From positions 417,849 to 481,848 of the forward strand of contig CAWVVV010000002.1 in assembly GCA_963933835.1 (NCBI GenBank): 64,000 nt of DNA. Direction: 5' to 3'. This stretch comes from an uncultured Puniceicoccaceae bacterium. Lineage in GTDB: Bacteria > Verrucomicrobiota > Verrucomicrobiia > Opitutales > Oceanipulchritudinaceae. The position numbers and the translations under genes are program-made. Below are positions 1 to 64,000 of this stretch, in pieces (the first letter of the stretch is position 1; every line of letters starts with the position of its first letter). The notes under the pieces are model-generated. The model had not been told where the DNA came from and made no database searches. It saw only the letters and a list, made by a program, of their open reading frames with translations.

Positions 1-2718
1 CACCGCGCCAGCTTGGTTGAGGCGTGAGAGATCGAGTGTGCCGGAGCCAGAACTTGCAAACTCAAGGTTAAAGGCCATCTCATCGGAGGTGGGAATAAGA
101 GAGCGGAAGGCGCTCCCGCTCTGGGCATCACCGACAGATGTATCTGGGTCGACGTCAGGGAGTGCGAGCGGCACGAAGAGTTCGTCTTGAAAGCCTATGG
201 TATCTGCGTTTCCCAGCTCAAATCTGAGTTGATCGATGGGCCGATCGACGCCTTCGAGGAGAACAATAGGGGTCATCGAAGAGGGGAAACGGAGGGCAAA
301 TGGGCGCTGTGCTTCGTAGTAGAACGGGCTTACGCGATTAGGCTCGAAGGCGATATCGATGAAGCCGTTTGGAACACCTGTGGATTGGAGTTTAGTGGCG
401 AGAGCGTCACTGTTATCCGGGTCGGCTTCGTCCCACTGGAATGAGCGATAGGCCGTCTTGTAGGCTCTGTATCCAGCGAGATAAGTGTCTTCTGCGGACT
501 CGCTGTTTTGCACCGGCTGGTTAAGCTGGTTCAAAGCGCTGGCTAAGGAAGCGGGAGGGGTGAAATCGATCATCGCCTCATGCCATCCAGTGAGGGAATT
601 GTACGTCGCGGCACTAGGAGTTAATTGGTTAGCCGGGTAGGCATCGGTAAGCTCGATGTCCGGAAGCTCACGAATGACGATTTCGTATTCAGCAAAGGCT
701 TGATCGATGTTTGGACTGTTCTCGTCCGTCTTCGTAATTCGAATACGGATCGTCTCTTCATAGGGTTCGAAGTTATTCTCCGAGCCTTCTATGCCACTGT
801 AGTTGCCTTCAACATAGTTTGCAAATTCGTCATAGGGAATGGGGTCCTCTTCGTCGTTGTTCAAGATGACCGTCAGGGTGTTCCCATCGAAGTCAAAAGT
901 GCCATCGCTAGTGAAAAAGCCTGCAGTCACATCAACAGAAGTTCCAACGCTGTTGAGCGCTTGGTTTCCTATGATAACCTGAGCATCCCAGCCCTCTTGT
1001 TCGGCCGTGGTCTTGGTGAAATCAAAGAGGGTAGCTGGAGCATCTCCTTGATTTGTGAAAACCTCTACGGTGTAGGAGAGACTCTCATCGGTGAAATTCG
1101 TCAGGTAGATGGGAACTTGGATAATAGCTCCAATAGATTCACTGACGACAGACCGTGAGGCCCTCATCAGCACTTCATCTGTTTCGATTGCACTATTCAA
1201 AGTAGAGGTGAAGCGCCCAAAGCCAATCTCGAGCGGAATTTCAGGGAAGTCGATTTGGTAACTAGATTGAAGGTCAGTTCCTGTCGTTAAATCCAAATAC
1301 ACTTTGCTTTGACTGTCCTGTCCGGCGTTTTCGACGTAAAAGGGTAAAGCGTCAGTGCTGTCTCCGATCGATACTGTCAGATCTTTAGCAACATCGCCGT
1401 CAGCTTGCGAAGTGATCGTGAGCGTCGCGAGGGTCGCGCCACTCGGAATAAATGCGAAGAAATCTGGGAGGTCATTCACATCATCCTCATCCTCAGGCAT
1501 AAAAACGTCGTTTGTGTATTCGCCCGAGATCAAGTTGCCGTCCTCGTCAATGACAGCAGCGCCGGCACTGCCAGAGAAACTCAGGGGTATGAAGATATCC
1601 TCTGGGAAGGTCGCTGTGAGGCTAATGAGTAGTGTTATTGACTCGGTGCGGCGGAGGCTAGCCCCGGCCTTCTCGTTTGCATCAAAAATCGAGACGTTGA
1701 TGGCGAGGGTAGGATCTATGCTACTGCTTTCAGATTCAACGATGAAGGCCTCGATGGGCTGGCTATCGACGGTAAATGTTCGTCCGTCGTTGGGGCTGTC
1801 AGGATTGTTAATACTGAGTCTATCGAGCTGAACGAAAAAGTTTTCTTCGCCCTCATCATCCAGATCGAATGCGGGGGTTAAGCTGATCGTCGTAAAAGTG
1901 CTCCCTGCGCTTATAGTCGTTCTTCCAACTCCGGTATAGACAGTGTTGCTGGAGTCATTTGGATCGTAATTGACTTCGTTCCCTACGGTATCGGCGACAA
2001 AGTCTTCGGGGCTCGCTGCGTTATTGCCAGCGAAGCTCAAAGAATAAATGAGCTCTGTATCTTCAGGGATCGCAGTCCTCAGGCGTAGGTTAATTGAAAA
2101 GAAGCCATCCTCATCGGCTTCGTAGCGTCGGTTTCTCTCGAAGAGAATATGTTCAGGGAATTCACCCGTTGGCGTATCGTCATCTTGGATGATGAGCGTA
2201 TGGGTTAACTTGTCGCCCAATGCGCTGCCTTCAAACGCACTTTGGTCGATGTCGAAAATGATTGTTTCAAGTGCCTGTTCAGTGGCTTCGCCGTCTTTGA
2301 GGGTGTCGTTGTTAATCGTCACGCTGAATGTGCGTGAAATTTCTCCAAACGAGAAGGTCATCGAGCCTGTCAGTGTCTCGGGGTCGAAAAGGTATCCGTT
2401 CAGGTCGTTTTCCGACGTGTCTTCGGCGACGAAGTAATCCCCGTCTTCTCGTGCACCCGTTTCGATCGATTGTTGATAAATCGCGGTTGAGGCCGGGTTA
2501 ATTGAGAACGGAATCGTCACATCAGCGAAGAAGCGATTGCTCAGGGTCATCTCCACCGTGACGACCGTCGATGAAGCACCCTCTGGGAAGATTTGCTCAA
2601 ACTCAGCAAACGAAACCGTGACGGTAGCTGGATTATCGGGCGTCTGTGCGAAGGCTAGACTGAAGGCACAGAGTGACCCGATGCAGGTTGAGTAGCGTGA
2701 GAAGCTTGGGCGTCTCAT
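1..2718 (-). CDS. Large secreted acidic Calx-beta/Ig-like repeat protein, partial (runs off the left edge; absent from the ORF track)
   Basis: Manual translation from ATG 2718: signal peptide MRRPSFSRYSTCIGSLCAFSLAFA, then Calx-beta-like motifs 'GSMTFSFGEISRTFSVTINNDT..E..ETI..HTLIIQDDD' and 'TISAGSTFTTISLTPAFDLDDEGEENFFVQL'. No stop seen in the stretches translated; the frame is open at position 1. Confidence 0.85.
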   Translation of the reverse strand, partial: MRRPSFSRYSTCIGSLCAFSLAFAQTPDNPATVTVSFAEFEQIFPEGASSTVVTVEMTLSNRFFADVTIPFSINPASTAIYQQSIETGAREDGDYFVAEDTSENDLNGYLFDPETLTGSMTFSFGEISRTFSVTINNDTLKDGEATEQALETIIFDIDQSAFEGSALGDKLTHTLIIQDDDTPTGEFPEHILFERNRRYEADEDGFFSINLRLRTAIPEDTELIYSLSFAGNNAASPEDFVADTVGNEVNYDPNDSSNTVYTGVGRTTISAGSTFTTISLTPAFDLDDEGEENFFVQLDRLSINNPDSPNDGRTFTVDSQPIEAFIVESESSSIDPTLAINVSIFDANEKAGASLRRTESITLLISLTATFPEDIFIPLSFSGSAGAAVIDEDGNLISGEYTNDVFMPEDEDDVNDLPDFFAFIPSGATLATLTITSQADGDVAKDLTVSIGDSTDALPFYVENAGQDSQSKVYLDLTTGTDLQSSYQIDFPEIPLEIGFGRFTSTLNSAIETDEVLMRASRSVVSESIGAIIQVPIYLTNFTDESLSYTVEVFTNQGDAPATLFDFTKTTAEQEGWDAQVIIGNQALNSVGTSVDVTAGFFTSDGTFDFDGNTLTVILNNDEEDPIPYDEFANYVEGNYSGIEGSENNFEPYEETIRIRITKTDENSPNIDQAFAEYEIVIRELPDIELTDAYPANQLTPSAATYNSLTGWHEAMIDFTPPASLASALNQLNQPVQNSESAEDTYLAGYRAYKTAYRSFQWDEADPDNSDALATKLQSTGVPNGFIDIAFEPNRVSPFYYEAQRPFALRFPSSMTPIVLLEGVDRPIDQLRFELGNADTIGFQDELFVPLALPDVDPDTSVGDAQSGSAFRSLIPTSDEMAFNLEFASSGSGTLDLSRLNQAGAV

Positions 2719-2724
2719 AATTAT

Positions 2725-4050
2725 CTAAAAATTGAGGGTTTCTTCAGCGTTTGTGCTGAGATTGAAGAAAGTGCTTTGGCCGACTGCCGATGATTTAAGC
2801 TCAAGCCAGACAGGATCGCTTGAGCGATAAATCCACGGCTGAACATCTTGACTGGTCCAGACCCAACCAAAGTCATTCGTGTTGCCTGCCGGAGTGTTGA
2901 TATAAAACCAAAAGTTGTCTGGATCGAAGGTCCCGCCAGTCGTTGGATCAAAGACCCATCCTAGCGTCAGGCTGTAGTCCCAATCGCCATCCGACTCAGA
3001 AGACCAAAACCAAGCATCGAAGAAGGGCGAGTAGAACCAGCTTGAGAAGCCATGTTGCTCTGAGGCGTGATTGGGCTTCGCGAGGGCATTGGGATTTGCA
3101 AAGCCAGTTAGATCAACAAAGTCCGGTATCCCATCCCCGTCAAAGTCGCTGTCATCTATCAGCTCAAGGATGTAGTAACTATATTGAAAGCTCTCAGCTT
3201 TTATGGTGGCTGACCCCGGGAGTGTAGACAGAGCCTCGTCACTTGGCAGACTATTGAGTTGCAGCGCCCCTCGGAAGGTAAAATAGGGGTCTGTTCCTGT
3301 CAGATTATCGTCCAATCTCAGGTTGCTAGATATAAAATTCCACTGCTCAGTACTGCTGCTAGAGATCGCAAAATCTAGATTTTCAATTGAGGCGAGCGCA
3401 TCAGAATGGCTCAGGCCCGCAAACGAGTTAAAAGTGAATGTCGGGTCGTAATTCGCGCCGGAGCCAATAAACTGCACGACCCGACCGGTTGCTTGAATGT
3501 TCCACGACATCGTTCCGTTCAGGCCGTCAAAGTAGCCTGGTGAGGAGGTTGCTCCGAGGGTTGAAGGGTTTGCGTTTGTCCGGACAAATCCAGCGATACC
3601 TGGCCCGAAGGAGCTAACGGTGCCATTGGTGCCCTCAATGGGGAGCTGCATCGCGAGAAAACCATTCTCCGTTATTTCATTGAGATTTCCCGCTCCATCG
3701 AAGTTTAGGCCGAGGTATTCCGAGATGAGGGTAAAGACGGGCACACTGTCTTCGACTCCTGTATCGGCAGGCTGCACATGCACATTAAAATCTCTTAGGA
3801 AAAGGATGGAAGGACTCGTTCCCTTCGATCCGATCTCAAAGAGATAGAGTTTGCTGGCGAAATCTGAGTACGGCGTGGGGACGGGTGTTAGCTCATCGAA
3901 TGATTCGATCGAAAAGTTCACATTCCCCGACTGGGCGCTCATTGAAGTGGCGAGCGTAACGGCGGCGAGTGCACACAAATTTCTTCGTTTCGCAGCCCAT
4001 GGGCGTTGATCAGAATGGCGTGCGGTGGGCACTGGTAAAAGATGTCTCAT
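2725..4050 (-). CDS. Secreted protein with a DxDGDG Ca-binding-like motif and Trp/aromatic-rich C-terminal domain
   Basis: Signal-like 'KRRNLCALAAVTLATSMSAQ'; 'DSDFDGDGIPDFVD'; C-terminal 'WFYSPFFDAWFW..WDYSLTLGWVF..WFY..FGWVWTS..PWIY'. Start uncertain (ATG 4050 chosen). Confidence 0.75.
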   Translation of the reverse strand: MRHLLPVPTARHSDQRPWAAKRRNLCALAAVTLATSMSAQSGNVNFSIESFDELTPVPTPYSDFASKLYLFEIGSKGTSPSILFLRDFNVHVQPADTGVEDSVPVFTLISEYLGLNFDGAGNLNEITENGFLAMQLPIEGTNGTVSSFGPGIAGFVRTNANPSTLGATSSPGYFDGLNGTMSWNIQATGRVVQFIGSGANYDPTFTFNSFAGLSHSDALASIENLDFAISSSSTEQWNFISSNLRLDDNLTGTDPYFTFRGALQLNSLPSDEALSTLPGSATIKAESFQYSYYILELIDDSDFDGDGIPDFVDLTGFANPNALAKPNHASEQHGFSSWFYSPFFDAWFWSSESDGDWDYSLTLGWVFDPTTGGTFDPDNFWFYINTPAGNTNDFGWVWTSQDVQPWIYRSSDPVWLELKSSAVGQSTFFNLSTNAEETLNF

Positions 4051-4088
4051 GAGAAAATAGAGGTCGGGCGGAGCCTGATGAATGCCCA

Positions 4089-5399
4089 CTAAGTCTGCCC
4101 GTTATGGGTGCTGCAAGCATGAAGGCGGGTTTCAAGTTGTCTCAGTATCCGACCGACCGCTCCGCGGTGGCGTTCAAAGACCGCGCGGGCATTTTGACCT
4201 CGCTCCAATCGCTCAGCCTCATGCCTCACCAGAGTATTCAATACCTCCGGCAAGTCTTCGGCGGTAACCTCGATGGCAGCGTCGGATTGGAGGAGCTCAT
4301 TGGCGAGCGCTTGGAAGTTTGACATCCCGGAGCCGAAGAGCAGCGGCTTGGAAAATGCAGCCCCTTCGATCGGGGTTTGCCCGTCGCCGTGCGGTGGTAG
4401 GGATTTGCCGATGAATGCGATGTCCGCGAGTTGAATAAAGGAGCGCAGTTCGCCGGTTGTGTCAGCGACATAGCACACCACGTCTTGGGCGGAAGTTGCC
4501 CCTTCACTGCGAAGGTGAAACGGAACCTTCGCAGCCTTGAGCTCCCGAGTAATTTCAGCTCTGCGCTCGGCATGGCGGGGAACGAGGAGCAAGCGGACAG
4601 GAAGGCCTGCCTCGCGCAAATGCTTCGTTGCTTCGACAAGGGCCGATTCCTCGCCGGGCCACGTCGAGGCGCCGACGATGATGAGATCTTCGGTCGTAAA
4701 ACCAATCTCGCTAAGGAGGCTTGCTAGTGCATCCGCTTCAAGGGTGCTGCTGCTGGGATCAAAATCAAATTTCAGGTTTCCAACTGTTTCGATCGGGCAG
4801 TCGAGCTTAAGCAGTTCGAAGTTTTTCGCGTCGCGTTCTCCTGCCGCGAGAATCTGGCTGATTGGACGAAGGAGCGTTTTTGAAAAGGCGCCCATCTTTG
4901 CGTAGCGGCGAGCAGAGCGCTGCGACATCCGGGCGTTGATCAGGACAACCGGCGCTTTGCGCTTCGCCGCTTGTTGTAGGTGTTCTGGCCATAGCTCGCT
5001 CTCCATTAGGATCACGAGATCGGGCTGAATTCGTTTCCACGCGCGGCCGGAGAAGAGGACAAAATCGAGAGGGAAAATACCCTGCCAACGGGTGCAATCA
5101 GCGTAGCGTTCCTCGATCAATTTCCGTCCAGTGCTCGTCGTTGTGGTGAGGAAAACTTCGACGCCATCGTCTGCATCAAGCGCTCTGAGCAGAGGGGCAA
5201 GCGCGAGGGCCTCGCCGACACTCACCGATTGAATCCAGATGCGTTTGACACCTGAGCGACGCGGAGGAATGTTTCCGAGCTTTCCCCAGCGGTGAGCTAC
5301 ATCCTTTGAATATCCCCCTCGACGCCACATCCGCCAGCCGTAGTAGGGCAGGGCAATGAGTAGAGCGGGTAGGTAAGCAAGCCGATATAGCCAAATCAT
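4089..5399 (-). CDS. waaA: 3-deoxy-D-manno-octulosonic acid (Kdo) transferase
   Basis: Motifs IWIQSVSVGE, ESELWP, INARMS, GNLKFD, LVPRHAER, DTTGEL. Confidence 0.93.
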   Translation of the reverse strand: MIWLYRLAYLPALLIALPYYGWRMWRRGGYSKDVAHRWGKLGNIPPRRSGVKRIWIQSVSVGEALALAPLLRALDADDGVEVFLTTTTSTGRKLIEERYADCTRWQGIFPLDFVLFSGRAWKRIQPDLVILMESELWPEHLQQAAKRKAPVVLINARMSQRSARRYAKMGAFSKTLLRPISQILAAGERDAKNFELLKLDCPIETVGNLKFDFDPSSSTLEADALASLLSEIGFTTEDLIIVGASTWPGEESALVEATKHLREAGLPVRLLLVPRHAERRAEITRELKAAKVPFHLRSEGATSAQDVVCYVADTTGELRSFIQLADIAFIGKSLPPHGDGQTPIEGAAFSKPLLFGSGMSNFQALANELLQSDAAIEVTAEDLPEVLNTLVRHEAERLERGQNARAVFERHRGAVGRILRQLETRLHACSTHNGQT

Positions 5400-5447
5400 A
5401 CGTTGGGGTTCGAACGACGAAACGGTTATTCAAGTCCAGTGCTTATA

Positions 5448-8285
5448 ATGAACAAGCGTAAAGCCTCCCTACTTACCCTTTCGCTTCTAGGAGCGATCTC
5501 ATTCCTCGCGGCTGATGGGCCACGGCCCTATGCCCATGAGTCGAGCGACCTGCCGGTTGATCCGGCGGTCACCTTTGGGGCGCTTGAGAACGGCCTCCGC
5601 TATGCTATTTTGCCGAATAAGGAGCCGCCGGGCCGCGTCAGCCTGCGTTTGCTCGTGGAAGCAGGGCGCCTCGAAGAGCGAGAGGATCAGATCGGGGCGG
5701 CCCACCTTCTCGAGCACCTCATGTTCAACGGCTCCGAGCATTTCCCCCCAGGAGAGCTAGTGAAGCTCTTTCAACGCCTCGGTATGGGTTTTGGCGCGGA
5801 TACGAACGCCTACACCGGCTTCGACGAAACCGTCTACATGTTCGAACTTCCGGACACGAATGACGAGACCCTTGAACAGTCCTTTCTTGCCCTCCGCGAC
5901 TACGCGGACCGTGCCTTCCTACTAGTAGAAGAGGTCGAGCGTGAGCGTGGCATCGTCTTGAGTGAGCGACGTGATCGCAACACCGCGGGGCGCCGCTCTG
6001 CTGAGGATGCTATTCGCTTCATGATGCCCTACGCGACGGCTGCAGACCGTGTGACCGCTTCCGAAGGAGATACGCTAGCCCTCACCGTTCAGGATCTGCG
6101 GGATTTCTACGAAGACTGGTATTCTGCGGAGAAGATGGCGGTGATCGTTGTTGGTGACATCGCGCCGCCTCGCGCGGCGGCGTTGATCCAAAAGCATTTC
6201 GACGATGTGCGGGCGAACGAAGTGCCGGCTCCTCCTGTGGCGCGTGGTATCGTGACTGACCGTGAAGAGGCTTACGACGTCTTCGTCGATGCCGAGTTGG
6301 CGAGCACAGAGATCGATCTCAACACCATCCGCCCTCGGGATAAGCCGCTGGATACTGCGGAGCTACGCGCACACGACGTGGCGATTGATGCCGCCAACGC
6401 GATGTTGAACCTACGCTTGGCTGAGCTGGCGCAGTCCGAGAACCCTCCCTTTCTTTCTGCTACGGGCTATTCCTACCGCTACCTTGGGCTGATTGAGTCT
6501 ACTGGGGTGTCGGCTAAGGTGTCTGATAGTGAGCAATGGGAGCGAGCCCTCGCTACGATTCAGTATGAGCTGCGGCGAGCCCTCGAGTTCGGATTCAATG
6601 AGAGCGAACTGGAACTTTACGTCGCGAATCAGCTCACTGGGCTGAAGCGGGCGGTGGCCCAAGCAGAAAGCAGGGAATCTAGTGCCCTTGCTCAGGGACT
6701 TGTCGATGCTATCAGCGGTGACACCGTGATGATGAATCCCGCGCAGGAGCTTGCCTTTTACGGACCACTCTTCGAGAGCCTGACGACGGAAGTAGCTCAA
6801 GCAGTTTTGAGTGATCTATGGGCAGGCCCCTCTCGCCTCCTGCGTATCCAGACACCTGAGCCGATCGAGAATCTCTACGTCGATATGCGTCTCGCATTTC
6901 GGGCAAACGAATCGGTCGAAGTCGAACCCCTCGCAGAAGTCGAAGCAGCCGATTTTGGGTATACAGACTTTGGCGAAGCTGGCACGATTGTTGAGCGCAA
7001 CGCCATCGCAGGCCTCGACGCCGAGCAGATCATTTTCGCCAACAACGTCGTGCTCAGCCTCAAGAAAACAGATTTTGAAAAGGGGCGTGTGCGCATTGGG
7101 GTACGTTTAGGAGAGGGTATCGTATCGATGGACTCCGCTTTGGAGGGCCTTGAAACGTATAGTCAGATCGCATTTCTATCTGGTGGCTTGGAAAAACACA
7201 GCGTCATCGAGCTCGAGAAAATTTTCGCGGGCAGCTCAGTCGGTATCAGCTATGCGCCCGAGGAAGATGCGCTGACCCTTAGCGGTGTCACGACTCCAGA
7301 AGATCTTCTTCTCCAGCTCCAGTATTTGGCCGCCTATGTGACTGCGCCGGGTTACCGTCCCGAGGCCGCACGCCGCGCCCAGCAATCGATCCCGCAGCTC
7401 TACCGACAGCTCACACAAACGCTCGACGGCGTCTTTGCGCGTGAGGTGCCTCGCTATCTCGCAGGGGGTGATCCGCGTTTTGGCTACGCTAGTGAAGAGG
7501 CCATTCTCTCACACGACCTTGAGGGTCTTGCAGCGTGGCTAGGGCCTCAGCTTGCGAACTCAAAACTCGAAGTCGCCGTCGTTGGGGACATCGATCCCCA
7601 AGCAGTCATTGAGGCTGTCGCGAACACTTTTGGAGCCTTGCCCGAGCGACCAATGGTGAAGGAGATCACCGCCGATCGGCAATTGACGATGCCCGAAGCG
7701 GGTTCGCTTGGAGAATTTACCTTTGCTACGGACAACCCAAAAGCCCGCCTCTTCGTCACCTGGCCGACGGCTGATCGTTCAGATATATTTCTGACCCGAC
7801 GTCTCTCTGTCATGGCGGGACTCGTGTCTGAGCGCCTCCGCGAGCGCGTTCGCGAGGAAATCGGCGAAGCCTATAGCCCCTATGCATACAATCGCTCCAA
7901 TGATGCGTATCCGGGATTTGGCTACACCGCTGCGGTTATGGATATCACTGCGGACCGAATTGAGCCGCTCAGCGAATTGCTCTTCGAAATCGGATCAGAC
8001 CTCGTGAACAACGAGATTGAGCAGGATGAGTTTGAACGCGTCTTGCGCCCCCGCATCACCTCGCTCGAGGAGCAGGCCCGCGAAAATCCTTATTGGCTCT
8101 ACACCGTTTTGCTTGGCTCGCACGAAAAGCCAGAGCGACTCGAATGGGCGCGCACCTTGTTCACTGACTACCCGAGTATTACGCGGGAAGAAATCGCCGA
8201 GCTGGCAAAAGCCTATCTCAATCCGGAATCAGCCTTCCGTGTCTCCGTCGTCGGATTACTAAGGAGCGAGGAAGAGGACCAATAG
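5448..8285 (+). CDS. Secreted M16 family zinc protease (PqqL-like)
   Basis: Signal peptide; inverted zincin motif AHLLEHLMFNGS; 'GADTNAYTGFDETVY'; C-terminal 'RLRERVRE..YSPY'. Confidence 0.9.
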   Translation: MNKRKASLLTLSLLGAISFLAADGPRPYAHESSDLPVDPAVTFGALENGLRYAILPNKEPPGRVSLRLLVEAGRLEEREDQIGAAHLLEHLMFNGSEHFPPGELVKLFQRLGMGFGADTNAYTGFDETVYMFELPDTNDETLEQSFLALRDYADRAFLLVEEVERERGIVLSERRDRNTAGRRSAEDAIRFMMPYATAADRVTASEGDTLALTVQDLRDFYEDWYSAEKMAVIVVGDIAPPRAAALIQKHFDDVRANEVPAPPVARGIVTDREEAYDVFVDAELASTEIDLNTIRPRDKPLDTAELRAHDVAIDAANAMLNLRLAELAQSENPPFLSATGYSYRYLGLIESTGVSAKVSDSEQWERALATIQYELRRALEFGFNESELELYVANQLTGLKRAVAQAESRESSALAQGLVDAISGDTVMMNPAQELAFYGPLFESLTTEVAQAVLSDLWAGPSRLLRIQTPEPIENLYVDMRLAFRANESVEVEPLAEVEAADFGYTDFGEAGTIVERNAIAGLDAEQIIFANNVVLSLKKTDFEKGRVRIGVRLGEGIVSMDSALEGLETYSQIAFLSGGLEKHSVIELEKIFAGSSVGISYAPEEDALTLSGVTTPEDLLLQLQYLAAYVTAPGYRPEAARRAQQSIPQLYRQLTQTLDGVFAREVPRYLAGGDPRFGYASEEAILSHDLEGLAAWLGPQLANSKLEVAVVGDIDPQAVIEAVANTFGALPERPMVKEITADRQLTMPEAGSLGEFTFATDNPKARLFVTWPTADRSDIFLTRRLSVMAGLVSERLRERVREEIGEAYSPYAYNRSNDAYPGFGYTAAVMDITADRIEPLSELLFEIGSDLVNNEIEQDEFERVLRPRITSLEEQARENPYWLYTVLLGSHEKPERLEWARTLFTDYPSITREEIAELAKAYLNPESAFRVSVVGLLRSEEEDQ

Positions 8286-8340
8286 CTTACGATTGTTTTC
8301 CGGGTTGTGCTTCGACCCGAGAGACATATCTCTAATTATT

Positions 8341-9138
8341 ATGGATCGAATCGTCACTGCCTTTCAGAGCGCCCGGGAAAAGGGCTCAGCCCTGCTCGTC
8401 TCGTATTTGTGCGCAGGAGATCCGGATTTAGAGACGTCCTACCAAGCGTGTTGTAAACTGATCGAGGCCGGAGTGGGGGTAATTGAGCTCGGCGTTCCAT
8501 TTTCTGATCCACTTGCAGACGGCCAAACAAATCAGCTTGCTGCCGAGCGCGCCCTAAAATCCGGCATGACGCCTAGCGATGTTTTCACTCTTTCAAGGCG
8601 CCTGCGTGCGCACACCGAAGTGTCGATTGTATTGTATACTTACTACAATATTACGATGGCACCTGGAATCGAAGCCTATGTCATTGAGGCTAAAGCAGCC
8701 GGTGTTGATGCGATCCTGACGCTCGACCTTCCACCGGAAGAGGCGGTTGAATTCATCGAGATTTGTAAGAAGCACGGGATGGGAACGGTCTTTATCATCG
8801 CGCCGACAACCCCGGATGCGCGGATTAAGCTCATTACCGAAGCAGCGACTAGTTTTATATACTATGTATCTTACGAAGGAGTGACGGGCGTCCGTACGGA
8901 GCTCGCTACTGGCATTTCGGAAGCGGTTCAGCGCATTCGGGCGCACACAAAGCTGCCCGTTGTTGTCGGCTTCGGAATCAGCACAGCCGAGCAAGTTCGA
9001 ACCGTCGCTGCTGATGCCGATGGCGTTGTTGTTGGGAGCGCCTTGGTGAATTGTATTCCGGCCAACCCTGACGATCCTTCCGCTGCCGTTGAAGCCATCG
9101 GCACAAAGGCTCGAGAGCTAGTCAGTGGTTTGAGCTAA
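8341..9138 (+). CDS. trpA: Tryptophan synthase alpha subunit
   Basis: AGDPD, IELGVPFSDPLADG, YYVS.GVTG, VGFGIS, DGVVVGSA. Confidence 0.97.
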   Translation: MDRIVTAFQSAREKGSALLVSYLCAGDPDLETSYQACCKLIEAGVGVIELGVPFSDPLADGQTNQLAAERALKSGMTPSDVFTLSRRLRAHTEVSIVLYTYYNITMAPGIEAYVIEAKAAGVDAILTLDLPPEEAVEFIEICKKHGMGTVFIIAPTTPDARIKLITEAATSFIYYVSYEGVTGVRTELATGISEAVQRIRAHTKLPVVVGFGISTAEQVRTVAADADGVVVGSALVNCIPANPDDPSAAVEAIGTKARELVSGLS

Positions 9139-9210
9139 ACAGATGTCCTTTAGCTGTTCGGTATGCATCCAATGCGTTACGCTGAGCACCCTATCCGTAA
9201 CGCCCTGAAT

Positions 9211-9630
9211 TTACTCACTTTCACTACCCAATGTTCTGGGGTTCACATCGTAAAATTGAGTGAGATCGAGGTCGTTGTCCGCTAATTTTGATGAGGGAAA
9301 TACATCCATAATAAGCTCACGGTGGGGTGAGTCTCGGCGAACATAAGCGATGAGGGCCCAGTCTCCCCACAGTTTATAAACAGCGCCGAATTCGCAATTA
9401 TCTCGGATGTGGAGCATCTCCCGATAGAACATTTCACTGACCTTCTCACTATCCCAGTATTTGAAGAGAATGGTTCCTCTCCCTCTAACACTGCCTTGCA
9501 CGCTGGCGGATTGAAATGCTGGATCGGTCGAATAGTCGCTCCTATCTTTAGTTAGCTGTGGGTATCAACTTCATTGATCTATTACGAACCCGTCTTTCGG
9601 AAAATATATGTGTTCGGGCGCGTCTCGGAC
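9211..9630 (-). pseudogene. Probable degraded hypothetical gene
   Basis: The 96-aa ORF (9211-9501) extends upstream in frame without an ATG and is interrupted by two TGA codons (9565-9567, 9571-9573) in 'PEHIYFPKDGFVIDQ*S*YPQL'. Confidence 0.4.
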
Positions 9631-9759
9631 TAGGCGATTTAGGCCCCTGAATGGATGTGCCGCTGTTTTGGCGCGTTCCTTTTGCGCTAAAGTAGTGCGC
9701 GACAAGCTTCTCGCAAAATGCGCTAGGGATGTTTCTCTCTTCTACTATAGCGCTAAAGC

Positions 9760-11460
9760 ATGAAATTTTTCCCAGCCATTTTTAGTCAATTCATCGAGAG
9801 CCACACCCATCGTCGCAATCTGATGGTGCTGGTCCGGCTGCTTGGCCTGCTCTTCGTTCTTCTCATCGCTTTCAGCGTGATTTTTCACCTTCTGATGATG
9901 CGGGAAGGCCAAAGCTTTAGTTGGTTTACTGGATTTTATTGGGCGCTGACGGTTATGTCTACGTTGGGCTTCGGAGATATTACTTTTCACACCGATATCG
10001 GGCGCTTTTTTTCCATGGTGGTGCTAGCTACGGGGATGGTCTTCGTGCTCGTACTGCTACCCTTTACCTTCATCCAGTTTTTCTATGCTCCGTGGATGGA
10101 GGCCCAGCAGGCCGCGGCAACACCCCGGAAACTGCCTGAGGGGACACGCAATCACGTTGTCCTGACAAATTGGGACAAAGTCACCTCCAACCTCGTAAAG
10201 AAGCTGCCGGCCTACCGCTACGAGTATGTAGTCATCGTCCCTACGCTTGAGCAGGCACGAGAGCTTACGGATTTAGGTATTCGCGTCGTGCTGGGCGACC
10301 TCGACGATCCGAATACATACCGGGCAGTTCAATTGGAGCACGCGGCAATGCTGGCCGTGACCGGGAGTGACACTTCGAATACCAATGTCGCCTTTACGGC
10401 CCGAGAAATTGCACCAGATCTCAAGATCGTCACCACCGCCCGTCGTAGTGCCTCCTGTGAGGTGCTCCAGCTATCTGGAGTGGATGAAGTGATCCAATTA
10501 CCCGAAATCATGGGGCAATCGCTAGCCCGCCGCTGCAGTGTTGGGCGCCAGGCAGTGAGCTTTATTGGACAAATCGACGAGTTACACGTCGCCGAGGCTC
10601 CCGTGGGACACACCGATCTTGTCGGACAGACCCTGATTGGGAGTGATATCCGAAAAGAGACGGGGTTGAATGCGATTGGAGTATGGGAGCGCGGCCGATT
10701 TGAGCCTGCCATGGCTGATACAAAATTGACGGCGAATACGGTTCTGGTGCTTGCCGGTTCAAAAGAACAAATGGCCGCCTTTGATCGGCGCTATGCTCTT
10801 GAAGTGGAGGCCGCACCGATCGTGATTATTGGTGCTGGGCGGGTGGGGCGAGCGGCGGCTCGAGCTTTGGCCGCTCGTGGGCTTGAATACCGACTCATCG
10901 AACAACTTGGAGAACGCATTCGTGATCCAGAGCGCTACATTATGGGCGATGCATCGCGCCGTGAGGTAATGGAAGCCGCCGGGATCGATAAAGCACCCGC
11001 CGCCATTATCACCACCCACGATGACGATACGAACGTCTATCTAACGATCTTTCTGCGCTGCCTACGACCGGACATACAACTGATCGCCCGGTCGAACCTC
11101 GAACGCAATGTCTCCACGCTGCATCGGGCGGGTGCAGATTTTGTCATGTCTTACTCGAGCATGGGTGCAAATGGTATCTTGAACAGCTTGCGCGGGGGCA
11201 AACTTGTGATGGTAACCGAGGGTCTGGGGCTGTTCAAAGTCGCAGTGGCATCCAGTTTGGTTGGGCTTTCTCTGATCGAGGCCAAGATCCGAATCGAAAC
11301 CGGTTGCAGTGTGGCTGGCTTACGTCGGGCAGGAAAAACGTTGGTTAATCCCTCGCCGACGACTGTTTTTGAGGCGGGGGACGAATTGATCGCGATCGGA
11401 GGCGTCGAGGACGAGCGTTCTTTTCTAAAGAAATATCCGCCGCCAGAACACGTTGGGTGA
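9760..11460 (+). CDS. Two-TM potassium channel with tandem RCK (TrkA-N/TrkA-C) domains
   Basis: Pore signature 'FYWALTVMSTLGFGDI'; two TrkA-N/TrkA-C pairs, the second with IGAGRVG. Confidence 0.9.
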   Translation: MKFFPAIFSQFIESHTHRRNLMVLVRLLGLLFVLLIAFSVIFHLLMMREGQSFSWFTGFYWALTVMSTLGFGDITFHTDIGRFFSMVVLATGMVFVLVLLPFTFIQFFYAPWMEAQQAAATPRKLPEGTRNHVVLTNWDKVTSNLVKKLPAYRYEYVVIVPTLEQARELTDLGIRVVLGDLDDPNTYRAVQLEHAAMLAVTGSDTSNTNVAFTAREIAPDLKIVTTARRSASCEVLQLSGVDEVIQLPEIMGQSLARRCSVGRQAVSFIGQIDELHVAEAPVGHTDLVGQTLIGSDIRKETGLNAIGVWERGRFEPAMADTKLTANTVLVLAGSKEQMAAFDRRYALEVEAAPIVIIGAGRVGRAAARALAARGLEYRLIEQLGERIRDPERYIMGDASRREVMEAAGIDKAPAAIITTHDDDTNVYLTIFLRCLRPDIQLIARSNLERNVSTLHRAGADFVMSYSSMGANGILNSLRGGKLVMVTEGLGLFKVAVASSLVGLSLIEAKIRIETGCSVAGLRRAGKTLVNPSPTTVFEAGDELIAIGGVEDERSFLKKYPPPEHVG

Positions 11461-11520
11461 GTGAGTGAAACCGACGGCCGATGGGGCAAGCTTGCTTCAG
11501 CTGCTTTCGCTTTCGCAGTG

Positions 11521-11758
<238 letters not shown>

Positions 11759-11854
11759 GAATTAAAGATGGGGAGAAAATGGATACTTCGGGCAGAAGCA
11801 ACCGCAAAGCGCATTTCATTGCGGAAACGCTTGCTCAGAGCACACCGGAACGGA

Positions 11855-12316
11855 CTACTCGATGACCCAGTAGAAACGTGAGCCAGAAACGATGTCCCGC
11901 AGGCGTCCCGTGGTGAGATTGCCGTCGTCGAATTTCGTATCGATCTCTAGGAGCTCAGACGAAGTGATGGTGTAGCCAACGACGCCGACACCCAGGGCAA
12001 TCTCCGAGTCGTTGGCTTCGATGTCCCATCGCCCTCCTATACTGGAGGCGGCCGAAAAGGGGCCAGGGCTGATGTAACCGTTCATCTGCGCGTGCAGTGT
12101 TCCCGTGCCTGAGTCGACCGGAAGCGTGCCGTTTTCTAAGTAGAAAGTTTCGATCGCACTTTTAAAGACGCGGACATCGTTGATAAACCGAGTCTGAGTC
12201 GAGCCTTTGCTTACCGAGATAAAGGTTGGAATGGCGGCTGCAGCAAGGAGTCCGATGATCACGACGACAATCATGATCTCGACTAGAGTAAATCCTCTCC
12301 TTTTTCGGTATTCCAT
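11855..12316 (-). CDS. Type IV pilin / T2SS pseudopilin-like protein
   Basis: Prepilin cleavage/methylation motif RRG|FTLVEIMIVVVIIGLLAA. Confidence 0.88.
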   Translation of the reverse strand: MEYRKRRGFTLVEIMIVVVIIGLLAAAAIPTFISVSKGSTQTRFINDVRVFKSAIETFYLENGTLPVDSGTGTLHAQMNGYISPGPFSAASSIGGRWDIEANDSEIALGVGVVGYTITSSELLEIDTKFDDGNLTTGRLRDIVSGSRFYWVIE

Positions 12317-12482
12317 CTTCCCAAAATTGAGCTAGCGTCTATTTTCTGACAATTCCGACGTGTTGTTTTCGGAAGTTTTTAAAGCTCTTTAGCTTGCAAG
12401 TGTGATAAATCGGCCAATTTGCTGTTCTCTTTATATGTTTTTAATCAAAATGAGTGAATTCTTTAGCTTGAGGATAGGATTG

Positions 12483-13517
12483 ATGCCTAAGCAGATGGTC
12501 ATCTTTTGCTGCGGACTGGCTGCTTTGTGCGCTTCGCAGGCCTCGGCAGCCGAACTAATCTTCGAAAACGGTGAGCGGCTAAAAGGGTCGATTATCGAGC
12601 TTAGTAACGACTCTGTTCGCTTTAAGAGCGCCAATCTAGGCGAGATTACGGTGCCTCTGGTCGCAGTTGAAATCAAGCGGGATGCGGTCCCTGTAATTAC
12701 CATAGATCTGAAATCCAAAGGCCTAGCGAACGCTTCGGAAGATCCGCCTGAGCCTGCCTTGATGGAAAAAGAGGAGGGCAGGGGGCTGCACGATGTTGCT
12801 TTGAACCGTTGGACCTCACTCTGGGAAAGGAATGCCTTCTGGTCCACTGTTGAACGCTATTGTCCGCTGAAGACGTGGAAGAACCGAGTCGATTTCGGAT
12901 TCTTCTTTCAGAACACCACCCGCAAGGACTTGCGTTACGATTTTGGGTTTAACACGCAAAAGCGCGTCGATAAGCACGAGACGGAATTTAACTTCTCCTA
13001 TGCCTGCCGTCGAATTGACGAGGATGTGAGGCGCGATTGGACGAAAGGTAATCTACTTTATCGCTACGACATCGGGGACAGGGTCTTTATTCAGAGCAAT
13101 GCGCGTTATCAGCGTCGTCCGGAGGAATCCATTTACAGTGAATTCAGTGAGTCTATTGGACTTGGTTATCGTTGGTTGGATGCCGATTCAGTCCGAGGAA
13201 CGATCACGCCGGAAATCGGATTTAACTATGCCGACATTGGTGTTTTAGACAGCTACAGTGTGGCGATCGGTTCTTTCGTTCAGGACTTTGAGATTGATCT
13301 ATCGGACACCCTAAAGATTTCTCAGGATCTGCTTCTCCAGTACAGTCCTTCTGATCAAGGAGACTTTGCGATAAACTTCCAAGTGGCGGTAGAGAATCGG
13401 ATCACGCAGAGCCTAAGTCTCAGAATTGCCTACATCTACATCTATGATGAACGGGTAGAGTTCGAAAATCAGAAAACCGAAGAGACGGCCAAAATCACGG
13501 TCGGGGCGTATTTCTAG
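12483..13517 (+). CDS. DUF481/YdiY-like outer-membrane beta-barrel protein
   Basis: Signal peptide, N-terminal 'NGERLKGSI..LGEITVP' domain, amphipathic strands, C-terminal 'ITVGAYF'. Confidence 0.75.
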   Translation: MPKQMVIFCCGLAALCASQASAAELIFENGERLKGSIIELSNDSVRFKSANLGEITVPLVAVEIKRDAVPVITIDLKSKGLANASEDPPEPALMEKEEGRGLHDVALNRWTSLWERNAFWSTVERYCPLKTWKNRVDFGFFFQNTTRKDLRYDFGFNTQKRVDKHETEFNFSYACRRIDEDVRRDWTKGNLLYRYDIGDRVFIQSNARYQRRPEESIYSEFSESIGLGYRWLDADSVRGTITPEIGFNYADIGVLDSYSVAIGSFVQDFEIDLSDTLKISQDLLLQYSPSDQGDFAINFQVAVENRITQSLSLRIAYIYIYDERVEFENQKTEETAKITVGAYF

Positions 13518-13520
13518 CCG

Positions 13521-13886
13521 CTACTGCAGCTCGATTTCGATGCGCTCAGCATCTTTCCAGAGGCTTTCCAGATTGTAGTGCTCGCGCATTTCCTCGGTAA
13601 AGACGTGAACGAGGAAATCGTAGGCATCGAGAACCATCCAGCCGTTGCCAATGCTGGTGTCGGTCCCGAGCACAGGTAATTTCAGCTCTTTCAATTCCGA
13701 AGCAGTCGTCCCGATGAGCGCGCGCAAGTGCGGCTCTGAGGTTCCTGTCGCGATGACGAAGAAGTCAGCGAGGGAGGATTTCTCACCCATGTAGAGAACT
13801 GTGATCGCCTCAGCTTTCTTATCGAAGAGAGCTTGGCAGCAGGCCTTGATTTGAGCGATGGAGGGGTGTTCGAGGGCGACAGACAT
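13521..13886 (-). CDS. rsfS: Ribosomal silencing factor
   Basis: DKKAE, DFFVIATG.S..H, WMVLD..DFLVHVF, R.HYNLESLW. Confidence 0.95.
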   Translation of the reverse strand: MSVALEHPSIAQIKACCQALFDKKAEAITVLYMGEKSSLADFFVIATGTSEPHLRALIGTTASELKELKLPVLGTDTSIGNGWMVLDAYDFLVHVFTEEMREHYNLESLWKDAERIEIELQ

Positions 13887-13901
13887 GTGTGAGGACGAAA
13901 T

Positions 13902-14528
13902 TCAGCTAGAGCTATAGAGGTCGGGATTATTTTGAAGGGTGTTTAAGACAGGCAAGGAAACGAGATTGTCAATCGGCAAGCCAACCGCCAACCGCTCACG
14001 GATCATTGTTGAGCTGATGTTGAAGGTCGGAGCCTCGATCCACGTGGCTTGTAAGCCTGCTAAATTAGGAAGGCTTTGCTCAGATCCGGGCCGTGCCACC
14101 ACGATGAAGGTCACCTCGTTGACGAGTAATTCAATTTCTCCCCACTGGTCGAGCGTGGGTAGTTGATCAGCGCCGATGAGCCAATGGAGTGCCGCACCGG
14201 AGAAGCGCTCCCTTAGATGCGCGACCGTCCGTCGAGTGTAGCTCGGTAATGGCTGATCGAGCTCCCAGTCGATCACGTCGAGCTTGGGCTCACCCCTGAC
14301 AGCCGCTCGAATCATCTCTAGGCGTAGCTCGCCGCTTGCGATCGGGCCGCGTTCCTTCAGGGGGTTGCGAGCCGCAGGCACAAAATAGAGGCCCTCAAGC
14401 TGTGCCTTTTCCACCACGACCTTCGCGAGCTCGATATGTCCGAGATGCAGGGGGTCGAACGAACCACCGAAAAACCCGAGGCGCTTGGCGTCGCGCGAGT
14501 CGTTTGATGGGGTAGGCGAGGGTGTCAT
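13902..14528 (-). CDS. nadD: Nicotinate-nucleotide adenylyltransferase
   Basis: GGSFDPLHLGH, SYT, LIGAD, ISSTMIR; adjacent to rsfS. Confidence 0.95.
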   Translation of the reverse strand: MTPSPTPSNDSRDAKRLGFFGGSFDPLHLGHIELAKVVVEKAQLEGLYFVPAARNPLKERGPIASGELRLEMIRAAVRGEPKLDVIDWELDQPLPSYTRRTVAHLRERFSGAALHWLIGADQLPTLDQWGEIELLVNEVTFIVVARPGSEQSLPNLAGLQATWIEAPTFNISSTMIRERLAVGLPIDNLVSLPVLNTLQNNPDLYSSS

Positions 14529-14622
14529 TGTTTCAGGTATGGGCGAACTTCGGTTCGGCCTCAAATCCCGAATGCCTATTTTCCCTTGTCCGGCCAACGT
14601 GATCCTCTAGCGTCCCGAGCCT

Positions 14623-15543
14623 ATGCGTCTACGTGAGCTACTCAGTGTATTTCTAAAAGGTGTTGGTATGGGTGCCGCTAATGTCATTCCTGGAGTTTCT
14701 GGGGGGACGATCGCGCTCATCACAGGCATCTATCCGCGACTGATCCAAGCGCTTAGGCACGCCTCCCAGCCGTCGACGATCAAAGATATTACGCGTGGTC
14801 AATGGGCACGAGCATGGGCCCATCTCGACGGATGGTTTCTCGTCGCGCTCGGGATGGGCGTCGTTGTTAGCATTCTGTCGCTCGCACGGCTTTTCGACTT
14901 TCTCCTCCTGCATCACGAGGTAGTGACAATGGCCTTCTTCTTTGGCCTCGTCCTCGTCTCGATCATCCATGTGGGCCGCACCGTTCCGAATTGGAATGCC
15001 AGCCGCGTCGGTGCACTTCTCCTTGGGGTGGTGGTAGCCGTCGGGCTCGCCTTTGTTGCGCCAGCTGAGGCCAACGCTTCCTTCGGGTATCTTGTCATCT
15101 GTGGTGTTGTTGCGATTGGAAGCATGATTCTTCCAGGCCTCTCTGGCTCCTTTGTCCTTATGTTGATGGGCAACTACGTCCTCGTGATCCGTGGGATTAA
15201 GGAATTCGATTTCGGTGTCATTCTTCCAATGGGCCTCGGTTGCGCGGTGGGCCTGCTGGGCTTTGTCCAAGTCCTTGGCTGGGCGCTAAAGCGCGCCCCT
15301 CACGTTGTCATCTCGCTCATGACAGGCTTTGTGCTGGGTTCACTGCTGACGATCTGGCCCTGGAAAGTGCAGGACGTCGAAACGATCACGGTCGCGGGCG
15401 AGAGCAAGGATGTGGTCACCGGTTACACATGGGAACTTCCGACCCAGTTCGATGCCACTTTCTTCATCGCCATCGCACTAATGATCGGTGGCGGCATCTT
15501 CCTCCATCTCGTTCAGACGTTTGCGACGGAGCAAAAGTCCTAG
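14623..15543 (+). CDS. DUF368 family membrane protein
   Basis: KG.GMGAANVIPGVSGGTIA..TGIY and AIGSMILPGLSGS motifs. Confidence 0.9.
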   Translation: MRLRELLSVFLKGVGMGAANVIPGVSGGTIALITGIYPRLIQALRHASQPSTIKDITRGQWARAWAHLDGWFLVALGMGVVVSILSLARLFDFLLLHHEVVTMAFFFGLVLVSIIHVGRTVPNWNASRVGALLLGVVVAVGLAFVAPAEANASFGYLVICGVVAIGSMILPGLSGSFVLMLMGNYVLVIRGIKEFDFGVILPMGLGCAVGLLGFVQVLGWALKRAPHVVISLMTGFVLGSLLTIWPWKVQDVETITVAGESKDVVTGYTWELPTQFDATFFIAIALMIGGGIFLHLVQTFATEQKS

Positions 15544-15603
15544 CCTCGGCGGAAAAAGCTCGCTCGCTGGGGCATTGAGAATTGGAACAGAGGATTACTT
15601 TAG

Positions 15604-15688
15604 GCCCGGATGGCGGAATTGGTAGACGCTGAGGACTTAAAATCCTTTGCCTTAGGGCGTGGGGGTTCAAGCCCCCCTCCGGGTACCA
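15604..15688 (+). tRNA. tRNA-Leu (TAA)
   Basis: GCCCGGA/TCCGGGT acceptor, GAGGA-CTTAAAA-TCCTT anticodon arm, variable arm, GGTTCAAG, CCA. Confidence 0.97.
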
Positions 15689-15754
15689 CTTTGGATCGCG
15701 GGTGAAGGCGCTATCGAATCCTTTGGTTGGAGCCTGCCGTAAAAATTGAGCAGA

Positions 15755-15955
15755 TTAGGCGGAGCGATTAGGTGTGTCCTGATGCCGCACGGTCTCTTTG
15801 CTAATCGTTCCACGCTCTTCAATTACAGGCTTCTCTTTGCCCCAATACCATGCCCATCCGCGCTTCAGGCCACGCTTCAGGTCGTCGAGAATTAGATAGG
15901 TGCAGGGAACAAGTAGAAGGGTGACAAAGGTAGCGAAGAGGATGCCCCAGCCCAG
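15755..15955 (-). pseudogene. C-terminal remnant (last TM helix and tail) of an AcrB-family RND efflux permease
   Basis: Translates LGWGILFATFVTLLLVPCTYLILDDLKRG...NRSA*, resembling the RND TM12 pattern; no start, preceded in frame by TAG. Confidence 0.8.
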
Positions 15956-16045
15956 CTAGTTGGGGTCTGAACAGGAATGTCTGTTGCTCCTTCTTCGGGT
16001 AGGCTAGCGCAGCCCGTAAGAAGCGCAATCACCAGGGCGCCGCTC
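15953..16045 (-). pseudogene. N-terminal remnant of a lipoprotein, likely an OprM/NodT-type efflux outer-membrane factor
   Basis: SGALVIALLTG|CASLPEEGATDIPVQTPTSW: lipobox LTGC then P..W; in-frame TAG immediately upstream. Confidence 0.6.
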
Positions 16046-16348
16046 TATGCGCTTGATTGCTCAAGGTAAGCGGCCTCGTGAGTAATCTGAACGAGGAAAC
16101 ACAAATTTGGATACACATAGCCCGTGGACTCCGTCAGTCCTGAATGCATGACGGAGGGAACAACTGAAAAAAGACACACAGCAGCCTACTTGCTAGATGT
16201 TATTTTCGGCAAAAATATTCCATAGAGAAAAAACGCTATCGAAGGCACTCATGAGGGGTGATTTAAGAGGCGAAAAACCTCAGGTATCGACTTGCCTCCA
16301 ATGGGGATGATGGCTCCCATGACTTCGTAACACTCGAGTGGCTACGCT

Positions 16349-16900
16349 ATGAGCACGACAAAAGATTTCGCATACGACAGCAAGATTGAGGGAGATATCA
16401 TCGTTTCGAAGGCCGATGCGGTGATTAACTGGGTGCGCAGCCACTCGGTTTGGCCGATGCCAATGGGCCTTGCCTGTTGCGCGATCGAGCTGATGGCGGC
16501 GGGAGGTTCTCGCTTTGATATTTCACGCTTCGGAATGGAAGTGATGCGCTTTTCGCCCCGTCAAAGCGATTGCATGATCGTGGCTGGAACTGTGACCTAC
16601 AAGATGGCTGAGGTGATACGCCGCATTTACGACCAAATGGCTGAGCCAAAATGGGTCGTGGCAATGGGCGCATGCGCGTCTTCCGGCGGTATGTATCGCA
16701 GCTATGCGACACTTCAAGGGGTGGATCGGATCGTGCCCGTCGACGTCTACATCTCTGGCTGTCCTCCACGACCGGAGGCGCTCCTCGACGGGATGATGAA
16801 ACTTCAAAAGAAGATCGAGGCAGAGCGTTCCACCGGACAACTCTTCGGTGATCGCCCGGTGAAGCCGCTGGCTTTTCAGAAAACAACCACCGAGGCCTAG
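16349..16900 (+). CDS. nuoB: NADH-quinone oxidoreductase subunit B
   Basis: [36 protein letters not shown]. Confidence 0.97.
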
Positions 16901-16922
16901 GCGCACACAGACTTCTTTTGCT

Positions 16923-17555
16923 ATGACTGAGCTGCTTGCCCACTTTTCTTTTTTAAGTCCGCGCGAAAGCCTCGATTTACCTGCTTACAACTGTCCGCAG
17001 GCTGAGCTCATTGGATTGCTCAATGCTCTGCGCGACGACCACGGCTACGATCTCCTCACCGATGTCACAGCCATCGATCACTACGAGATGTCACCGCGCT
17101 TTGAGGTCGTCTACCATCTGTATTCGACAACCAAATACACTGCTATCCGGCTCGCGACACCCTGCGCGGATGACAATGAGCCGAGTTGCCCGACAGCTGT
17201 TGAGATCTGGCCTGCTGCCAACTGGCATGAGCGTGAAACGTGGGACCTCCTTGGAATTCGCTTTGAAGGCCATCCGGATCTGCGCCGTATTTTGATGTGG
17301 GAAGACTACCCGTATCATCCACTGCGCAAAGAGTTCCCGCTCGCTGGACACGAAGTCGAGCTGCCATCGGCAGAAATCGCCGAGCGCACAAATACCACGG
17401 TGAAGCCTGCCCCGATGATGGGTGGCCCCTTCCACTCTGGACAACGTGGATCGATGCGTGATCGCGAACCACGCGCTGATGATGAGAGCTGGACTGAAGA
17501 GCTCGAAAAAGACGCTGCCCAAGCCCAAGTCGAACGCCCGCGTGAGCTCGATTAA
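16923..17555 (+). CDS. nuoC: NADH-quinone oxidoreductase subunit C
   Basis: RFEVVYHL, WHERE.WDLLGI.F.GHPDLRRIL, HPLRKEFP. Confidence 0.96.
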   Translation: MTELLAHFSFLSPRESLDLPAYNCPQAELIGLLNALRDDHGYDLLTDVTAIDHYEMSPRFEVVYHLYSTTKYTAIRLATPCADDNEPSCPTAVEIWPAANWHERETWDLLGIRFEGHPDLRRILMWEDYPYHPLRKEFPLAGHEVELPSAEIAERTNTTVKPAPMMGGPFHSGQRGSMRDREPRADDESWTEELEKDAAQAQVERPRELD

Positions 17556-17574
17556 ATCAAAAATTTCCACTGTA

Positions 17575-18810
17575 ATGGCTGAAACAAAAGAAATTTCCAT
17601 CGGAGACATCGCGGCACGTAGTGCAGCGGGTGAAGAATTCCATGGTGACAAGTTAAGCATCAACATGGGGCCGTCTCACCCAGCGACCCACGGTGTGCTT
17701 CGCCTAAATCTTGAGCTCGATGGGGAGACCGTGACGAAGTGTGATCCGGTCATTGGCTACCTGCACCGCGGCGACGAAAAGATCGCCGAGAACATGACTT
17801 ACAACCAATTCATCCCTTACACGGATCGACTGGATTACATTGGGCCGATCCACAACAACGTCACTTTTGCAATGGCGGTGGAAAAACTCGCAGGGCTTCA
17901 GATGCCACCGCGTTGTGAAACGATCCGCTTGCTTTGCTGTGAGCTCGCACGGCTTCAGAGCCACCTCCTGGGCTGTGGAGTCTACGGTATGGATTGCGGC
18001 GCATTGACCGTTTTCATGTATACGTTCACGGAGCGTGAAAAACTTTACACGCTCATTGAAGAGCTGACCGGCGCTCGCTTTACGACCAGCTATACCCGCA
18101 TTGGTGGCCTCGCCCGCGACATCCCTGAAGGTTGGCTCGGCCGTGTCCTTAAGGTTGTCAATGAGCTCGAGCCGGTCCTCGAAGAGTGCAACAAGCTACT
18201 GACCCGAAACCGGATCTTCTACGATCGCACGGTTGGAGTGGGAACAATTTCGAAAGAAGACGCTATTGCGTATGGCTTAACCGGCCCGAACCTCCGAGCA
18301 TCCGGCGTCGCGGTCGACCTGCGCAAAGACAACCCTTACCTCGGCTACGAAAACTACGACTTCGATGTCCCGGTGGGAGAAAACGGCGACTCATACGATC
18401 GCTGGCTCGTGCGTCTCGAAGAGATGTATCAGACGATCAAGATTATCCGCCAAGCGATTACGAAGATGCCTGACGGTCCTTGGTACGCTGAGGACGCGCG
18501 GAAGATTTTTGCCCCGCGCAAGGACAAGGTCCTCACGAGCATGGAGGAGCTGATCCAGAATTTCATGATCGTGACCGAAGGGCCCCAGATGCCAGCCGGT
18601 GAAGTCTATTTTGAAGCCGAGAATCCGAAAGGTGCGCTCGGCTTCTACATCGTTTCCAAGGGCGGGGGCGTTCCGTATCGAATGAAGATCCGCAGCCCAT
18701 CGTTTTGTAACCTCTCTATCCTGCCAAAGCTCTGCGTCGGCTCGATGGTCTCAGATGTGCCGGTGATTCTCGGTAGTCTAGACTTCGTCCTGGGTGAGTG
18801 TGACCGTTAA
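17575..18810 (+). CDS. nuoD: NADH-quinone oxidoreductase subunit D
   Basis: NMGPSHPATHGVLRL, GYLHRG, DRLDY, C-terminal GSLDFVLGECDR. Confidence 0.97.
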   Translation: MAETKEISIGDIAARSAAGEEFHGDKLSINMGPSHPATHGVLRLNLELDGETVTKCDPVIGYLHRGDEKIAENMTYNQFIPYTDRLDYIGPIHNNVTFAMAVEKLAGLQMPPRCETIRLLCCELARLQSHLLGCGVYGMDCGALTVFMYTFTEREKLYTLIEELTGARFTTSYTRIGGLARDIPEGWLGRVLKVVNELEPVLEECNKLLTRNRIFYDRTVGVGTISKEDAIAYGLTGPNLRASGVAVDLRKDNPYLGYENYDFDVPVGENGDSYDRWLVRLEEMYQTIKIIRQAITKMPDGPWYAEDARKIFAPRKDKVLTSMEELIQNFMIVTEGPQMPAGEVYFEAENPKGALGFYIVSKGGGVPYRMKIRSPSFCNLSILPKLCVGSMVSDVPVILGSLDFVLGECDR

Positions 18811-18845
18811 CCGCAGAACCCAAGACATCTCTTTATAAGCACACC

Positions 18846-19352
18846 ATGGCTTTTGAACCATCCAGCGAAATCCAGTCTTATACCGACGAGCTGATCCCGC
18901 GCTACCCGCAGGCTCAGAGCGCGCTGCTCATGATCCTGCACGCCGTGCAGCGTGAAGTCGGATTCATCTCTCTCGACGCTCAAGTATGGGTCGCGGCTCG
19001 CCTCGAAATCACTCCGCTGCAAGTGCGCGAGGTGGTGACTTTTTATCCCTTCTATCGTGAGCACGCGATCGGCAAGCGCCACGTGCGTGTCTGTCGGACG
19101 CTCTCCTGTGCGCTCAACGGCGCCTACAAGATCTGTGACACGATCTGCGATGCCTTCGATACAAAGCGAAACGATATTTCGCCCGACGGACGCGTCACAG
19201 TGGAGTTTGCTGAATGTCTTGCGAACTGTGGCACCGCACCCGTCGTGATGATTGACGACGATCTCTACGAAAACGTCAGTCCGAAGAAAGCCGTCGAACT
19301 TTGCGAAAAGATCAAAGCCGAGACGCCCGCCACCGCTCCCGCCGCTAACTAA
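18846..19352 (+). CDS. nuoE: NADH-quinone oxidoreductase subunit E
   Basis: VTFY, CRTLSC, ECLANC..AP (2Fe-2S N1a). Confidence 0.96.
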   Translation: MAFEPSSEIQSYTDELIPRYPQAQSALLMILHAVQREVGFISLDAQVWVAARLEITPLQVREVVTFYPFYREHAIGKRHVRVCRTLSCALNGAYKICDTICDAFDTKRNDISPDGRVTVEFAECLANCGTAPVVMIDDDLYENVSPKKAVELCEKIKAETPATAPAAN

Positions 19353-19366
19353 CCTGAGGGGATACC

Positions 19367-20758
19367 ATGACTACAGACCTTTCCCAGATGACTTTCCCCA
19401 AAGCGAGCACTCCACACCCGAAGGAGACGCGTATCATCCTAGCGAATTCAGAGCGCGAAGATTTTGACGCTTCGATCGACTGTTACACACGCAATGGCGG
19501 ATACGATGTGCTGAAGAAAGCACTCTCGATGAAACCGGAGGAGGTTCACCAAGAAGTCCTCGATAGTGGAATTCGTGGCCGCGGCGGTGCTGGCTTTCCT
19601 GCAGGGATGAAATGGAAGTTTCTCGATCGCAAAAGTGGTAAGCCGATCTACCTGATCTGCAACGCGGACGAGTCGGAGCCGGGGACCTTTAAGGACCGCC
19701 AAATCATGCACAAAGATCCGCATCAGCTGATCGAAGGCATGATGATCACGGCCTACGCAATCAACGCTGCCCAAGCCTTTATCTATATCCGCGAAGAGAT
19801 GCCTTATGGCGCCCAGATTCTCGATCAAGCGATCGCAGAGGCGAAGGCCGTTGGTTTTGTCGGCGATAATATCGGCGGAAGCGGATACTCCTGTGAGCTG
19901 ATTGTTCACCGTGGTGCTGCAGCATACATCTGTGGTGAAGAAACAGGGCTCATTGAGTCGCTCGAAGGCAAGCGCGCCTATCCGCGAATCAAGCCTCCTT
20001 ATTTTCCAGCAGCCCTCGGCCTCTACATGTGCCCGACAATCGTGAACAACGTGGAGACGCTTTGCCATGTGAAGCATATTGTTGAGCGAGGCGGTCGGGC
20101 GTATTCAGAAATTGGGACGCCGAATAATTCTGGAACACGTATCTGGTGCCTCAGTGGCCACGTCATGCGCCCCGGTTACTACGAACTCGAAACGGGTAAA
20201 GTAACCTACGGTGAGCTGATCAATGATATCGGAGGAGGCTTGCGTTCAGGACGCACCCTACAGGCGGTCATTCCAGGCGGCTCGAGTTCAAAGATCTGGC
20301 GCGCCGGTGAACGCTTTAAAGGCAAGCTCCGAAATGGAACAGAGTTTGACTGGGCGATCGATGATATCCCGCTCGATTTTGACAGCCCGGCTGCAGCTGG
20401 GTCGATGAGTGGCTCCGGTGCCGTCATCGTGATCGACGATAGCGCCGACATCGTCGAGGTGCTCGCGAACATCAATGAGTTCTACGCACACGAAAGTTGC
20501 GGCCAATGCACGCCGTGTCGTGAAGGTAGCCTCTGGATGAAAAAAATCACTGCGCGTATGGCCAGAGGTGGCGCCCGACCAGAAGATGCTCAGCTTCTCG
20601 CCTCGATCGGTGATCAAATCGCAGGGAAGACAATCTGTGCCCACGGTGAAGCCTGCGCATGGCCGACCCAGAGCTTTGTTAATAAGTTTGAAGATAAATT
20701 CGTCGCGAAGGCTGAAGACAAGAGCCCTGAGCCAAAGAGTGAATTCCAAATGGTGTAG
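19367..20758 (+). CDS. nuoF: NADH-quinone oxidoreductase subunit F
   Basis: SGIRGRGGAGFP, NADESEPGTFKDR, YICGEETGL, ESCGQCTPCREG. Confidence 0.97.
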   Translation: MTTDLSQMTFPKASTPHPKETRIILANSEREDFDASIDCYTRNGGYDVLKKALSMKPEEVHQEVLDSGIRGRGGAGFPAGMKWKFLDRKSGKPIYLICNADESEPGTFKDRQIMHKDPHQLIEGMMITAYAINAAQAFIYIREEMPYGAQILDQAIAEAKAVGFVGDNIGGSGYSCELIVHRGAAAYICGEETGLIESLEGKRAYPRIKPPYFPAALGLYMCPTIVNNVETLCHVKHIVERGGRAYSEIGTPNNSGTRIWCLSGHVMRPGYYELETGKVTYGELINDIGGGLRSGRTLQAVIPGGSSSKIWRAGERFKGKLRNGTEFDWAIDDIPLDFDSPAAAGSMSGSGAVIVIDDSADIVEVLANINEFYAHESCGQCTPCREGSLWMKKITARMARGGARPEDAQLLASIGDQIAGKTICAHGEACAWPTQSFVNKFEDKFVAKAEDKSPEPKSEFQMV

Positions 20759-20764
20759 TAGGAA

Positions 20765-21184
20765 ATGGAGACACAAGTAATTAACCACGAAGTTCACGAA
20801 GAGCACGAAGGCTATACTTTCGAGCCTCTCTCGAAACGTATCATTTCCGCAGCGATCGAGGTTCATCGCGAGTTAGGTCCAGGTCTTCTTGAATCCGCAT
20901 ACATGGCGTGTTTCGCGCATGAATTGTCTTTAATGGACATTGAGGCTGAGTTAGGGGTCCCTCTGCCTGTTCAATACAAAGGCTTGGCGGTCCCGACTAG
21001 CTATCGAATGGATTTGGTAATTGATAATGAAATTTTAGTGGAGTTAAAGAGCGTTGCTTCACTCGAGCCTATTCACGAAGCACAGGTTTTAACTTACCTT
21101 AAGCTCTCTGGTTTGAAAAAGGCTCTGCTGATTAACTTTAATGTTCCATTGTTAAAAGACGGCATCCGCCGATTTGTCCGATGA
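20765..21184 (+). CDS. GxxExxY protein (PD-(D/E)XK nuclease-like) inserted in the nuo operon
   Basis: 'AIEVHRELGPGLLESAY', 'YRMDLVID..VELKSV', 'AQVLTYLKLSG...LLINF'. Confidence 0.92.
   Translation: METQVINHEVHEEHEGYTFEPLSKRIISAAIEVHRELGPGLLESAYMACFAHELSLMDIEAELGVPLPVQYKGLAVPTSYRMDLVIDNEILVELKSVASLEPIHEAQVLTYLKLSGLKKALLINFNVPLLKDGIRRFVR
20783..20810 (+). repeat. Left arm: three CACGAAG units at 9-bp period
   Basis: aac-CACGAAG-tt-CACGAAG-ag-CACGAAG inside the 5' end of the GxxExxY ORF (encodes HEVHEEHE). Confidence 0.85.
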
Positions 21185-21206
21185 AACGATTCAATTCTAG
21201 TTTTTT

Positions 21207-21234
21207 CTTCGTTAACTTCGTGATCTTCGTGTTA
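21207..21234 (-). repeat. Right arm: inverted copy of the CACGAAG triplet
   Basis: CTTCGTT-aa-CTTCGTG-at-CTTCGTG-tta, 22 nt after the GxxExxY stop. Confidence 0.85.
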
Positions 21235-21266
21235 GAAAACCACGTTATATTCGAGGACATTATTTA

Positions 21267-22967
21267 ATGAGTAACTCGATCGAAGATTTGATTAGGATTA
21301 ACCTGAACGGTAAGGACGTTGAAGTTCCTAACCGAATGAATCTCGTCGATGCGGCTGAGATGCATGGCGTCGAAATTCCGCACTATTGCTACCACTCTAA
21401 GCTCAGTGTGGCGGGTAATTGCCGCATGTGTCTGATTGAGATGGGCACGCCGGGTCGTGACCGTGCGACAGGTGAGGCAATGCTCAATGAGGATGGCTCG
21501 CCGAAGATCATGTGGGTGCCAAAGCCGGTTATCGCCTGTGCGACGAATGTATCGCCGGGGATGCATGTGAACACGGAGTCCGAAACGGTGAAGGGATGCC
21601 GCGAGGGCGTAATGGAATTTCTCCTCGTAAACCACCCGCTGGATTGCCCGATTTGTGACCAGGCAGGGGAGTGCCGCCTGCAGGAATTTTCAACCGACTA
21701 TGGCCGTGGCTACTCACGCTTCATCGAAGAGAAGAACGTAAAGCCCAAGCGCACTCGTATCGGCCCGCGCGTCATGTTGGATGATGAGCGCTGTATTTTG
21801 TGCTCCCGTTGCGTTCGCTTTGCAGACGAAATCATTGAAGATCATGTCCTCGGCTTTATCGACCGTGGCAGCTACTCGACGCTGACGACCTTCCCAGGTA
21901 AAGAGCTCAATAGTAATTACTCTCTAAATACTGTGGACATCTGCCCGGTGGGTGCGCTCACGAGCACTGACTTCCGCTTTAAAATGCGAGTTTGGTTCCT
22001 CCGGGAAACGCCTTCGATTGATGCCGAGTCGAGTGTTGGTTGCAACACCATGGTCGGCAGCCGCGAGGGTAAGATTTACCGAATCACTCCGCAACAGAAC
22101 GACGAAGTAAACGACACTTGGATGCCTGACTCAGGTCGCGAGCTCTATAAGAAGGTAGAGTCTAAGGATCGTCTCGATAGCTACGCGATCGAAGGTCGTC
22201 CAGTATCGGCAGATGAGGCTCTGGCAAAAGCAGCCGAACTCTTGCAAGGTGGTAAGGTCGCGATCGTCGGCAGCGCTACGCTTGCGCTCGAAGAACAATT
22301 TGTCCTCACCAAAATTCGTGAGACACTCGGTGCTGAGATCCCGTCGTATTGGGTTTCTCATTACGCAGATGGTGATGGGAAGCTCTTAAGTGCAGACCGC
22401 ACGCCGAACCTTCGCGGCGGTCTCTTGAGCGGGTTTACCGATGCACTTCCGGTAGCAGAGCTCAGCGAGCTCGGAGCGAAAATCGATTCCGGCGAAATCA
22501 CGACGATCTTGTCTGTCGGTGAAAAAATTTGTGCTGCAGGCATCAGTGATGAACAGCTGAAAAAGGCGAAGGTCATTTACATTGGTGAAGAGCTTTGCTC
22601 GACGAGTCAGTTCGCAGAGGTCGAGATCCCACTTCTCACCGTGTTTGAAAAATCAGGCACCTTCGTTAATCAACAGTTTCGAGTGCAAAAGTTCACTCAG
22701 GCGATTCCAGGGCCATCGAGTGTGATCTTTGGACTCTCTAATTTTACCAAGTTGCACCACCTCCTCGACGCCGATTCGCCGTATGCGCCAAGTCCGGCCG
22801 CGATCTGGCAACACATGGCACAGGCGGTGCCCGAATTTGCCGACCTGACCTTCAACGGAATCCCGGCGACGGGCGTTGTTGTTTCCGATCATCGATTCGC
22901 GGCGCTTGAATTCGTTGATGGCCCGTCGATTCACTTTCAGCCCAAAAACGCTGCCGTTGAGGCCTAA
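21267..22967 (+). CDS. nuoG: NADH-quinone oxidoreductase subunit G (short form)
   Basis: IPHYCYH..L...GNCRMC, NHPLDCPICDQAGEC, RCILCSRCVRF, DICPVGAL. Confidence 0.96.
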   Translation: MSNSIEDLIRINLNGKDVEVPNRMNLVDAAEMHGVEIPHYCYHSKLSVAGNCRMCLIEMGTPGRDRATGEAMLNEDGSPKIMWVPKPVIACATNVSPGMHVNTESETVKGCREGVMEFLLVNHPLDCPICDQAGECRLQEFSTDYGRGYSRFIEEKNVKPKRTRIGPRVMLDDERCILCSRCVRFADEIIEDHVLGFIDRGSYSTLTTFPGKELNSNYSLNTVDICPVGALTSTDFRFKMRVWFLRETPSIDAESSVGCNTMVGSREGKIYRITPQQNDEVNDTWMPDSGRELYKKVESKDRLDSYAIEGRPVSADEALAKAAELLQGGKVAIVGSATLALEEQFVLTKIRETLGAEIPSYWVSHYADGDGKLLSADRTPNLRGGLLSGFTDALPVAELSELGAKIDSGEITTILSVGEKICAAGISDEQLKKAKVIYIGEELCSTSQFAEVEIPLLTVFEKSGTFVNQQFRVQKFTQAIPGPSSVIFGLSNFTKLHHLLDADSPYAPSPAAIWQHMAQAVPEFADLTFNGIPATGVVVSDHRFAALEFVDGPSIHFQPKNAAVEA

Positions 22968-22976
22968 GGGAAACGT

Positions 22977-24095
22977 ATGATACCATTCGAGATACCTTTT
23001 GAGAACACCGTCCTCGTCGTTGTAAAGGGGGCCGTGATGATCGCAGTGGTCATGGGGATGGCTGCCTACGCTGTTTTGGTCGAACGCAAGGTAGCGGCCT
23101 GGATTCAAGGTCGCCCGGGCCCAAATCGCACAAGCTTGCCTTTGATCGGTGGCATTCCGGTGATCGGACCCTTCCTTACGCGTCTCGGGGTTTTTCAGCC
23201 AGCGGCAGATGGCCTTAAGTTTCTCTTCAAAGAAGATGCGCTGCCGGGCCACGTAAATAAATTCTACTACGTCCTCGCTCCGCTCATTTCGTTCATCCCA
23301 GCGATGACGACGATGACGGTGCTACCGTTCGGAGTTTGGATCAGTGCTGAAGGTGTCGCGTCACCGCTTGTCCTTGCTAACCTCGATATCGGGATCCTCT
23401 TCATTCTAGCGGTTTCATCGCTCGGTGTTTACGGCATCATCCTTGCGGGTTGGTCAGCGAATTCGAAATACCCGTTTCTTGGCGGCATCCGTGCGAGTGC
23501 GCAGATGATCAGTTACGAGCTTGCGATGGGACTTTCGCTCCTGCCCGTCTTCATGTGGTATGCTGGCTCAGGTGCGACAATGAATATAGCGCATATCGTT
23601 GATGCGCAGAGCGGTAGATTACTGATTTTTCCTGCTTACACGATTTTCATCCAACCACTCTCGGCATTGATTTTCCTCGTCGCGCTCTTCGCAGAGACGA
23701 ATCGCCTGCCGTTTGATATGCCCGAGTCTGAGACCGATCTCGTTGCGGGTTACAACACTGAGTATGGCGCTTTTAAGTTCGGGCTCTTCTTTGTTGGTGA
23801 ATACACCCACATCATCATCGGCTCAGGTGTTTTTGCAGCGCTCTTCCTTGGTGGGTGGCATATCGGTTACGACATCCCGTGGCCAACAGGCATCCTCGGT
23901 GCACTTCTCTCAGCAAGCGTCTTCCTCACCAAAACCTGTGCCCTTGTCTTCTTCTTCATTTGGGTGCGTTGGACGTTGCCGCGTTTCCGCTACGACCAAG
24001 TAATGAATCTCGGCTGGAAGAAACTCCTTCCGATCTCGATCGCTAACCTCCTCTTCTATACAGTGCTCGTCGCTTTGATGGAGTCTGTTTTATAA
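22977..24095 (+). CDS. nuoH: NADH-quinone oxidoreductase subunit H
   Basis: ERKV..W.Q.R.GP, ADGLK, AQMISYE, AETNRLPFD, PRFRYDQ. Confidence 0.97.
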   Translation: MIPFEIPFENTVLVVVKGAVMIAVVMGMAAYAVLVERKVAAWIQGRPGPNRTSLPLIGGIPVIGPFLTRLGVFQPAADGLKFLFKEDALPGHVNKFYYVLAPLISFIPAMTTMTVLPFGVWISAEGVASPLVLANLDIGILFILAVSSLGVYGIILAGWSANSKYPFLGGIRASAQMISYELAMGLSLLPVFMWYAGSGATMNIAHIVDAQSGRLLIFPAYTIFIQPLSALIFLVALFAETNRLPFDMPESETDLVAGYNTEYGAFKFGLFFVGEYTHIIIGSGVFAALFLGGWHIGYDIPWPTGILGALLSASVFLTKTCALVFFFIWVRWTLPRFRYDQVMNLGWKKLLPISIANLLFYTVLVALMESVL

Positions 24096-24113
24096 AGAAC
24101 CTTTCTCGTCGCT

Positions 24114-24662
24114 ATGCCTACTTCAGTAAAAGTTGTTGATCGCAAGCCGCTGAGCTTTTCGGAAAGAACCTACCTTCCGCAGATCGTCAGTGGTTTGAAG
24201 ATCACGATGAAAAACATGTTCAAGCCGGCCGTGACACTGGAATATCCGGATGAGCGGCCAAAGATTCCAACTGGCTATCGTGGCGTGCCCACGCTCGTAA
24301 AGGATCCTAAGGGTCGCGAAAAGTGCGTTTCTTGCCAACTCTGTGAATTTGTCTGCCCTCCGAAAGCGATCCGCATCACACCCGGTTCAATCGCTGAGGA
24401 TGATGACCAGGCCCACGTTGAGAAGGCTCCAAAGGAGTTCGAAATCAACATGCTCCGCTGCATTTACTGCGGGTTTTGCCAAGAGGTGTGCCCAGAAGAG
24501 GCGATCTGGCTCCAAGACATCTACTCCGTCAGTGGTTATTCCCGCGAGGAGATGGTGAATAAGAAAGACAAACTTTACGAACTCGGTGGAACCCTCCCCG
24601 ATGAACATTTCAAATGGGATAAAAAGAAGACGGCAGAGGAGGCCGGCGGCACACACCATTAG
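24114..24662 (+). CDS. nuoI: NADH-quinone oxidoreductase subunit I
   Basis: Two CxxCxxCxxxCP ferredoxin motifs. Confidence 0.97.
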   Translation: MPTSVKVVDRKPLSFSERTYLPQIVSGLKITMKNMFKPAVTLEYPDERPKIPTGYRGVPTLVKDPKGREKCVSCQLCEFVCPPKAIRITPGSIAEDDDQAHVEKAPKEFEINMLRCIYCGFCQEVCPEEAIWLQDIYSVSGYSREEMVNKKDKLYELGGTLPDEHFKWDKKKTAEEAGGTHH

Positions 24663-24736
24663 GATGTCTTCGGTTCGTTTGGGAAAAATAACCTTCTCAA
24701 GTCGCGGACCAAACTCTTAAGTCCCACAACTTTCGC

Positions 24737-25234
24737 ATGGATTGGCTCTTTATCATATTTGCGGTGCTCACCCTCGTGCCGGCTATCGTTACAGCGACTG
24801 CGAAGAATCCGGTTACAGCGGCGATGAACATGATCGTCTCGTTTGTCTCGATGGCGGCCTTGATGGTTCTGCTCGAGACCTACTTTCTGGCTGTCTTACA
24901 GGTGCTGGTCTATGCCGGAGCAATCGTTGTCCTTTTCCTTTTCATCATCATGCTGATCGATGATGAAAAAGCACCGCGAGCTGGAGTGGTTCGAACGATC
25001 GCAGCAATGGTGGCCTTTCTTCTGATGTGTTTTACAGTGCTCTACCTTTTCTTTGGCGAGTATGCGATGGAAACGCCGGTCCTCGCAGAAGCGACGATGG
25101 ACACCGTCCGTGTCTTCGGCGTCGAGCTGTTCACTCAGTACATGCTGCCATTCCAAGTTTCAGGCTTCATGCTCCTCATCGCGATGGTCGGCGTAATTGT
25201 TTTGAGTAAAACTCCACCCAAGGAGGACGTCTGA
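24737..25234 (+). CDS. nuoJ: NADH-quinone oxidoreductase subunit J
   Basis: QVLVYAGAIVVLFLFIIML, LF..Y.LPF. Confidence 0.95.
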   Translation: MDWLFIIFAVLTLVPAIVTATAKNPVTAAMNMIVSFVSMAALMVLLETYFLAVLQVLVYAGAIVVLFLFIIMLIDDEKAPRAGVVRTIAAMVAFLLMCFTVLYLFFGEYAMETPVLAEATMDTVRVFGVELFTQYMLPFQVSGFMLLIAMVGVIVLSKTPPKEDV

Positions 25235-25554
25235 TGGCAATCGCCTTACCGCACTATTTGCTCGTTTCAGGGCTGCTCTTTGTCATCGGGCTTTTTGGCG
25301 TTCTTCTGCGCCGAAACACGCTGGTAGTCTTTATGTGTCTTGAGTTGATGCTCAGCGCTTCGATTTTGGCTCTGGTTGCATTCTCTCGTTACCATAGCAC
25401 ACCGGAAGCACCTCTCTTCGAGGGGAATACGTTTGTCCTCTTTATCATCGCCATAGCCGCCTGTGAAGTAGCGGTTGGTCTGGCGATCATCGTCGCGCTC
25501 TGGCGCAGGAAACAAAGCGTCGATCTAGGGTCGATGGCGGAACTGAAAAACTAG
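25234..25554 (+). CDS. nuoK: NADH-quinone oxidoreductase subunit K
   Basis: RRN....MCLELML, AACEVAVGLA. Confidence 0.96.
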   Translation: MAIALPHYLLVSGLLFVIGLFGVLLRRNTLVVFMCLELMLSASILALVAFSRYHSTPEAPLFEGNTFVLFIIAIAACEVAVGLAIIVALWRRKQSVDLGSMAELKN

Positions 25555-25567
25555 CTGGCGACGATAC

Positions 25568-27469
25568 ATGTCTGACGTGCCCTCACTGCTCACTCTTATA
25601 CTAGTCAACCCGATCGTGGCTGCTGCCCTGATCTGGATATTTGGGCGCCAGCGCCACAATTTGGCAGCGGGTATTTCGGTCCTGTCTGCGGGCATTGGAA
25701 TGGTGGCTGGTCTGCTCATCCTCCTACAAGCTTGGGATGGCGAAGCGCTTCAGGGTGGCTCGCTTCAAGTCGAGTGGCTCACGCTCGGGAGTTGGACGCT
25801 CAATATTGGTTTTTATCTCAACGAAATTTCGGCCGCGATGCTCGGTATCGTGACCTTTGTTGGTTTCTGGATCCATCTTTTCAGCCTTGGCTACATGCAG
25901 GGGGATGCGGGCAAGGGTCGCTTCTTTGGCGGGCTTTCGATTTTCATGTTTTCCATGCTCGGGATCGTCCTCGCGGACAACCTCTTCATGGTCTTCATCT
26001 TCTGGGAGCTTGTGGGCTTTAGTTCCTACATGCTCATCGGCCATTATCTTACGGATGTAGCGGCTGCCGCTTCGCGAAAGGCTTTCATTACGAATCGAGT
26101 GGGGGACTTTGGCTTCCTCCTCGGAATCGTCATGATTTTCTGGCAGTTCGGCACGACCGATCTAGTTGCTCTCGGCGAGCAAGGGGTTGCGGTTTCGACC
26201 GTCGTCGGCCTGCTCTTCTTCTGTGGCGTGCTTGGTAAGTCTGCCCAGATGCCGCTTCATGTTTGGCTGCCGGATGCGATGGCGGGTCCGACTCCAATTT
26301 CGGCTCTCATTCACGCGGCAACGATGGTCGCGGCAGGTGTTTTCCTCCTCGCGCGGACGTATTTCCTTTTTGATGACAGTGCGCTGCAGGTTATCGGCTG
26401 GATAGGAACGATCACAGCCTTGAGCGCAGCGATCTGGGCTTTCGCTCAGCGGGATATCAAAAAGATCCTCGCTTACTCCACGCTCTCACAGCTCGGCTAC
26501 ATGGTGGCTGCATTTGGTTTGGGGACGCTTTACGGGCGTCACTACAATGGCGAAGGTCATGCCGAGTTTGCTGCTCTCTGGGGTGTTGGTGCGTCGATGT
26601 TCCACCTCACGACCCATGCTTTCTTTAAGGCCCTCATGTTCCTTGGCTCCGGCTCAGTCATCCATGCCTGCCACCGCGAGCAAGACATCTTTAAGATGGG
26701 TGGGCTCTGGAAGAAGATGCCGATCACTGGGACAATGTTTTTCATCGGCTTGATCGCCATTGCCGGGGTCCCGTTCCTCGGCGCAGGTTTCTTTTCAAAG
26801 GATCTGATTTTGGTTTTGGCGAAAGGGCAAAGTGCTCCGGCGTTTTACATCCTGACTTTTACCGCGGTGCTGACGGCAATCTACATGGGTCGTCTCTTCG
26901 TCATCGCTTTCCTTGGCAAAGCAAACAGCGAACACGCCAAGGAGACGTCGTGGACGATGTGGCTTCCGTTGGTTGTTCTCGCGATCTTCTCGGTCGGAGC
27001 CATTTGGGGTCTAGAGCTTTTCCCTAAAGGAGTGAAGCCGCTCTTTCATGATTACGTGCACCATGCTGAGGGGAATGAGTTCGTCCTCATGGTCATCATC
27101 TCTTCGGTCGCTTCTATTGTAGGTCTTGCTGTCGCCTACTTCTTCTATGGAGCGGGCGCGGCGACTGATCGCTTGGAGAGCGCGCTCAAACCGCTTTGGT
27201 CCCTCAGCCGATCACGCTTCTATTTCGATGAGATCTACAGCTGGTATGTGAAGAACGTCCAGGACCGGGTAGCGGTCTTTGTCGATTTCTTCGATGCGCT
27301 TTTCATTGGCGGCTTGGGGATGCGCGGTTCGGCGGGCGCAACCGGTTTAGCCGGTATGCTGGTGCGGAGTTTCCATGGCGGAAGCGTCGCGATCTATGTG
27401 TGGTCTTTCTTTATCGGTGTCGTGATTGTGTGGGTCGTCGCCACAGATGCTGTCACTTCGCTGTTCTAA
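25568..27469 (+). CDS. nuoL: NADH-quinone oxidoreductase subunit L
   Basis: WELVG..SY, KAFITNRVGD, GKSAQ.PLHVWLPDAMAGPTP, HAFFKA. Confidence 0.97.
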   Translation: MSDVPSLLTLILVNPIVAAALIWIFGRQRHNLAAGISVLSAGIGMVAGLLILLQAWDGEALQGGSLQVEWLTLGSWTLNIGFYLNEISAAMLGIVTFVGFWIHLFSLGYMQGDAGKGRFFGGLSIFMFSMLGIVLADNLFMVFIFWELVGFSSYMLIGHYLTDVAAAASRKAFITNRVGDFGFLLGIVMIFWQFGTTDLVALGEQGVAVSTVVGLLFFCGVLGKSAQMPLHVWLPDAMAGPTPISALIHAATMVAAGVFLLARTYFLFDDSALQVIGWIGTITALSAAIWAFAQRDIKKILAYSTLSQLGYMVAAFGLGTLYGRHYNGEGHAEFAALWGVGASMFHLTTHAFFKALMFLGSGSVIHACHREQDIFKMGGLWKKMPITGTMFFIGLIAIAGVPFLGAGFFSKDLILVLAKGQSAPAFYILTFTAVLTAIYMGRLFVIAFLGKANSEHAKETSWTMWLPLVVLAIFSVGAIWGLELFPKGVKPLFHDYVHHAEGNEFVLMVIISSVASIVGLAVAYFFYGAGAATDRLESALKPLWSLSRSRFYFDEIYSWYVKNVQDRVAVFVDFFDALFIGGLGMRGSAGATGLAGMLVRSFHGGSVAIYVWSFFIGVVIVWVVATDAVTSLF

Positions 27470-27472
27470 ATT

Positions 27473-29062
27473 ATGAGCGCTCCTTTATCACTCGCTTTGT
27501 TCGAAGGTCTTCGCCCGGTTTTAGAAGGGTTCGAGAACGCTGGGTACAGCCGCATCGCTCTCGTTCTCGCCGTGATCTTTCCACTTTGCATGGCGATCTC
27601 GATGACGCTGGGTGGAGCCATGTCCGACCTCCATGCGAAGGCAGCAGCGATGGTTGGTTTCATCGTTCCAGCCGTTTTAAGCCTCTTGTTGGCTGTCGTG
27701 TATTACGGTCAGGACTACGCGGGTGGTTATGCCTTTGGGATTCTGCAGGACATGGGTCTCGGAAACTTTGGCATCTATTTTCATCTCGGACTCAACGGTA
27801 TTTCGATGCCGCTCTTTGTCCTCGCAGGTGTTGTTGGCCTAGCGGCGGGTGGTTACGCCGTCACTGGGAAGATGGAGAAAATCCGCATCTACCTGATTCT
27901 CCTCTTGGTCATGCAAGCTGGTCTGATGGGAACGTTTGCTTCGGTTGATGTGCTCTTCTTCTACCTCTTTCACGAGTTCGCCCTTATCCCAACATTCATC
28001 CTCATCGCGATGTGGGGTGGTCGCGGTCGACGCACGGTGGCGCTCGAAATGTCGATCTACCTGACCCTCGGTGCGATGCTTACGCTGGCGGGTTTGCTTC
28101 TGCTCTATCTCAAGAGCGATGCGGTGGCGTTTAACATGATCGAGCTCCGCGCTTTCGCGTCATCGGTTGAATATGGTAGCTTGATCTCGGCCCTCCTCCT
28201 CCTCGGGTTCGGGGTGCTTGTCTCACTCTTTCCTTTTCACAGCTGGGCGCCAAACGGCTACGCTACGGCGCCGGCATCGAATGCGATGCTCCATGCAGGC
28301 GTGCTGAAGAAGTTCGGCCTCTACGGGCTGGTGCAGATCGTTCTTCCGATCTTGCCTGCGGGCTTTATCGAGTGGTCGCCTGCTCTGATGTGGTTGGCGC
28401 TGGGTAATATCATCATCATCGGCTTTGTCACGATGGCTCAGCGCGATCTCAAGATGATGCTCGGTAATGCTTCCGTGATGCACATGGGTTACGCATTCCT
28501 TGGCCTCTTCGCTTTCAGCACGGTCGGTGTTGGCGGTGCTGTCATGATGATGTTCGCGCACGGTTTTTCGATCGCGCTCCTTTTCCTTCTCGCCGATGTC
28601 ATCGAACGTCGCGCTGGCACGACTGAGCTTTCTGAGCTCGGTGGCATGGGTAAAGAAGCACCGGTTCTAGCGGCCTTTTTCATCGCTGCTACGATGGCGA
28701 GTATTGGTCTCCCGGGTTTTGCAAATTTCTGGGGCGAACTAGCGATCTTTGTTTCCCTTTGGGATTCAGCCACGCCTTGGGTTATCGCTCCGGCGGCGGC
28801 AGGTATTGTGATCTCCGCTGTTTACGGGCTGCGGGCGGTCTCAAAGATTTTCTTCGGTGAAGCGAAGGCGAAGTACGAGGGCGGTGACCTGACTGCTCTC
28901 GAGAAATGGCCAGCACTTGTTCTGCTCATCGGGCTTCTGGCCGTCGGCTTCTGGCCGCGACTCGTTTCCGATGATATCGACGCAGCGGTGCAGGATGTGA
29001 TTCGTGCCGCTGAGCCGGCGCTTGCAGCTGCTGCGCAAGACTTGACTGTGGCAGAGAGATAA
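27473..29062 (+). CDS. nuoM: NADH-quinone oxidoreductase subunit M
   Basis: PFHSWAP, AGVL.KFGLYG, HMGY, MASIGLPG..NF.GE. Confidence 0.95.
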   Translation: MSAPLSLALFEGLRPVLEGFENAGYSRIALVLAVIFPLCMAISMTLGGAMSDLHAKAAAMVGFIVPAVLSLLLAVVYYGQDYAGGYAFGILQDMGLGNFGIYFHLGLNGISMPLFVLAGVVGLAAGGYAVTGKMEKIRIYLILLLVMQAGLMGTFASVDVLFFYLFHEFALIPTFILIAMWGGRGRRTVALEMSIYLTLGAMLTLAGLLLLYLKSDAVAFNMIELRAFASSVEYGSLISALLLLGFGVLVSLFPFHSWAPNGYATAPASNAMLHAGVLKKFGLYGLVQIVLPILPAGFIEWSPALMWLALGNIIIIGFVTMAQRDLKMMLGNASVMHMGYAFLGLFAFSTVGVGGAVMMMFAHGFSIALLFLLADVIERRAGTTELSELGGMGKEAPVLAAFFIAATMASIGLPGFANFWGELAIFVSLWDSATPWVIAPAAAGIVISAVYGLRAVSKIFFGEAKAKYEGGDLTALEKWPALVLLIGLLAVGFWPRLVSDDIDAAVQDVIRAAEPALAAAAQDLTVAER

Positions 29063-29074
29063 AGACTTTTTTTG

Positions 29075-30589
29075 ATGAACGAATTGGCGAATATTCCTGA
29101 AGTCACCCATGAGTGGGGAGCGATCCTCCCTGAGATTATTCTCGGGGTCACTGCACTGCTTCTTCTTGTTCTTGAGGTGGTGGTCCCGGCGCTGAAGCGC
29201 TCTCTTCCCTATGTGGCCATGGTCGTTCAGGGCGGGTTAGCGCTCTACCTCGGATGGGTAACGTTCAGCGCTCCTGTCGTTGATAGTTCGACCTTCTTCG
29301 GTGGGATGTTGTCCCAAGGACCTGACACGAATTGGATGCGGATTTTCTTCCTCGTCTGCGGAGTCTTTGTTTCTCATCTCGGGCTGACCTATTTGAAAAA
29401 TCGCCCACTGGCCCGGATTGAGTTTTTCCACATTCAGCTGGTCATTGTCGCGTGCTTCATGTTGCTCGTGCAGAGCGCTCATTTTGGCATGCTCTTCGTT
29501 GCGCTTGAGACCCTGACGATTGGGTTCTACATCCTCGTCGCGTATGGCCGGAATAGTAATTTCTCTCTCGAAGCAGGCCTTAAGTATCTAATCACCGGAG
29601 CCTTCAGCTCGGGTATTATGCTCTTTGGTATCGTGCTCCTTTTCGGTTCGGCGAGTAATCCGATTTTCGATTACAGCACGACACAGCCACTCCATTTCAA
29701 TGAGCTGGGAACCTTTTTCACTAGTTACCATCGCATGCATGATGGCGGCCAGTCGCTCCTTTCACTTGTGGGTGCAGGGCTCGTGATTTGTGGCCTCGCT
29801 TTCAAAATCGGCCTCGTTCCGTTTCAGATTTGGATCGCTGATGTTTATCAAGGGGCCCCGACGCCGGTAACAGCGTTTCTCGCCGTCGCTTCGAAGGCAG
29901 CAGGTGTTTTTGTCCTCATCAACTTGCTCCGTGGTCCTTTTGCAGATCTCGACGAGATTACAATGCCGCTTCTCACCGTGATGACTGCAGCGACGCTCCT
30001 CATCGGTAACCTCGCGGCCCTCGGCCAACGCAATGTAAAGCGCCTGATGGGCATGTCCGGCGTCGCGCATGCCGGTATCCTGATCTTGGGCGTGCTGGCT
30101 CTGATTTCACGTCCGAGCCTCATGCCAGTGCTCTTCTTCTACCTCGTGGTCTATGCTTTGGCTTCGTTTGGGGTTTTCGAAGTGATGTCACACGTCGGTG
30201 CGGAGGAAGATGCAGATCAACAATTTGAAGATTACAGTGAGCTGATGAAAAACCAGCCGCTCCTAGGTGGTGCACTTGCGATTGGCTTGGGTAGCCTGGC
30301 AGGTATTCCACCGCTCGCGGGGTTCATCGCAAAGGTGCTGATTTTCTATGCGGCCATCCAGGCAGAGCTTTATGTTATGCTGGCTCTAGCGATCTTCGGT
30401 GTAGTGTGCTCAATTTATTACTACTTCGGCTGGCTCCGTGCCTCAGTGACCAAAGCTGTTTTCGCCGAAGAAGGTCGCCCCGCTCCCGTCGCACCAAGCT
30501 TTTGTGCGAAAGTCGTCCTCTACGGTGTGAGTGGTCTGAGCGTTTTCTTTGGTCTTTACCAAGGAATCTTCGGACTGCCGGGCTACTGA
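29075..30589 (+). CDS. nuoN: NADH-quinone oxidoreductase subunit N
   Basis: EAGLKY, FKIGLVPFQIW..DVYQGAPTPV, SLAGIPPLAGF..K. Confidence 0.96.
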   Translation: MNELANIPEVTHEWGAILPEIILGVTALLLLVLEVVVPALKRSLPYVAMVVQGGLALYLGWVTFSAPVVDSSTFFGGMLSQGPDTNWMRIFFLVCGVFVSHLGLTYLKNRPLARIEFFHIQLVIVACFMLLVQSAHFGMLFVALETLTIGFYILVAYGRNSNFSLEAGLKYLITGAFSSGIMLFGIVLLFGSASNPIFDYSTTQPLHFNELGTFFTSYHRMHDGGQSLLSLVGAGLVICGLAFKIGLVPFQIWIADVYQGAPTPVTAFLAVASKAAGVFVLINLLRGPFADLDEITMPLLTVMTAATLLIGNLAALGQRNVKRLMGMSGVAHAGILILGVLALISRPSLMPVLFFYLVVYALASFGVFEVMSHVGAEEDADQQFEDYSELMKNQPLLGGALAIGLGSLAGIPPLAGFIAKVLIFYAAIQAELYVMLALAIFGVVCSIYYYFGWLRASVTKAVFAEEGRPAPVAPSFCAKVVLYGVSGLSVFFGLYQGIFGLPGY

Positions 30590-31080
30590 GCTGCTCGCGC
30601 CTTGTAATGGCGTATCTCGTATTCTGATTCCGACCGAACAATCGCAGGCGGATTGAAATACTCTTCGAAAGAAGGGAAGAAGGTATCTCCTTCGGGCTCT
30701 AAATCAACAACCGTGAGGTAGAGCTCGCTGACGCGAGGAAGCGCTTGGCGGTAGATCTCTGCGCCACCAAATATCCAGATATCACCCTCTGGCGGCAGTG
30801 CCTCGAGGTCGTCCCAGGAATTCACCACGACGCAGCCGGCGATAGGCTCTTTCGAGCGCGATAAGACAACATTGCGCCGCTTTGGGAGAGGGCGCCCCAG
30901 CGAGGCAAAAGTCTTTCGCCCCATCACAATCGTCTGCCCAAGGGTGCACTCTTTAACCCATTTAAAGTCTTCGGGGATGTGCCAGGGGATGTTGCCATCG
31001 TTCCCGATGACACGGTTCTTCGCCATCGCGGCGATCGCCTTCCACTGCCTTGTGGAATCTGTGGGCTGTAATGGAGCCAT
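30583..31080 (-). CDS. folA: Dihydrofolate reductase
   Basis: NRVIG....IPWHIPED, VMGRKT..SL.RPLP.R.N, FGGAEIY, EGDTFFP. Confidence 0.96.
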   Translation of the reverse strand: MAPLQPTDSTRQWKAIAAMAKNRVIGNDGNIPWHIPEDFKWVKECTLGQTIVMGRKTFASLGRPLPKRRNVVLSRSKEPIAGCVVVNSWDDLEALPPEGDIWIFGGAEIYRQALPRVSELYLTVVDLEPEGDTFFPSFEEYFNPPAIVRSESEYEIRHYKARAAQ

Positions 31081-31082
31081 TA

Positions 31083-31886
31083 CTACACGGCGATCGGTGC
31101 TTTGATTGCGGGGTGAGGATCGTAGCCTTGGAGGTCGAAGTGTTCGTAGCGGAAATCTTCGATATTTTTCACACTTGGATCTAAGCGCATTGTTGGCAGC
31201 GGCCGGGTCTCCCGCGAAAGCTGTTCTTTGACTTGATCGAGGTGGTTGGAATAGATGTGGAGGTCGCCGAAGGTATGGACGAATTCGGCCGCTTTGAGTC
31301 CGGTGACCTGAGCGACGATCAGCGTGAGTAGGGCGTAGGAGGCTATATTGAAGGGAACTCCGAGGAACGTGTCGGCACTACGCTGGTAGAGCTGGCAGGA
31401 GAGTTCGCCCGCATCTTGATCGACCCAGAATTGAAACATCGCGTGGCATGGAGGCAGCGCCATTTGATCCAGTTCACCAGGATTCCAGGCGCAGACAATG
31501 TGGCGGCGGCTCGACGGGTTGCTTTTGATCGATTCGATCACCTGTGTGAGCTGGTCGATGCGCTCACCTTTAGGATTTCTCCAGTCTCGCCATTGCGCGC
31601 CGTAGACGCGCCCGAGATCGCCGGTTTCCGCGTCAGCCCATTCGTCCCAGATTTTAACCTTATTCTCCTGAAGATAGCGCACGTTCGTGTCTCCTGCCAC
31701 GAACCAAAGGAGTTCGTGAATGATCCCCCGTAGATAAAGCTTCTTCGTCGTAACGAGCGGAAAGCCATCTCGCAGGTCGTAACGGCTCTGTGCCCCAAAG
31801 CGCGAGTAGGTGCCGACGCCCGTGCGGTCCATGCGGTATTTACCGTTGTCGAGGACGTCGCGGAGCAGATCGAGGTAGGTTTGCAT
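31083..31886 (-). CDS. thyA: Thymidylate synthase
   Basis: [36 protein letters not shown]. Confidence 0.98.
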
Positions 31887-31995
31887 GAGTCGTGGAGCAG
31901 GTGAAAATCGAGGCCTTAAAGATGCGTACGCAACGGCGGCTCTGTCAATGCGACTAGAGAATTGCCGCAGAATCCATTCTGTGTAAACCTATGGT

Positions 31996-33373
31996 ATGTC
32001 TTTGCAGTGGAAATTTCTCGGCAGCCTTTGTTTGGCGACCTTTTTGATCGGCCAGAGCGAGGATGTTTTGCCGAATGAGCCTGCTCAAGCAGCAAGCTTG
32101 AAAGCGATTTCCGATCCAGCGAAGAGTCCCGCCGAGAACCACATTTCGCCAACAAGTCGCTTGCCTGAAATTGCACCTGCGCCGACCGTTTTGGAGTTCG
32201 AGCGCTCATGCCTTCAACCGACAGCGGTTGGGCGCGTTTTGATTGGCGGGCAGTGGGTTTCGCCTCAATTACTCCTCGGCAGTGTGAATGAGCTGCCAAG
32301 TGCGAACCTGTCAGAGATTCAGCAACCCGTATTGGCTGACGGCTCGTTCCAGCCTGCATCAAACACGCAGGAGTATGAACAAGCTACGGGCCTAGATGAT
32401 GTCTTCGAGGGGAAGTTGGTGAAACGCTATTCTGAAGCTAGAGTAGTGCGCTTCCTCGCTCCGCGTGAGCCGCTTGAAAATCTTTTTAATCAAATTGGTC
32501 TTGATGATTTGAACCGCTATCAGTTTCGGCGCAATCGTTCCGATAAAGTGCCCGTTGAGCGCGTTTGATGCGGCTATGCGTGAATCGGGAAAAAGTGAGT
32601 CCGCTCGGGTAGGTCAGGGTGGTTCTAGCACGGGTATTCACGAGCAGCTGAATTATACCGACAATGGTGCCTACATTGAAATCACTGGAGCAACGGGGAC
32701 CCTGTCAGGCGATATCTATATCCCTGATTCAATCGGCGGGATACCGATAACAGAGATAGCTCCAAATGCATTCAATGGCCAAGCAGAACTTAAGGGGGTT
32801 GTCTTGGGGGCGAACGTTTCGACGATCGGTAGTGGAGCCTTTCAAGGCGCAAGTAAACTGGATGTGCTGTTCTTTAAAGGAGACACACCGAGCACGCTTG
32901 GACCGAATGCGCTCAGTGGTGTTTCTCAGCAATTCTTGGTGTACTACTTTCAAGGTGGGGTTGGATTTGGATCGGCAACGTGGGCTAGCTACTCGCCTTC
33001 TGATCTCGGGGGATACTCACCATTGAAGCCATGGCTAGTGCGGTATGGCTATGCAGTTACTGTCGATGTAACGACAGATCCAAACGGCGATGACGTTCCA
33101 CTGATTTTGGAATACGCTTTGGATCTAGTTCCTCAGGTCTCAAATTCAGGAAACATCCCACATGCGATTGTAAACGGACAAATGCTTGAGTACACCTACT
33201 ACTCGAGTGCGTCTGGGATCACTTATGCACCTGAGGTTAGCCGTGCACTTTTCAGTTGGAGTAGCCAGGGCATCACGATCAATGGGCCTACCTCGACGGG
33301 CCACTCGACCGCCTCGGTCCTAAACACAGGTATCCCGTGCTTCTTTCGTCTCGTCGTTACTGAATCAATGTAG
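31996..33373 (+). pseudogene. Secreted BspA-type leucine-rich-repeat surface protein, apparently split by a frameshift near 32551 (ORFs 31996-32568 and 32555-33373)
   Basis: First ORF carries the signal peptide. Second has LRR_5-like 'IPDSIGGIPITEIAPNAF..LKGVVLGANVSTIGSGAF' and a verrucomicrobial-type tail 'DPNGDD..LEYAL..Y..EVS..L..W..FFRLVV' but only a TTG start overlapping the first stop. Could instead be two genes. Confidence 0.6.
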
Positions 33374-33382
33374 CCTACACGG

Positions 33383-33667
33383 CTAGGCATCCGCCCTAAT
33401 CTTGTCTTTAGCCGCTTCCTTTTGATCTTCAAAACGAGCTCTTTCATTGCGAAGTTGCGCTTCAATTTGCTCGAGTGCCTGCTCATCGCCGCTTTCTCGA
33501 GCTTCGTGGATTTGCTTTTGTAGGAAGACTTCTTTCTCGGCGATCTTCGCAGCATAAACCCGATCGGTTTCTGCCAAGGCGTCCTTCTGCTCCTTGGTAA
33601 GTGGAGTCCTCTTTTCGCTCTCTGGGTCGGAGAAACGTTCCATCGCTAGCTCATAGGCACTTTTCAT
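33383..33667 (-). CDS. Small conserved helical hypothetical protein (MKSAYELAMER N-terminus)
   Basis: Charged coiled-coil composition; N-terminal motif recalled from PVC-group hypothetical proteins. Confidence 0.7.
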   Translation of the reverse strand: MKSAYELAMERFSDPESEKRTPLTKEQKDALAETDRVYAAKIAEKEVFLQKQIHEARESGDEQALEQIEAQLRNERARFEDQKEAAKDKIRADA

Positions 33668-33716
33668 ATGCGCTAAGGTGGCATCCATTGTGATGAAGGC
33701 AAATCTCAAGAAAGGA

Positions 33717-35366
33717 CTAGATGGGTTGAGTGCCGACCAAGACGACGCTTAAGAGAGCGATTGATACACTACCTAAGTAGAGCGTGCGGACATAAGCGCT
33801 TTCCTTTTTTGGGGATAGCAGAAGTAGACAGAGAAAAGTAATAATTGCGAAGTAAGCCCATGACGAAGAATGCCAACGGACATCAGAATAAAACCCCGGT
33901 ATGCGAATCGCGGTGAAAGATAGCCGCTCCATGAAGCTGATGAGTAGCCATGCAGGATAGGTGGCGAGGATCGCAATAAAACCGAGGCCGACGCTGTGAG
34001 TGAGAATGATTACGACTCCGCAAGCCACTACTGCTGTGGCGATAGGGACGAGAAAGGCGTTGAGGACGATGGCTCCCGGTGTCCAGAGTTCGAAATGTAG
34101 GATGATAAGGGGAGCGCTCCCCATTGTAGCAGAAAAACTGATACACAACGACTCAATGAGCTTTCGTTTGAGCCACCGGAGAAAGCGGTGGAGGCCGGAT
34201 AGGTCAGCTTCAATAGACAGCCGGTAGCTCGGCCAACGGTTCTGGATGAGCTCTATGAGGGGCAACCCAAAGGTTATGATGGAGATCACAACACTGTAGG
34301 ATAGTTGGAACCCAATTGAATAAAGTTGAGCCGGACTCACCGCCAAAGTGAGAAGTCCCGAAGCAAGGATTACGCGCATTGGCTTCGCTGGTCTAGGAAG
34401 AAGGCTGGCGAGACAATAGAACGCCAAGATACTAAAGGCCCGCATTGCAGAGGGGCTGAATCCAATCACGGCGACGTAGAGTCCGACAAAGAGCAAAGTG
34501 ATGAAGCGCCGCCTGAAGAACGAAAGCTGAAGCAACTTGAGGAGTTGATCTAGAGTGAGGCCGACGATCATCACATGCAACCCGCTGACCGCGAAGAGGT
34601 GCATCGCCCCAGCTAAGAGAAATGCCCGCTCGCCTAGAATCACCGCTGCGAGCAATCCGCCCTCACTTGCAAATTCGGGAGGGCTTGCTGAAAGCCATTC
34701 TTTCCACTGGACCCTCAGTGAATTGATCCAGTGTTGTGCTTGGTGTGGTGGATCTAGCTCTTGAACAAGGGTACCTTGCCGGAGTTGAAAGTTGATCTCG
34801 CGGCTTTCGAGAAATTCCCCGAAATCATCTTCAGTGTTGAGGACAGGAACAAGCACTCCTTGCAGTGACACTTTTGCATGAGGCCGGACGGTTATGTCGT
34901 CTGCTCCCTGACGGAGAGAAGCGAAAAGCTTTTGACCCTTGAGTTCAGGACTCAAGGCCGGCGGCGTGACAATCAGAACAATCGCGTAGGCGCGTTCTGG
35001 ATACACCGTTCCTGCGTAGGTCTGCTCGATGCGTCCGGCAACCGTCACCTCGCGGGGCGGTAGCTGATCCCAAATGCTGGGAAACTCGATGCTTTGATGG
35101 GTGGTCCATGACCATGCCAGGAGTCCGACTGCAGCCGGGAAGGCGATATGCCAGACTTTGTGACGGTGGAGCGGCAGGCAGACTGCTGAGAGTAATAATA
35201 GGGCCGGACAGAGTGTCACCCAGATAGAGGGGAGCTCGACGAAATGAGCGCCTACATAGCCTGCGATGCCAGGGAGCAGCAGCCATAAGATGGGAGCCCT
35301 CCATGGTTTGTTTTGAAGGGGTTGGGAAGCTTTGTCCGGACGATCAATGCCGGATGAACTGCTCAC
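33717..35366 (-). CDS. comEC: ComEC/Rec2 competence membrane protein (no C-terminal beta-lactamase-like domain)
   Basis: HLFAVSGLH, SPSAMRA, SIGFQLSY; many TM segments. Confidence 0.88.
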   Translation of the reverse strand: MSSSSGIDRPDKASQPLQNKPWRAPILWLLLPGIAGYVGAHFVELPSIWVTLCPALLLLSAVCLPLHRHKVWHIAFPAAVGLLAWSWTTHQSIEFPSIWDQLPPREVTVAGRIEQTYAGTVYPERAYAIVLIVTPPALSPELKGQKLFASLRQGADDITVRPHAKVSLQGVLVPVLNTEDDFGEFLESREINFQLRQGTLVQELDPPHQAQHWINSLRVQWKEWLSASPPEFASEGGLLAAVILGERAFLLAGAMHLFAVSGLHVMIVGLTLDQLLKLLQLSFFRRRFITLLFVGLYVAVIGFSPSAMRAFSILAFYCLASLLPRPAKPMRVILASGLLTLAVSPAQLYSIGFQLSYSVVISIITFGLPLIELIQNRWPSYRLSIEADLSGLHRFLRWLKRKLIESLCISFSATMGSAPLIILHFELWTPGAIVLNAFLVPIATAVVACGVVIILTHSVGLGFIAILATYPAWLLISFMERLSFTAIRIPGFYSDVRWHSSSWAYFAIITFLCLLLLSPKKESAYVRTLYLGSVSIALLSVVLVGTQPI

Positions 35367-36135
35367 CTCGTAGGATGGATGGATTTAGGAGGCCGGAGTG
35401 CAGATAAGCGAGGGCCGAGGGAATGGCGGTCTTAAGGGAGTCTCCTTTAGCTAGTTCCGCTGTGATCGCTGCGGCTAATGTGCAGCCGCTTCCATGCGTA
35501 TTGATGTTCTTGATACGCTTGTGGCTGAACTGCTGTATTTCCCCTTCATGGCAGAGCACATCGATGAGTGTCTCCGAGCCCTCAAGGTGCCCTCCTTTAA
35601 GCAGGACGGCGGCACCGAAAGCGTCATAGAGGCGCTGGGCTGCGTCCTCCATTTCATGGATATTTGTTGGGCGAAAGCCAAGTAGAACCGCGGCTTCATC
35701 AAGGTTGGGGGTGATGAGTGTTGCGGCGGGGAGGAGGCGAGTTTTGAGCGTCTCAATCGCCTCAGGCTGAAGTAGAGCCGCCTCGCTCGTCGCGACCATT
35801 ACAGGATCTAGAACAAAGGGCAGGTGGGAATGTGATTCTAGATAGTCCGCAACAAGTTCGATATTTTGCTCTGAGAAAAGCATCCCAGTTTTCAGCGCAC
35901 CAACGTTGAAGTAGTTGAACACGGCGTCGAGCTGAGCGCGAATAAAGTCCTCTCCAAGCTCCGCGATGGCGCTGACTTCGTTGGGGTTCTGTGCTGTGAG
36001 CGCACAAAGCACACTGGTTCCATAGACGCCACAGCTCGTGAATGTTTTGAGGTCAGCTTGAATGCCTGCACCGCCACCTGAATCGGATGTTGCAATCGTG
36101 AGTGCGACAGGCGTATCGGTCTGAGAAGTAGTCAC
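35344..36135 (-). CDS. thiD: Hydroxymethylpyrimidine/phosphomethylpyrimidine kinase
   Basis: SDSGGGAGIQADLKT, KTGML, DPVMVA, TPNLDEA, KGGH, THGSGC. Confidence 0.96.
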   Translation of the reverse strand: MTTSQTDTPVALTIATSDSGGGAGIQADLKTFTSCGVYGTSVLCALTAQNPNEVSAIAELGEDFIRAQLDAVFNYFNVGALKTGMLFSEQNIELVADYLESHSHLPFVLDPVMVATSEAALLQPEAIETLKTRLLPAATLITPNLDEAAVLLGFRPTNIHEMEDAAQRLYDAFGAAVLLKGGHLEGSETLIDVLCHEGEIQQFSHKRIKNINTHGSGCTLAAAITAELAKGDSLKTAIPSALAYLHSGLLNPSILRGEQFIRH

Positions 36136-36258
36136 GCTGAGATCTAGGATGACTTAGCCTCCCTTAGCAATCCTTGGCTGGATGATGGCGATCGGGCTTC
36201 AGTGGTTTCTGCGTGGCGCGGGTTTGACGAAGGATTTGGATCGTTCAAGTTGTGAGCC

Positions 36259-37626
36259 GTGCCGGCTTCGGATCAGTCAGATTTATTTGGTGGAAGAGCG
36301 CCCGTTACCCGCTCAGAGCAATCGAGCTCGGTGGTGCGGCGGCGGCCGCTTGCAGCGAGGATGCGGCCAGAGCGACTCTCCGAAGTGGTCGGACAGGCTC
36401 ATATCCTAGGGGAAGGCGCCTTGCTCCCGCGCCTTCTCAAAACTGGGCAACTGGGCAGTTTGATCTTTTATGGGCCACCCGGCTCGGGGAAGACGACCTT
36501 GGCCGAAGTCATCTCAAATGAAGTCGAAGGGCGCTTCGTCCGTCTAAATGCGGTGCTCTCAAATGTGGCTGAGCTGCGCGATGTTCTCCGCTATGCTCGT
36601 CATGATCCGACAAGTTCGACGATTCTATTCATCGACGAGATTCATCGCTTTAATAAAGCCCAGCAGGATCTTCTTCTCCCCGACGTCGAGAGCGGTGTGA
36701 TTCGTTTGATCGGTGCAACGACGCATAATCCTGGCTTCTACGTCATCCCGCCGCTTCTCAGCCGAAGTCACCTCTTCAAGCTCGAACCATTGAAAGTCGA
36801 GTCCGTGAGTGAGATTCTCACCAAAGCATTGCTCGATCGAGAGCGTGGCTTGGGTTCACATGAAGTTTCGGCGCCGCCTAGCCTATTGCTTCAGTTGGCG
36901 AAAATGGCGGACGGTGACTTGCGGCGAGCGCTCAACTCGCTCGAAACCCTCGTGCTAAGTCTCCCCGTTGGCACCGCGATGACAGAGACGGACATCGCCG
37001 CTTTTGCCCGTGAGCGCCAGATACGCTACGATGCAAATGAGGATGAGCACTACGACACTGCCTCAGCTTTTATTAAGAGTATGCGGGGCAGTGATCCTGA
37101 CGCCGCGCTCTATTGGTTGGCGAAAATGCTCATCGGCGGTGAAGACCCCCGATTCATAGCACGGAGGCTCGTTATCTTTGCCTCTGAGGATATCGGTTTG
37201 GCCGACCCTCGCGCGCTCCCGATGGCAACGGCCACCTTTCAAGCCTGCGATCAAATCGGGCTTCCTGAGTGTGAGCTGAACCTTTCTCATGCGGTTGCAT
37301 TTCTGGCCGCTGCTCCAAAAAGCAACGCGACGACGATGGCTATTTCTGCCGCGAAGAAAGAGATCCGCGAGAACGGCCTACAGCCTGTTCCACTCTGGTT
37401 GCGTGATGGGCACACCCAGTTGAACAAATCGCTGGGGCAGGGGGCTGATTACAAATACAGTCACGGATTTGCCGAAGGCATCAGTGGCCAAGACTACATG
37501 TCCGAACCGAAGACATTCTTAGAACTCGGCGAAGCGGGGGTAGAGCCACAGATCGCGGAGCGACTGAAGCGCTGGAAGGGTCTCAAAAGCGAAATAATCG
37601 CGAAAGCGCCAAGAGGGAAAGATTGA
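36259..37626 (+). CDS. rarA: Replication-associated recombination protein A (AAA+)
   Basis: PLAARMRP, GPPGSGKTT, FIDEIHRFNKAQQD, SAFIKSMRGSDPDAA, SEDIGLADP. Confidence 0.95.
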   Translation: MPASDQSDLFGGRAPVTRSEQSSSVVRRRPLAARMRPERLSEVVGQAHILGEGALLPRLLKTGQLGSLIFYGPPGSGKTTLAEVISNEVEGRFVRLNAVLSNVAELRDVLRYARHDPTSSTILFIDEIHRFNKAQQDLLLPDVESGVIRLIGATTHNPGFYVIPPLLSRSHLFKLEPLKVESVSEILTKALLDRERGLGSHEVSAPPSLLLQLAKMADGDLRRALNSLETLVLSLPVGTAMTETDIAAFARERQIRYDANEDEHYDTASAFIKSMRGSDPDAALYWLAKMLIGGEDPRFIARRLVIFASEDIGLADPRALPMATATFQACDQIGLPECELNLSHAVAFLAAAPKSNATTMAISAAKKEIRENGLQPVPLWLRDGHTQLNKSLGQGADYKYSHGFAEGISGQDYMSEPKTFLELGEAGVEPQIAERLKRWKGLKSEIIAKAPRGKD

Positions 37627-37662
37627 GGTTTGTCGGTCGGATGGTAGAAGTGTAACACTAGG

Positions 37663-38092
37663 ATGATGAATTATCGGCTACTCAGTTTCCTTGCTTTCAT
37701 CGTTGTAGGCTACGGCTTGAGCGCGGCGGACGGCACCCTAGCGCTCGGTGCCGAGGTAGTCGAAGGCGTTGGCCAAGACTGGAGCCTGCCTGACGGGCAA
37801 GTCGTCAATCTCCAGATCGTTGATCAGAATTTTCATCTTTTGTTTCTCGATCCTGACCGCCTAATCATCGCGCCCACGATCGAGAAAGTTATCGTTCGCG
37901 GCGAAGGAGTGCTCAGAAAGAGCAACAAGCTGAATCTTGTCACGGGGTAGCTCTGGATTCTCGCTGAGCCACGTGCGTAAAGTCATCCCGCCCTACGACT
38001 ATTGGCTGCGGCTGCTCGTCCCAAGCGCTGAAACTAGTGAAGACTGGGAGAGCCTCTCTCGCCTTCGTTATCGGCCTGTCGCGAGCGAGTAA
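37663..38092 (+). pseudogene. Secreted hypothetical protein with apparent +1 frameshift in GGGG (37944-37947)
   Basis: ORF stops at TAG 37950; dropping one G continues as GSSGFSLSHVRKVIPPYDYWLRLLV...RPVASE* to 38092, filling otherwise unexplained sequence. Confidence 0.6.
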
Positions 38093-38190
38093 CGGGTGCT
38101 TTTATGGCATTGCCAAGGGTGCGCCAGTGGGCACCTTTATGACTTACCTTCCGCCCAAAGGCGGGAATTTAACCGATCAGTCAAATACCC

Positions 38191-39585
38191 ATGGCAAATG
38201 ATACATATGATTTGGTCGTTATCGGTGGTGGCCCTGCGGGCTACGCCGCTGCGATCCGTGCTGGACAACTAGGCAAGAAAGTCGCCTGCATCGAACTCGA
38301 CCGCGCAGGCGGGACCTGTCTGAACTGGGGTTGTATCCCTTCCAAGGCGCTTCTTAAAGCGGCGGAAACGGTTGAGAGCATCCGTCAGGCGGCAGACTTC
38401 GGTATTACGGTGTCCGAGCCAAAAGTAGATTTTTCCAAAGTGATTAGTCGCTCTCGCGACGTCTCCGATCAGATGGCCAAGGGAATCGAGTTTCTTTTCA
38501 AGAAGAACAAAGTCGAGTATGTCGTCGGCAAGGCCCATGTGTCAGCACCTGGCATTGTTGAAGTCGTCGACGGGAAGGACAAAGGGAAGTTCTTTTCGAC
38601 GAAAAACACCCTCGTAGCGACGGGTTGTAACGCGCGCCGTATTCCGGATGTTGAGGTCGATGGCGAGCGCGTCATGACCAGCCGCGAAGCCCTCGTCATG
38701 ACCAAGCAGCCTGCCTCTATCGCGATCATCGGAGCGGGTGCGATCGGTGTGGAGTTCGCCTATTTCCTCAGCACCCTTGGCACGAAGGTCACGCTCATCG
38801 AGATGTTGGACCGCATCGTCCCAGTCGAAGACGCCGAAATTTCCGACACCCTGACACGCTCCTTTAAAAAGCACGGTATCGATGTGCGCGTTGCGACGAA
38901 GGTCGAGGACATCAAGCCGGGCAAAAAGTCGGTTAAGATGAAGCTCGTCAAAGGCGAGAAGAGCGAAGACCTCGAAGTCGAATCGATCCTCCTATCTATT
39001 GGCGTCGTCCCCAATCTCAATGGAGTGCTTTCCAGCCGGATCAAGCCCGAGCTCGAGCGTGGCTACCTCAAGGTAGACGACAATTACCAGACCACGGTCA
39101 AAGGCATCTACGCCGCAGGCGATATCATTGGACCGCCTTGGTTGGCACACGTCGCGACGTATGAAGCAGTGCAGGCGATCAATGGCATGTTTGGCCATGC
39201 CAAGCCTCAGCGCGTGACAAATTTTCCTGGTTGCACCTATTGCCACCCGCAGATTGCCAGCGTGGGTCTCACCGAAGAACAGGCGAAGGAGCAAGGCATC
39301 GAATACCGTGTCGGCAAGTTCCCCTTCGCGGCTTCGGGTAAGGCGGTCGCGATCAATCAGCCCGGTGGATTTGTGAAGCTTATCCTAGGCAAGAAACACG
39401 GTGAAATCCTTGGCGCGCACATCATCGGCGAGAACGCAACGGAGCTCATCGCGGAATATGTCCTCGCGAACAAGACTGAGCTGACCGCAGACGAGATTCA
39501 TGGCACGATCCACGCGCACCCAACGATGAGTGAAGCTCTCGCCGAGGCTGCCGCGGCGGCCTACAACGAAGCGATCCACATTTAA
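38191..39585 (+). CDS. lpdA: Dihydrolipoyl dehydrogenase
   Basis: GGGPAG, GGTCLNWGCIPSK, GAGAIGVE, HAHPTMSE. Confidence 0.97.
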   Translation: MANDTYDLVVIGGGPAGYAAAIRAGQLGKKVACIELDRAGGTCLNWGCIPSKALLKAAETVESIRQAADFGITVSEPKVDFSKVISRSRDVSDQMAKGIEFLFKKNKVEYVVGKAHVSAPGIVEVVDGKDKGKFFSTKNTLVATGCNARRIPDVEVDGERVMTSREALVMTKQPASIAIIGAGAIGVEFAYFLSTLGTKVTLIEMLDRIVPVEDAEISDTLTRSFKKHGIDVRVATKVEDIKPGKKSVKMKLVKGEKSEDLEVESILLSIGVVPNLNGVLSSRIKPELERGYLKVDDNYQTTVKGIYAAGDIIGPPWLAHVATYEAVQAINGMFGHAKPQRVTNFPGCTYCHPQIASVGLTEEQAKEQGIEYRVGKFPFAASGKAVAINQPGGFVKLILGKKHGEILGAHIIGENATELIAEYVLANKTELTADEIHGTIHAHPTMSEALAEAAAAAYNEAIHI

Positions 39586-39630
39586 AGCATTGACCGAGCG
39601 GCGCTGTTCATCACCGTCACCGCTCTTTTC

Positions 39631-39705
39631 GCTCCCATTGTGTAATGGATAGCACGCGGCCCTCCGAAGGCTGAAGTTGGGGTTCAAATCCCTATGGGAG
39701 TGCCA
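39631..39705 (+). tRNA. tRNA-Arg (CCG)
   Basis: GCTCCCA/TGGGAGT acceptor, CGGCC-CTCCGAA-GGCTG anticodon arm, GGTTCAAATCC, CCA. Confidence 0.95.
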
Positions 39706-39777
39706 TTTTTTTCGATTAGATGGCGTTGCGCGACCCCTCTAAACGAAGGGTTCTATTTTTCGCTGGCAGGAAGAAAA

Positions 39778-39853
39778 TGGAGCCACCCATCGGATTCGAA
39801 CCGACGACCTGCTCATTACGAATGAGCTGCTCTACCAACTGAGCTAGGGTGGC
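39778..39853 (-). tRNA. tRNA-Thr (CGT)
   Basis: GCCACCC/GGGTGGC acceptor, GCTCA-TTCGTAA-TGAGC anticodon arm, GGTTCGAATCC, CCA. Confidence 0.96.
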
Positions 39854-39974
39854 GTGGAGATGGAGAGCGATGAAGGTGATTTCTCTCCGCTGGGCAAGTC
39901 CATTTTCTTTCACCCTCTTGCCATGGCTGATTCGATACGCGATCATGGGTTTGTATTTGGATGCCATTACAACC

Positions 39975-40794
39975 ATGTCTGAAACAAAATATAGTCCTTA
40001 TAGAATTATAAATGCGTTCACTGATGGTGGATTGTTCAGCGGAAATCCTGCTGCGGTCTGTCCGCTGAATTCGTGGCCTTCGGATGCTGTTATGCAGCTG
40101 GTCGCGGCGCAGAATAACTTAGCGGAAACCACTTTTCTCGTCCCGACCGCTGATTCGACCTGGAGGTTGCGGTGGTTTACGCCGCCCCGAGAGGTTGAGC
40201 TTTGCGGGCATGCGACCTTAGCAGCGGCACGGGTTCTTTTTGATTTGGGTAAAGCTGAGGGAGTCTGCCACTTCGATACTTTGAGTGGTCGTCTCTCGGT
40301 GAAACGGGATGCCGATGATCAGCTCTGGATGGACTTTCCTCTTAAGCCAGTGTCTGAGCTGCCGCTCAGCGCTGAGATAAAGGACCTCTTTCCAACGATG
40401 ATTAAACTCGGGAAGAATGATTTGGATTATCTCATCGTCGAGGTCCCGACGGCTGATGACGTGAGCTCCTACATCCCTGATGATGGGCGCTTCCTCGCTG
40501 AAGCAGAGGTTTTTGGCTTTGTCCTGACGGCGATTGGAGATGGGGATGCAGAAGAGGACTTTGTTTCGAGATTTTTCGCCCCCCAATGCCGGCGTTTCCG
40601 AAGACCCTGTCACAGGCTCAGCTCATTGCTCTTTGTTTCCCTATTGGGGCGACCGATTGGGGAAGTCGAATCTCATCGCACGCCAACTATCGGCACGCGG
40701 TGGACGCATGATCGGGATGTTGGATACGGGGGATCGCGTTCGCCTGGGTGGAGCGGCGACGACTTTTGCCGAGGGACAACTTCGGCTCAGCTAG
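39975..40794 (+). pseudogene. PhzF-family isomerase/epimerase, frameshifted at a C6 run (40579-40584)
   Basis: GNPAAV, AET.F, LRWFTP..EVELCGHATLA and SRFFAP in one frame; GVSEDPVTGSAH and QLSARGG in the +1 frame. Confidence 0.9.
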
Positions 40795-40819
40795 GGTGAG
40801 ATCAGGCGAAGACTATTGC

Positions 40820-41830
40820 CTACTTATCACTGTATTCTAACCCTAATACAGTGTAGCCGCGTGGGGTGAGAACCCGCCCTTGAGTGGTTCTTTGAATGTA
40901 ACCTTCTTGGATCAAGTAGGGCTCATGCACCTCTTCGATTGTCTGGGATTCCTCAGCGACCGCTACGGATAGCGTTCCGAGGCCGACAGGCCCGCCGCCG
41001 AAATTCTCTGCCATCGTTCGCAGGTATCGAATGTCCATTTCGTCGAGTCCGTGTTGGTCAATAGCTAGGAGCTCGAGGGCCGCGGAAGCGACGGCTTTGG
41101 TTATTTTGCCGTCTGAACGCTGCTGCGCGTAGTCGCGTACGAAAGAGATGAGGTTGTTTGCCACCCGCGGTGTGCCTCGGCATCGGCGCGCGATTTCGTT
41201 GATGCCATCCGAGTCAACCGAGATGCGGAGGAGGCCGCAATTACGTGCGATGATCTTTTCGAGATGAGAGAGCTCGTAATAGTCGAGTCGAGTCTGAAGG
41301 GTGAAGCGGCTGCGCAGCGGCGCACTTAGGAGCCCAAGGCGGGTGGTCGCGCCAATCAGAGTGAACTTGGGCACATCGAGCCGAACACTGCGGGCGTTGG
41401 GCCCCTGATCGAGCATGATATCGATGCAGTAATCCTCCATCGCACTGTAGAGGTACTCTTCGACGGTCTTCGGCAGCCGATGAATCTCATCGATGAAGAG
41501 AACGTCGCCCGTCTCGAGATTTGTGAGCAAGCCCGCGAGGTCGCCAGGGCGCTCGATCACAGGGCCCGATGAGATCCTGAGTTGGGCACCCATTTCGTTC
41601 GCGATGATGTGAGCAAGGGTCGTTTTACCAAGGCCGGGAGGTCCGCTGAGGAGAATGTGGCGAAGCGCCTCATTTCGCGCCGTTGCGGCGCCCGTCATGA
41701 TCTTGATGCGCTCGACGGTGCGCGGTTGCCCAGTGAATTCTTTCAGCTCGGCCGGGCGGAGCGCTGCATCGAGCGCTTTATCGCTTTCTTGCGCTTCGAG
41801 AAACGGCTTCTTCGGAGTGTCTTCGGCCAT
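40820..41830 (-). CDS. ruvB: Holliday junction branch migration helicase B
   Basis: LRP, GPPGLGKTT, FIDEIHR, LYSAMED, GATTR, RGTPR, GGPVG, EPYL. Confidence 0.97.
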   Translation of the reverse strand: MAEDTPKKPFLEAQESDKALDAALRPAELKEFTGQPRTVERIKIMTGAATARNEALRHILLSGPPGLGKTTLAHIIANEMGAQLRISSGPVIERPGDLAGLLTNLETGDVLFIDEIHRLPKTVEEYLYSAMEDYCIDIMLDQGPNARSVRLDVPKFTLIGATTRLGLLSAPLRSRFTLQTRLDYYELSHLEKIIARNCGLLRISVDSDGINEIARRCRGTPRVANNLISFVRDYAQQRSDGKITKAVASAALELLAIDQHGLDEMDIRYLRTMAENFGGGPVGLGTLSVAVAEESQTIEEVHEPYLIQEGYIQRTTQGRVLTPRGYTVLGLEYSDK

Positions 41831-41831
41831 C

Positions 41832-43133
41832 TCAGTCATCAAGGAGATCAGATGGCAGTTCGCTCTCAGGCAGGCGGACGGCGTCTGCGCCGAGGGCTTG
41901 AAGTTTTACATCAAGTCGATCGTAGCCGCGATCTAAGTGGTAGAGGCGTTGCACCCAGGTTTCGCCTTCGGCGGCGAGGCCGGCGAGAACTAGTGCCGCG
42001 CTGGCCCGAAGGTCTGATGCCATGACGGGTGCGCCGGAGAGTTTGGGGACACCCTTGATGACGGCATTGGCTCCTTCCATCGAGACATCAGCACCCATGC
42101 GCATGAGCTCAGGCACATGCATAAAGCGATTCGGATAAATGCGCTCTGTGATAATGCTGAGGCCGGGTGTGATGGCCATCAAGGCGAGCATCTGTGCCTG
42201 CAGGTCAGTCGGAAAGCCAGGGTGGGGCAGCGTGATGATTTCGACCGCTCTGCGCTCTTTGGCAGCGCCATCGACCGTGATCGTCCCGCCATCGGGATCC
42301 GCGCTCCAAGCGATGTTCGCTTCTTCAAATTTGCTTAGAAGGGCGCGCATGTGCCCAACGACGACGCCGCTGACACTAACCTTTCCACCGGTGATCGCTC
42401 CGGCGACGAGATAGGTTCCTGCTTCGATGCGGTCGGGGACAACGCGGTGTGTGCAACCGTGCAATGCTTCGACGCCGGTGATACGGAGATAATGGCTGCC
42501 GACCCCTTCGATCTTTGCGCCCATTTTGACGAGCATGTTGCAGAGGTCGACGACCTCCGGCTCGACCGCGGCGCTTTCGAGGCGTGTGATGCCGGGGGCA
42601 AGGACAGCTGCCATGACCATGTTTGCAGTGCCGGTTACGGTTGAGCCGTGACGCCCGCCGAGGAAAAGGTAATTGCCGTGCAGCTTCGAGCCATCGACAT
42701 CGACGTAGCCGCCGTTGATATCCACTTCACAACCGAGGGCGGTGAGTCCTTTGAGGTGGAGGTCGATCGGGCGGGGGCCGATGACACAGCCACCAGGGAT
42801 CGAGATGCGTGCTTTGCGCAGCCGTGCGATCATCGGCCCGAGAAGGCAGATCGAGGCGCGCATTTTACGAACGAGGTCGTAAGGAGCGATGTGGCTGATC
42901 TCTTTCGCTTGAAAGGTCCAGTTGCCGTTCCCATCAGAATTCACCTCAGAGCCGACATGGCGCAGTATTTCTGCCATGAAGCGGATGTCGCTGAGGTCGG
43001 GGACGCCCTCGATGTGGCATGCCTCCTCGGTGAGGAGGGTGGCGGCGAGAATCGGTAGAGCGGCATTCTTTGCCCCACTGATCGCGACAGTTCCGTGAAG
43101 CGGGGTTCCTCCCCGCAAGCGCATGACGTCCAT
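41832..43133 (-). CDS. murA: UDP-N-acetylglucosamine 1-carboxyvinyltransferase
   Basis: SGAKNAALP, RKMRAS, PGGCVIGPRPIDLH, DRIEAGT, PGFPTDLQ, DLRASA. Confidence 0.98.
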   Translation of the reverse strand: MDVMRLRGGTPLHGTVAISGAKNAALPILAATLLTEEACHIEGVPDLSDIRFMAEILRHVGSEVNSDGNGNWTFQAKEISHIAPYDLVRKMRASICLLGPMIARLRKARISIPGGCVIGPRPIDLHLKGLTALGCEVDINGGYVDVDGSKLHGNYLFLGGRHGSTVTGTANMVMAAVLAPGITRLESAAVEPEVVDLCNMLVKMGAKIEGVGSHYLRITGVEALHGCTHRVVPDRIEAGTYLVAGAITGGKVSVSGVVVGHMRALLSKFEEANIAWSADPDGGTITVDGAAKERRAVEIITLPHPGFPTDLQAQMLALMAITPGLSIITERIYPNRFMHVPELMRMGADVSMEGANAVIKGVPKLSGAPVMASDLRASAALVLAGLAAEGETWVQRLYHLDRGYDRLDVKLQALGADAVRLPESELPSDLLDD

Positions 43134-43143
43134 AGCTCGTTAC

Positions 43144-43917
43144 TTAGTATTCGGCTCTTGAAGGACCGTCGGGGTTTCCACCCTGACTCGGGCGCCGGCC
43201 GCGGTTGCGGCGAGTTTTCTTCTTCTTCGCCGGTTCTTGTGAAGGTGTGTCCCCGCTGGATTGGGTTTTGGGGGCGTTCTCGGATGGTTTGTTGGTGGGC
43301 TTGTCCTTTTTCGGTGGGCTTGCCTGCTTCGGAGCGTTTTCAGCGTTGGATTCGGCGTTCTTTTTTGCGCCTCCATTGCGAGGTTTGCGAGGCCGACGAG
43401 AGCGGTTCCCAGACTTTTCCTGGGTGTCGTCTTTCTGAGGGGTTCTTTTCTTCGCCCCTTTCTTTTGGTTGCCGCGCCGTTGATTCCGATTGCGTGAGCC
43501 GCTTTTCTGAGAGTTTCCGTTCCGCGAGCGATCGTTTTGCCTGCGATCTCCATCCCTGCGGTTTCGGGAACGCTTCCTCGCGTTTTTCTTTTTATTATTC
43601 TTCGAGGTGAAGAGCTCAGCTAGCTTCTTTAAGAGCTTGCGGAAGATGTTTGGGCCCTTGCGTCGATTTGGCCGGTCTTTGTCTTTTCTGACCGCCGCTT
43701 TGTAAGCTTTTTCCATCTCCAGAGTAGAGACGCGCTCCTCCGAGCTCAGTTTGACCTTTGCGAGCCGGAGGGTCCTTGGGCGCTTCTTGCGATGGGACTT
43801 ATTCGCAGGATCGCCCGGTTGATAGTCGTGCGCTGCTGAATGATACGGAGCCACCGGGGTGACTTTACCTTGGCGGTCTTGGTCAAGGTAGGGCTCGAGA
43901 TTTTCAAATTTTGGCAT
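43144..43917 (-). CDS. Highly basic, low-complexity (likely disordered) hypothetical protein
   Basis: K/R/N/P-rich ORF, stop 10 nt before murA; start chosen at ATG 43917. Confidence 0.7.
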   Translation of the reverse strand: MPKFENLEPYLDQDRQGKVTPVAPYHSAAHDYQPGDPANKSHRKKRPRTLRLAKVKLSSEERVSTLEMEKAYKAAVRKDKDRPNRRKGPNIFRKLLKKLAELFTSKNNKKKNARKRSRNRRDGDRRQNDRSRNGNSQKSGSRNRNQRRGNQKKGAKKRTPQKDDTQEKSGNRSRRPRKPRNGGAKKNAESNAENAPKQASPPKKDKPTNKPSENAPKTQSSGDTPSQEPAKKKKTRRNRGRRPSQGGNPDGPSRAEY

Positions 43918-44144
43918 GGGAGTTTCCGTGGAGACTGGCTCGACGCGGAGAGATGGTTTCGGCTGAGGGCGATGTGCCACTTGTGCCGTAATTCTATTTA
44001 CGTAGTGGCTTGGTCTAGGGCTCAACGAAATTAGGTCAGATCAGAGAGGTTTTCCTTCGGTCTTAGCAATTTTGGTGTCCGAGGAGCGACTTCGGCGCTG
44101 CTTAGCCTTGCTGGTATGGCAGTGGTCCCCCACAAAAATAGGAC

Positions 44145-44516
44145 ATGGATAAGCTAGCAGAGATTTTTCGCCTTCAAGATGAATTGAACAAGCGCATTGG
44201 CGTGGATCTTAATAGTCTGTCCGAGGAGGAAAAGGCGAAGTGGGTATTGAATTACACCCGTGCGATGCAGCAGGAGATGGCCGAGCTGATCGACTCCGTG
44301 CCTTGGAAGTGGTGGGCGAAGTATCAAGAATTCGACGAGCAGAATGCGCGTGTCGAAGTCATCGACCTCTTCCACTTCCTTGTTTCGCTAGCCCAAACCC
44401 TTGGGATGACGCCGGACGATGTCTACAACGCCTACTTGGCGAAGAACAAAGTTAACCATGCCCGCCAAGAAAGCGGCTACTCCATCAAAGACGAAGAGGA
44501 CTCGCGGCATATCTAG
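44145..44516 (+). CDS. All-alpha NTP pyrophosphohydrolase (dimeric dUTPase-like)
   Basis: E.AELID..PWKWW, E.IDLFHF..S, Y..KN.VN..RQ..GY. Confidence 0.88.
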   Translation: MDKLAEIFRLQDELNKRIGVDLNSLSEEEKAKWVLNYTRAMQQEMAELIDSVPWKWWAKYQEFDEQNARVEVIDLFHFLVSLAQTLGMTPDDVYNAYLAKNKVNHARQESGYSIKDEEDSRHI

Positions 44517-44537
44517 AGCCGCAAGCTAGCAGCGCCC

Positions 44538-46352
44538 CTAGCTTTTCGAGTTAGGGCTCTTGATGAGGATTTCCTTCGCCGAGCGTCCTGCCGGGATAAA
44601 TGGCATTACGTGTTCGTTGTAAGGAACGACAACATCGAGCATGAATGGCCCGTCGTGATCGAGCATTTCACGAACGGCAGCGCGGAGATCTTCTTTTTTG
44701 ACGACCCGAAGGCACTTAACCCCGAAGCCTTCACAAATCGTAGGCCAGTTCGGGTAGAGGGCTTCGACATTGGTCGGGCCACCGATATTGTCCGGGTGAC
44801 CGAGAACGGTTTGACCGCGAACGCCTTCGTAAAGGATGTCTTCCCACTGAACCACCATTCCGAGGTGCTGGTTGTTCAAAAGCATGATCTTAACCGGGAT
44901 CTTTTCCATCACGGCGGTCGCAAGCTCTTGGACGTTCATCATGAAGGAGCCATCACCATCAATATCGACGACCGTGCGATCGGGGTGAGCGATTTTACAG
45001 CCGAGGGCTGCCGGCAGACCGAAGCCCATCGTTCCTAGGCCGAGCGAGCTGATGAAGGAGCGCGGCTTGTTAAACTTGTAGAACTGAGCCGACCACATCT
45101 GGTGCTGTCCAACACCGGTTGTGATGATCGCATCGCCCTTGGTCTCTTGATGAAGAACGTCGATCGCGTGTTGTGGTTGGATATGCTCACAGGGCTCGTA
45201 TTCGAACGGATGCGCATCGCGCCACGACTCGACCTGAGTTTTCCATGCGCTGATGTCGGGCTTCTTAAAGTCCTTTTCTTTCATCAGTTCAACGAGGCGG
45301 CCTAGAGCGTATTTGATCTCACTGTAGACCGGATACTTAACGACCTTGTTCTTGTGGTGCTCAGACTTGTCGATGTCGATGTGGACGACGATTGCGTCGG
45401 GAGCGAACTTCTCGATTGCGCCGGTAATACGGTCGTCAAAACGAGCGCCGAAAGTGAGGAGGAGAGTACTGTCGCAGACGGCCCAGTTGCCCGCTACGCT
45501 TCCGTGCATACCGAACCAACGCAGGCTTTGTGGGTGGTTTTCAGCAAACCCGCCAAGGCCCATTAGGGTTGTCGTTACGGGGAAACCGGTGAGCTCGGCA
45601 AAGGCTTTGAGCTCTTCTTCGGCTTGGCCGGAAATGATCCCGCCTCCGGTGTAGATGACAGGGCGAACGGCACGCTCGCACACCGCGATGACAGGCAGGA
45701 GGTCTTCGTCCTTCGCATGGGGGATAGCGGTGTAGCCCGCGATATCCATCTCGGCATTGAGGGCTGCTTTGAGCTCTTCTCCGCCAATTATGGCTTGCTG
45801 AACATCTTTGCAGAGGTCGATCACGACAGGACCGGGACGGCCAGTTTGAGCGATATGGAACGCTTCCTTCACGACGCGCGGAATATCCGCGATGTTGAGG
45901 ATGAGGTAGCTGTGCTTAACAACCGGCAGTGTCATGCCGAAAATGTCGGTCTCTTGGAAAGCGGTTTTGCCGATGAACTTCTGGTGCACTTGACCCGTAA
46001 CGGCGATGAGTGGAACGGAGTCCATCACGGCGTCAGCGATGCAGGTTACGAGGTTTGTCGCGCCCGGGCCACTGGTCGCCATGCAGACGCCGGCCTTACC
46101 CGTAGTGCGGGCGTAGCCATGAGCCATGAAGCCACAGCCTTGCTCGTGACGAGGCAGGATCGTGCGGATCTCACCTGAGCGAACGAGCGCTTGGTGGATT
46201 TCCATCGAAGCACCGCCGGGATAAGCAAAGATATGATCCACACCTGCGCGTGCCAAGCAGTAGACAAAGAGATCGGCTCCCTGCATTTCAGATGGGAGTT
46301 TAGAGGCGGCGGAGGCTGTATCCGCTGGGGTTGGCAAGGTGTCAGTGCTCAT
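44538..46352 (-). CDS. ilvB: Acetolactate synthase large subunit
   Basis: [43 protein letters not shown]. Confidence 0.95.
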
Positions 46353-46558
46353 AGCTATCTAAATGGGCAAAGGGTGGGGATAACAAAGGAGTTTCAACGC
46401 GTGGCAACCCCAGAGCGCCTATCGAAGCCGAAAAACTGTAAAACTTCACTCTTTTTAGCACCTACCCGTAGAAAAAGTGCCTTTTCCTCGGACCTCTCGA
46501 TGCTTTTTTGGGCATTTCTCTCGCACCGCCTGCCGTGCTCGGTTTGAAAATAAAGCTC

Positions 46559-47338
46559 ATGGCCAGAGTATTGTTTCTTGGAGATATCGTAGGGCAACCC
46601 GGACGTCGCGCAGTGCAGACGCACCTGAGGCGCCTTCGCGATCAGCACAAAATTGATATCGTGATCGCCAATGGTGAAAACGCGGCAGCTGGAGCTGGGA
46701 TCAACGCTAAGATCGCCCGCGAACTCCGCGATGCCGGCGTCGATGGCATTACGCTCGGAGACCATTGCTGGGATCAGCGCGGCTTTGAACGCGACATCGA
46801 GGATATCGATTACATCTGCCGCCCGGCTAATCTGCCCACGCAGTGCCCCGGCGCCTACTACTTGATTACCGAGAAGGCGGGCTTTCGCCTCGGTGTCATG
46901 ACCATTTTGGGACGTCAGTTTATGAAGGTGAATGGCGATGACCCGTTCGGCCACGCAGACCGGATTTTGACCGATATTAGCAAAGAAGCGGACGCTTGGA
47001 TCCTCGAAATTCACGCCGAAACGACTTCTGAAAAAGTCGCCATGGGCTGGTATCTCGACGGCCGAGTTGCGGCCGTCTTTGGAACTCACACGCACATCCC
47101 CACCGCCGATGGTCGCATCCTCCCACGCGGCACCGCCTATATCACCGATCTGGGAATGAGCGGTCCGTACGAAAGTGTCCTTGGGCGTCGGGTTGAGCCG
47201 GTCATCGGGCGCTTTGTTGATGGGCTGCCGCGAAAATTTGATGTCGCAACGGACGACGTCCGCCTCTGTGGCGCGATCATCGAGACCGATAGTCGTGGCC
47301 TCGCGAAGACCTTTGAACGCTTTGAAAAGTCGGGCTGA
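46559..47338 (+). CDS. YmdB-like metallophosphoesterase (TIGR00282 type)
   Basis: GDIVG.PG, NGENAA.G.G, HAETTSEK, GTHTH.PTAD, TDLGMSGPY. Confidence 0.93.
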   Translation: MARVLFLGDIVGQPGRRAVQTHLRRLRDQHKIDIVIANGENAAAGAGINAKIARELRDAGVDGITLGDHCWDQRGFERDIEDIDYICRPANLPTQCPGAYYLITEKAGFRLGVMTILGRQFMKVNGDDPFGHADRILTDISKEADAWILEIHAETTSEKVAMGWYLDGRVAAVFGTHTHIPTADGRILPRGTAYITDLGMSGPYESVLGRRVEPVIGRFVDGLPRKFDVATDDVRLCGAIIETDSRGLAKTFERFEKSG

Positions 47339-47377
47339 TAACCGGCTCAGCGTTAACCCTCTAAATCACTCCAAGCT

Positions 47378-48685
47378 ATGAAATCGATCCCCTCCGGACT
47401 GGGCACGAAGGCCCTCCATGCAGGTCAGCAAATTGACCCCACTACCGGCGCCCGTGCGGTACCGATTTATCAGACGACGAGCTACTGCTTCCGCGACAGT
47501 GAGCACGCAGCAAACCTCTTTGCTCTAAAAGAACTCGGTAACATCTACACGCGGATCATGAATCCGACAAACGACGTCGTTGAGCAGCGCGTCGCCGCCC
47601 TCGAAGGTGGCACGGCTGGTCTAGTGCACTCTAGTGGTAGCGCGGCGGTTACAAATTCGATCCTCAACGTCGCCAATGCCGGTGACCACATCGTGAGTGT
47701 CTCACAGCTCTACGGCGGCACGTATAACCTTTTTCGCTACACCCTGCCGCGACTGGGCATTGAAGTCAGCTTTGTTGACGCGAACGATCCTGCTGCCTTC
47801 CGCACCGCGACAAAAGACAACACGAAGGCCTACTTTGGTGAGTCGCAAGGTAACCCGAGCCTCGGCATTTTCCCGTTCGAAGAAGTCAGCGTGATTGCGA
47901 AAGAATTTGGTATTCCACTCATCATCGACAACACGGCACTCTCGCCAGCGCTTTGCCGTCCACTTGAACATGGTGCAAATGTTGTCGTGCATAGCCTGAC
48001 GAAATTCCTCGGCGGACATGGCACGAGCATCGGCGGTGTCATTGTTGACGGTGGTAATTTCGACTGGGGTGCCAGTGGTCGCTTCCCTGGATTTACGGAT
48101 GAAGACCCAAGCTACCATGGCCTGACTTACTGGCCGACGTTCGAAGCCTTCCCGCCGGCCGGAGACGCGAACATCGCATTCGCGATGAAGATGCGCCTCA
48201 CCCTCCTGCGTGATACGGGCAACTGCGCTGCGCCGTTCAACAGTTTCCTCCATCTTCAAGGCATCGAGACGCTGCACCTGCGCATGGAGCGCCACTGTGC
48301 TAATGCGCTCGCCATCGCCGAGTATTTGAAAAGTCACGACAAGGTGGAGTGGGTCAATTATCCCGGCCTCGCCGATAGTCCGCACAAGGCAGCTGCCGAT
48401 AAGTATTTGACTGGTGGATACGGCGCCCTCCTTGGCTTCGGTATCAAAGGCGGTGTCGAAAGTGGGCAGAAGTTCATCGACTCGCTCAAGCTCTTCAGTC
48501 ATCTCGCAAACATCGGCGATGCGAAGAGTCTCGCGATCCACCCGGCGAGCACGACGCACAGCCAGCTCACCGAAGAAGAGCAACTCACTGCCGGTGTCAG
48601 CCCAGACTACGTTCGCCTCTCGATCGGAATCGAAGGATTAGAGGATCTTAAGGCAGACCTCGATCGAGCGCTTGCAGCGGTCTAG
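47378..48685 (+). CDS. metY: O-acetylhomoserine sulfhydrylase
   Basis: [28 protein letters not shown] (PLP lysine), [19 protein letters not shown]. Confidence 0.93.
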
Positions 48686-48713
48686 GCGACGCTCAACGCA
48701 AACGTTTTAGGAG

Positions 48714-48746
48714 GCCGCCGTGCATAGACTGCACGGCGGCTTTTTT
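48714..48746 (+). terminator. Rho-independent terminator after metY
   Basis: GCCGCCGTGCA-tagac-TGCACGGCGGC followed by TTTTTT. Confidence 0.88.
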
Positions 48747-48766
48747 GTGCATAGAGTTTGGGCATA

Positions 48767-48798
48767 AAAAAACCGGCACCTCCGAGGAGATGCCGGTT
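48767..48798 (-). terminator. Rho-independent terminator after the PEP-CTERM gene
   Basis: AAAAAA-CCGGCA...TGCCGG hairpin with the T-run on the minus strand. Confidence 0.8.
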
Positions 48799-48821
48799 GA
48801 AATTGAAACGAGTTCAGGGGA

Positions 48822-49397
48822 CTACGCGCGCCGACGGCGAACTGTAGCGAATCCGATCACGGCAAGTCCGAAGAGTGCGCCAGCGATGGAAGGCTCAGGG
48901 ACCGTTACCAAGAGATTATCGATCCCGTAGCTAGAAGTAGAGCTTGGATCTCCACCTGTTACGGCTTCGAAGCGAAGGTTAAGGAATGTCGAGCTAGCTG
49001 GAACAGTTGTTGAAAAGGATAGTGGTGTGTAAGTTCCGCCAATCGAGCCTTCGAGATTGAAGTGGTTCTCTTGTCCTGCTCCTTCTGGCGTGATGAAAAG
49101 GTGGAAGACACCACCAGCTTGGTTGAGCACTTCTATAGCATCGAAACTGACATCTACGTCAGTATCGACACCGAAAGAAACAGGGATGTCTATGCTGAAT
49201 GGTTTACCGGACACTGGGACGTCGTTCGTAAATACGACTGCTCCACTGCCGCCGACTCCACCCGTAGCATCGTAAGTTGCGCCACCAGAAGAGGTGCCAG
49301 ATGTATCAGTATTAAAGTTATCGAAATAGACTTGAGCATTTGCCGACAGCGCAAAGAGGCTAGCGGACGCTAGAAAAATTGTAGCAATAGATTTCAT
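48822..49397 (-). CDS. PEP-CTERM exosortase substrate with a small beta-sandwich domain
   Basis: Signal peptide ..SANA|Q; C-terminal VPEPS-TM helix-RRRRA. Confidence 0.92.
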   Translation of the reverse strand: MKSIATIFLASASLFALSANAQVYFDNFNTDTSGTSSGGATYDATGGVGGSGAVVFTNDVPVSGKPFSIDIPVSFGVDTDVDVSFDAIEVLNQAGGVFHLFITPEGAGQENHFNLEGSIGGTYTPLSFSTTVPASSTFLNLRFEAVTGGDPSSTSSYGIDNLLVTVPEPSIAGALFGLAVIGFATVRRRRA

Positions 49398-49593
49398 AGT
49401 TAGTAGCGAGGAGGATGAATAGTAGACTGCTCAACAGAGTAATAGCTGCTGCGAACCAGAAATAATGCCTGAAAAACCGTGCAGGTCAATGGGATAGAGT
49501 GCTTGAACTACATAATATGCGGGCGGGCCCGGAGCACGCAGTCCTCCTGACTTGTCGCTTGTCGTAGGAGGCTGTCCGTTCACTGTATTGTGG

Positions 49594-50940
49594 GTGGGTG
49601 GATTAAAGCAGCTGTTTGCGCCGGATTGGCCGTTTGCACCGAAGCGGTGTCCATTTTTCTATGGCTGGGTGATCGCGGTGTGTTCGACCCTCGGGATCAT
49701 TTTCAGTGTTCCGGGCCAGACAATGGTGATGAGTGTCTTCGCTGATCGCTTTATCGAAGCGGCAGACATTTCAAGGACACAACTTTCAGATGCCTATCTG
49801 ATTGGAACGTTGCTCAGTGGACTACTCGTGACGTTCGGCGGGGTGTGGTTTGACCGCCTGGGTGCGCGAATCTTTTACACCTTCTTTGTCATTCTTTTCG
49901 GGTTTGCGGTGGCTGGAATGAGCCAGATCGATCGCTTTGCACGTGTCTTGCAGGAATGGATCTCGCCAGCTGACTGGGTGAAAGTGGCTGCGTTTGTGAT
50001 CGGCTTCTTTCTTATTCGTTTTCTAGGGCAGGGGATGGTGACGATCGGTGCGCGCTCGATGCTCTCGAAGTGGTGGAATCGCAAGCGGGGTCTCGTCTCA
50101 GCAATTTCAGGGGTGGCGGTCGCTAGTTTCTTCTCCACTGCTCCGGTGCTTCTCGAAATGCAGGTCGAGGCCCTCGGCTGGCGAGGTGCATGGATTTTCA
50201 ACGGGATCGCACTCTCTACGATTGTTGCGTTCTGTGGTTGGCTCTTTTTTCGCGACAACCCTGAGGAATGCGGTCTTGAAATGGACGGCCCCTACGCTGG
50301 TGAAGAGCGTGTCGAGGCAAACTCCGATATGATCATCGTGCGCGACTTCACGCGGGCGGAGGCGATGCGGACCTATTCGTTTTGGGTATTTACACTCGGG
50401 ATCGCGGCGCAAGGCATGTTTGCGACGGCCTATACCTTTCATGTCGTTGATATTGGTCGGGCGAGTGGCATTGATAAGGAACGTATTCTAGGCTACTTTG
50501 CGTTTTCGTTGATTGCGACGATTCCGACGAACTTGATTTGTGGATACATCGCGGAGTTCATCCGCTTACGCTTCATTTTGGTGTTACTGGGAGCGAGTGG
50601 AGCGCTGATGGGCGTCGGGATGCTGTTGCTCCCAAATACATCGGGGGAGATTTTGCTCATTCTTGGTATGGGAACGTCATGGGGCACTTATCCGGTCCTG
50701 AGCAATGTGACCTTTGCGCGCTATTTTGGGCGCACTCATTTGGGCGCGATCAGCGGGCTCGGAATGTCGCTGACAGTGGCGGGCAGTGCGTTCGGTCCGG
50801 CTTTTTTTGCTCGCGGCTCGGCGTGGTTTAATGACTACACCGAGGTGACCTTTCTTATGATTGCGACCTATCTGGTCGTTTGTGTCGCAGCACTTTTTGC
50901 CTCGAACCCTCAGCGGGAATTGGCAGAAGCTGAATCCTGA
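49594..50940 (+). CDS. MFS transporter
   Basis: FFYGW N-terminus, motif A-like G.WFDRLGAR, about 12 TM segments, YFGR.HLGAI.G; start uncertain. Confidence 0.88.
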   Translation: MGGLKQLFAPDWPFAPKRCPFFYGWVIAVCSTLGIIFSVPGQTMVMSVFADRFIEAADISRTQLSDAYLIGTLLSGLLVTFGGVWFDRLGARIFYTFFVILFGFAVAGMSQIDRFARVLQEWISPADWVKVAAFVIGFFLIRFLGQGMVTIGARSMLSKWWNRKRGLVSAISGVAVASFFSTAPVLLEMQVEALGWRGAWIFNGIALSTIVAFCGWLFFRDNPEECGLEMDGPYAGEERVEANSDMIIVRDFTRAEAMRTYSFWVFTLGIAAQGMFATAYTFHVVDIGRASGIDKERILGYFAFSLIATIPTNLICGYIAEFIRLRFILVLLGASGALMGVGMLLLPNTSGEILLILGMGTSWGTYPVLSNVTFARYFGRTHLGAISGLGMSLTVAGSAFGPAFFARGSAWFNDYTEVTFLMIATYLVVCVAALFASNPQRELAEAES

Positions 50941-50956
50941 TATTGTGCCCACAACG

Positions 50957-51988
50957 ATGCGTTTGCCCTGGTTCCAGTCTGATTCCTTCCCACTCTATCT
51001 CGCTCCGATGGCGGGCTTCACCGATGTAATCTTTCGCGAGCGGTGTAAGCGGCAGGGCGCAGATGTGATGGTGACCGAGTTTGTTATGGCGAATAAGTTT
51101 CTCGATCCGCGCGGGGCGGAGCGTGCTTGGGAGACGGTTGATTTCTCGCCCGAACAGCGTCCGATGGGGGTGCAGATCTTTGGCTCGGAGTTGGACAAAA
51201 TGGCGGAGGCATCGCGGCGTATCGTCGATCGGCTACAGCCGGACTTTATTGATATCAACTATGGTTGCCCGGCGCCCAAGGTGGTCGATAACTGCGCGGG
51301 TTCTTCACTTCTACTCGACCTGCCGCGGCTGGGGGCGGTCGCCGAGTCCGTCGTAAAAGCGGTTGGCGAGCATACTCCCGTGACAGCGAAAATTCGCCTG
51401 GGATGGGACGACGAAAAGATCGTCGCGGTCGAAGCTTGTCGTCGGCTCGAAGACGTCGGCATTGAAGCGATCGCGATTCATGGGCGGACGAAGGTGCAGG
51501 GCTACCGGGGCGACGCTAACTGGGAGCGTATCGAGGAGGCGGCAGAAGCGGTGCGCGTGCCGGTGATTGGTAACGGCGCGGTCGAAGGTGTTGCACTCGG
51601 TGAGCATTTAAGCCGGGTCAAAACGGCTGGCAAGGTGAGGGGACTGATGATCGGTCGCGCTGCCCTTGGCTACCCTTGGGTCTTTCGTGAAATCAAAACG
51701 TATTTGGAAACTGGGACGCTTCCGCCTCCGCCGACGATGGATGAACGCTGGGAAGTGCTCCTCGAATACTGCCATGCCTTAATGTCGCGCCCAGCGCATG
51801 CAGATCGCTGGAACCGCCTCAACTGGATGCGTAGCCGGCTCAAGTCCTTTACCAAGTTCATGCCGGGAATGCGTCAACTGCGCGCCCAGTTTGATAAGCT
51901 CACGACCTACGAGGAACTCGAAGCGCTTTCGCATGAACACAAGAAGCTCTATGCGGACCTTACTGCTCTTAAACCGCCTAGCCTGTGA
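50957..51988 (+). CDS. dusB: tRNA-dihydrouridine synthase (DusB-like)
   Basis: LAPMAG, QIFGS, IDINYGCP, TAKIRLGWD, IHGRT, MIGRAA.G.PW. Confidence 0.88.
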   Translation: MRLPWFQSDSFPLYLAPMAGFTDVIFRERCKRQGADVMVTEFVMANKFLDPRGAERAWETVDFSPEQRPMGVQIFGSELDKMAEASRRIVDRLQPDFIDINYGCPAPKVVDNCAGSSLLLDLPRLGAVAESVVKAVGEHTPVTAKIRLGWDDEKIVAVEACRRLEDVGIEAIAIHGRTKVQGYRGDANWERIEEAAEAVRVPVIGNGAVEGVALGEHLSRVKTAGKVRGLMIGRAALGYPWVFREIKTYLETGTLPPPPTMDERWEVLLEYCHALMSRPAHADRWNRLNWMRSRLKSFTKFMPGMRQLRAQFDKLTTYEELEALSHEHKKLYADLTALKPPSL

Positions 51989-52361
51989 TCTCGGAATAGC
52001 CCGCAGCGTCGAGAAGCCCGCTCAATTCACTCTCATCGGACGGCTGGATTTTGATCATCCACGCTGCTTCGTAGGGAGAGCTGTTGACCAGCTCGGGCGC
52101 ACCCTCGAGATCCTCGTTGATTTCGAGAATCGTCCCGCTCAGGGGCATATAAAGATCGCTTGCTGCCTTTACTGATTCAACAACGCCAAAGGTCTCGCCG
52201 TGGGCAAACGTATCGTCGACGGCAGGAGCTTCTACAAATGTGACGTCACCTAGGCTTGATTGCGCATGGTCTGTGATACCGATGACCGCTGTGCCGTCTT
52301 CGAGGAGTTTAATCCACTCGTGATTTTTGGTATATTTGAGGTCTGCCGGGATGTCGCTCAT
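51978..52361 (-). CDS. gcvH: Glycine cleavage system H protein
   Basis: HEW, GITDHAQ..LGDV, VESVKAAS lipoyl-lysine, PELVN.SPY..W. Confidence 0.96.
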   Translation of the reverse strand: MSDIPADLKYTKNHEWIKLLEDGTAVIGITDHAQSSLGDVTFVEAPAVDDTFAHGETFGVVESVKAASDLYMPLSGTILEINEDLEGAPELVNSSPYEAAWMIKIQPSDESELSGLLDAAGYSEITG

Positions 52362-52426
52362 GGGAAATTTTCTGCAGTTGATTGTCGGGAAAGAAAAGCG
52401 GGAAAGTGAACTATAGGGAGATCGAG

Positions 52427-53227
52427 TTACCAACTCCCCAGATCGATCCAGTCGCCGCCTTCGCTCTCAGGGTCAAAGACGGTCGTGCGGTAAGGGCGCT
52501 GGCCGTGCCCGACAGTCTGAGCGACCCGTTCGAGGCAGTTACAGTCGCGGCTGATGTGGGCAAAAATGACCTCGCGCCAGCGCGGCGATTCTACGCTATC
52601 GAGGAATTGCGCAGCGGCTTGGTTTGAAAGGTGCCCATGGCGACCACGGATACGTTGCTTTACGGAAAACGGCCTGCGGGTGTCCTGTTCGAGGAGCTCG
52701 AGGTCGTGGTTGGCTTCAAGGACGAGGAGATCGGCTTGAGCAACGAGGGGAGCGATGTGGTCGGGCATGTAGCCAAGGTCGGTCAGCCAGACAATGGTTC
52801 GCTCGGGCTTGAAAGGATCGTTCCCTCCAGTGCGAAAAATAAAACCGACGGGGTCGTAGGCATCATGCGGAATTTTGAGCGTCGTCACCTCCAGATCGCG
52901 GTAGCGGAAGGTCGTATCAGGCTCGAAGAGCCGCCATTTGAGGTCACGCTTGAGCGGCTTTTGGGCGGCTTGTGCCGTGCCATGGGTAGCAAAATACTCG
53001 AGCTCGGTGTGCTTGCTCAGTCCGCGCAGCCCTGCGATGTGGTCGCTGTGTTCGTGAGTGAGGAAGACGGCCGAGACATCTTCGATGCATGTTCCACTGT
53101 CTCGCAACCGTTGCTCGATTTTCCGCCCACTGAAACCCGCATCGATCAGAATCCGCGTTTCATCGGTCTCCAGCAGGGCGCAATTTCCTGCGCTGCTGCT
53201 ACCGAGAAGACGAAACCGAAAAGACAT
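52427..53227 (-). CDS. MBL-fold metallo-hydrolase (YycJ/WalJ-like)
   Basis: GSSSAGN, THEHSDH, PHDA.DP, TDLG, EANHD, GHLSN, HIS. Confidence 0.9.
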
Positions 53228-53351
53228 CCCACGAAAGAAGGATTTCGCCTCGCAAATGACAACGAAGGACTTCGATTTTTTCCTCTTTTCGAATCGCGCT
53301 TGCGGAAAAGCAACTGTGTGGCAGGCTAGCTCGTTTTTCTCAAAAGAGACG

Positions 53352-54254
53352 ATGAGTGACACGAATACAGATATTTCTCAGTCCCTGCCCGACATGCAGA
53401 ATCGCGGGGCGGCTGAGATCCTCGGTGCAAATGTGCCGATCCTTCAGGTAGGCATTTCAAACTTTCGGCTCCCGGTGCAAGTGCTGCGCGCCGAGGGTGA
53501 ACCGATGATGCTTGAGCTTTCGGTAACGGGAACGGTCTCGCTCAAGGCGGATTCGAAGGGGATCAACATGTCCCGCATCATGCGCGTCTTCTACGAGTTT
53601 AAGGACCGCGTCTTTTCGCCCGAGCTCGTCGAAGAGATCCTCATCGCTTATAAGGAACGCCTCGGCAGTGAGCGCGCCCGTCTGAAGTTTGAGTTTTCCT
53701 ACCCGCTGATCCTCAGCAGTCTGCGCAGCGGTCTCGAAGGCTGGCAGTACTATGAATGCGCCTACGAAGGCCTACTTGATGGAGTTGGGAAATTCGACAA
53801 GCGGATCTATTTCGATTTCGTCTACAGCAGTGCCTGCCCATGTTCGGATGAGCTCTCGGAGCATGCCCGCAAAACGCGTGGAGTGCACGCCGTGCCACAC
53901 AGCCAACGCAGTGTCGCCCGTGTCATTGCCAAGGTCGGAAACGACAAGGCGCTAACGATTGAAGACCTCCAGGCGCACTGTGCGAAAGCCCTCCAAACTG
54001 AAACGCAAGTGATGGTGAAGCGCAGCGATGAGCAAGCGTTCGCCGAACTCAATGGCGCCCAGACGAAGTTTGTCGAAGACGCCGCTCGCCTCGCCTTTGC
54101 TGAACTAGATGCAGATGAGCGCATTGAAGACTTTCAAGTCTCCTTCGCTCACTTAGAGTCACTTCACTCGCACGATGCCGTGGCTGTGATCAATAAAGGC
54201 ATTGAAGGCGGATTTAGCGCCCACATCGACGACTTCAAGGCGCTGATTCGCTAG
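53352..54254 (+). CDS. folE2: GTP cyclohydrolase IB
   Basis: [43 protein letters not shown]. Confidence 0.95.
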
Positions 54255-54282
54255 CGCTATTAAAGTAATGGACTTTTAATTA

Positions 54283-54319
54283 CAAAAACGCCCCGGTCAT
54301 AAATGACCGGGGCGTTTTG
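54283..54319. terminator. Bidirectional terminator between convergent folE2 and tkt
   Basis: AAAA-CGCCCCGGTCAT-aa-ATGACCGGGGCG-TTTT. Confidence 0.88.
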
Positions 54320-54346
54320 ATGAAATAATTTGTAGTGAGCTAAGAA

Positions 54347-56332
54347 CTACAACGCTTTGTAAGCCGCAACGACGTCGCCGCCGGTCATGCCGAGCTCAGC
54401 CATAACGGTGTCGCCTGGAGCACTGATGCCAAAGCGATCGATGCCGAGGACAGTGCTGGCGTACTTATACCAGAGGCCTGTCGCTCCTGCTTCCATTGCG
54501 ATACGTTTGGTGCACGCGGCTGGAAGAACGCTTTCTTTGTAAGCTGCCTCTTGGGCTTCGAAGAGTTCCATCGAAGGCATCGAAACAACACGGATGCCTC
54601 CGCCGAGTTCGCCGGCAGCTTCGATGAGGTGCTGCACTTCAGAGCCGGAGCCGATGAGGATGCCGTCGAGTTTGCCGTCTTCAGCCTTCGCAACGTAAGC
54701 ACCTTTCAGTGTGCCAGCGCGCTTCGCTTCGATCGAAGCACTCGGGATGGCTGGGAGGCCTTGGCGCGAAAGGATGAGAGCGGTTGGGCCGTTCGTGCGG
54801 GAGATCGCGCTTGCGAAGGCGGCTGCTGTCTCTTCGGCGTCCGCTGGGCGAATGACGTCGAGATTTGGAATCAAACGAAGGGCGCTCGTGAGCTCAACCG
54901 GTTGGTGGGTCGGGCCATCTTCACCAACACCGACAGAGTCGTGAGTGAGGACGTGGAAGAGCGGAAGGTTTGCCAGCGCCGCCAAGCGAATGCTCGGGCG
55001 GAAATAGTCAGCAAAGGTGAGGAAGGTCGCACCCGATGGAATGAAGAGACCGTCGTAAGCGATACCGTTACAGATCGCTCCCATGCCATGCTCGCGGATG
55101 CCGAAACGGAAGTTGCGGCCATCGCGTGAGGCAGGGAAGAAGTCGCCGACGCCGTCCATGTAGTTCTTCGTCGAGCCGTAGAGATCAGCACTTCCAGAAA
55201 GGAGGTTTGGCACCTTCGCCGCGAGGGGCTGGAGGACTTTACCACCGGCTGCGCGGGTGGCGATTTTAGCGTCTTCAGCAAAGGCCGGGATCGCGTCGAG
55301 GAGCTCTTGGGCAGTCGGGCGTTTGCCTGCGGCTGCGGCTTCGAGTTCGGCTGCAAGGTCTGCGTTGGCCGCTTTCCAAGCGCTGTAAACACTTCCCCAT
55401 TCGCCGTAAGCAGCTTTGAGTTCGTCGGTGCGCTTCGCGAAGAAGGCGTAAACCTCGTTGCTGACGTAGAAATGCTTATCGGCGGGCAGCCCGAGCTTGG
55501 CGCGAGCGCCTTCGGAGAACTTAGCGCCGCCTTCACCGTGAGCGCCGGCGGTGCCAGCAACTTCTTCGATGCCTTTACCGATGAGCGTCTTGAGGATGAT
55601 GATCTTAGGCTGGCCGTTGTCGGAAGTTTTAGCCTTGTCGACTGCTTCTGCGACGGCAGCGAGATTGTGTCCGTCGATTTCGAACACTTCCCATCCGAGA
55701 GCTGCGTAGATGGCACCCGTGTCTTCACTCTGGGTATTGTCAGCCATCGCATCGAGGGTGACCTCGTTGCTATCATACATCAAAATGAGGTTATCGAGTT
55801 TCTGGTGACCAGCGAAGGCAACAGATTCGCGGGCAACGCCTTCTTGTAGGCAACCATCGCCAGCGAGGGCGAAGGTCTTGGCGTCGAAAATAGTGTGGTC
55901 GGCGGTGTTGTATTTCGCCTCAGCCATCTTTTGAGAAACCGCAATACCGACAGCATTGCCAATCCCTTGACCCAGTGGGCCAGTCGTCGCTTCGACGCCG
56001 TCGGTCTCACCAAACTCGGGGTGCCCAGGAGTCTTGCTGTGGAGCTGGCGGAAGCTCTCGAGCTCGGACATCGGCAAATCGTATCCAGCGAGGTGGAGCC
56101 ACGTGTAGATGAACATACTTCCGTGACCAGCCGAGAGGATGAAGCGGTCGCGGTTGAGCCAGCGTGATTCGGCTGGATTGTAAGAGAGGGCGCTACCCCA
56201 GAGGACGGCACCAACTTCAGCGCAACCGAGTGGGAGACCGAGGTGACCGCTGTTGCACTTATGAACTGCGTCGATCGCGATGCCGCGCGCTTGTGTCGCA
56301 GCTTGTCCAAGGATTTCGAGTGGGAGAGTCAT
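54347..56332 (-). CDS. tkt: Transketolase
   Basis: [51 protein letters not shown]. Confidence 0.98.
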
Positions 56333-56499
56333 GTTTCTAGAGCTGATTTATAAATATTAAGTCGCTGAGAGTGAGAACGTCTAGGCATGAGGCAAGGGAG
56401 AAACCGGCTACTGAGCCAGTTAGAATATGAATCTTGTTCATGAAAGGTTTCAGCAGCAGAGCGTTGCCACCGAGCGCGTTACGGCCACGCTCTACCATT

Positions 56500-56943
56500 A
56501 TGTCCGACAAAGGCCTCGAAGAAGGAGCAATAGAACGCCTCGATTGGGAAAAACTGCAGACCGTCGCAGCGACCGATGCGCATGTTCTCCCAGTGGTGGT
56601 TCAAGACGCGCAGAATGGCGCTGTTTTGATCGTCGCATACGCAAACAAAGAGGCACTGAGAGAATCGTTTCGCAGGGGTGTTGCTGTCCTCTGGAGTACG
56701 AGTCGGAATGAACTTTGGGTCAAAGGAGCGACGAGTGGGAACACTCTTGAGCTCGTTGAAGTCCGGGTGAACTGCGAACAGAATTCGCTGCTCTACCGAG
56801 TGCGGGTCAAAGAAGGTAAGGGCGCCTGTCACACCACGACCGCAGAAGGAAAAGCGCGCTTCGGCTGTTATTACCGGAAGCTGTCGGCGGACGGGACGCT
56901 TCAGATTGAAGGCGACGCCGGGCGATTCACCGCGGTAAAGTGA
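56500..56943 (+). CDS. hisI: Phosphoribosyl-AMP cyclohydrolase
   Basis: PVVVQD, WSTSRNELWVKGATSGN, NCEQNSL, ACHT, C.Y. Confidence 0.92.
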   Translation: MSDKGLEEGAIERLDWEKLQTVAATDAHVLPVVVQDAQNGAVLIVAYANKEALRESFRRGVAVLWSTSRNELWVKGATSGNTLELVEVRVNCEQNSLLYRVRVKEGKGACHTTTAEGKARFGCYYRKLSADGTLQIEGDAGRFTAVK

Positions 56944-56996
56944 TGAAATACTGCCCTTGGCTTGCGCCGATCGTTTAGCGCTGGATGCTTCGGAGA

Positions 56997-57800
56997 ATGT
57001 GGATCGACTCACACTGCCATTTGGCGAAGTTCGCTCGTGCGGGAACGCTGGACGAGACGCTCGCTCGAGCGGAGACGGCTGGTGTAGGCCAGTTCATTAC
57101 GATCGGGACGAGTCTCACGGATTGGGAGCTCTACCGTAGTCTGGCTGAGCAATACCCAGGCAAGATCTACTGGGCGGTGGGCCTGCACCCGACTTCGGTT
57201 GATGAGGATTGGTCGGATCAGGTGAAGGCGGTATCGACGTTTTTTGGAACCGATCCAGTGCCCGTCGCGATCGGTGAGATCGGGCTCGATCATTTCCATC
57301 TGCCAAAATTCCCCGACGAGGCGGCGGAGGTGAAGAAGCGTCAGGTCGATGCCTTTCGTGCTCAGCTGGGCCTCGCCTACCAGTTTGACTGCCCAGTCGT
57401 GATTCATTCGCGCAACGCCTTCAGCGACACCGTCGCGCTGATCGACGAGAGCGGGGTGGATTGGAAGAAGGTTGTGTTTCACTGCTTCTCGGAGGGAGCG
57501 GATGAGATGCGAGTTTTGAACGAAAAGGGGGCCCGAGGCTCTTTTACCGGTATCGTCACTTACAAAAACAAATCCGCCAACGGCCTCCGTGAGGCACTCG
57601 TGCTGCAGGGGCCAGATCGCCTGATGGTCGAAACGGATTGTCCATATCTGACACCCGAGCCTCACCGAGGGGAGCCGAACGAGCCTGCCTTTGTCGTTCA
57701 CACCGGCGAGGCTGCGGCGGAACTCCTCTCCATATCGCCAGAAGGCCTCGCCGCACAGTCGACGGCGAACGCACGCGCTTTTTACAGACTCGATGCCTGA
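56997..57800 (+). CDS. tatD: TatD family hydrolase
   Basis: DSHCH, GLHP, AIGEIGLD, IHSR, HCFS, ETDCPYL.P. Confidence 0.93.
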   Translation: MWIDSHCHLAKFARAGTLDETLARAETAGVGQFITIGTSLTDWELYRSLAEQYPGKIYWAVGLHPTSVDEDWSDQVKAVSTFFGTDPVPVAIGEIGLDHFHLPKFPDEAAEVKKRQVDAFRAQLGLAYQFDCPVVIHSRNAFSDTVALIDESGVDWKKVVFHCFSEGADEMRVLNEKGARGSFTGIVTYKNKSANGLREALVLQGPDRLMVETDCPYLTPEPHRGEPNEPAFVVHTGEAAAELLSISPEGLAAQSTANARAFYRLDA

Positions 57801-58800
57801 GGAAATGAAAGCCCGCTTTTTTCTGCCGCTGTGGTGGAGCTGGGTAGTCGCTTGGGGCATCGCGGTCGCAGGGGTGACTTTGCTCAGCGCCTATAACTCA
57901 GTCGGATGGACTCAAGATACAGTGACCTTGGCTTTGCTCGGAAGCAGCGGGTTTCTTGGGGCTTACATTTTAACGAATCTGCTTTGGTTCTTTTCCGACC
58001 GAAATCGCTCTTTGTTCCAGCTTGTCTTTCTGGCGTTCTGGAGCTCGGCGGTCTTAGCGGCATTTCTGGTCGTGAGGCGAGAAGACTACGGACACTCACT
58101 TGCGATGGTCGAGCGGATCGAAGAAGGGCGTATAGCGCTTCGGCAACAGGCGGTTGAGCGTGCAAAACGCACGCAGGAAGAAATGGCGGCAGAGCGCGAA
58201 CGGGTGCGGAAAGACCCGTTTCTCCAGTATCGAGCGCAAGTGAGCGAAGATCAGCTCAGTGCGATGCGCGTTTTGCAGGACTCCGTGCTTGCGGAGCTAA
58301 CGACAGCGCGGGAGGACTACGAGACTGCCTTGATCGAGAATGATGTCGAAGGCCCGGAGGCGTGGCTGCGGGCAAAGACGCTCGACGAACTGGAGCTTCG
58401 CCGAGCGCGGCATGAGGCCATTTATGCTGCGGCCCGCCAATATAATGACTTTCTTGGGCGCTTTCGCGAGCTCTACGAGGAACGCTTGGAGAAGGCCGAT
58501 TTCCCCGCCCCGGCGGATCGTTTTTCAGCAGCGGAAATGGAGCGTGTCTTGCAGTTCATTGAATACAGCGGCGCGGAGGAAATTCGCCGGCTCGATGCGG
58601 AGATTACGACATTGGCTCTACGTGCGGTGGATCTTCTTCTAAACAGTTGGGGCGAGTGGAGCTTTGAGCGGCGTTCGTCGCGGGTTGTTTTTCAAAGTCC
58701 CAGCATCGAGTTGCAGTTTGGCCAGCTGCTGTCGCAAGCACAGATGCTCTCGCAAGCGCAGCGCAAAGCGGAGCGGCGGATGAAAGAGTTTACCCAATAG
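57793..58800 (+). CDS. Hypothetical membrane protein (3 N-terminal TM helices plus long helical region)
   Basis: Hydrophobic N-terminus, E/R/A-rich helical remainder; start overlaps the tatD stop. Confidence 0.7.
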   Translation: MPEEMKARFFLPLWWSWVVAWGIAVAGVTLLSAYNSVGWTQDTVTLALLGSSGFLGAYILTNLLWFFSDRNRSLFQLVFLAFWSSAVLAAFLVVRREDYGHSLAMVERIEEGRIALRQQAVERAKRTQEEMAAERERVRKDPFLQYRAQVSEDQLSAMRVLQDSVLAELTTAREDYETALIENDVEGPEAWLRAKTLDELELRRARHEAIYAAARQYNDFLGRFRELYEERLEKADFPAPADRFSAAEMERVLQFIEYSGAEEIRRLDAEITTLALRAVDLLLNSWGEWSFERRSSRVVFQSPSIELQFGQLLSQAQMLSQAQRKAERRMKEFTQ

Positions 58801-58851
58801 CGGGCTTTCTTTCCTCGTCTTGTAGTTGCGAGGACATTTTCCTCTGTGGCT

Positions 58852-59385
58852 ATGACGCTCGAAGAACGCTTTGAAACTTTCCTTGATCAAAAACCGTCGA
58901 TCGATGATTCCGCCTTCGTGCACCCCTCGGCGGTTATCATGGGTGCTGTGACCCTCGGGCCTCTGTCCTCGGTTTGGCCGACGTGCGTTTTGCGCGGGGA
59001 TATCAATACAATCGAAGTGGGTGAAGGTAGTAATGTTCAGGACGGCACGATCGTTCACCTTGCAGATGATTATGGCGTTAAAATCGGGCGTTACGTCACG
59101 ATCGGCCACAAAGCGATGATCCATGCCTGCACGATTGAGGATGAATGCCTCATTGGGATGAGTGCGACGGTTCTGGACGGAGCGGTGATCGGTGCACGCT
59201 CGATTATCGGTGCGGGAGCCGTTGTGACGAAGGGGATGGTGGTGCCTCCGGGATCGATGGTCCTGGGAATGCCGGGGAAAATTGTTAAAACGCTTACGGA
59301 AGAGGCTCAAGCTGAGCTCCGAACATGGGCTGAGAAGTATGTGCAGGTGAGTCGCGCTTTTCTTGCCCGAGGATATGGGCAGTAG
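58852..59385 (+). CDS. Gamma carbonic anhydrase-like hexapeptide-repeat protein
   Basis: LRGD, SNVQDGTIVH, VTIGH.A.IH.C, IGM.A.VLDGA. Confidence 0.92.
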   Translation: MTLEERFETFLDQKPSIDDSAFVHPSAVIMGAVTLGPLSSVWPTCVLRGDINTIEVGEGSNVQDGTIVHLADDYGVKIGRYVTIGHKAMIHACTIEDECLIGMSATVLDGAVIGARSIIGAGAVVTKGMVVPPGSMVLGMPGKIVKTLTEEAQAELRTWAEKYVQVSRAFLARGYGQ

Positions 59386-59432
59386 AGGATTGAAACACTA
59401 GTGAGGTTGAAGATGCTCGGCGGCTCTATTCG

Positions 59433-60440
59433 ATGTCTAAAAAAATTTCTATATATCTCTTCGGCGTCTTACTCGGGATTTTGATCCTAAAGTTGATCCC
59501 GCGAAAAGAACCGCGCGAACCGCACCCATGGCACAATCAAACTGCACCAGAAAGTAGCTATCCCCGCGCGGTCGAAGACGATCTCGGGCGGACAGTCACA
59601 CTGGAGGTGCAGCCGCGCTGGGTTGTGAGCTTGGCTCCTAGCATCACGGAAACACTTTTTGCGATGGAGATGGGGGACCACTTAAGCGGTGTGACACGCT
59701 GGGATGTTTATCCAGAGAAGGCGTTGCTACTTCGTGATGCTGGCTTTTCGGTCGGTGATATGGATGCGCCCGATATCGAGCGCATTCACACCCTCCCGCT
59801 CGACCTCGTTCTTGGCTCAAAGCTCACGCCTCAACACATTTACGAGAAGATCTCGGGTGTTCGCGGAGTCCCGGCGCTGGCAATCGATGCATCCTCCCTC
59901 GATGATTATCTCGATGAGGATTTGCCGCTTCTCGGAGCGGTGCTCGGTGTTCCTAGTAAGGTTTTGACGTTCAAGACCTCCTTAGTGAATCGACGGGCGG
60001 CTGTAGCAGAGATGGTCGAGCGCCATCTTGACTCGTCACCCAAACGGGTGGCCTTGCTCCTGAGTTTGGAAGAAACGTTCCAGCCGGGTTGGTCTCCAGG
60101 CAGTGCGACATGGTTGGGGGCGTTGATCGATGAAGCCCACGGTGAGAATGTCGCCGCTGAGCTAGGAAAGCAGTGGGGCGTTTTCCCGCTCGAAAGCCTT
60201 CTTGAGGCTGATCCTGAGGTGTTTTTGATTAAGGACGGGGAATCGGAGGAACACTCTGAGGCCCTACGCGAGCGCATCGCTTCGCTTAAAACGCATCCCG
60301 TCTGGCAGCACATGAGCGCGGTAAAAAATGACCGTATTGTTCTACTCGAGCCCGGGCCGCTATCGATCCCTGGTCCAAGAATGGTTGATGCGCTCGAAGC
60401 GATTGCCGGCGCACTTTGGCTCGAAACACCGTCAGAGTAG
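59433..60440 (+). CDS. Helical-backbone ABC substrate-binding protein (BtuF / Fe-siderophore type)
   Basis: DDLGRTV....P..VVSLAPSITE.LFA, AVKNDRI, PGPR. Confidence 0.85.
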   Translation: MSKKISIYLFGVLLGILILKLIPRKEPREPHPWHNQTAPESSYPRAVEDDLGRTVTLEVQPRWVVSLAPSITETLFAMEMGDHLSGVTRWDVYPEKALLLRDAGFSVGDMDAPDIERIHTLPLDLVLGSKLTPQHIYEKISGVRGVPALAIDASSLDDYLDEDLPLLGAVLGVPSKVLTFKTSLVNRRAAVAEMVERHLDSSPKRVALLLSLEETFQPGWSPGSATWLGALIDEAHGENVAAELGKQWGVFPLESLLEADPEVFLIKDGESEEHSEALRERIASLKTHPVWQHMSAVKNDRIVLLEPGPLSIPGPRMVDALEAIAGALWLETPSE

Positions 60441-60561
60441 CTCGTTCTCAGGAGGATTGAAGGACAATTACGCCCATCGCGAGAAGCAGGCCTACACTGA
60501 TCAGGGCGTTGAATATGCGAGCTCCGTCCGCGAGCGCATCCGGTTCAACTGACCAAATTAG

Positions 60562-61197
60562 CTAGGGCTGCAGTCTCTCCAAGGTCCAATGGTCATTGTC
60601 TCGCTGGTAGAGAAAGCGGTCGTGCAGGCGATTTTGACGCCCTTGCCAGAACTCGAAGCTCTCGGGTTCAACACGATAGCCGCCCCAGGAAGAGGGCATG
60701 GGAATTTCTCCATCACTGAACTTCTTTTTCATTTCCTCTAGTTTGGCTTCTAGTAGAGAGCGTGATTTTATCACACGGCTCTGGTCGCTTACCCATGCGC
60801 CGAGACGGCTCCCAAGTGGTCGCGTTGCAAAATAAGCGAGGGATTCTGCCGCCGAAATTTTAGAGGCCATTCCGTTTACGCTTACCTGCCGCTCCAGCGG
60901 CAGCCAATTAAGCAGTAGGGAAACGTTAGGATTGCTGGCGATTTGCTGGGCCTTCTGGCTTTCGTAGTTCGTAAAGAAAATCAGTCCTTTAGCGTCGAAT
61001 TTTTTGAGGAGAACAGTGCGCGTATAAGGCCGTCCGGTGGGATCAACGGTTGCGAGCGTCATTGCATTGGGTTCCAGAAGTTTGCAGCTTTGCGCTTCTT
61101 CCAGCCAAGCACGCAATTGCAGGCTTGGATCTTTGGTCATTGTAGCCCTGCTGAGCGCTGCTTTTTTGTAGTCCTCCCGTAGGGCAAAAAGATCCAT
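60562..61197 (-). CDS. pdxH: Pyridoxamine 5'-phosphate oxidase
   Basis: LREDY, EPNAMTLAT, RTVLLK, FFTNYES.K, EFWQGR.NRLHDR, LERLQP. Confidence 0.97.
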   Translation of the reverse strand: MDLFALREDYKKAALSRATMTKDPSLQLRAWLEEAQSCKLLEPNAMTLATVDPTGRPYTRTVLLKKFDAKGLIFFTNYESQKAQQIASNPNVSLLLNWLPLERQVSVNGMASKISAAESLAYFATRPLGSRLGAWVSDQSRVIKSRSLLEAKLEEMKKKFSDGEIPMPSSWGGYRVEPESFEFWQGRQNRLHDRFLYQRDNDHWTLERLQP

Positions 61198-61400
61198 ATT
61201 ATGAATAATGTAATAATTACTGGTGGAAACTAGGTTATTGTGGTTTAATTTTAGCAGAATTTAATGAGATGCATGGTTAATCATTTCAGTTATATAATAG
61301 AATAATCGTTATACCTTGTAATCACTATTACTAAACGAAGAGCAGCATTACCTCTAATGTTCCCCTTCATTTGATCTCATTTTCACCGATTTTCGAATAA
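61198..61400. promoter_or_regulatory. AT-rich divergent promoter region (pdxH / secreted protein)
   Basis: Visibly much lower GC than the flanks; contains TATAAT near 61293. Confidence 0.45.
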
Positions 61401-62561
61401 ATGACCTATCTAAATCGTCCAAAGAGCCTTCTGTCGGTCGCGGCAATTACCTGTCTCACCTTTTCATCATGGAGTGCTACAGGACAAGCGAATGCGACGA
61501 TTGATTCGTTTCTCTCAACTGACTTTTCGCCTGTTTCCACAGGTGATGTGATGTTCCGCTTTACAGAATTGTTTGGCTCTAGTGGAGCAAACAGTTCGAC
61601 CCACATCCTCATCGACGGACTCGTCGAGCTCGAAGATGGCTCTGGGATCCTCTCCAGTTCGTATGCTGGAATCGACATTGCGACGGGCACAGAGTATGAT
61701 GTTGGTCAGGTTCTTTTGACGCTTCCCTCCGGAGCGCAGACGACCGGTGCGACGAGCCCTATCGTAGGCATCGTTCCTCGCACAACCCCTTCGACAGGTT
61801 CGAGTGGATGGGAACAGTTTACTAATGCCGCGACGGTTTCAACCCTTGGCGGGTCGACGGGCACGGTCGATTTCGACTCCACCGCAGGGACACTTGCTTT
61901 CAGTCTTACACAAGGTGGATCGACCTATACCGGGAATGCAAATTACACCGCTGCTCCGGATGGATCATCTGTAAGCATCGAAGCGTTCTCCTTGAGCGAC
62001 GGCGGTAATACTTACAATTTTGAAGCGAGTGACTTGCTCGTTATCAATGGCGCTGCAGCGGGCGTGATCGTTTCCTCCGACACGAATCCGGGATACGATT
62101 CACTGCTCTTCAACATGAGTATCGACAGTGATTTGGTTGGAGGCGCTGCTACATGGTCAGGGTTCCCTATTGATGGAAACGGCTTTGTTGATACCGCCAC
62201 CGCTCCTTTTGCTTGGTTGGGCTTCATCAACGTCAACCTCGCTCCATGGTATTATAACTTTACCATGGATACCTTCATGTATATCCCGGCTGAACCGGCA
62301 GCTGGCTCGGGATTCTGGACATTCGTCCTCAAGAATGGCTCAACCGCGAATTCAGGGGCAGTCTGGGGTGGTTACGCTGATCCAGATATCGATAACTGGA
62401 TTGATCCGGGCAACTGGATCGGGTTCTTTAATATTTACTCCGCGCCATTCCTCTATGTTTACGGTAACGAAGCCCGTGGGGGTATCAACACCTTTATTTA
62501 TGCGCCTGAACCATCACCAGGTTTCACTGGAATGTGGGTCTTCGTTTTCCCCAATCTGTAA
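61401..62561 (+). CDS. Secreted S/T/G-rich surface protein with a duplicated Trp-rich C-terminal module
   Basis: Signal peptide; two ~60-aa repeats starting at 62154 and 62364: W.G(F/Y)....(F/W)(V/I)D...W(L/I)GF.N...AP..Y....TF.Y.P.......W.FV. Confidence 0.8.
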   Translation: MTYLNRPKSLLSVAAITCLTFSSWSATGQANATIDSFLSTDFSPVSTGDVMFRFTELFGSSGANSSTHILIDGLVELEDGSGILSSSYAGIDIATGTEYDVGQVLLTLPSGAQTTGATSPIVGIVPRTTPSTGSSGWEQFTNAATVSTLGGSTGTVDFDSTAGTLAFSLTQGGSTYTGNANYTAAPDGSSVSIEAFSLSDGGNTYNFEASDLLVINGAAAGVIVSSDTNPGYDSLLFNMSIDSDLVGGAATWSGFPIDGNGFVDTATAPFAWLGFINVNLAPWYYNFTMDTFMYIPAEPAAGSGFWTFVLKNGSTANSGAVWGGYADPDIDNWIDPGNWIGFFNIYSAPFLYVYGNEARGGINTFIYAPEPSPGFTGMWVFVFPNL

Positions 62562-62580
62562 TTAGGATCTGAGACTTTCC

Positions 62581-62617
62581 AAAAGCTCCGACTCGATAAC
62601 TGAGTCGGAGCTTTTTT
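62581..62617 (+). terminator. Rho-independent terminator
   Basis: AAAAGCTCCGACTC-gataact-GAGTCGGAGCTTTTTT. Confidence 0.88.
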
Positions 62618-62675
62618 GTGCCTCCACACGAACGCAGTTCGGAAGAAACAACTTGCTGACGTGTGCTCGCAGCAG

Positions 62676-63644
62676 ATGATGGGTGGCATTCCCGTGCCTA
62701 ATCTCGACGACTCAATCCCAACGCTGTCCCTCGCAGTTCCCTTCTACAATGAAGCCGGTGGAGTTTCTGGGTTTTTCGAACGGGTTGAACCTATCTTAGC
62801 TGATCTCGGAGTCACCTACGAGGTCGTCGCAGTCAACGATGGCAGCTCCGATTCAACTTTAGAGGAGCTGTTGGCCGAGAAGGAGCGTAACGACTCCATC
62901 AGGGTAGTGAACTTGACCAGGAACTTTGGCAAAGAAGCTGCCCTCACTGCTGCGCTCGATCACTGCATCGGGCAGGCAGTTATCCCAATTGACGGAGACT
63001 TGCAGGATCCGCCAGAGCTGATTGGTGATCTTCTAGCAAAGTGGCGCGAAGGCTATCCTGTGGTCATTGCGAAGCGTCGCCGGAGAGACGGGGAGGGATT
63101 CATTAAACGAACAACCGCGCATGGCTTCTACCGCTTCTTCAATAAGCTATCTGAAATTTCAATTCCGGAAGATGTCGGCGATTTTCGTTTAATGGACCGA
63201 AAGGTCATTGATGCTATGAAGCTCCTCGGCGAAGGTAATCGTTTCAACAAAGGGCTTTTTGCATGGGTCGGCTACCGAACAGCGACGATCGATTTTGATC
63301 GTGAAGGCCGAAGGGTCGGGCACTCGAAGTGGAACTATTGGAAACTATGGAACTTTGCCCTCGATGGTATCTTTTCGTTTTCCTCTGTCCCGCTGAGGAT
63401 CTGGACTTATCTGGGCGCCATGATTGCGACGGCGTCCTTCTCTTATGCCTTATTCATCCTTATCCGGACCCTCGTCTATGGCCGGGATGCAGAAGCGCCC
63501 GGTTATGCTTCCCTGATGGTCGTCATTCTCTTTTTAGGCGGGATCCAGCTGATCAGTCTCGGCGTTATGGGAGAGTATATTGGGAGGATATTTAGGGAGA
63601 CGAAAGGCCGCCCGCTATACATCGCAGTCGATCCGGAGGAGTAG
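62676..63644 (+). CDS. GT2 polyprenol-phosphate glycosyltransferase (GtrB-like)
   Basis: VPFYNE, VNDGSSD, LTRNFGKEAAL.A, DGDLQDPP, GDFRLMDR, two C-terminal TMs, GEYIGRI..E.K.RP.Y. Confidence 0.92.
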   Translation: MMGGIPVPNLDDSIPTLSLAVPFYNEAGGVSGFFERVEPILADLGVTYEVVAVNDGSSDSTLEELLAEKERNDSIRVVNLTRNFGKEAALTAALDHCIGQAVIPIDGDLQDPPELIGDLLAKWREGYPVVIAKRRRRDGEGFIKRTTAHGFYRFFNKLSEISIPEDVGDFRLMDRKVIDAMKLLGEGNRFNKGLFAWVGYRTATIDFDREGRRVGHSKWNYWKLWNFALDGIFSFSSVPLRIWTYLGAMIATASFSYALFILIRTLVYGRDAEAPGYASLMVVILFLGGIQLISLGVMGEYIGRIFRETKGRPLYIAVDPEE

Positions 63645-63746
63645 TGGTATTGAGGGACGGATTTACTCAGCGATCACCGTTTTCCCCGCTGCATACGCAA
63701 TTTCTGCGCTAGCGCATGTAGCTTCCAATAAGGTAATAGCTCTTGG

Positions 63747-64000
63747 CTAATCAGCCGTGTCTGTAGTCTGCTTTTTCCGCTTCCAAGCTGTCTTCATCGC
63801 TGCGAATGGAGTAAGGGAATTGAAAATATCGATCTCGTTTTGGAGACGTTCTCTACGTTCGTTCAATTCATTATATGCGTTCTCCAAAGAGGTCTTGGCA
63901 TCGGACATTTCATTATATGCGTTCTCCAAAGAGGTTTTGGCATCAGACATTTCCGTAAGCTCATTTTGCAAAGAGGTCTTGGCATCGGACATTTCCGTAA
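63747..64000 (-). CDS. C-terminus of a coiled-coil repeat protein (partial; start beyond the right edge)
   Basis: Frame open to the window edge; 14-aa repeats EMSDAKTSL(QNELT/ENAYN); basic amphipathic tail PFAAMKTAWKRKK. Confidence 0.75.
   Translation of the reverse strand, partial: TEMSDAKTSLQNELTEMSDAKTSLENAYNEMSDAKTSLENAYNELNERRERLQNEIDIFNSLTPFAAMKTAWKRKKQTTDTAD
63867..64000. repeat. 42-bp in-frame tandem repeat, at least 3 copies plus a partial one
   Basis: Units 63867-63908, 63909-63950 and 63951-63992 share CAAAGAGGTYTTGGCATCRGACAT. Confidence 0.93.

Follow-up and report, generated by a model that had tools for sequence, protein, structure and literature searches.

A nuclease-like GxxExxY gene located between nuoF and nuoG, in a window of 64,000 nucleotides (the whole stretch of DNA analysed, to which all positions refer), is enclosed by two inverted arrays of a repeated heptamer, and gene and arms together form a real, recurrent unit, here called the cassette. 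The explanation that we favor, and to which we give about an even chance, is that of a compact selfish cassette in which the arms would be repeated DNA sites that its own nuclease recognizes. We have found no published description of a repeat-armed GxxExxY cassette in the literature. The components of the locus and the host genes on both sides are the following:

19367..20758, + strand: nuoF, upstream host gene (Complex1_51K, SLBB_2 and NADH_4Fe-4S domains)
20765..21184, + strand: GxxExxY / PDDEXK_3 gene, 139 aa (open reading frame with PF13366 and TIGR04256 matches)
20781..20810, + strand: left (5') arm, a TTAACC terminus overlapping three CACGAAG heptamers with a 9-bp period and spacers TT and AG
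20882..20902, + strand: codons of the GxxExxY motif (G40 L L E43 S A Y46), from a 41-sequence alignment
21011..21049, + strand: codons of the putative catalytic D83 ... E93-L-K95 (D..ExK), from the same 41-sequence alignment
21207..21235, - strand: right (3') arm, an inverted copy with three heptamers (one of them AACGAAG) and spacers unlike those of the left arm
21267..22967, + strand: nuoG, downstream host gene (NuoG domains)

Read directly, the left arm is CACGAAG-tt-CACGAAG-ag-CACGAAG (20786-20810) and the right arm CTTCGTT-aa-CTTCGTG-at-CTTCGTG (21207-21231), that is, an inverted copy with a single heptamer mismatch and unmatched spacers. In a repeat search the pair appeared as 25 nt, 84% complementary and separated by 396 nt. 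The pattern CACGAAGNNCACGAAG, allowing up to one mismatch, had four matches in the 64-kb window, every one within the two arms; the mean in 100 shuffled controls was 0.01 and none of them reached four. Since the terminal motif of the family, TTAACC, is found at 20781-20786, the unit spans about 20781-21235 (~455 nt); at the right arm this motif is truncated to TAAC. The outer end of the left arm is 22 nt from the nuoF stop codon and the right arm begins 22 nt past the stop codon of the GxxExxY gene. The left arm falls within the first 16 codons of this gene and, if translation starts at the ATG at 20765 (the sole ATG/GTG/TTG start of that frame), is translated as HEVHEEHE. A lone CACGAAG also occurs inside the reading frame (21074-21080), where it encodes part of a conserved PIHEAQ; it carries no weight because single heptamers number 292 in the genome. 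The sequence-only reading had described this gene as co-directional with its neighbors, more AT-rich than them and enclosed by inverted CACGAAG triplets with a 9-bp period and variable spacers, and all of this holds, with a GC content of 0.40-0.45 for the insert versus 0.53-0.57 for the flanks.

The insertion site is a spacer between two protein genes and not a 23S or 16S rRNA helix. No promoter-like (sigma-70-like) site was detected in 20500-21400, nor any convincing terminator belonging to the cassette, and in our best reading the cassette is transcribed as part of the nuo operon. A look for RNA runs containing 20400-21700 returned none. A ribosome-binding-like GAGGA lies 9 nt ahead of the nuoG ATG, outside the cassette. 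The search against Rfam gave no RNA family in 20000-22000 at E values up to 1.

The encoded protein passes the curated cut-offs of both PF13366 PDDEXK_3 (134.7 bits, cut-off 22, E 2.6e-39) and TIGR04256 GxxExxY (138.3 bits, cut-off 35, E 1.4e-40), and PF13366 is its only family, i.e., it is not an S23p (PF05635) protein. The nuclease motif noticed from the letters alone is indeed intact: the 41-sequence alignment shows no variation at G40, Y46 or K95, and a conservation of at least 90% at E43, D83 and E93. The AF2 model (mean pLDDT 88.1) has a PD-(D/E)XK fold at residues 20-139, while residues 1-17, encoded by the arm, score below 50 and are predicted to be disordered. With VIA-align wide the top Z was 7.8, for Cas4 SSO0001, and Cas4, restriction enzymes and Hjc (Z 6.2) appeared at Z 6-7.8. 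Foldseek against the PDB gave nothing at E up to 0.001 (best 1.3e-3, again Cas4 SSO0001). These searches of the predicted model point only to a generic PD-(D/E)XK fold, with no specific relative. A sequence search of the PDB returned nothing at E up to 1, and PADLOC and PHROGs gave 0 families at E up to 0.01 for this protein. No transposase (DDE, HUH, serine or tyrosine) is present in the cassette, where the 139-aa PD-(D/E)XK protein is the sole open reading frame. The searchable literature gives no function for PF13366/TIGR04256, and likewise no biochemical or expression data for the family.

The arms recur in the flanks of other GxxExxY genes. Inverted periodic arms surround all seven PF13366 paralogues of the genome, and flanking inverted repeats with a score of at least 15 were found at 64 of 77 homologous loci from about 13 phyla (the 77 being those with full flanks, and the homologues sampled being close relatives only, at 49-64% identity). 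The controls gave 0/77 after shuffling, 18/77 when flanks were swapped between loci and 13/77 for direct repeats. The complete layout, heptamers plus a terminal motif TT(C/A)ACC, is shared by the 7/7 paralogues and the 64/77 homologues. Its characteristic form is a reading frame closely enclosed by inverted arrays, of 2-4 heptamers each, that end in TT(C/A)ACC; at the present locus each array has three heptamers and the left one ends in TTAACC. Across the family the consensus reads TTCACC-CACRGAG-N1-2-CACRGAG-N1-2-CACRGAG, and CACGAAG is its local variant. Among the carriers there are cultured organisms such as Bacteroides finegoldii, Baaleninema simplex PCC 7105 and Thioalkalivibrio.

The seven cassettes of the genome occupy seven unrelated junctions, all of them co-directional with the upstream gene (in foreign loci the orientation of the neighbors was assessed by a crude open-frame test that gave no call for 53-54 of 71). 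Their proteins share 30-53% identity and there are no near-identical copies. The PF05635 genes of the genome, members of the 23S IVS (intervening sequence) protein family, also lie between inverted periodic arms. The reading frames fit closely between the arms: the 3' arm begins 1-13 nt past the stop codon in 32 of 57 loci, and start codons cluster immediately before or after the 5' arm. In most relatives the start codon is found 1-30 nt after the last heptamer, which contains GGAG. A fixed Shine-Dalgarno role of the GGAG heptamers was rejected because the spacing is broad, with distances from last heptamer to start codon that range from 1 to over 100 nt.

A way to glimpse at what the arms may be for is to compare their different parts. 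Across 61 loci, the two arms differed at 52 of 1197 heptamer positions (4%), 61 of 190 spacer positions (32%) and 47 of 512 outer flank positions, so that heptamers are about seven times better conserved between arms than spacers. The spacers still match at 68% of their positions, and the arm as a whole is therefore under some constraint from pairing or copying. Pairs of heptamers were identical in 65% of cases within one arm versus 29% between loci (59 loci). Mirror positions were identical in 74 of 116 cases against 61.9 +/- 2.9 after shuffling the order, a value reached in 0 of 5000 shuffles. The arms are thus true mirror copies in which heptamers, not spacers, are conserved, and each cassette has its own heptamer type. 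In this genome alone the cassettes use CACGAAG, CACGAAT, CACGGAT, CGCAGAT, CGCGAAT and CACGGAG/CACAGAG, and one host factor therefore cannot read them all. The heptamer period was 8 in 60 cases and 9 in 45, a mixture that excludes a reading-frame constraint; translation as the cause of the 9-bp period was rejected also on account of the arm of the congener G001, which lies in another frame, and of the disorder predicted for residues 1-17. The proposal of the sequence-only reading that the arms are iterated binding sites for the protein remains the best fit to these comparative data, and binding itself is what we infer from them.

Arms are also found on their own. In the scan for gene-less arm pairs, the genome yielded 18 strict arm arrays, compared with 0-2 in five shuffled genomes, and only two of the 18 are adjacent to a gene. 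Among the relatives, 17 of the 19 that carry the gene showed the strict three-heptamer pattern versus 3 of the 12 without it, and the reversed pattern, used as a control, matched once over all 31 genomes. Arm arrays numbered more than twice the genes in nine genomes, the example being G019 with 118 arrays and 3 genes. Seven gene-less copies of G019 have common arms and a conserved loop of ~36 nt and appear in both orientations with unrelated flanks. Three observations weigh against the favored explanation. The commonest gene-less family of G019, CACGGAT, has no gene cassette with this heptamer in that genome, whose three cassettes use CGCAAAG, CGCTAAT and CGCAGAT. One genome that is 80% complete (G014) had 15 arm arrays and no PF13366 gene was found in it; two others (G006 and G010) have genes and no strict arm arrays. 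Overall, gene-less arm hairpins co-occur with the gene across genomes.

The main rival explanation, which we consider unlikely, is an RNA element of the IVS kind. The arms, present mainly for the stem, would form a helix of ~25 bp in the nuo transcript, RNase III would cut it, the cassette RNA would be released or destroyed with separation of the nuoF and nuoG segments, and an essential operon would thereby tolerate the insert. Pairing in the mRNA to loop out ~400 nt had also been suggested by the first reading of the locus, and folding is kind to it: the arms pair in both the minimum-energy and the centroid structures of 20760-21266 (-142.8 kcal/mol, z -2.18, 0/100 shuffles as low), giving, as in 23S IVSs, a terminal complementary stem that encloses the reading frame, and the genome has an RNase III gene. 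The geometry equals that of the Coxiella burnetii 23S rRNA IVS, an element of 428-444 nt that is closed by a 28-bp stem, contains an ORF and is cut by RNase III (PMC4990558). The uniform orientation of the seven cassettes, the lack of a promoter-like site in 20500-21400, the arms around the PF05635 genes and the excess of mirror-position identity are all consistent with this explanation. However, the mismatches between arms show no G·U bias (47 wobble-compatible transitions, 55 A-C transitions and 71 transversions in 65 loci), and the spacer mismatches would interrupt the stem every 7 bp. Pairing alone leaves unexplained why a single word is repeated within an arm, and also the conservation across phyla of that word and of the terminal TTCACC. 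Gene-less hairpins that track the nuclease gene would be unnecessary for an RNase III substrate.

The nuoF-nuoG junction in relatives provides a relative date for the insertion. It measures at most 98 nt in 17 of 22 relatives and is empty in other genera, whereas the same-genus G001 has a cassette at the same place, in which six of six heptamers are CACAGAG. A clade formed by the two junction proteins had a p-AU of 0.88, the constrained tree being better by 39.5 log-likelihood units, and a shared origin of both, as judged from the protein sequences, is not rejected. The insertion into the nuoF-nuoG spacer, which took place in sense orientation, is at least as old as the genus. On a broader scale, the number of PF13366 copies per relative goes from 0 to 8, with none found in 12 of 31, and the protein tree has the phyla intermixed (30 label changes versus a minimum of 12). 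Empty junctions, mixed phyla and arms on most homologues are the opposite of vertical conservation at this position, a host-congruent phylogeny and armless homologues, and together with the gene-less arm pairs they support the original reading of the locus as an element.

Five sites of G001 could be mapped to this genome and two of them hold reciprocal-best copies (62 and 68% identity), which indicates long residence rather than frequent movement. At two further sites G000 and G001 hold different cassettes at the same place, and the contents turn over at fixed sites, a GxxExxY gene giving way to a non-orthologous one of the same family or to a PF05635 gene. Two genomes from different families (G019 and G029) have a site and an arm type in common. 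The 30-53% identity of the paralogues gives no sign of recent movement in this genome. Of the idea of a transposase-free mobile unit, the first half stands, no transposase having been found, but the direct marks of movement do not appear, and mobility is suggested by the comparison among genomes. Target-site duplications gave no signal (repeats of at least 3 nt in 15 of 55 loci versus 19% in a control of mismatched flanks, with the ends set only by where arm similarity stops). Among the contigs of four DNA runs (X5-X8), none joins nuoF to nuoG without the cassette. Two contig joints found there swap 888-1085 nt for other sequence and have sides of only 24-29 nt, and are therefore ascribed to other organisms. 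In X7 and X8, contigs are interrupted close to both arms. Viral contigs contained no relative, phage records gave 0 matches in 50,697 and plasmid records 7 in 72,556, mostly very large replicons, and therefore no obvious vehicle was found.

This pattern of occupation bears on a second, quite improbable, alternative, a free-standing gene similar to those of homing endonucleases that would cut cassette-free operon junctions and be copied in by recombinational repair, with the arms as accessories (for example in expression control or in the immunity of the filled allele). It would account for an intergenic, sense-oriented location within conserved operons, for a junction filled in two congeners and empty in other genera, for the different cassettes of G000 and G001 at the same sites and, through repair-mediated copying, for the lack of a target-duplication signal, and the catalytic triad is conserved. 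Yet seven cassettes in seven unrelated junctions have no evident common target, neither the iterated inverted arms nor the dispersed gene-less hairpins with unrelated flanks are predicted, and the fold is generic, with the homing endonuclease domain 3r3p reached only at a Foldseek E of 0.1. Equally improbable is a long-domesticated operon module, vertically kept, whose nuclease would have a host function and whose arms would stabilize RNA, signal its processing or mask the cassette's own start from translation: the common site of the two congeners (and of G019 and G029, with the same arm type), the age of the paralogues and the tight fit of start and stop codons to the arms, including the GGAG-containing last heptamer, agree with it, but the variable copy number among close relatives, the mixed phyla, the GC of the insert below that of the host, the replacement of contents at fixed sites and the lack of a fixed ribosome site all speak against it.

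Returning to the selfish cassette, the mechanism that we envisage is as follows. The arms at both ends would be recognized at the DNA level by the nuclease whose gene they enclose, and every paralogue would read a heptamer variant of its own. The nuclease would cut at or near the arms, probably when these are extruded as a hairpin or in single-stranded DNA. Host repair or recombination would then copy or move the unit into operon spacers, in many cases ones already holding arms, and would do the same with the gene-less arm pairs. No joining activity is evident in a nuclease of 120 aa, and movement, if any, would therefore rely on functions of the host. The paired arms may additionally shape the RNA of the nuo operon. 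Linkage alone may account for the correspondence of arm types with protein clades.

A more ambitious proposal, which we put forward tentatively, is that GxxExxY cassettes constitute a new class of mobile elements in prokaryotes, in which a ~120-aa nuclease without transposase reads its own cassette-specific heptamer iterons, probably as a hairpin, host repair spreads the cassette and its gene-less hairpins into operon spacers, and arms and specificity co-evolve. Such co-evolution would explain the wholesale switch from CACAGAG to CACGAAG at the nuoF-nuoG junction, and the genes of 23S IVS proteins would be a parallel cargo of the same logic. PF13366/TIGR04256 is a very large family of bacteria and archaea, and its genes are packaged in a conserved, sequence-specific inverted-repeat bracket that provides them with a concrete, testable substrate, their own arms. 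Gene-less brackets pepper the intergenic spacers of carriers, and the cassette accounts for intergenic repeats of a kind that breaks up metagenome assemblies. If the proposal is true, the 23S IVS protein genes tie the ORF-bearing intervening sequences of rRNA, long unexplained, to a larger hidden family of elements resident in essential operons, and if the nuclease drives mobility, its enzymology would be new to the description of mobile elements.

Among known systems, the 23S rRNA IVSs of Coxiella burnetii and Leptospira are similar in size (428-444 nt versus ~455 nt here), in the terminal inverted repeats with a stem of 25-28 bp, in the single small ORF that fills the loop, in the sense insertion into an essential conserved transcription unit and in a sporadic distribution regarded as selfish; RNase III excision is demonstrated there (PMC4990558) and is a candidate process here. 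They differ in the host sequence, an rRNA helix instead of the spacer of an mRNA operon, and in the ORF, which encodes the four-helix-bundle S23p (PF05635) instead of a PD-(D/E)XK protein of PF13366. The arms here are iterated heptamers, conserved in sequence across phyla and without wobble bias.

Insertion sequences bounded by terminal inverted repeats, and MITEs, have non-coding derivatives made of the two ends. The cassette resembles them in its conserved terminal motif, internal sub-repeats and non-coding derivatives of both ends, and differs in that there is no transposase of a known family, no signal of target-site duplication and no near-identical copies in this genome. Free-standing homing endonuclease genes of the phage T4 seg/mob type sit between conserved genes, and like them the cassette has a lone small nuclease gene between intact co-directional conserved genes and a patchy presence among close relatives. 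To our knowledge, homing endonuclease genes have neither terminal inverted arms nor gene-less derivatives, and the cassette has both.

The REP/REPIN sequences and their RAYT genes (Y1 HUH, TnpA-REP) consist of a nuclease gene flanked by inverted short repeats together with dispersed gene-less doublets. The presence of RAYT-dependent REPs was rejected, as PF01797 (Y1/RAYT transposase) was not found in this 97%-complete genome. The likeness lies in the gene-less inverted doublets in intergenic spacers, often far outnumbering the gene, in the tie between repeat and gene across genomes and in repeat variants that differ by gene copy. Where they use a Y1 HUH transposase, the enzyme here is a ~120-aa protein with a PD-(D/E)XK fold; in place of their single imperfect palindrome the arms consist of heptamers in tandem, and several cassettes coexist in one genome, each with its own word. 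By analogy, the logic of the cassette is that of REPs and RAYT genes, with a different enzyme fold.

The GxxExxY (PF13366, PDDEXK_3) nuclease gene of the window and the inverted arms of repeated heptamers that enclose it (together, the cassette) are arranged as follows:

19367-20758, same strand as the cassette ORF: nuoF, upstream of the ORF
20765-21184, same strand as nuoF and nuoG: GxxExxY ORF, 139 aa (PF13366, E 2.6e-39; TIGR04256 GxxExxY, E 1.4e-40)
20786-20810: left arm, CACGAAG-tt-CACGAAG-ag-CACGAAG (direct reading)
21207-21231: right arm, CTTCGTT-aa-CTTCGTG-at-CTTCGTG, inverted copy of the left arm (direct reading)
21267-22967, same strand as the cassette ORF: nuoG, downstream of the ORF

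The sequence-only reading had described a co-directional, AT-richer gene between CACGAAG triplets and their inverted copy with one heptamer mismatch, and all of this was borne out, the GC content being 0.40-0.45 within the insert versus 0.53-0.57 in its surroundings. The spacers of the two arms do not match each other. Allowing at most one mismatch, the two-heptamer pattern had four matches in the 64-kb window, all inside the two arms (shuffles, mean 0.01), and a terminal motif at the outer arm ends (TTAACC on the left) delimits a unit of ~20781-21235. No sigma-70-like promoter was found in 20500-21400, and the terminator scan of this region gave one weak terminator-like hairpin, within chance expectation. 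Directly outside the right arm, AACCACG (21240-21246) corresponds to the terminal motif plus a heptamer start in forward orientation; it may be what is left of another arm or, being only a 7-mer, chance. Public metagenome contigs of this organism from two DNA runs (X7 and X8) end near both arms (20720-20830 and 21187-21260), as would be the case if the arms were repeats at which short-read assemblies break up.

The motif G40..E43..Y46 and the residues D83/E93/K95 are present and conserved in an alignment of 41 sequences, so that the D..ExK motif is indeed intact. The AF2 model (pLDDT 88.1) predicts a compact PD-(D/E)XK domain, with Cas4 SSO0001 as best structural match (Z 7.8), followed by the restriction enzymes BpuSI, SwaI and BglII (Z 7.4-7.5) and by Hjc (Z 6.2), none of which stands out above the others. 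A PDB sequence search with the protein gave no match, PADLOC and PHROGs hold no family for it, and it matched no phage records and only seven plasmid records. The full-text literature available without subscription mentions GxxExxY proteins in passing and gives no function; a 2012 superfamily survey lists PDDEXK_3 (PF13366) as of unknown function with multiple transfers. Papers in the same coverage on TIGR04256, TIGR02436 and the IVS protein names held nothing on function, nor PD-(D/E)XK content where this was looked for. For nuclease-bearing hairpin cassettes this literature yielded only an unrelated review, and within that coverage we found no published description of the arm and gene package.

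This package recurs. All seven PF13366 genes of the genome of the window (G000; 1.94 Mb, 10 contigs) lie between inverted arms of the same build, left and right agreeing within each cassette and the words differing (CACGGAG/CACAGAG, CACGAAG twice, CACGAAT, CGCGAAT, CACGGAT and CGCAGAT). The other CACGAAG cassette (C1:551245-551677, L004) has the stop codon of a gene on one side and, on the other, a GC-rich hairpin followed by a T run, which looks like the terminator of that gene. A homologue scan limited to a single genome for each species found 80 loci with 49-64% identity, in Acidobacteriota, Verrucomicrobiota, Planctomycetota, Chloroflexota, Gemmatimonadota, Pseudomonadota, Cyanobacteriota and six more phyla, of which one is archaeal. 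Among the 77 loci with full flanks (three were left out for short flanks), a flanking inverted repeat with a score of at least 15 was found at 64 (median score 21.5), as against 0/77 in shuffled flanks, 18/77 when upstream and downstream flanks were taken from different loci, and 13/77 for direct repeats at the same loci. The consensus arm is TTCACC-CACRGAG-N1-2-CACRGAG-N1-2-CACRGAG, with a heptamer period of 8 in 60 cases and 9 in 45. An annotated example in Bacteroides finegoldii has the same arms, between radA and a FAD-dependent protein gene, the annotation covering the gene only. The periodic inverted repeats that had been proposed as a check on GxxExxY flanks are thus found, and the armed unit is a general package rather than a local accident.

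Empty sites, which had also been suggested for comparison, are common at the nuoF-nuoG junction. Measured from the last aligned nuoF residue to the first aligned nuoG residue in the 22 relatives with both genes in the locus, the junction was at most 98 nt in 17, ~200 nt in two and ~700 nt with unrelated ORFs in two, leaving a GxxExxY gene only in the same-genus relative G001. The small unrelated ORFs (L026 in G027, L035 in G016) indicate that this spacer takes insertions repeatedly. The junction of another relative, G019 (L033, about 216 nt), holds a gene-less inverted pair of GATAA-type units of ~8 nt each; the arms at this operon junction thus belong, in G019, to a different repeat family. 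The G001 junction copy is 62% identical to that of the window (nuoF and nuoG, 83-85%), and all six of its heptamers are CACAGAG with the same 9-bp period. The tree test did not reject the two proteins as a clade (p-AU 0.88; the constrained tree was 39.5 log-likelihood units better than a quick free tree), so that the two cassettes likely share descent at this site. If they do, five or six heptamers altered the same two bases in concert, which requires homogenisation among the repeats or co-evolution with a cassette-encoded reader.

By their flanks, five of the eight copies in G001 were assigned to positions in G000, with reciprocal-best copies at two sites, the nuoF-nuoG junction and C3:137222 (68% identity, CGCGAAT in both genomes). 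At C2:161833 the cassettes are non-orthologous (36% identity), the G001 copy being 61% identical to another G000 paralogue and carrying that paralogue's CGCAGAT-type arms. Between the same flanking genes, one site (G000 C1:431466-433958; L128 on G001 contig C462) has a PF05635 ('23S rRNA IVS protein', a four-helix bundle) gene in G000 and a GxxExxY gene in G001, so different cargo families use one site; at another of the five sites the G001 copy is decayed, with a stop codon, and G000 has none. G019 and a further relative, G029, which belong to different families, have a site and an arm type in common. The sites thus stay in place, and what they contain changes. Both PF05635 genes of G000 (C1:432573-432869, L118; C2:34605-34910, L119) lie between inverted periodic arms, whose units differ from the GxxExxY ones (TGATGAAT-like, and TAATCC/GGATTA runs). 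No target-site duplication signal above the control was found, nor an empty nuoF-nuoG allele in the contigs of the four DNA runs; together with the age of the G000 paralogues (30-53% identity to the window copy), this counts against recent movement in G000.

Arms also occur by themselves, as a scan for gene-less pairs, likewise suggested beforehand, revealed: of the 18 G000 arrays of at least three strict heptamers (0-2 in five shuffled genomes), only two adjoin a gene. Dense, partly nested mosaics, in which gene-less arms with several types of heptamer occur together, lie at C1:88500-88900, C2:46100-46350, C4:75200-76200 and C4:175900-176400, and several of the 18 arrays belong to the C1 and C4 mosaics. 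Directly outside many arms there is a second recurrent motif, TTACAGAGCCYAAG; in G019 it is TAGGnTGTnTTTTGAA, on one side only. In a set of 31 relatives with 0-8 copies of PF13366 each, the gene was found in 19 and the strict arm pattern in 20 (reversed-pattern control, one match in total). Arms were present in 17/19 relatives with PF13366 versus 3/12 without, a count in which the genomes are kin, gene-flanking arms contribute and one of the three, G014, is only 80% complete. In nine relatives there are more than two arrays for every gene, G019 having 118 arrays and three genes. Seven gene-less units of G019 have in common three CACGGAT heptamers per arm, a one-sided outer module and a conserved ~36 nt loop (flipped in 2/7), in flanks unrelated to each other, as expected of a dispersed family; its three gene cassettes use other words.

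The two arms of a cassette are true mirror copies. Identical heptamer pairs amount to 65% within an arm, 68% across the two arms and 29% between loci (59 loci), and in the 40 loci with a mixed arm, mirror positions were identical in 74/116, versus 61.9 +/- 2.9 after shuffling the order (0/5000 shuffles reached 74). Mismatches between arms were counted in 61 of the 65 loci with a score of at least 15 (the best pair of the other four was in reverse orientation) and affect 52/1197 heptamer positions, half of them at position 4, 61/190 spacer positions and 47/512 of the outer flank; the earlier impression of kept heptamers and varying spacers holds family-wide. The 3' arm begins 1-13 nt past the stop codon in 32/57 loci, and the start codon is mostly 1-30 nt beyond the last heptamer or, as in the window, just ahead of the arm.

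Most economically, each arm can be read as a series of sites bound by the nuclease of its own cassette, which, by acting on the arms and with the help of host repair, would spread the unit along with its derivatives that lack the gene; we infer all three steps, binding, cleavage and movement. A live rival, compatible with it, is that the arms act as a paired RNA stem like the RNase III-cut 23S rRNA intervening sequences (IVS). The window arms do pair in the predicted RNA fold, as had been proposed, all seven G000 cassettes are in sense orientation, and the geometry matches the RNase III-cut IVS of Coxiella (PMC4990558). An RNase III gene is present in G000. Pairing alone, however, would hold spacers like heptamers, favour wobble and not bring about the likeness of the three words within an arm, and the data are opposite on all three counts: across 65 loci (2005 positions) there was no bias toward G-U-compatible mismatches, with 47 transitions of G-U type in the sense RNA versus 55 of A-C type, besides 71 transversions. 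Conservation acts on the arms as nucleic acid and not on the encoded peptide, since period 8 is about as frequent as 9, the G001 junction arm is read in another frame than that of the window and residues 1-17 of the protein model are disordered. A single host factor reading all arms is ruled out by the five or six different words per cell.

Arms serving as sites for the cassette's own nuclease would liken the unit in its logic to REP/RAYT, the repeats with a Y1 HUH gene, although the enzyme fold differs (no Y1/RAYT gene was found in G000). In its geometry the cassette is like the Coxiella 23S rRNA IVS, for which cutting by RNase III is a feature (PMC4990558).
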